From assembly GCF_003945235.1 (NCBI RefSeq), contig NZ_RSDW01000001.1, positions 120,001 through 152,000 on the forward strand: a stretch of DNA of 32,000 bases, given 5' to 3'. Numbering within the stretch: the stretch's first letter is position 1; the number at the start of each line of letters is the position of its first letter. The notes under the pieces were generated by a model. It did not search any database, was not told the origin of the DNA, and was given only the letters and a program-made list of their open reading frames with translations. The position numbers and the translations under genes were made by a program. This DNA is from Edaphobacter aggregans. Its GTDB lineage: Bacteria; Acidobacteriota; Terriglobia; Terriglobales; Acidobacteriaceae. Shown here one piece after another: positions 1 to 32,000 of this stretch.

Positions 1-511
1 CCGCAAACGCATCCGCCCCGCTCCCAATCAACATCACATGCGGAGAGTTCTCCATCACCGCCCGTGCCAGCGAGATCGGATTCTTCGTCCGAGTCACCCC
101 CGCCACGGCCCCAGCCTTCAACGTAGCCCCATCCATCATCGCCGCGTCCAGCTCATTCTTCCCATCCGCCGTAAACACCGCACCCTTCCCGGCATTGAAC
201 AGCGGATCGTCCTCCATAATCCGGATCGCCGCCTCCACCGCATCCATCGACGAGCCGCCCTTATCCAGAACACTCGCCGCAGCCTGAATCGACCGCGTCA
301 GCGCCGCCCTATAAGCCGCATCCGTCTCCTTGCTCATCGACTTCCGCTCGATCACCCCCGCGCCCCCATGCAGCACCACCGCCCAGCGATGATCGCCCTT
401 CGCCGCAGCAGCCGAAGCAGCCATCACCGTCGTTCCCGGCTGCACCATCACACCTGAAGCCACCAGCCCGACAAACACCAGAAAAGCGCAAATACGCACA
501 TAGCGATTCAT
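1..511 (-). CDS. isoaspartyl peptidase / L-asparaginase (Ntn-hydrolase, Asparaginase_2 family); N-terminal 170 aa, 3' end beyond the window
   Basis: Absent from the ORF track because it runs off the left edge. My reverse-strand translation from the ATG at 511..509 gives MNRYVRICAFLVFVGLVASG (signal-like), then WAVVLHGGAGVIER...DAVEAAIRIMEDDPLFNAGKGAVFTADGKNELDAAMMDGATLKAGAVAGVTRTKNPISLARAVMENSPHVMLIGSGADAFA. This follows the IaaA-type motifs HGGAG, PLFNAG.GAVF, ELDA.MMDG and KAGAVAG. Listed + ORF 38..457 is its R/H-rich antisense. Confidence 0.9.
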   Translation of the reverse strand, partial: MNRYVRICAFLVFVGLVASGVMVQPGTTVMAASAAAAKGDHRWAVVLHGGAGVIERKSMSKETDAAYRAALTRSIQAAASVLDKGGSSMDAVEAAIRIMEDDPLFNAGKGAVFTADGKNELDAAMMDGATLKAGAVAGVTRTKNPISLARAVMENSPHVMLIGSGADAFA

Positions 512-729
512 ACCAACTCCCTCAAAACGTCCAAATGAATCCACGAACCAGCAGTGTAACGCGCATCCTTGCTCTTCCCCACATTCCCGGGCGGCATTCC
601 TTATCTCACGCGGAAACTGTACTCTTTCCCCATTTTCATCTAATGTATTGCCGTACCTTGTTTCCGCCGTTCCGGGCCTGAGTGAAGCGCGACCGCGTTC
701 CCCAAAATCTCTAGGAAGGTATATCCATC

Positions 730-1431
730 ATGAAGAAAACCGCATTGCTCACATTGCTTTGCATGAGTGCGACCCTCCCGGCCCTGGCGCAAACCAAATT
801 CGACGAACGCCTGGGCACCTCAACCGAAGTGCTCCGCCAAATGCTCGCCAGAACCGACGCCATTCCAAGAGATCTGCTTAACGAGGCGAGATGCGTCATG
901 GTTTATCCCAACGTTAAAAAAGTAGGCGTCGGCCTGGGCGTAACCTACGGTCGAGGCGTACTCACCTGCCGCACTGGCCCCCACATGCAGGGCGAGTGGA
1001 GCGCTCCCGCGATGTACACCATGGATGTCGGCAGCTTGGGTGTGCAACTGGGCAGTTCCTCAACCGATTTTGTATTGCTCGTTATGAGCCAGCAGGGCGC
1101 GGACAAAGTTCTCGCTGGCGGGTTGAAGCTTGGCGCGGACGCCACGGCCATCGCTGGTCCATCGGGGGCCAGGGCAATCGGACACAACGACGTTAACGCG
1201 GATATCTACACCTACTCCAGGGCAAAAGGCGGCCTGTTCGCTGGAACCTCCTTAGGGACCGCATCCATGAAGTCCGACGATACCGCGAATAAGAATATTT
1301 ACGGCAGGCCTGTCGATGTACAGCAAATTGTCCGCGACGGCGCTGTTACCACTACGGCAGCAGGACAACCTCTGATCGATGTCCTGGAAAAGAATATCCC
1401 GGGAAGAGAAGAGACTCATAAACACAAGTAA
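730..1431 (+). CDS. secreted SYLF (Ysc84/DUF500) lipid-binding domain protein
   Basis: Signal peptide MKKTALLTLLCMSATLPALAQ. SYLF core: WSAPAMYTMDVGSLGVQLGSSSTDFVLLVMS, LKLGADATAIAGPSGARA, ADIYTYSRAKGGLFAGTSLG. Confidence 0.85.
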   Translation: MKKTALLTLLCMSATLPALAQTKFDERLGTSTEVLRQMLARTDAIPRDLLNEARCVMVYPNVKKVGVGLGVTYGRGVLTCRTGPHMQGEWSAPAMYTMDVGSLGVQLGSSSTDFVLLVMSQQGADKVLAGGLKLGADATAIAGPSGARAIGHNDVNADIYTYSRAKGGLFAGTSLGTASMKSDDTANKNIYGRPVDVQQIVRDGAVTTTAAGQPLIDVLEKNIPGREETHKHK

Positions 1432-1727
1432 GTTCAGTAAAGCGGTGCACTCTGCATTGGGTTGGATGTCGTCAATCAAGACCGTCCAACCCTTTTAATT
1501 CCTGATTCGACAGAAAGCACCAATCACTTCCCTGCCAACTCAAGCCCAACGAGACCGTCTGGTGTACGCACGGCTGCGACCAGATGCGATGAAGTTATCG
1601 GTCATCAACTGGTGTCCGTAAGACATTTATTTCCCATAATTTGCAAAGTCTTTCATCTTGCGGTGAGGGCAGGAACGGGGTACGCTTGGCCACTTCCCCT
1701 AATCTCGAAGTTCGGAGTTTTTGGCCT

Positions 1728-2408
1728 ATGATCGTCAACTTAAGTAAGTGGATCACTGCTTCACTCCTTGCCGTGGCTTTGCTCACCTCTAACCCAGCGC
1801 ATGCAGACAGCATCTGCACTGGCATCGCTGGCAACCTAGTCGCGAATTGTGGCTTCGAAAACGGATCCTCCGCTGGTCCGAATAGTTCAACCACCCCTGT
1901 GGGATGGACTGTAACTAACCCTTTCACCTATGAACAAGTCGTCAATTCTGCCTCGCTCGTCAACAGCGGGTCGTATGCGTATCGATTCGGGAATTTCGAG
2001 TCTCAGGGAGCTGCCACCATCGCGCAAACCATCACCGATATCGCAGGGGACGACTATACCTTCAGCTTTTTCCTTTTGAATGAGGCGGGCGGCGAATCTC
2101 CCAATGTTCAGGTCCAGGCCTTCTGGGATTCGACCTCCGGAACCCCCTTACTTTCGTTGACAAACACAGCTCAACCGAGCTCCTACACCAAGTACTCGTT
2201 TACCGTTCTCGGTACGGGATCCGACACGATCACCTTCAGCGCCTACAACGATCCTGCGGAGTTCTATCTGGATGACGTCTCGGTCGTCGATGCTGGTCCA
2301 TCTGTCCCGCCAACCCCATCCGCCGTACCGGAGCCATCAAGCCTTGCGCTACTTGTCACGGGGATCCTGGGAGCTGCGGGCACGATCCGTCGGCGCCTGG
2401 TTGCTTAG
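1728..2408 (+). CDS. PEP-CTERM sorting-domain protein with an N-terminal beta-sandwich (CBM-like) domain
   Basis: Track ORF 1641..2408; the likely start is ATG 1728 (MIVNLSKWITASLLAVALLTSNPAHA signal peptide). The C-terminus VPEPSSLALLVTGILGAAGTIRRRLVA is a PEP motif, a TM helix and a basic tail. The N-terminal region (NCGFENGS...GW...FYLDDVSV) resembles a carbohydrate-binding beta-sandwich (inference). Confidence 0.85.
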   Translation: MIVNLSKWITASLLAVALLTSNPAHADSICTGIAGNLVANCGFENGSSAGPNSSTTPVGWTVTNPFTYEQVVNSASLVNSGSYAYRFGNFESQGAATIAQTITDIAGDDYTFSFFLLNEAGGESPNVQVQAFWDSTSGTPLLSLTNTAQPSSYTKYSFTVLGTGSDTITFSAYNDPAEFYLDDVSVVDAGPSVPPTPSAVPEPSSLALLVTGILGAAGTIRRRLVA

Positions 2409-2435
2409 ACAGTTTCGTTCAAACCCAATAGAGAA

Positions 2436-2460
2436 GGCCACTCAGCCGGAGTGGCCCTTT
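2436..2460. terminator. hairpin between convergent genes (possible bidirectional terminator)
   Basis: GGCCACTC (2436..2443), loop AGCCG, GAGTGGCC (2449..2456) forms a perfect 8-bp stem followed by CTTT. It lies between the stops of the PEP-CTERM gene (2408) and the SDR gene (2495). Confidence 0.55.
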
Positions 2461-2494
2461 CCATCGCCTCACTAGTTTAATCCATGATGAAGTT

Positions 2495-3448
2495 TCACCT
2501 GTTGTCTGGGCGATAGCCCTCCAGCGTCAACTTCAATCCCTCCGCATAACTCGTCCTGTGCACCGAGCCGAGCAGTCCAACCAACGCGCTGTCATCCAGC
2601 AACACTGGCGTCGTCAGTAGGTAGTTCATCTCCACCAGTTCGCGCATAACCGGCTGAAACAGCCCCATCACCCAAAGCATCGTCTTGCCCGCGACAAGAG
2701 TCTTCGGCTTGCGCCCAGCCATCGCAAACACCTCATCCACAATCTCCCGCTGAGTCATCACACCCGATCCGGCAAAGTGCCACCATCTCCCATAGGCCTC
2801 CGGCTTCGCTGCAAGATCTAGAACCACCGGTCCAACATCCGGCACATAAACAAACTGATGCGGCGTATCGATCGGACCCAGCATATTCGCAGTACCACCC
2901 TTCTTCGCCGCTACCTCGAACAACGAGTGCAGATAGCTCTTCTCGGTCCGTGGCCCATAGAAGTCAGGAAGCCGCAAAATCGTCCCCTGAATCTTTCCCT
3001 CCGCATGAGCCTTCAGCAGTACCTCCTCCTGCGCCTTCCGCATCTTGCCCTTGTACGTATGCGGATCACGAGGATGCGTCTCCGTCACAGGAGTCGTCAC
3101 CGGCATTCCATACGGATAAACTGTCCCAACCAGGACCAGCCGCTCAACCCCTTCCGCAATCGCTCCGTCCAAAGTCTTCTGCATCACCAAAGGATGTAGC
3201 TCAAACTTGTCATAAGGAACTCCCACCAGATAGATCAGTGTCCCTACGCCGCGCGCCGCCGCTCGCACCGACCCCGGATCATCCGGATTCCACGTAACGA
3301 TCTCCGCCAGCGGATCACCTCCGAAAGTCTTCTCCAACTCCCCACGATTGCGCCCCACCACGCGATACTCAATCCCCCGCGCCCGAAGCGCATCAGCGAT
3401 ACTCTTCCCCACCGCACCTGCAGCACCAAACAAAGCAATCTTCTTCAT
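2495..3448 (-). CDS. NAD(P)-binding epimerase/dehydratase-family (atypical SDR) oxidoreductase
   Basis: 317 aa. N-terminal Rossmann motif MKKIALFGAAGAVGKSIADAL and an extended-SDR-like body (YPYG...THPRDPHTYKGKMRKAQEE). Confidence 0.85.
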   Translation of the reverse strand: MKKIALFGAAGAVGKSIADALRARGIEYRVVGRNRGELEKTFGGDPLAEIVTWNPDDPGSVRAAARGVGTLIYLVGVPYDKFELHPLVMQKTLDGAIAEGVERLVLVGTVYPYGMPVTTPVTETHPRDPHTYKGKMRKAQEEVLLKAHAEGKIQGTILRLPDFYGPRTEKSYLHSLFEVAAKKGGTANMLGPIDTPHQFVYVPDVGPVVLDLAAKPEAYGRWWHFAGSGVMTQREIVDEVFAMAGRKPKTLVAGKTMLWVMGLFQPVMRELVEMNYLLTTPVLLDDSALVGLLGSVHRTSYAEGLKLTLEGYRPDNR

Positions 3449-3692
3449 GTATCTCCTGTCCTACGAATAGATGACTCCTTCATAAGGACGACTCATAACA
3501 AAGTCCTCCAAATCAATACAAGGCAAGCCCCTGCCCCCGATTCACTCCATGTTCTTCCTCCTTTGTCCGCGGTCGTACCTTCTTCAGCACTCCGCAATAC
3601 CACCCGCACCCGAGTCGATGAATCCGTCGTCAGATGGTATACTTGTCTTCGGATTGCTCACCGCTACCCCGCACTTGTGTGCAGGGCTCAAC

Positions 3693-3777
3693 GCGGAGGT
3701 GGCGAAATTGGCAGACGCACTAGCTTGAGGTGCTAGCGCCGCAAGGCATAGGGGTTCAAGTCCCCTCCTCCGCACCA
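3693..3777 (+). tRNA. tRNA-Leu (anticodon GAG), type II with long variable arm, CCA encoded
   Basis: Hand-folded cloverleaf. Acceptor GCGGAGG/CCTCCGC; D arm GCG-AAATTGGCAGA-CGC; anticodon stem CTAGC/GCTAG with loop TTGAGGT (GAG); variable arm CGCCGCAAGGCAT (GCC-GCAA-GGC); T arm AGGGG-TTCAAGT-CCCCT; discriminator A plus CCA. Total 85 nt. Confidence 0.95.
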
Positions 3778-3800
3778 ATCCAAAGAATCAATAAGATGCG

Positions 3801-3834
3801 AGAAGGTCAGCCCTCGGTGGCTGGCCTTCTTTTT
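3801..3834 (+). terminator. rho-independent terminator downstream of tRNA-Leu
   Basis: AGAAGGTCAGCC (3801..3812), loop CTCGGT, GGCTGGCCTTCT (3819..3830) forms a 12-bp stem with one G-U pair, followed by TTTT. Confidence 0.8.
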
Positions 3835-3899
3835 GCCCACTGTAACCATTATTGTAACCATTGCGTTCCCTTTTCTCTTTTCAAAAACACACCTCTACT

Positions 3900-4679
3900 G
3901 GGTGGTCGGACGGCGGCCTGGAGATAGGGACGCTCCAGGCCATCCTGAAACGCTCCGGCCAAGGAGCGCGGCTGCAACCGGATGTGAAGATGCTGCCGAC
4001 ACGGGAAGACGTGGGACGGGCGATTACCGCGGAAGAGGAGCGGCCCTCTTACAGGCTTGCGGGAAGTCCCGTTCTCGTTCGCTCGTTCCGCTTGTGACGC
4101 TGGCAATCGAGACGGGAGCGCGGTTTGGAGTGGTTCGGACGCTGCAATGGGGGAGCGTTGATTTCGAGAACCGTTGCCTCCGTTGGGGGAGGGACAAGAT
4201 GGCTTCCGGCACAGGCCGAATCCTCCGCTAAACCAGTGTGCGATGGCCTCCCTTGGCTTCTGGGCAACTCGTTTCCCGGAGCCCAAGGACAGGGGACACT
4301 ACGTCTTCCCCTCGGAGGCGTTACGGGGCCGCTGGTGACAAGTTCTGTGCTAAGGCATACGACCCAGACCCAACCAAGCCAATCGGGAGCATCAAGGAAT
4401 CCGGGGATGCTACAAAGTTGAGAGCAGCGCGGATCTTAGAGGGAGACGTATTCCACGGGGAAGAGTGTTCCGCAACCCTGCCGATTCCATGACCTACGGC
4501 ACACCGCCGTGTCGCGGATGCTGACTGCCGGGATTCCTATCGCCAAAGTTGTAAAGGTCGGCGGATGGAGCACGGCGACAATGGTACGAATGGCTGGCCG
4601 TTATGGGTACTTCCCTTTGAATGAGTTGCGGGGTGCTGTGGAAAGCATCAGCACAACAATTCAAACGGAGTACCCGTAA
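3900..4679 (+). pseudogene. tyrosine recombinase / phage-type integrase, 5'-truncated with multiple frameshifts
   Basis: Integrase-like sequence is spread over all three + frames. Frame 0: DVKMLPTREDVGRAITAEEE. Frame 2: ALLQACGKSRSRSLVPLVTLAIETGARFGVVRTLQWGSVDFENRCLRWGRDK. Frame 1: HYVFPSEA. Frame 2: YGAAGDKFCAKAYDPDPTKPIGSIKE..KLRAA. Frame 0: CRFHDLRHTAVSRMLTAGIPIAKVVKVGGWSTATMVRMAGRYGY, stop at 4677..4679. Frame changes fall near 4040, 4220, 4318 and 4440. The gene lies directly 3' of tRNA-Leu. Confidence 0.85.
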
Positions 4680-4736
4680 ATTCACCGCTCTCGGAAGCGG
4701 CTGCCGGAGAGGGTCGCCCTAACTGATTTGAAAGAA

Positions 4737-4785
4737 TGGCTCCTGAGGTAGGACTCGAACCCTACAACCCTTCGGTTAACAGCCG
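4737..4785 (-). pseudogene. tRNA-Asn(GUU)-like 3' fragment (anticodon loop to CCA), possible att remnant
   Basis: The reverse complement reads CGGCTGTTAACCGAAGGGTTGTAGGGTTCGAGTCCTACCTCAGGAGCCA. It contains the anticodon loop CTGTTAA, T arm GTAGG/CCTAC with a TTCGAG-type loop (one extra nt) and acceptor 3' strand CTCAGGA-G-CCA. I could not find a D arm or a matching 5' acceptor strand upstream, so it is not a complete tRNA. Confidence 0.5.
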
Positions 4786-5019
4786 TCGAGCTGGCGGCTT
4801 GCCGGGTACTATCTGTCGCTATAAGCTGCTATTCATCCGATATTTACGGCCGTTTGTTGATAATGTTCTTTACTACTCATGCTGCCTGTTTTACTACCAG
4901 TTCCTGAGTTTTGTGCGCTTCATTGATCTCACAAATGTAAGAATTTTCGAAGTCGCTGGCCTCGATGGCCTCGCTCCTGTGCCGATGCCCCGGCGGCTAA
5001 TACCCAGCGACCAATAGTT

Positions 5020-5214
5020 GTCGCACAAGCCGACGAGGAACGGATTGAAACCTTGGTCAAAGCGGTCCGTGCTCGCAATAACGCGCTCCTGCTTGGAGCG
5101 GACGGACCACAGCTTGATGTCGAGCTTACTATCGTCGAAATCAACTGATTCAAGCGCAAGACTCAGGATCCGGCCGCCGATCCGCATTGTCGAAGTACCT
5201 GTGAACCTCTAGCG
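5020..5214 (-). pseudogene. tyrosine recombinase internal fragment
   Basis: The reverse-strand frame reads (stop)RFTGTSTMRIGGRILSLALESVDFDDSKLDIKLWSVRSKQERVI. This matches the integrase pattern TG.R.GE.L.L....VDFD...L.I....K..R.I, but no N- or C-terminal domains are present (part of track ORF 4894..5187). Confidence 0.5.
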
Positions 5215-5292
5215 CGCGTACCGCGATTTTTGGCATTTTCTCTAACATTCTGCCTAGTGGTCAAAGTTTTTGCGACGGGTCATGATGGACGA

Positions 5293-6027
5293 ATGAGCCT
5301 CTCTCCTATCGATGCGCTCCCACTGTTCTTCGCCATGCTTCTTCTAATTGAGCTGGGTCGAAGGTTGCATGCCCGATCTCCCCATCAGAAGTCCAACTCT
5401 GCTATCGAAGGCGCGATCTTCGGGCTTTTCGGTCTGCTTCTTGCCTTCACCTTTTCCGGAGCTATCGCCCGCTACGACACCCACCGCAAGCTTGTGATTG
5501 AAGAGGTCAACGATATCGGCACTGCATACCTCCGTCTCGACCTCCTGCCGAGAGAACTCCAACCCGAATTTCGAGATAAGTTCCGCGATTATGTCACCTC
5601 CCGACTTGACCGTTTCGATTCTCCGACGAATATGCCCGTCAGCGAAGAAACCGTTCGTCTTCAAAAGATCATTTGGGCAAAGGCAATCGCGGCAACTACA
5701 ACCAGCGACGGTCACTCGGAGGGAGGAAGGCTGCTTCTCCCTGCCCTGAATCAAATGTTCGAGATCACCATTACTCGCAAGAACGCCTTCGATATGCACC
5801 CACCCCTGATTGTTTACCTACTACTTTTTGCACTCAGCTGCGGCTGCGCTCTTTTTGCCGGTTACAACATGACTGACCCCCACCGAAATTTGCTTCATAT
5901 CATTGCCTTCGCCGCTGTCTTTTCTCTGACCATTTATGCCACTCTCGAGATCGAATATCCTCGCAAGGGCCTGATCCGCCTCTCGAACACTGATCAAGCG
6001 TTCATTGATCTCCGTAACTCGATGTAG
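5293..6027 (+). CDS. DUF4239-like (bestrophin-like) membrane protein
   Basis: Track ORF 5230..6027 uses a TTG start; ATG 5293 (MSLSPIDALPLFFAMLLLIELGRRL) is more likely. The family-like core is IEGAIFGLFGLLLAFTFSGAIARYDTHRKLVIEEVNDIGTAYLRLDLLP, with two further C-terminal TM helices. Confidence 0.7.
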   Translation: MSLSPIDALPLFFAMLLLIELGRRLHARSPHQKSNSAIEGAIFGLFGLLLAFTFSGAIARYDTHRKLVIEEVNDIGTAYLRLDLLPRELQPEFRDKFRDYVTSRLDRFDSPTNMPVSEETVRLQKIIWAKAIAATTTSDGHSEGGRLLLPALNQMFEITITRKNAFDMHPPLIVYLLLFALSCGCALFAGYNMTDPHRNLLHIIAFAAVFSLTIYATLEIEYPRKGLIRLSNTDQAFIDLRNSM

Positions 6028-6170
6028 CGCCCTGTCGGCCCGCCGGGAAATGACTTGAGATTCCAATCTGCGATATTAGATACATCTTTAGATCACCCAA
6101 CTTAGCGCAACGTTTTGTTTTCTATGGCGTGTGAACGTATCGGTGTTGGCAGATTACGCCACAACGTCCG

Positions 6171-6542
6171 TCACACTGATGGCAGGGTTACCTTTGCTTC
6201 CCATTGCCGGTCTCGTATAGCTGACATCCATGTAAGTTGAGTAGGGCCTTTGGCATGGATGAGCACCTTAACGGCGGAGGCCAAGCGATGGGTCAGTAGA
6301 CACTCGAGGTCAAGAAAAAATACGCGCAGTCCTTCAACATACCGAGTGCGACCATCCCCCAGCGTGCGGAACTCGAGGAAATCGACACGGTTGGATTCAT
6401 CGTCGAATCCAAGACTGACCTCCGCTGGACTCAGGTGATAGACATGCTTGGCGTACTTCGCATCGAAACGCTGTAGGCCGAGCTGCAGAGAACTGCTCGC
6501 GAAACTCCAGGGAGACGTCCGCCATGCTCTTAGCGGACGCAA
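6171..6542 (-). CDS. hypothetical protein, possibly frameshifted at its 5' end
   Basis: The 123-aa ORF starts at TTG with an unnatural-looking N-terminus (MRPLRAWRTSPW). A neighbouring frame holds a more natural start, ATG at 6525..6523 (MADVSLEFREQFSAA...), which ends after about 40 codons. The body (HVYHLSPAEVSLGFDDESNRVDFLEFRTLGDG) looks protein-like. I recognise no family. Confidence 0.3.
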   Translation of the reverse strand: MRPLRAWRTSPWSFASSSLQLGLQRFDAKYAKHVYHLSPAEVSLGFDDESNRVDFLEFRTLGDGRTRYVEGLRVFFLDLECLLTHRLASAVKVLIHAKGPTQLTWMSAIRDRQWEAKVTLPSV

Positions 6543-6706
6543 ACTAACTAACCGGATGTTGGCAGAGGTTCGGGGATGGCAGAGGCATCCGCAAGCGATC
6601 GGCGCCGTGTTGGCTATCGCTGCGAGTTCACGTCGCCGCTTCCATTAACGAGCACCCCCTTCTTTTGATCCCTCGTAAAGCCACGCTCCTTTTCGATTTC
6701 TTTTTG

Positions 6707-8935
6707 TTATCTGAACCCCTCAGCCAGAACCAGTTCGCTGCTTAGGGCGATTGCCTGAGTGTAGAGAATCGATTTGCGGTCGGGGGAGACGGCGAATCCG
6801 AAATAGCCTTCACGGATCGGTGCGATCACGTCGATCTTGCCAGAGGCCGAGTTGAGGAGCTCAATCGCGAAGCCGCGCCCGGTCCTGGTTACGAAGTAGA
6901 CGCCGTCATCGATGATGGCAAAGTTCCAGCGAGTGACCGTCGGCAGAACCCGCGTCTGCGAACCACCGCCAACAGGCATCCTCCACAGGCTGGCGTCAGT
7001 GCCTTCGCCCGCGAAGTACAGCCATTTGCCATCGGGCGATTCAGAACAAGCTAATCCACCACTGCTCGTTACCTGAACCGCCTGCCCGCCACTCGAAGGC
7101 ATCTTCCAAATCTGAGATGTCCCACTTTTTTTAGAGGAGAAGTAAATCCATTCACCATTTCGCGACCAACTAGGGAACATTGCGCCGGAGCTTTCAGACG
7201 TGAGACGGCGCGTGGCTCCGCCCCCTGTCGGAATAACATAGATTTGCGGTTTGCCGTCGATGTTGGTGTAGAACGCAATCTGTTTTCCGTCGGGAGACCA
7301 CGTGGGCACGCCTGTGGCACTAGCGCCAATTGAGGTCAGTTGCGTGCAGTCCTGCCCTTTGCTGCTGCAAACCCATATCTCAAGGTTACCGCTTTGACTC
7401 GACTCGAATGCAACCTTCGTGCCGTTAGGAGAATACTGCTGGGCAAAGCCTCCTCCAAGAGAGGTCAGCAGTTTTGTCGGAGGTTCAGGTTTCTGGTGCG
7501 CCGAAGGGATCTGCATCCGCCAGATATTCTGACCGCCTCCGCTCACCAAAGCGTAAGCCAGTCGGGCTGAAGCGCGAGAAACAGTTAGCCAGTGGACTCC
7601 ACCTCCAGTTTCGATTGCCATTGTTGCCTGAGTGCGGATTGGGGTCCGACTTCCCACCGAAACCGGAGCCGTCCAGAGCCCGAGACCGTAAGGAAAGAGC
7701 AACCGCCGACTATCTGCTGTCCACACTACGCACGACCAATCAAATATATGATTCTGAAGTACTGGGCCAGGTTCGGGAGTTACCTGTCGTGGGTCGCCGC
7801 GAGGTTTCAAGTCGTTGTCGAGCTCAAGCACGTAGATCCCTCCCGTCCACTGACCCGCGGTGTTGGCGCGGCGGAAAGCGAGCGCCGTGCCATCGGGGGG
7901 GACGGCGACGCAAGAATCGCCAAAAACGCCGGACGGAGGAAAGGTCAGTTGCTGCTTTTCGCCTGTGCGCGTCGAGAGAAGATAGAGGGCCGTCGGATGC
8001 TCGGGCGATGGTTGGTCGGTAATGACTAGCGACTGATTGTCGGGCATCCATGCAAGGTAGGGTGCGATCAACCATCCAGTCTCCGGAATCGAAACATCTG
8101 CCAGCTCCCGTTCCGGACCGCCCAGAGCCGGTATCAAAAGAACTTTGAACTGGTTCTCTGGGTTGATCTTTCGCAGGAAGGCAATTGAGCTTCCGTCGGG
8201 TGACCACACTGGATCGATGTCGTCGGCTGGGTCGGTGGTAAGCCGTAAGGGAGGAACTGCCCCCGCAGTTCCGGCCGCCGCGGTCTTCACATAGATGTCA
8301 AAGTTTCCCTCGTCGGGCCCATTCCATGAAAATGCTACCTGGCTACCATCCGGAGATAGGGACGGATGCTGTGCAATGCCTGGGTAAGTGGTAAGCGGAA
8401 TGAGTCTGACGGACACGGCCGCCTGTGCGCGGCGGTGTTGTCTCTGCCAGAACCATCCGAAAACCGCAGCGAAAACGGCGCATGCCGCGAGCGCGGCGAT
8501 GATTGCGATTCTCCGACCAGGTGTTACGAGCGTAGCAGGCGTTGTTTGAGCCACTTGCATGGATGCCGAGGGCGCTGCATTGGCCGTCCACGGTACGGCG
8601 AAACCATCTTCGGTGACCTGGACATCGCAGATGAAGCGATACCCAATGGTGGGGACGGTGGCGATGAAGCGCGGTTCATGGATGTCGTCACCGAGCATTC
8701 GCCGCAGAATCGCAACACTTCGCGTGAGGGAGCTTTCGGAGACGGAGCAGTCGTTCCAGACCGCGTTCAGAAGTTCGTCTTTCGTCACTACACGGTCTGC
8801 ATGGTGCAGCAGAAATTGCAGAACCCTAAAGACTTTCGGCTCGACGGCCAACACTTCTCCCGCCTTGACCACTGAAAAATTCCGCTCGTGAACCTCCACG
8901 TCCGCAAACCGAAAGATGCAGCCCTGATCTTCCAT
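6707..8935 (-). CDS. CadC/OmpR-type winged-helix transcriptional regulator fused through one TM helix to a TolB-like (PD40/WD40) beta-propeller
   Basis: 742 aa. The N-terminus (FRFADVEVHERNFSVVKAGEVLAVEPKVFRVLQFLLHH...VVTKDELLNAVW...SLTRSVAILRRMLGDD...FIATVPTIGYRF) is a trans_reg_C domain. The TM helix is IAIIAALAACAVFAAVFGWFW. Repeated SPDG..IAF / SWSP DGK motifs are typical of TolB-type propellers. Confidence 0.9.
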   Translation of the reverse strand: MEDQGCIFRFADVEVHERNFSVVKAGEVLAVEPKVFRVLQFLLHHADRVVTKDELLNAVWNDCSVSESSLTRSVAILRRMLGDDIHEPRFIATVPTIGYRFICDVQVTEDGFAVPWTANAAPSASMQVAQTTPATLVTPGRRIAIIAALAACAVFAAVFGWFWQRQHRRAQAAVSVRLIPLTTYPGIAQHPSLSPDGSQVAFSWNGPDEGNFDIYVKTAAAGTAGAVPPLRLTTDPADDIDPVWSPDGSSIAFLRKINPENQFKVLLIPALGGPERELADVSIPETGWLIAPYLAWMPDNQSLVITDQPSPEHPTALYLLSTRTGEKQQLTFPPSGVFGDSCVAVPPDGTALAFRRANTAGQWTGGIYVLELDNDLKPRGDPRQVTPEPGPVLQNHIFDWSCVVWTADSRRLLFPYGLGLWTAPVSVGSRTPIRTQATMAIETGGGVHWLTVSRASARLAYALVSGGGQNIWRMQIPSAHQKPEPPTKLLTSLGGGFAQQYSPNGTKVAFESSQSGNLEIWVCSSKGQDCTQLTSIGASATGVPTWSPDGKQIAFYTNIDGKPQIYVIPTGGGATRRLTSESSGAMFPSWSRNGEWIYFSSKKSGTSQIWKMPSSGGQAVQVTSSGGLACSESPDGKWLYFAGEGTDASLWRMPVGGGSQTRVLPTVTRWNFAIIDDGVYFVTRTGRGFAIELLNSASGKIDVIAPIREGYFGFAVSPDRKSILYTQAIALSSELVLAEGFR

Positions 8936-9049
8936 ATATCCCTCGTAAAACCATCATCGGTTTCTAGGGGAATGAGAGGAAATCCGTAAAGACCATGCGA
9001 AGCCGTAAGCGGAGAGTTCACTCAGCCAACCAGGTTGAGGTGATCTCCG

Positions 9050-17300: not shown

Positions 17301-18593
17301 ATACCATTTCGCATGGCGAGATCAGACTACTCTCCGCGCAGCTCTGAAGCGAAGGTCTTCCACATTGAGCTCTCCGATCTCCATGTTTCGAAAGAAGACT
17401 CTGTAAAACCCTGGTGTGATCAACTCGAATGCCAACTCTTCGAAGCGGAATACCTCGCTGATGAAGACTCTGTTTTTGTGCCAGCTGATGTCGCCGCTAT
17501 TGTTCACCCGTCGCAGAAGGAGACCCTTGCGATACGTGAACTCCGGCAACTTGCGTGGCAGTCGGACGGAACTGGCGTGATAGAGACTCGCTGGGACTTG
17601 GTTGTTCAGGCCCTCATGCGGGCGCTCGTTATTGAACACATAGCGAAAGTTATCGAAGCGGCTCTGTTGTGCACGAAGGGATGCCGCAGGCGGTTTCGTC
17701 GTGTCCTCCTTCAGCGTGCGGTGCATCCGCTCATGGCGACCGTTTTGTTGCGGCCGACCTGCCTGAATGCGCTCATGAACAATCCCCAGCTTCATCCAGC
17801 CGAGTGAGAGCTTTGACAGCCCCAATAGCCCGGTGCCCGCAAACGGTGCGCCGTTGTCGGTTCTGATCCGTGCTGGCACTCCGTACTCCCGCATTGCTGC
17901 TTCGCAGATTGCCCGGACTTGGCTGAGGTCCATACGCGAGACGATCTGGCAACGAATCAAATAACGGCTGTGCGCGTCTGTTATGGTGAACGGATCGCAG
18001 CGCTTGCCGTCACCAGTGGCGAAGTAGCCTTTGAAATCCATGCACCATAGCTGATTCGGACCAGTAACCATAGAGAACGGCTCTGAGCATGGCGTGGTTC
18101 GTTTTCTTTTCTTCTGCGGACTGGACAAGCCCGCTCGGCTCAAGATGTTGCCAAATGTGCTGGCCGCAGGCCACACCACGTCCGGCTGTAGCATCTCCAG
18201 CCTTGCCTTAAGCTTCCGCGCGCCCCAGGACGGATGCTTGGCCCGAAGCACGAGGATGGTGTTCTCGATTGGCTCGAGCGTCGCGTGCGAGCAACCATGC
18301 AGGCGGCGACTGCGATCCACGAGTCCTTCTGGCCCGGTCTCGTTGTAGCGATTGATCCAACGGTAGCCCGTTGGGCGGGAGATTCCATACTCACGGCACA
18401 GGTCCGCTACCGACATCTCTTCCTTCTGATAACTGGACAGAAACTGCAAACGTTGATCCAAGATCCGACTCTCCTTCCAGGGCATACAACATCGTCGTGC
18501 GTGCCCAATGCTGAGGAATTGTCGCGTCGCGCTTCGCTGTAAACCATGTCTCAGGGTCTGTTTTGTAACCGAAGTGCTAAGTACGCTAAGGGG
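17301..18593 (-). mobile_element. IS481-family insertion sequence (apparently complete transposase; ends only approximately placed)
   Basis: The right boundary is where homology with the 10648..11088 fragment stops (…GTACGCTAAGGGG, 18593). The left boundary must lie between the tetR stop (17300) and the transposase stop (17322). I could not identify terminal inverted repeats by eye. Confidence 0.6.
17322..18485 (-). CDS. IS481-family DDE transposase (HTH plus rve integrase core)
   Basis: Track ORF 17322..18617; the likely start is ATG 18485 (MPWKESRILDQRLQFL). It has the HTH region ISRPTGYRWINRYNETGPEGL and the DDE core LWCMDFKGYF...TDNGAPF...GRPQQNGRHERMHRTLK...FNNERPHEGL. Confidence 0.9.
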   Translation of the reverse strand: MPWKESRILDQRLQFLSSYQKEEMSVADLCREYGISRPTGYRWINRYNETGPEGLVDRSRRLHGCSHATLEPIENTILVLRAKHPSWGARKLKARLEMLQPDVVWPAASTFGNILSRAGLSSPQKKRKRTTPCSEPFSMVTGPNQLWCMDFKGYFATGDGKRCDPFTITDAHSRYLIRCQIVSRMDLSQVRAICEAAMREYGVPARIRTDNGAPFAGTGLLGLSKLSLGWMKLGIVHERIQAGRPQQNGRHERMHRTLKEDTTKPPAASLRAQQSRFDNFRYVFNNERPHEGLNNQVPASLYHASSVRLPRKLPEFTYRKGLLLRRVNNSGDISWHKNRVFISEVFRFEELAFELITPGFYRVFFRNMEIGELNVEDLRFRAARRVV

Positions 18594-18826
18594 CGCTGCC
18601 CCGATCGCGCGGCGCAAGGGGTCTCCCCAATCTTCCGCGCTGCGCTTGTGCAGACCTCCGCTGCGCTTCGCCCTTTCCGTTCCGCCTGCGGCTCCCTCTC
18701 CAAGGGTGGGAGATCCCCCTCCCCGTTGCGCCTTGCTACCCCCGCCTTCGCCAGGAGGCGTTCGGCATGTAGGTACATGCCACGCATGGCATGAAAAACA
18801 ACGGCCAAGGCCAAGGAAGAAACACC

Positions 18827-19874
18827 ATGAAGACCACCACCAGCACCGTCACCCCCATCAGCGAAAACTTGACGAGTGACTCGTCCTGAAGTCAACAATT
18901 GACGAAAAAATCCTTCGGCGTTCAAAATCTTTCTCTTCCCATAGAACGGAATCAAGCGTTACAGAAACGAGTGATGACGGGTTTGTCGAGACTTCAGAGC
19001 ACCGCAAATTTGTCGAGTTCAGCGACGCTTGCAAGGCCTACCGGTATATCGGCCTGTGCTACGGACCACCTGGTGTGGGCAAAACGCTTTCAGCTCGACG
19101 GTACAGTCGCGCAGACTCGTTGGCTGACTACGATCGATGGAGCGAAGCAACGATGCCTTCCATTATGTTCGACACGGTCATGAATACCGCTGAGGTCGTC
19201 AACACGCCCTCGAGAGTCGCTTCGGACTTAGGCAGAGCAAGAGAAAAGTTGACCGGAATTGCCGTGCGGCCAATCGAGCGGAAGCTCGTACTGTACTCGA
19301 AACGATCAGGCTTCGAGATGAGGCAAGGCGGCGCGAGATCCTCGATAGACCAGGGTGCTCGCCCTGTGATCGGCCGGCTGTGGACCCCATCTATTTTCAG
19401 ACGTACCAGTACTATCAGGCTCGCCAGAAGGAGGTTTCGGACCCAACAACCCTCATCGTCGTCGACGAGACCGACCGACTGCTGATGAACAGCCTAGAAC
19501 AAGTGCGCTCCGTCTTCGACAGCGGCGACATGGGCATGATCCTGATCGGTATGCCCGGCATCGAGAAGCGCATTGCTCGCTTTCTTCAACTTTACTCGCG
19601 TATCGGCTTCGTTCATGAGTTTCGGCCGCTCGGGGCTGCCGAGGTCCAAGAGCTTCTTGAACGATGCTGGACACCACCCGGCGTGACCTTACCTGACAGC
19701 GGCTTCACCCCCGAAGTCGTAGCTCGTCTAGTTAGAATGACCGGCGGCAACTTGCGACTTCTCACACGGCTGCTCACTCAGGTGGAACGCGTCCTAGGCG
19801 TCAACGACACCCAGGTAATCTCGGTCGAGATCGTCGAAGCAGCGCGGGACAGCCTTGTCATCGGCCAAGCCTGA
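18827..19874 (+). pseudogene. TniB/MuB-like AAA+ transposition ATPase, frameshifted
   Basis: The start ATG 18827 follows AAGGAAG (MKTTTSTVTPISENLTSDSS, stop at 18887). The P-loop part is in another frame from 18880 (DDGFVETSEHRKFVEFSDACKAYRYIGLCYGPPGVGKTLSARRYS). A further shift near 19280 leads to a third frame (EARTVLETIRLRDEARRREIL...DPTTLIVVDETDRLLMNSLEQVRSVFDSGDMGMILIGMPGIEKRIARF.QLYSRIGFVHEFRPL), stop at 19872..19874. Walker A (GPPGVGKT) and Walker B (LIVVDETD) are both present. Confidence 0.75.
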
Positions 19875-19886
19875 AACTCGCCACCC

Positions 19887-19929
19887 TACGACAAATAATT
19901 CCTCAAGAGTTACGACAAATAATTCCTCA
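19887..19929 (+). repeat. two direct 19-bp repeats TACGACAAATAATTCCTCA (candidate transposase-binding sites at a transposon end)
   Basis: Exact copies at 19887..19905 and 19911..19929 with spacer AGAGT (period 24 bp), starting 13 bp after the ATPase stop codon. Confidence 0.5.
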
Positions 19930-20112
19930 CGCTACAGCTCAAGCGCGCCGGAGGTATCGAGTGAATCGATTCTCGTCGCTTGCGGTGAGCGTTCATTGGT
20001 GCTTGATTACGTGAGATTGGGGGAGGTCAAGGTCGCGGATATCACCACTTGGAGTTCCCGGCAGACCTCTGCCTTGCGGCAGCAGTGCTGTTTGCTCAAG
20101 CGGCGGGAGGCC

Positions 20113-20988
20113 TTATCTCGGGATAAGGCGATGATCACTCACCGACGTCGTCAAAATTTGACTTTCACCAACTGCTCCCATCAGCGCTGGAGGACGCATG
20201 TCGCCAATCCGCAAGAGAAGATCTTTGGGACTAAACCCACTGAGTTTTTGAAAGTCTTTAATCATGTGCGTCTGATCGTAGTATCCAAACTCATTCGCGA
20301 GATTAGCCCAGCCGGTATCCTGGCGATGGATTCTCATGTCAAGCGCAGCCTGAAATCGCGCTACTCGCGAATACAGTTTGGGACTCAAACCAATTTCACT
20401 CAGGAAATTGCGCTCAAACTGCCGCAGTCCCAGGGACAACTGATTAGCAACGTGATCCAATCGCAAAGTACCCTTCGCTCGAGATATATAGAGTGCTGCA
20501 TTCATGATTGAGCTCTTTCTTCCAGCATTCAGCGCTTTCGGGAGCAGATAAGCTTCTGCAAATTTGACTCGCTCAGCAAACGTAACGGCCTCGGCCAGCC
20601 TGTTCCATAGTTGATCAGCCTCGCGACCCAGCACGGCATATCCCTCGTAGTGTTGATTCACGAAAGAATCCATAGGCAATCCAAAGAGTTGCCAGAAAGC
20701 CAGGGGCTGGAAGAATATCGCGAAACTTTCCACCCCGCCATAGAGATGCATATTGAACGGGCGATAAGCACTTGCCCCAACGATGCTAAGCCGATTGAGC
20801 GTGAATCGCCTAGCATCTCCTAATTCTCCAATAGGGTGGATGCCGAATTCAAAGTTAAATATTTGCTCCAGACATGCCGGCACAGGCTCTACAAGAGCCG
20901 CACTGTCTTGCTCTAGCCTTCGCTGCGCAAAGGCACAAACGTAGTTCTTCAATTCAAGACGAGGAGAAGCTGAATAGGTTTCATGCAC
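20113..20988 (-). CDS. AraC/XylS-family transcriptional regulator
   Basis: 291 aa. The C-terminal double HTH is LRLDHVANQLSLGLRQFERNFLSEIGLSPKLYSRVARFQAAL...WANLANEFGYYDQTHMIKDFQKLSGFSP. The N-terminal domain is uncharacterised. The gene is visibly more AT-rich than the flanking core genes. Confidence 0.9.
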   Translation of the reverse strand: MHETYSASPRLELKNYVCAFAQRRLEQDSAALVEPVPACLEQIFNFEFGIHPIGELGDARRFTLNRLSIVGASAYRPFNMHLYGGVESFAIFFQPLAFWQLFGLPMDSFVNQHYEGYAVLGREADQLWNRLAEAVTFAERVKFAEAYLLPKALNAGRKSSIMNAALYISRAKGTLRLDHVANQLSLGLRQFERNFLSEIGLSPKLYSRVARFQAALDMRIHRQDTGWANLANEFGYYDQTHMIKDFQKLSGFSPKDLLLRIGDMRPPALMGAVGESQILTTSVSDHRLIPR

Positions 20989-21250
20989 GGAGATTTGCCC
21001 TCAAAACCCCTGGATCTCTTGCGCAACGAAAGACAAATGGCTTTTGCTGGAATCGGTTTATCCGAGCGTCAGGCGTAACGCAGAACTCTTCTTAAATTGT
21101 GACGGGGCCGCAAATGCCGGGAGGACATAATCCTCTCATATTTTTTACGGAATGTCGCGTTTTTACTATACCGTCGCGGATGTTTTAGGTATTTTCGACG
21201 AGATGAGAACCACCAATGTATAAATCCATACCTAGGAAAGAGGAAACTGT

Positions 21251-21862
21251 ATGGCATCTACGCAAGCTGATTGGCGTTTCTGTTCGAAGTGCTTCAGTCT
21301 ATGGTTTAATGGGCAGCCGACGAACGGTGTCTGTGCGGCGGGTGGTGAGCACACCGATGTAGCAAGCAACGCGGGTGCCTCTACACCATCCGCGGCACCT
21401 CAAGGAGGCCCGACCAGCGGCAACTATATTCTACCCTTCATTCATACTGGGACAAATACGCAATCAACACAAGATAATTGGCGTTTCTGTTCAAAGTGCT
21501 TCAGTCTATGGTTTAATGGGCAGCCGACGAACGGTGTCTGTGCGGCGGGTGGTGTGCACACCGATCGAGAAAGCAACGCTGGTGCCTCTACGCCACCCGA
21601 GACACCTCAAGGAGGCCCGACCAGCGGCAACTATATTCTACCCTTCATTCATACTGGGAAAAATATCCAATCAACACAAGATAATTGGCGTTTCTGTTCA
21701 AAGTGCTTCAGTCTATGGTTTAACGGGCAGCCGACGAACGGTGTCTGCGCGGCGGGTGGTGTGCACACCGATGTAGCAAGCAGCGCCGGTGCCTCTACAC
21801 CACTCGAGGCACCTCAAGGAGGCCCGACCAGCGGCAACTATATTTTGCCCCTCGTTTTTTGA
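21251..21862 (+). CDS. uncharacterised protein made of three tandem 69-aa Cys modules (WRFCSKCFSLWFNGQPTNGVCAAGG.H)
   Basis: 203 aa. AGAGGAAA lies upstream of the ATG and a strong terminator lies downstream. There is no signal peptide. Each repeat has C-x2-C-x13-C-x5-H followed by a P/S/T/A-rich loop and QGGPTSGNYILPFIHTG. Confidence 0.8.
   Translation: MASTQADWRFCSKCFSLWFNGQPTNGVCAAGGEHTDVASNAGASTPSAAPQGGPTSGNYILPFIHTGTNTQSTQDNWRFCSKCFSLWFNGQPTNGVCAAGGVHTDRESNAGASTPPETPQGGPTSGNYILPFIHTGKNIQSTQDNWRFCSKCFSLWFNGQPTNGVCAAGGVHTDVASSAGASTPLEAPQGGPTSGNYILPLVF
21271..21859 (+). repeat. 207-bp tandem repeat, 2.85 copies (21271, 21478, 21685)
   Basis: TTGGCGTTTCTGTTC.AAGTGCTTCAGTCTATGGTTTAA.GGGCAGCCGACGAACGGTGTCTG recurs with an exact 207-bp period. 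By eye, copies 1 and 2 differ at roughly 15 positions. Confidence 0.95.
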
Positions 21863-21878
21863 AAAATGCAATCGCACA

Positions 21879-21913
21879 GACCGCCCGGCGATATCGCCGG
21901 GCGGTCCTTTTGG
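21879..21913 (+). terminator. rho-independent terminator
   Basis: GACCGCCCGGCG-ATAT-CGCCGGGCGGTC forms a perfect 12-bp stem (21879..21906) followed by CTTTTGG. Confidence 0.8.
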
Positions 21914-22040
21914 CAGGATATGCGAGATCGGTCCCGGGAAAATCTTGTTGGCTGGCTGTGGTTTGTGGAATTGTTTGTCGTAGATTTGTCGCAGCCGAGC
22001 CTTTGCTGCGATCCGTAAGCGTAAGAACAGCGACTATCCC

Positions 22041-22310
22041 TCACAAACCTAAGTTGTCATTCACAGCCACGGCGATTTTCTGTTCAGAACCGAGGTAACG
22101 CTCAGTAGTTTGAATTGAGCTGTGCCCAAGAAGAAATTTGATCTGTTCGAGGTCTCCTCCGTTCTTGCGGCAAAGCTTCGCACAGGTACGGCGGAGATCA
22201 TGAGCGCCGAAGTGCTCGATCCCAATTTGTACTCTTTCGCTCGCTCGCGAGCTCAGGGTATAGCCCGCACCCCACCTGAATCTCAGCTCAGCGATATCAA
22301 GTTCGCCCAA
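22041..22310 (-). pseudogene. tyrosine recombinase C-terminal fragment
   Basis: The 89-aa ORF ends with IEHFGAHDLRRTCAKLCRKNGGDLEQIKFLLGHSSIQTTERYLG (the HxLRxT...LGH...T..Y catalytic box). The whole N-terminal two-thirds of an integrase is missing. Confidence 0.8.
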
Positions 22311-22479
22311 CTCGATGTCGCGGAAGTAGACTCTGAAGAAGTCTTCACCAACATCGATCCAGGCTACTCAGAAAACCGCAGCGAAGAAGCTGACGACTAA
22401 GAAGGAAGTTGCAGCCTAACCCGCAGCGGGAGTCAGCTATCCGGCTCCCGCTCTTTTCTTTAAGGAGGGAGATCATGTT

Positions 22480-22656
22480 TCAGTTCAACTACAACTCAAG
22501 ATCGTCGAGTGGGTGAAGGCGAAGTGTGAACGCGTCCACGTTACAACCCGGAGCAGCCGAATCCACCAAACCACCTGCGTCACCCAAGCGATGGAAGCTG
22601 GTGTGACCGATCACGTCTGGTCAATTGCGGAGATTGTCGGGCTGCTCTCCCGATAG
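22480..22656 (+). pseudogene. transposase C-terminal tail remnant
   Basis: The frame ending at TAG 22654..22656 reads ...RIHQTTCVTQAMEAGVTDHVWSIAEIVGLLSR. This resembles the conserved C-terminal tail (..R.HQTLR.TPAMEAG.TDHVWS.EE...LL) seen on several IS transposases. Nothing upstream of it is recognisable. Confidence 0.4.
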
Positions 22657-22956
22657 TCTTACCTTGCACTCCGCTAGGAGGCTTCGCGACTGCCGCCGCT
22701 GTGCATGTATTTTGGGTGGCTCTCTCGGTATCGTCGCCGCTCTTCTACATTCGCTCGCCATTTCCAGCCAAGCCAGAAGAAGAATGAGGCAAACAGGATA
22801 AGGAACCCCACGAGGATTGCGAGGGCGACCATGGCCTATATTACTTCTCCATTAGCGCAGATTCAAACTGACCCATTACCGGTTCCCTGAGTGACTGGCC
22901 GGGGCAGAATCGTGTGCGATCATGGTTGGCATTCCGTCGCACTGCGAGGAGCGAGT

Positions 22957-25391
22957 ATGCCGACGTTTCTTCAGGATTTCCTTTACTCTCTGCGGCAACT
23001 CATCAAACATCCAAGGTTCGCTGTGACGGCGATTCTCTCCCTGGCCCTGGGCATCGGTGCAACCGTCTCCGTCTTCAGCGTCATTTACGGCGTGCTGATG
23101 CATCCCTTTCCGTATGCGAATGTCGGCCGGCTCGCCAACTTGAGCGTCAGCGAGCCGCGCGGCGACATCTCCGATGTCTGGTTTTCGGGGTCGCAGTTGC
23201 GAGAACTGCGCAACTTGAACACCTTCGCGAGCATCGCAACCTGGAGCGCGCGCGATTTGATCGTCACCGGACGCGACATACCCGAAGGTGTCATTGCTTT
23301 CTTCGGAATCGGCGAGACTTTCCCGACGCTGGGCGTTCCCCCTCTGCTCGGCCGCAATCTCGGCCCCTCCGATTCCCCGGACGGTCGGGAGCCGCAACCG
23401 GTCGTGATGCTCCACTACCGGTTCTGGCAACGCCATTTCAACGGCGACCCCACCGTCGTCGGCAAGATCCTCGAGCTGGATCACAAGCAGTACACCATCA
23501 TTGGCGTCACCCGTCCCAACTTCACGTGGGGCTGGGGCGCGGACGTGTATCTGCCACAGGAAATTGGTAACGCCCAAGGTGGCGGGGTTGTCGTGAAACT
23601 GCGTCCAGGAATTAGCCTCGCCGCCGCAGATGCTGAAATGGAACCGCTCCTCGATCAGTTCGCGAAAGAACAGCCGCACGACTATCCGCCGAAATTCAAG
23701 GTCGACATCCGACCGCTTCCATACGAGACCACGCGCAATATGGGCTCCACACTGTACCTTCTTTTTGCTGCAGTCGGCATGTTGTTGGCGATCGGCTGCA
23801 GCAATGTCTCGATCCTGCTACTTGCCCGCGGTGCGGCGCGGCAGCATGAGTTTGCTGTGCGATCCGCGGTGGGCGCCAGCAGCCTGCGGATTGTGCGGCA
23901 GTTGCTGACTGAGTCGCTTCTACTGACTCTCACCGGAACGGTTCTCGGCATTGTGCTGGCCCACCAACTGCTAGCTCTGATCGTTGCGTGGCTGCCGTCC
24001 CACGGATGCGGCCGGATGCGGCCATTCGCATTAATGCACCGGTGCTCCTTTTCAGCGCAGCTCTCGCCCTGGTAACCTCGGTGATCTTTGGACTAGCTCC
24101 TGCTTTGCAGATGGCGAAACCGGAGATCACTCAAGTTATGCAGTCCAGCTCACAGAGAACGATGGGCAGTGCGCACGGTCGCCGACTGTATGGCACACTG
24201 GTCGCCGCACAGATTGCGTTGACGCTGGTGCTGTTGACCGCTGCGGGCGCGGCAACCCAGCACTTCGTGCGCCTAATGCGCGTACCGCTCGGCTACGATC
24301 CTCGCAATGTCGTCGCGGTCGGTATTCCGCTGCATGACAACACGTATATGACCTGGCAGGCGCGGACCAGCTATCTCGAGCAGCTGCGCGCCAGTATTGC
24401 TGCGTTACCCGACGTTGTCTCTGCGTCCATCGAAACGGGTGCCACCCCGCCAAGCAGCGGTTGGGATCAGCGGTTCGAACTGCTCGGCAAACCAGCGCCC
24501 TCGGAAGCGCAGACCGCCCGAATTAATCTCGTCGATCCCGACTATTTTCGTACTTTGCAGACGCCCCTCATAGAGGGACGTATCTGGACTACCGCCGAAG
24601 TTGCCCGCGCGGCTTCCTTCGTCCTGGTCAATCAAACCTTCGCCAAGGACTACTACCCCAACGGCGACGTCGTCGGCCATTCCCTCAAACTCCCGCTCCT
24701 CCAAAGCAGGCCGCCCAACGTCCTGGCTGCTCCCGGCGCCGACGGCTGGATGCAGGTGATTGGCGTCATGGCTGATCTCCGGAACAACGGCCTTGCTCGG
24801 CCGGTCCGTCCCGCGGTGTTTGCCCCGTACAGCACGCAGCTATGGATGAGCGCAGAAATCCTTGTTCGCAGCCGCGTCCCGCCGGAAACTATTCTTCACA
24901 GCATCCGCAGGCAGATCGCAGCGGTCAATCCCGACCAGCAAACTTTTAACACCATCGGCGACCTCGAAACATGGATCAGGGACGAGCCAGAATGGGCAAG
25001 AGGAAGACTGATCTCCGGCCTCTTTGCTGGATTTTCGATTCTGGCTCTCGTTCTGTCAGCGGTCGGATTGTATAGCGTCGTTTCTTACTCCGTCGTCCAG
25101 CGAACCAATGAAGTCGGCATTCGCATAGCTCTGGGCGCGGGACGCTCTCATGTTCTCAGAATCGTGATGGCTTCGGCGGCTAGGAGCGTTGGCCTTGGCA
25201 TTGCTGCCGGACTTGCCTTGAGCCTCGGTCTGAATCGCGTCATATTGAGTTGGGTGGGAAGTACCGACCATCATCCGCTGGTGGTGCTGAGCGTTTCGTT
25301 TCTGATCCTCGTCGTTGCAGCGATGGCCTGCCTTGTGCCGGCGCGCAGGGCGTTGGCTATCGATCCTATGGCCGCTCTACGTTGTGAATGA
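22957..25391 (+). pseudogene. ADOP-family (MacB-like, duplicated FtsX) ABC transporter permease, split by a frameshift near 24000-24015
   Basis: Track ORFs 22891..24075 and 23988..25391 are the two halves of one gene. The likely start is ATG 22957 (MPTFLQDFLYSLRQLIKHPRFAVTAILSLALGIGATVSVFSV). The first half ends ...LIVAWLPSH and then goes out of frame. The second frame continues PDAAIRINAPVLLFSAALALVTSVIFGLAPAL and ends with the typical PARRALAIDPMAALRCE. This could also be a sequencing error. Confidence 0.85.
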
Positions 25392-25781
25392 TTTCAGAGG
25401 GAACTTGGCCGGAAATGAAGATTAATATCTACTGCTGATAACGGGCCATAACGTTCAGCGAGCGATACCATCGCTGCTTCGATTCCCCTGGTCGTTCTTC
25501 CCTGTTGCATTGGGATTGACTGTTCTAGATTCTGAGCTGGCTTCTGCTACTCGCGCCATGAGGGAAGGTCGTTGAACAGGGCGGCTCCCTTCCGGTTTGC
25601 CTTTCTATCTGCGTTCAGCGTGCCGCGCTCAAGGTACCCCCGCCCTTCGGACGCACGCTCTCCTTTCCAAAATCCGCTGCGCGCCTCTGCAAGGTGCGGA
25701 CTCCTGCCCCAAAGCAAGTTTGGGTCCCCTCCCGCAGATTCACCCGAGATGTCCAGCCCAATGAGGCGGTAAACTGTCGCC

Positions 25782-26375
25782 ATGAAAATCGCCTTTGACC
25801 CTCCTCACACTGCCCTGCTCGCCATGGATTGCCAGACTGGCATCGTGTCGGTCTATGCGACGTCGAACGACGATTTCATCATGCGAGCCTCGGGCGCCCT
25901 GACCGCGGCTCGGACAGCGGGGATGCTCATTATTCAGGTTCAGGTGGGATTTCGGCCAGGCCTGCCAGAGGTCAGCAGTCACAATAAGTCATTCGCGGCA
26001 GTCAAGTCTTCCAAGCCACACCAGGAGTTCTTTCAGGGCACCTCCGGCGCGATTCACCCGGCACTTGGGCCGGAGCCTACGGACATTATCGTGACAAAGC
26101 ATCGGGTCAGCGCGTTTGTGGGAACAGATCTCGAAATGCTACTTCGCGCGAACGAGATTGAGACGATTGTCTTGTTCGGCATCGCGACGAGTGGGGTCGT
26201 ACTCTCGACTTTGCTGCAGGCCAGCGATGCGGACTACCGACTCGTCGTGATTGCGGATTGCTGCGCGGATTTGGACATGGAGCTCCACAGGACGCTACTG
26301 GAGCGGTTCTTTCCCACGCGAGCGGAAGTGATCACTACCGAAGAATTTCGCGACTGCCTGAACTGTACAAATTGA
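25782..26375 (+). CDS. isochorismatase-family cysteine hydrolase
   Basis: 197 aa: TALLAMDCQ...IIVTKHRVSAFVGTDLEMLLRANEIETIVLFGIATSGVVLSTLLQASDADYRLVVIADCCAD, giving the D/K/C catalytic pattern. Confidence 0.9.
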   Translation: MKIAFDPPHTALLAMDCQTGIVSVYATSNDDFIMRASGALTAARTAGMLIIQVQVGFRPGLPEVSSHNKSFAAVKSSKPHQEFFQGTSGAIHPALGPEPTDIIVTKHRVSAFVGTDLEMLLRANEIETIVLFGIATSGVVLSTLLQASDADYRLVVIADCCADLDMELHRTLLERFFPTRAEVITTEEFRDCLNCTN

Positions 26376-26483
26376 CGAAATGTCGAATACGATTGTCGGA
26401 CTGCCTGGAAAGTCGGGTTTGCGGCAAGTTCGCTGGTAATCGGGTAGCCGCGACAGCCAGGAGGCAGAAAGCCCCGAGTGCGA

Positions 26484-26873
26484 TTAGTGGATGCGTTCAT
26501 GGGTGAAGCGGTCGCGGCCCGCCCAATACGGGCAGTGCGGGCAGGAGTGGTCTTCGGGGTAGTCGATACCTTCCTCGTGCGGGCAGCCGATGACGCGGTC
26601 GATCACGACCACGGAGCGAGCCTTATGCTGGCGAAGGAAGGCTTGGATCTGCTCGCCGACAACCGGATCGCGGCGTACATCGATGTCTTCGGAGAACCAG
26701 CGTTCGAGCACGTCGGGCGGTTTGCGTTCGTCGGGGATGACGGAGACGGCAATCTTGGTGGCCAAGTCCGCAGTCGGGCCATAGAGTGCAACCGTCGCGA
26801 TAGGGTAGCCCCGGAATCCGCGCCGAGCATTCTTCGCCAGCCAGGAAGCAGACCGTTTTCTGATCTTCTTCAT
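26484..26873 (-). CDS. hypothetical protein with C-terminal CPH...CPHCPYW cysteine motif
   Basis: 129 aa: GYPIATVALYGPTADLATKIAVSVIPDE...IGCPHEEGIDYPEDHSCPHCPYWAGRDRF. It looks like a conserved small-protein family, but I cannot name it. Confidence 0.6.
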   Translation of the reverse strand: MKKIRKRSASWLAKNARRGFRGYPIATVALYGPTADLATKIAVSVIPDERKPPDVLERWFSEDIDVRRDPVVGEQIQAFLRQHKARSVVVIDRVIGCPHEEGIDYPEDHSCPHCPYWAGRDRFTHERIH

Positions 26874-27096
26874 GTCCTGATGAAATACCTTGAGCTACGG
26901 GTGTCAGTCAAGGTGTAGGACCGCTTCGCCGTTTTCTCTGTCACTCTTGGCTGGCGAATCCTGAGGGACGAACTTTCTCAAAACCCCGTTTTGCGTTCAT
27001 GCGAATGCTTCGGCTAGTTGATCGCGGGTTGACCTACAGACGGGTGCGCTCGCTTTCATGGACGGAGATGGTCGTCAGATATGCGGAAATGGGGTG

Positions 27097-27855
27097 TTAT
27101 TGACTCGTGAGATGGAAAGTGACTAGCCATCCGACTACCATCGCCACAGATAACACCACGGGAATGGTTGCTTGTGGTTGAGACTTCTTGTTCGAGGACC
27201 AAAAGAGAAAGTACAGTGTCACGATTAATGCGCAGCCAAAGAACAGAATTACGGACGCCCATCCATACGCCTGCGCAACCAGAAAAATGGCTGCAGCCTG
27301 AGCAACAGAGACGATTATCGTGGTGACAAGCATATAGGGCCAAAAGATATGACGGATGCGAAGTGGCCGTATCTGCGATGACTGTCCTCTGGATGCACCG
27401 GAGTCCGAAGTCCATCCCAGTGAAAAAAATGCCTCGACATAGAAATTGGTGCTTTTTCGGAAGACTGCGTTTGCCGTCTTGAAGTCTTCACCTAAATAAC
27501 CCTCCAACAGCTGTTTCTGCAGCCCGTGGCCTTCCGCGTATAACGTAAGCAGGTGCCCGAGCTTCATGAAGTAATACAAAAGCAACGCCAGATCGACGGC
27601 GGCAATCACCTTCTGATCGTATCCTCCATGAATGAAATAATTTGAAAGCAAGTCTCTAAAACTTCCAATATGAAAAACGAGGGCGAGCCCGGTGGCGGCC
27701 AAGATCAGATGGGCGATCCAGTTTTTCTCCAACGCGTTTTCGAGCCCGTTCACACGTTCTGAAGTCAGCTTCAGAAGGTATTCCGTTCTTCCATTGTCTC
27801 TTTCGGGCGTCGGCCCCGATTCGTCCGCCGTGGTTAGCTGCGGTTCGTCCGCCAT
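27097..27855 (-). CDS. hypothetical multi-pass membrane protein
   Basis: Track ORF 27097..27960; the likely start is the second ATG of GGAGGGAAATGATG (27855). It has an acidic N-terminal tail and then about 4-5 hydrophobic helices (WIAHLILAATGLALVF, VIAAVDLALLLYYFMKLG, IFWPYMLVTTIIVSVAQAAAIFLVAQAY, ASVILFFGCALIVTLYFLFW, VVLSVAMVVGWLVTF). It is AT-richer than its neighbours. Confidence 0.6.
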   Translation of the reverse strand: MADEPQLTTADESGPTPERDNGRTEYLLKLTSERVNGLENALEKNWIAHLILAATGLALVFHIGSFRDLLSNYFIHGGYDQKVIAAVDLALLLYYFMKLGHLLTLYAEGHGLQKQLLEGYLGEDFKTANAVFRKSTNFYVEAFFSLGWTSDSGASRGQSSQIRPLRIRHIFWPYMLVTTIIVSVAQAAAIFLVAQAYGWASVILFFGCALIVTLYFLFWSSNKKSQPQATIPVVLSVAMVVGWLVTFHLTSQ

Positions 27856-28378
27856 CATTTCCCTCCATGACATGCTATTACTATTTGCCGGGACCGCGCG
27901 GACTTGCACTGCTCGTTCCAGGATCGATACCGGGCACGCACAAGTCTGCATGACCTGCAAAGTAGGGTTCCCGAAATGACTACAAACCGGAAACCAAAGT
28001 GCCCGTAAAGTCAGGTGGTCTCAATGGGCCGACGCAACACTCAGCTCAGACCCACATTCAATGAAAACAAAAGCTAAAAGCGCTGGCTAGGGTTAGATCA
28101 GCCGGAACCTTGCCTGGCTAGGTTTTGGCCACATCAGCCAAACAGATCGATTCTTCAGGGTAAGCATTTGTGGATCAGCTGATTAGATAGTGCTGCATCG
28201 ACCGGTTGAGCTGGCATCGTTTTTCGGCATCTACCTGAGCCACTTGTCCGAGATGCCGACTATTCGGCAACTTGCCTTGAGATCATTTTGTCGATGAGTG
28301 ATATGGTGATTTCCAACATTTGAGATAGCAAAGCGAAGTCTCGTGTTCCGGTTGGCGGTTATCCACCCTGGTCATGGG

Positions 28379-28471
28379 TCCGAGACGGGTGTCCTCGGCT
28401 TTGTACACGACTCCCATGCCGCCGCCCAGCTTCTCAATGATGCGGTAATGCGAGATGGTAGTGCCAATCAT
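28379..28471 (-). pseudogene. Ser/Thr protein kinase N-terminal stub (about 31 aa)
   Basis: [31 protein letters not shown] is the glycine-loop start of Hanks-type kinases. The expected VALK motif and the rest of the kinase are absent (track ORF 28283..28471 continues as unrelated sequence). Confidence 0.7.
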
Positions 28472-29081
28472 GTCTGCGGGCCCCGGCTTAACTTAAGTAG
28501 GAAACGCGCCCGGCCTCGTGCTCTCCTATTGTATTTCGGGCGAAGTCCAACCTACGATGCAGCGATCAATATTGGCTCGATAGAATCTCCCGGAGGCATC
28601 TTCATTTTTTGACGGTCTGGTTTTGTACATTCGATATCGGCACGTCAAGAGACGATCCCAAAAAGACTCACAGAAAAAGCATCAAAGCCAAGGCTTTTGC
28701 AAAGAGCGCGTTGTCCGCTGGTCTCATACCGTTTTTCCGCGATTTCATAGTGCCTCGACTTCTCGGCATTTGGCTGTACATCTCATGTTTGCTTTTGTAC
28801 GCTCGCGACATGCACGCGAGCCTTGTGAGAGCGTGAAGGCGTTAATTGGATTGCGTCTGTTGCATCCAGCTTCGACGTGCACGGAGCAATCCGATATCAG
28901 GCTCTACGATGCGCTCGTCGGCAGGTGAATCGCCAGTGAACGGCTCACGGCTCACACTTCCTAATAGACCATCGTGCTTGCTAAGTGACATGGAATTTAT
29001 CACTAAGCGACATCCGCAACATGGCTCAAGTCTGATTGCCTGACAACTTAACCAGAAAGACGGGCCGATGCTTGTGAGCCG

Positions 29082-30098
29082 CTACGGTTTTGCGGACGGC
29101 GGCTTCGGATTCCGGAACGTCCATGAGCCGCCGAATACGAAAGTGCGTCCCTGCGGACGAGCTTTGGCCGAATATTCGTCGTAGTACTTGAAGAAGAAGA
29201 TCAAGGCCTTCGGCGGCAGAACAAAATTGGACTGAACGCCAATGCTATGGACGGAATAGTACGGAAGCACCCTCGCAGGGACAGGAATACCGGCAACGAT
29301 TATCGTCCCGCCGTTACTCGAAACCTGCCATTGGTCATACCCAACCACTCCGAGTTGCGCTAGCATACTGAGGTCCTTCTTCAGCGGGAGGGCCTGCCCA
29401 ACTCCCCACTCCATCGTGAATGCCTGTCCGGGTGTTTTGTTGCTGACCGGGCTCGCAGGTGTATTAGCGACTTGTCTTTGTCCGTGGTTGAATTCCCATG
29501 CCGTCGCCAAATTTGCCGTGGTTCCCTTGTTCTTGGTGATGTAGTACGTGGTGCCGGACGTCATAATGTTGCCCCAATATCCGGAGCCAATGTTGTCGGT
29601 CGCTCCCGGCGTGTATCGACCAGTAGGAGCGAAGAATGCATATCCCGTGTTGAAGTCGACCCGCTTCCCAAAGTGCCAACCCAGGTTCACTGGCTGGAAG
29701 TACATATCGGCAAGACCTGCTCCCCCTCCGTTCACACTGAGGTTGGTCCCCGGTATGTCGGCCACCAGGGAACCGTTCGCAACGTTCACAGCAATATAGG
29801 GCGCGTAATAGCCGCCAAGGAACTTATGATCCGGGACGCAGTAGAGAATATTTTCGTTCGCCCAGAACGCATACGTCCCGGTCACATTCTGAAGAATGCG
29901 GTTTCCGTTGGAGTCGTTCAATCGACTGGCGGAATAATTCACGGTCAGGTTCCCATACGTGATTCCGGGATCGGGAACCACACCGGCATTGAGGCCGAAC
30001 TGTCCGGGCACCCACTGCCCCTTCTGTTGCGCCAACGCGGACGCAATATGGCAAAGGATAATTCCAGCTAGAAGTACAACTCTGCTCGTGTAGCGCAT
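29082..30098 (-). CDS. outer-membrane beta-barrel transporter (MetA-pathway-of-phenol-degradation-like family)
   Basis: Track ORF 29082..30143; the likely start is ATG 30098 after AAGGAAG (MRYTSRVVLLAGIILCHIASALAQQ signal peptide). Alternating beta-strand pattern and family-like blocks: GITYGNLTVNYSA, YAPYIAVNV, DMYFQPVNLGWHF, FNTGYAFFAPTGRY, GSGYWGN, AFTMEWGVGQ. Confidence 0.8.
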   Translation of the reverse strand: MRYTSRVVLLAGIILCHIASALAQQKGQWVPGQFGLNAGVVPDPGITYGNLTVNYSASRLNDSNGNRILQNVTGTYAFWANENILYCVPDHKFLGGYYAPYIAVNVANGSLVADIPGTNLSVNGGGAGLADMYFQPVNLGWHFGKRVDFNTGYAFFAPTGRYTPGATDNIGSGYWGNIMTSGTTYYITKNKGTTANLATAWEFNHGQRQVANTPASPVSNKTPGQAFTMEWGVGQALPLKKDLSMLAQLGVVGYDQWQVSSNGGTIIVAGIPVPARVLPYYSVHSIGVQSNFVLPPKALIFFFKYYDEYSAKARPQGRTFVFGGSWTFRNPKPPSAKP

Positions 30099-30694
30099 GT
30101 GTTCTTCCTTTCCGGTTTGTGTGGCTGGACCCTGGAGAAACACCGAGTATCCACTCAGAACTTTGGAAGATTGGCCCTAGGAGGGGTTCGGATGGATGAG
30201 CGCCGTTTTCTACACGGCTAAAAATAGAGATAAAAGCGCCATCCCAACCGCCGTCTTCGGCTGGTTGGGATGCTTGCCGGTGTTGTTCTCGTGCTCATAG
30301 TACGTGTTGAATTGGACGTGCTGTCTCAGTGGGAAGAGGTCCATGCATAGAGTGCGATGGTGCTTTATTTGCTGTACTGGCTCGTGTAATAGGGTTCGGC
30401 GGCCACATAGGTATTAGGTTTTACGTCTTGATTGAAAAGGTGCGTTGCACCGCTAATTTGTTCCGGCAGCGCCCGGTGGATGCCCCGTTTGTCCAAAGTA
30501 TTACCCGCAAGTGTCCAAGTTGGCGACTATTCGGCCAAGTGGATAAGTTCCGGTTTGTCGACCATCCGGCAGTTACGATAGTGACAAAAGGAGATGAAGC
30601 AAGGGAGCGCTGGGAGGGCTGCCCTCCTCTTTTACCGGTCAGCCACTTGCTGGCCTCTGCCAAAGCCGCATCAATTAAGTTGGATGCTATAGAG

Positions 30695-32000
30695 TCAGTC
30701 TACGATCGCTGCCGCCTCATCCTCGGCGTCTTCTACAGCTTTCTGATCGGCCGCACTCAACCCCGATGGCTTCGTATTGATTGTGATCTTGAGGATCTTG
30801 CCGGTGAACTTGTTGTCTCCCTGCTTGTAGTCGTTGGATACGGCTGTTTCACCGTCCATACCTACATCCGCGCCCTCGTCGCCGGAAAAGATGAAGGGCT
30901 GGGTCTTCGGTATGTGTCCTTCCGCCACTTGCTGGCCGTCAATGTAGAGGACCGATCTGCCTCCAGCGCCCGGTTTGGGAGCATCGGGGATGAACTCATA
31001 CTTGATCTCGTGTTTACCCGCGGAGAGTGGCGCCGGCCCGACGATATTGGTCCTTTCCACCCCGAAGTAGTTGTACTCGTGATGGACTTTGCCGTCTTTC
31101 ATGTAGAGGGTCCAGCCGCCGAATGCGCCCGCTTGTGCGATGATCACCCCATTGGTGTTGGCGTCCGGCAGTTCCACCGGCGCTGTGATGGTGTAAGGGC
31201 GGTTCTTGACGTTGATGAAGGCATTTTCCGTCATCCCTACCATCCCCGGATAAACCGTCAATGAACTGCGACCCGCCATCAAGTCGGGTCTTCCAGCCAT
31301 AGCTGGGACAAAGCGCTCGAATCGCCGGTCGTCGATGGGCAACACGTGGTTCTTCTCCGCCTCCTTCATGAACAGGGCCTGCAGTTCTTTCAGCTTTGCA
31401 GGGTTCTGGGCAGCGAGGTCCCTGGCTTCGCTGAAGTCGTCGGCAACGTGATACAGCTCCCAGACGTCCTGTGAAAGCGGTGGATTGGGGGCATCCAGCC
31501 AGGGAATGGAGTGGCGTGTACAAGCCACCCAGCCGTCATGGTAGATGCCGCGATTTCCGAACATTTCGAAATACTGCGTGGTATGTGTCTCCTTCGCGTT
31601 GGCGTTGTCGAAGGTGTAGATCATTGAAGTTCCATCGAACGGCAATTGCACCGTCCCATTCACGCTCTTGGGAAACGGCAAGCCCGCCGCTTCCATCACC
31701 GTCGGCGCAATGTCGGTAACGTATGTGAACTGGGAACGGACCTCCCCCTTGGCCTTGATGTGCGCCGGCCAATGGATCACCATCCCATTCGTAGTTCCGC
31801 CGTAGTGTGACGCGATCTGCTTGGTCCACTGGAAAGGAGTATCGCCCCCCCATGCCCAGCCGATGGCGTAATGGGGGAAAGTGCTGGGGTCGCCCCAGGC
31901 GTCCAGATGAGGCATGTTGATCTTGGCATCGCTGATGATTCCATTGAGCGCCATGATCTCGTTGTAAGCGCCCTCCGGTCCCCCTTCTGCACTGGCACCA
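30695..32000 (-). CDS. arylsulfatase (large type), C-terminal approx. 435 aa; 5' end beyond the window
   Basis: The frame stays open upstream of the listed M (31954) to the window edge (GASAEGGPEGAYNEIMALNG...). Sulfatase blocks: WGGDTPFQWTKQIASHYGGTTNGMVIHWP, VTDIAPTVMEAAGLPFP, YFEMFGNRGIYHDGW, WELYHVADDFSEARDLA. + ORF 30329..31264 is antisense noise. Confidence 0.9.
   Translation of the reverse strand, partial: GASAEGGPEGAYNEIMALNGIISDAKINMPHLDAWGDPSTFPHYAIGWAWGGDTPFQWTKQIASHYGGTTNGMVIHWPAHIKAKGEVRSQFTYVTDIAPTVMEAAGLPFPKSVNGTVQLPFDGTSMIYTFDNANAKETHTTQYFEMFGNRGIYHDGWVACTRHSIPWLDAPNPPLSQDVWELYHVADDFSEARDLAAQNPAKLKELQALFMKEAEKNHVLPIDDRRFERFVPAMAGRPDLMAGRSSLTVYPGMVGMTENAFINVKNRPYTITAPVELPDANTNGVIIAQAGAFGGWTLYMKDGKVHHEYNYFGVERTNIVGPAPLSAGKHEIKYEFIPDAPKPGAGGRSVLYIDGQQVAEGHIPKTQPFIFSGDEGADVGMDGETAVSNDYKQGDNKFTGKILKITINTKPSGLSAADQKAVEDAEDEAAAIVD

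Follow-up and report, generated by a model that had tools for sequence, protein, structure and literature searches.

What kind of protein is encoded by a small gene that consists almost entirely of near-identical repeats with conserved Cys and His residues and lies among the remains of a mobile element? This question is raised by a locus of Edaphobacter aggregans, contained in a contiguous stretch of 32,000 nucleotides that was analysed as a whole and is referred to here as the window. The reading we favour, with a probability of roughly 55%, is that the gene encodes a metal-stabilised extracytoplasmic binding domain whose units were homogenised by recombination and which is the cargo of a decayed element.

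The repeat gene and its locus

The gene (21251..21862 on the forward strand in the list of open reading frames, stop codon included) opens with an ATG that leaves no possibility of a longer upstream extension and encodes a repeat protein of 203 aa and 21 kDa (RSL14657.1), an exact match of Edaphobacter aggregans EDE15_0113. As originally predicted, it has its own ribosome-binding site: reading the sequence reveals a Shine-Dalgarno-like purine-rich stretch (AGGAAAGAGGA, 21234..21244, forward strand), identical in the two-unit alleles described below, in which the final GAGGA (21240-21244) is separated from the ATG by 6 nt. Downstream, a terminator-like hairpin followed by C and TTTT (21879..21911, forward strand) is conserved in the related loci L008-L010. 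Its perfect 12-bp stem was correctly anticipated (21879-21906; 4-nt loop, dG -28.7 kcal/mol, z = -4.9), but since the subsequent T-run is short, comprising four T only, its role as a terminator is putative. An Rfam scan of the locus returned nothing but a palindromic hairpin at noise level.

Tandem 207-bp units with 93-94% identity make up the protein, and Tandem Repeats Finder counted 2.8 copies of them at a period of 207 (92% matches, score 1024). They constitute the sole tandem array detected by this program across the 32-kb window. Pairwise identities between units range from 93.2 to 93.8% over the common 162 nt, and a self-BLAST of the repeat region gave 92% over 394 bp. In-frame dissection along invariant or nearly invariant columns places unit 1 (69 aa, DWRFC...QSTQ) at 21269..21475 and unit 2 (69 aa) at 21476..21682 of the forward strand, with predicted metal ligands C11, C14, C28 and H34 in the first and C80, C83, C97 and H103 in the second; unit 3 follows at 21683..21859 on the same strand (C149, C152, C166 and H172). 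The tandem repeats are thus present as claimed, but their in-frame starts differ from the positions 21271, 21478 and 21685 initially proposed, and the third unit falls short of a full copy. At 59 aa, it stops after its last beta-strand, NYILPLVF, at what represents a natural domain end, given that the domain ends 12-19 aa past the last His across the whole family. The window protein possesses both this terminal hydrophobic strand and the conserved W/C/C/C/H spacing, and it has kept all 15 signature residues (W, C, C, C and H in each unit).

The surroundings of the gene correspond to the mobile-element debris and the divergent AraC-type neighbour noted at the outset. An AraC-family regulator (DUF6597 + HTH_18; 20113..20988, reverse strand) is transcribed divergently across a 262-bp intergenic region, and all close relatives show the same synteny of regulator and repeat gene. 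On the other side lies an 89-aa tyrosine recombinase remnant (22041..22310, reverse strand), whose counterpart is intact in L008-L010 (308 aa); homology to the element stops at 22229. Also present are a truncated AAA_22 ATPase gene (19380..19874, forward strand), which encodes 323 aa in the intact element (L008), and an IS481 transposase. An integrase-bearing element, now decayed, carries both the repeat gene and the divergent regulator as cargo. A plasmid search of the locus gave no match, and nine distant loci had no operon partner in common. An ECF sigma factor, found near the gene in two of these nine loci, was judged uninformative.

Family and predicted fold

The units follow a family-wide signature, W-R-x-C-x2-C-x13-C-x5-H, with a subsequent beta-strand. 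In an alignment of 86 homologues, every unit has its W, all three Cys and its His at invariant or nearly invariant positions, in agreement with the invariance originally ascribed to the C-x2-C-x13-C-x5-H module. A single-sequence search with the window protein yielded 124 homologues, and a locus search with the same single protein retrieved three genome loci and ten metagenome loci, one of them a close allele. Among 1.84 billion representatives, the family comprises 3,265 clusters at 50% identity (E <= 1e-3), of which 1,378 are left at a stricter threshold of E <= 1e-30. Soil Acidobacteria, Actinobacteria and Cyanobacteria contain it in abundance, in keeping with the earlier remark that similar modules occur in hypothetical proteins of soil bacteria. 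Its members usually show unit counts in multiples of three, with 95 proteins containing three, 48 six, 21 nine and eight twelve units. However, complete two-unit genes are present in a long-unit subfamily, so that a strict three-unit domain is not obligatory there.

The original prediction did not put a name to this family, and our searches of Pfam, NCBIfam, PDB sequences and folds and the literature led to the same result. Pfam contained nothing above cut-off for the whole protein or a single unit; the best match, Zn_Ribbon_1, reached 23.5 bits against a cut-off of 25 by summing its score over three knuckles, and a single unit gave no Zn_Ribbon_1 match at all. NCBIfam was likewise without a match for the protein or a single unit, and neither PHROGs nor PADLOC recognised the module when queried with the protein and one unit. 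Searches of the PDB by sequence and by profile returned no significant match; hits to a BED finger (E = 0.04) and to ribosomal S23 (E = 0.41) were judged to be chance. A few homologues show marginal matches to DUF7685 (PF24734) and DUF7128 (PF23447) at the W-x-x-C-x2-C knuckle (P0005, 25.7 bits; P0088, 28.9 bits), but these span about 20 residues of one knuckle, and neither model describes the three-unit domain. The window protein itself scores 12.1 bits against DUF7685 (E = 0.19, cut-off 27) and does not match DUF7128. The Tectonin protein encoded in the window (11727-15926) does not contain the module, and neither the motif nor the accessions nor the combination of zinc ribbon, Tat and lectin led to a relevant paper. 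This unnamed, well-defined domain family, which is without a curated model, a solved structure or a paper, is new.

AlphaFold2 modelled a short-unit triplet as one compact domain (pLDDT 96.8, pTM 0.90). For the window protein, it returned a pTM of 0.78, with pLDDT values of 90-95 in the core blocks and below 50 in the loops, and both models display three strands per unit. When compared to the PDB with Foldseek, neither model produced a match below E = 1 (best 1.1, TM <= 0.24), and the better of the two found nothing closer than E = 1.2 in BFVD. Together with the unit counts of the family, these models indicate that three consecutive units pack as one compact domain, in contrast to the earlier view of each unit as an independent knuckle. 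In this predicted packing, a unit would form a small three-stranded, zinc-ribbon-like module, with the W-R-x-C-x2-C knuckle sitting on a beta-hairpin, a Gly-rich loop (G-x-C-[AP]-A-G-G-x-H) contributing the third Cys and the His, and a long beta-strand (G-N-Y-I-L-P) coming thereafter. The Cys3-His set would probably coordinate one Zn2+ per unit, because it is invariant and because three Cys per unit, or nine per protein, add up to an odd count, which rules out complete disulfide pairing.

At the level of the unit, the closest likeness is to zinc ribbons of the clan Zn_Beta_Ribbon (Zn_Ribbon_1, PF13240; DZR, PF12773). Shared elements include a beta-hairpin with a C-x2-C knuckle, at which all weak Pfam matches align, a second pair of ligands some 13 residues further on and, in the AlphaFold2 models, three short strands. 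However, the window protein scores under every gathering threshold, the second half-site is a C-x5-H motif in a G-x-C-A-A-G-G-x-H loop rather than a second C-x2-C knuckle, and the units come in threes that are predicted to make up a single domain instead of independent fingers. Moreover, classical zinc ribbons work in the cytoplasm in association with nucleic acids or ribosomes, whereas the repeat family is mostly extracytoplasmic.

Targeting, partner domains and possible function

The window protein begins with MASTQADWRFC, with 10 residues ahead of the first Cys. It has no signal peptide, as had been noted from the start, and it contains neither a membrane segment nor a Tat motif (S/T-R-R-x-F-L-K plus a hydrophobic region). 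Elsewhere in the family, N-termini classified by pattern include 48 Tat-like and 14 Sec-like or transmembrane sequences, the Tat-like signals being a motif-based reading unconfirmed by the curated NCBIfam models. Eleven of the 148 larger family proteins carry a Peptidase_M23 domain, while the other peptidase-type partners are M36, astacin, reprolysin, kumamolisin and C70. Further partners include Tachylectin, Tectonin, DUF346, DUF4185, Laminin_G_3, LGFP and CARDB. In five proteins (P0015, P0016, P0021, P0025 and P0061), a TIR_2 domain at the N-terminus precedes a single hydrophobic helix, which is bordered by Arg residues on its TIR-proximal side, and the three-unit domain comes next.

From these extracytoplasmic partner domains and targeting signals, we infer a metal-stabilised, lectin-like binding module. 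Across the family, the domain would act as an accessory module that is exported or displayed outside the cytoplasm, attached to peptidoglycan peptidases, other proteases or lectin propellers or, with a single membrane helix in between, to a TIR domain in the cytoplasm. Its role would be to bind or recognise a ligand that belongs to the cell envelope or resembles a glycan. Its fusion partners point to binding as such, without revealing what is bound. For the Edaphobacter protein, this binding function, control by the AraC regulator and the site of action of a signal-less copy are best treated as putative.

The presumed mode of use is reminiscent of the beta-trefoil (QxW)3 lectins of the ricin B type and of further carbohydrate-binding modules with three-fold pseudo-symmetry. 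In both cases, three repeats of about 45-50 aa give rise to a domain of about 145 aa, each repeat opens with a conserved Gln and Trp, and the domain serves as an accessory to secreted hydrolases and occurs beside lectin propellers. Nevertheless, the family has the spacing Q-x-x-W (Q-x-x-W-R-x-C) instead of Q-x-W, its repeats each hold a Cys3-His set, and the models suggest three strands per repeat rather than four (12 in all). Foldseek did not return a beta-trefoil from the PDB (best E 1.1), and there was no Ricin-type Pfam match in the window protein or 234 homologues. What links the domain to beta-trefoil lectins is the way it is used and laid out, not membership of their family. Similarly, the five TIR proteins share with animal Toll-like receptors the layout of a TIR domain, one membrane helix and an extracellular repeat domain, but their ectodomain is unrelated to leucine-rich repeats and the order is reversed, with the TIR domain at the N-terminus; the window protein lacks both the TIR domain and the membrane helix. 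We tentatively propose a more specific model, which is less likely than not: the domain may represent a new fold, a metal-stabilised, pseudo-threefold, lectin-like recognition domain that targets hydrolases and forms the ectodomain of the membrane-anchored TIR proteins, with the Edaphobacter protein as a soluble, mobile version whose loops are diversified by recombination.

A different location is implied by the idea that the window protein is a cytoplasmic zinc-finger protein, serving as a nucleic-acid- or protein-binding adaptor or as a partner of the adjacent AraC regulator, with the signal-less subfamily being intracellular. Its lack of a signal peptide and transmembrane segment would fit this idea, as would the fact that 55 of 268 family proteins begin directly with the domain and are signal-less in the same way. 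Cys3-His sites are also typical of the reducing cytoplasm, the divergent AraC regulator is always paired with the gene in close relatives, and there is a weak likeness to zinc ribbons and the BED finger. However, this likeness is confined to matches under cut-off, and the pairing with AraC is limited to one mobile element and missing in distant homologues. The informative architectures of the family are all extracytoplasmic, be it signals, TIR proteins with a membrane helix ahead of the domain, secreted peptidases or lectins, and neither DNA-binding nor RNA-binding partner domains were found among its members. A cytoplasmic zinc-finger role is thus unlikely, and an extracytoplasmic binding domain remains our preferred reading.

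Unit homogenisation and loop variation

Family-wide, the units are position-specific (59, 60 and 45 of 95 on the diagonal). By contrast, units 1-3 of the window protein each find their best match in unit 2 of outgroup proteins, and its inter-unit identity ranks third among 95, compared to a family median of 0.45. Judging from these comparisons, the triplication is ancestral to the family, and the Edaphobacter units were homogenised secondarily by intragenic recombination. The original prediction of recent amplification or concerted evolution holds in the sense of such a secondary homogenisation of an ancestral triplet, but silent sites diverge by 6-8% between units, indicating that the amplification or last homogenisation was not very recent. 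In the Edaphobacter lineage, each unit would have gained, directly behind the His, a flexible loop of some 20 aa rich in P, S, T and A, and one unit type would have overwritten three anciently differentiated units by unequal crossing-over and gene conversion. Exchange of this kind may still shuffle loop variants and give rise to two-unit and three-unit alleles.

Comparison with close relatives reveals recombination and copy-number variants at this locus. The same isolate genome contains, on the same 6.15-Mb contig, a 97%-identical paralogue of 203 aa, EDE15_4226, which differs from EDE15_0113 at six positions, all of them in loops and five in unit 1; its unit 1 carries the unit-2 loop variant. 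Two-unit alleles of 134 aa, which differ from the three-unit alleles by exactly 207 bp and bear loop mosaics of their own, were found on five contigs from at least four soil metagenome samples, although metagenome assemblies can collapse tandem repeats. With this qualification, copy number does vary. A four-gamete test of the loop variants was positive.

The differences between the units cluster in one loop (unit codons 27-43), located at 21347..21397 in unit 1, 21554..21604 in unit 2 and 21761..21811 in unit 3, all on the forward strand. Here, 11 of 51 nucleotides are variable, compared to 4 of 111 elsewhere (Fisher p = 6e-4), and the changes are mostly non-synonymous, with a pN/pS of 1.49 in the loop against 0.11 in the core; both the clustering and the bias toward replacement had been predicted. 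The low value of the core reflects functional constraint, that is, purifying selection. The loop value of about 1.5, on the other hand, is based on about five substitutions and is indistinguishable from 1, so that relaxed constraint explains the pattern as well as diversifying selection. The proposed hypervariability is therefore weaker than claimed: the variable sites fall into the P/S/T/A-rich insertion of about 20 aa, which was modelled as disordered (pLDDT < 50), and most family members are without it.

These considerations also bear on the possibility that the gene encodes a variable surface or secreted protein, such as an adhesin or a decoy in host-phage or inter-bacterial conflict, whose loops form a contact surface under diversifying selection, with recombination generating their diversity. 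The elevated pN/pS ratio, the mosaic loop variants, the changing copy number and the carriage on a mobile element could all be taken in this sense, and some relatives carry a fused TIR domain, characteristic of conflict systems. Yet, variation across 12 units is limited to about seven amino-acid sites and three to four loop types. The loop is a low-complexity insertion with predicted disorder that most of the family lacks, such that relaxed constraint suffices to account for it, neither PADLOC nor PHROGs has a match for the module, and the window protein has no export signal. We consider this explanation improbable.

Two further readings were rejected. A multi-core RiPP precursor, with repeated cassettes of conserved flanks and a variable core that are cut out and modified by enzymes encoded elsewhere, would fit a small Cys-containing gene of tandem cassettes with a variable segment, and a lanthipeptide-synthetase-like gene (Pkinase + LANC_like) indeed lies 6.5 kb from the two-unit allele in L008. 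However, this gene falls beyond the part of L008 that shares homology with the window, and neither the window nor L009/L010 has a modifying enzyme, a protease or an exporter next to the repeat gene. The conserved part is a high-confidence globular fold that is also found inside large multidomain enzymes, making this origin very improbable. Equally remote is an assembly artefact or a decaying pseudogene: tandem 207-bp repeats are hard to assemble, a metagenome contig (L012) breaks inside the array and the integrase and AAA_22 genes nearby are both cut short, but a three-unit gene for 203 aa is found in three independent sources (the window, EDE15_4226 and a contig from JGI sample 3300050821, which encodes the same protein as the window among the same neighbours), supporting the triplication, and the frame of the window gene is intact, with a constrained core and all ligand residues retained.

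Collectively, these findings make the window gene an entry point to a family of more than 3,000 clusters at 50% identity that is defined by its sequence motif, its units in threes and a confident predicted structure unlike any PDB entry. The Edaphobacter alleles themselves provide a compact natural case of concerted evolution and copy-number change in a coding repeat. If our more specific model were true, the domain would bring secreted cell-wall hydrolases to their substrates, the TIR fusions would be one-pass receptors in which ligand sensing switches a cytoplasmic TIR domain, and the Edaphobacter gene would be a regulator-coupled version with ligand-facing loops. Confirmation of this role would establish a new binding domain for cell-wall-active enzymes as well as a candidate surface receptor for bacterial TIR signalling.

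The repeat array and its protein family

The only tandem array in the window (21256–21844; period 207 bp, 2.8 copies, 92% matches) lies within an open reading frame on the plus strand (21251–21862) that starts with ATG, cannot be extended upstream and encodes a protein of 203 amino acids. The original prediction of three repeated units is confirmed with small corrections. The in-frame unit starts (21269, 21476 and 21683) are situated two bases upstream of those proposed, and the third copy, which ends after NYILPLVF, only seemed truncated because the domain naturally ends there. Units 1 and 2 comprise 69 codons each, and the three units are 93.2–93.8% identical over their shared 162 nt. The protein matches Edaphobacter aggregans EDE15_0113 (RSL14657.1) exactly, and a second copy on the same 6.15-Mb contig, EDE15_4226, is 97% identical and also 203 amino acids long. 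Independently of this genome, a JGI contig from a soil metagenome encodes exactly this protein, flanked by the same AraC gene and integrase fragment, and contig L012, which begins within the array, matches positions 21673–23848 at 99.8%. Three units are thus found in three independent sources, whose agreement makes an assembly artefact unlikely.

A word-seeded search with the window protein retrieved 124 homologues. When 86 of these were combined into a profile and 1.84 billion representative proteins were searched with it, the family comprised 3,265 clusters with E ≤ 1e-3, of which 1,378 reached E ≤ 1e-30. Certain members are longer than 1,000 amino acids and match the profile in as many as seven stretches; among the sources with names are Acidobacteria, Actinobacteria (Streptomyces, Lentzea, Acidothermaceae) and Nostoc. 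The unit consensus reads Q-x-x-W-R-x-C-x-K-C-x-x-L-F-x-x-G-x(4)-G-x-C-[PA]-A-G-G-x-H-x(3-6)-[FY]-x-L, with W, the three Cys and His invariant or nearly invariant in each unit. Typical units span 47–49 amino acids, whereas those of the window protein span 69 and carry a P/S/T/A-rich insertion of ~20 amino acids directly after the His. In Pfam, the window protein reached only sub-threshold scores, against generic zinc-ribbon models at their C-x2-C knuckle (Zn_Ribbon_1, 23.5 bits; cut-off 25), and a single unit matched nothing. A search of NCBIfam with the window protein gave no match, PHROGs and PADLOC no meaningful match and the PDB, queried by sequence and by profile, chance-level matches only, while a literature search for the motif, accessions and related concepts found nothing. 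The earlier suggestion of a metal-binding module from an unknown family is reasonable, and no library recognises the domain. The window protein is best described as a stand-alone representative of a large and so far unnamed family, whose units resemble zinc ribbons and may bind metal.

The AlphaFold2 model of the window protein (86-sequence alignment) reached a pTM of 0.78, with pLDDT values of 90–95 in the conserved blocks and below 50 in the three inserted loops. A triplet of short units (residues 3–144 of the homologue P0014; 48-sequence alignment) was modelled with a mean pLDDT of 96.8, a pTM of 0.90 and three strands per unit. Foldseek identified no relative of either model in the PDB (best E 6.6 for the window protein and 1.1 for the triplet; TM ≤ 0.24) and none of the better, triplet model in BFVD (best E 1.2). 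Judging from the pTM values and strand pattern, the Cys3-His set may be tetrahedral and the last strand may close the domain. Among 268 family proteins, unit counts peak at 3 (95 proteins), 6 (48), 9 (21) and 12 (8), and the third unit always ends 12–19 amino acids past its His. Each set of three units is predicted to fold into a single compact, hitherto unrecognised domain. An exception to the triplet rule is the long-unit subfamily that includes the window protein, which also comprises complete two-unit genes (L002, 265 amino acids, and L014, 371 amino acids, both with a C-terminal extension; P0003, 143 amino acids).

Origin and recombination of the units

In the 95 three-unit proteins, the best match in another protein occupied the same position for 59, 60 and 45 of 95 units, compared with ~32 expected by chance; the triplication is therefore ancestral to the family. 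Only 47 of the 285 units had their nearest relative inside their own protein. The inter-unit identity of the window protein ranks third of 95 (family median 0.45). In the nearest outgroups, P0013, P0018 and P0020, it is the second unit that gives the best match to each unit of the window protein. These outgroups are likewise stand-alone and signal-less but have differentiated units without the long loop. In the Edaphobacter lineage, one unit type thus overwrote the others or was re-amplified.

When the units of the window were compared with those of two related alleles (seven unit sequences), codons 27–43, which form the loop, were found to hold 11 of the 15 variable nucleotides (Fisher p = 6e-4). 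Their pN/pS is 1.49, as opposed to 0.11 in the rest of the unit, with silent divergence being alike in both (0.078 and 0.059). The isolate's two paralogues show six differences, all in loops and five of them in the unit-1 loop, where EDE15_4226 carries the unit-2 variant, and the four-gamete test was positive for site 27 versus sites 31, 34, 41 and 43. Moreover, the 90% cluster of the window protein includes three 134-amino-acid proteins, exactly one unit shorter, which were detected on five contigs representing at least four metagenome samples. Their DNA has flanks almost identical to those of the window and a gap of exactly 207 bp. Their loops are new mosaics, with for example PPAAP in unit 1 and Glu in place of Val before the His in the last unit, so that these alleles are not simple collapses of the window sequence, though a collapse during short-read assembly is conceivable. 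The paralogue differences, the four-gamete test and the shorter alleles show that recombination among units is still active.

A decayed integrative element

The neighbours named in the original prediction are real and all located in the window: a divergent AraC regulator (20113–20988, minus strand), which may control the repeat gene, an 89-amino-acid tyrosine-recombinase remnant (22041–22310, minus strand), an AAA_22 fragment (19380–19874) and an IS481-type transposase gene with HTH and rve domains (17322–18617, minus strand). A 440-bp transposase segment (18154–18593) recurs as a partial copy at 10648–11087 (89% identity), indicating a second, fragmentary insertion. The repeat gene is preceded by GAGGA, ending 6 nt before the ATG, and followed by a perfect hairpin (21879–21906; 12-bp stem, 4-nt loop, dG -28.7 kcal/mol, z = -4.9). 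The latter is succeeded by a C and only four T and may function as a terminator.

The metagenome contigs with two-unit alleles show the gene order AAA_22 ATPase (323 amino acids, seen in L008 only), divergent AraC (286 amino acids), repeat gene, convergent tyrosine recombinase (308 amino acids) and YhcG_C/DUF1016 nuclease, with an SSB gene and a second integrase near the element in L008. Homology to the window is limited to 20122–22229 and stops inside the integrase. The repeat gene and AraC are thus the cargo of an integrative element, now decayed in the window; this also accounts for the two copies in one genome. Identity to L008 and L010 is 88% for AraC and 97.5–98.4% for the repeat gene and its 3' flank, an unevenness suggesting that elements have recombined with one another. 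No neighbour is shared among nine loci of distant homologues. A lanthipeptide-synthetase-like Pkinase and LANC_like protein is encoded in L008 (1–1481, minus strand), 6.5 kb from the two-unit allele and beyond the stretch homologous to the window, and is probably unrelated. Further downstream in the window, two plus-strand open reading frames (22891–24075 and 23988–25391; 88-nt overlap), each with MacB_PCD and FtsX, look like either two neighbouring genes or a single long, duplicated ABC permease interrupted by a frameshift.

Attached domains and export signals

Judged by motif and hydrophobicity, 48 of the 268 family proteins have Tat-like N-termini (e.g. SNRRAFL, SRRAWL, SRRTFF) and 14 Sec-like or transmembrane ones; 55 begin directly with the domain, like the window protein. 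Among the homologues listed, five combine an N-terminal TIR_2 domain and one hydrophobic helix with two (P0061) or three (P0015, P0016, P0021, P0025) repeat units, a one-pass receptor-like layout (locus L007, 6001–7065). They are weakly similar to ThsB-type TIR proteins in PADLOC, and no defence-system partner genes were seen beside P0016.

A C-terminal extension of ~160–200 amino acids recurs in P0014, P0028, P0030, P0045, P0053 and P0075, with the motif FTFSGHAHDSG, a hydrophobic tail at its end and no Pfam match; locus L024 carries two such genes in tandem (3881–4927 and 5001–6050), with three units each. The closest non-Edaphobacter three-unit relative, P0002 (locus L005, 6001–6738; 72-amino-acid units), has a strongly acidic tail, DDDDDGWGDDDDDGDDGGGDDG, at its end. 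Large 2OG-Fe(II) oxygenase/AMMECR1 and Asp/Arg-hydroxylase-like genes come next on the same strand.

In 148 larger family proteins, Pfam identified peptidases (Peptidase_M23 in 11, M36, astacin, reprolysin-like, M11, pro-kumamolisin and C70), lectin or propeller domains (Tachylectin, Tectonin, DUF346, DUF4185 and Laminin_G_3) as well as LGFP, CARDB and tyrosinase; the three-unit L015, from the long-unit subfamily, has a Peptidase_C70-like domain at its C-terminal end. The window itself encodes a 1,399-amino-acid protein (11727–15926, minus strand) that carries a Tectonin domain (E = 1.5e-10) at its N-terminus; its long C-terminal region contains hydrophobic stretches and lacks a Pfam match. 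The protein has no Cys3-His module, although Tectonin is a fusion partner elsewhere.

All of these partner domains belong to secreted or surface contexts. M23 enzymes, which act as endopeptidases on peptidoglycan, commonly bear modules that direct them to the cell wall. By guilt by association, the Cys3-His domain may therefore act as a binding or targeting module; we infer both ligand binding and the localisation of the Edaphobacter protein. The family is best described as supplying an accessory module, mostly for use outside the cytoplasm, and the Edaphobacter copy as a peculiar member without an export signal, with disordered loop insertions and units homogenised by recombination.
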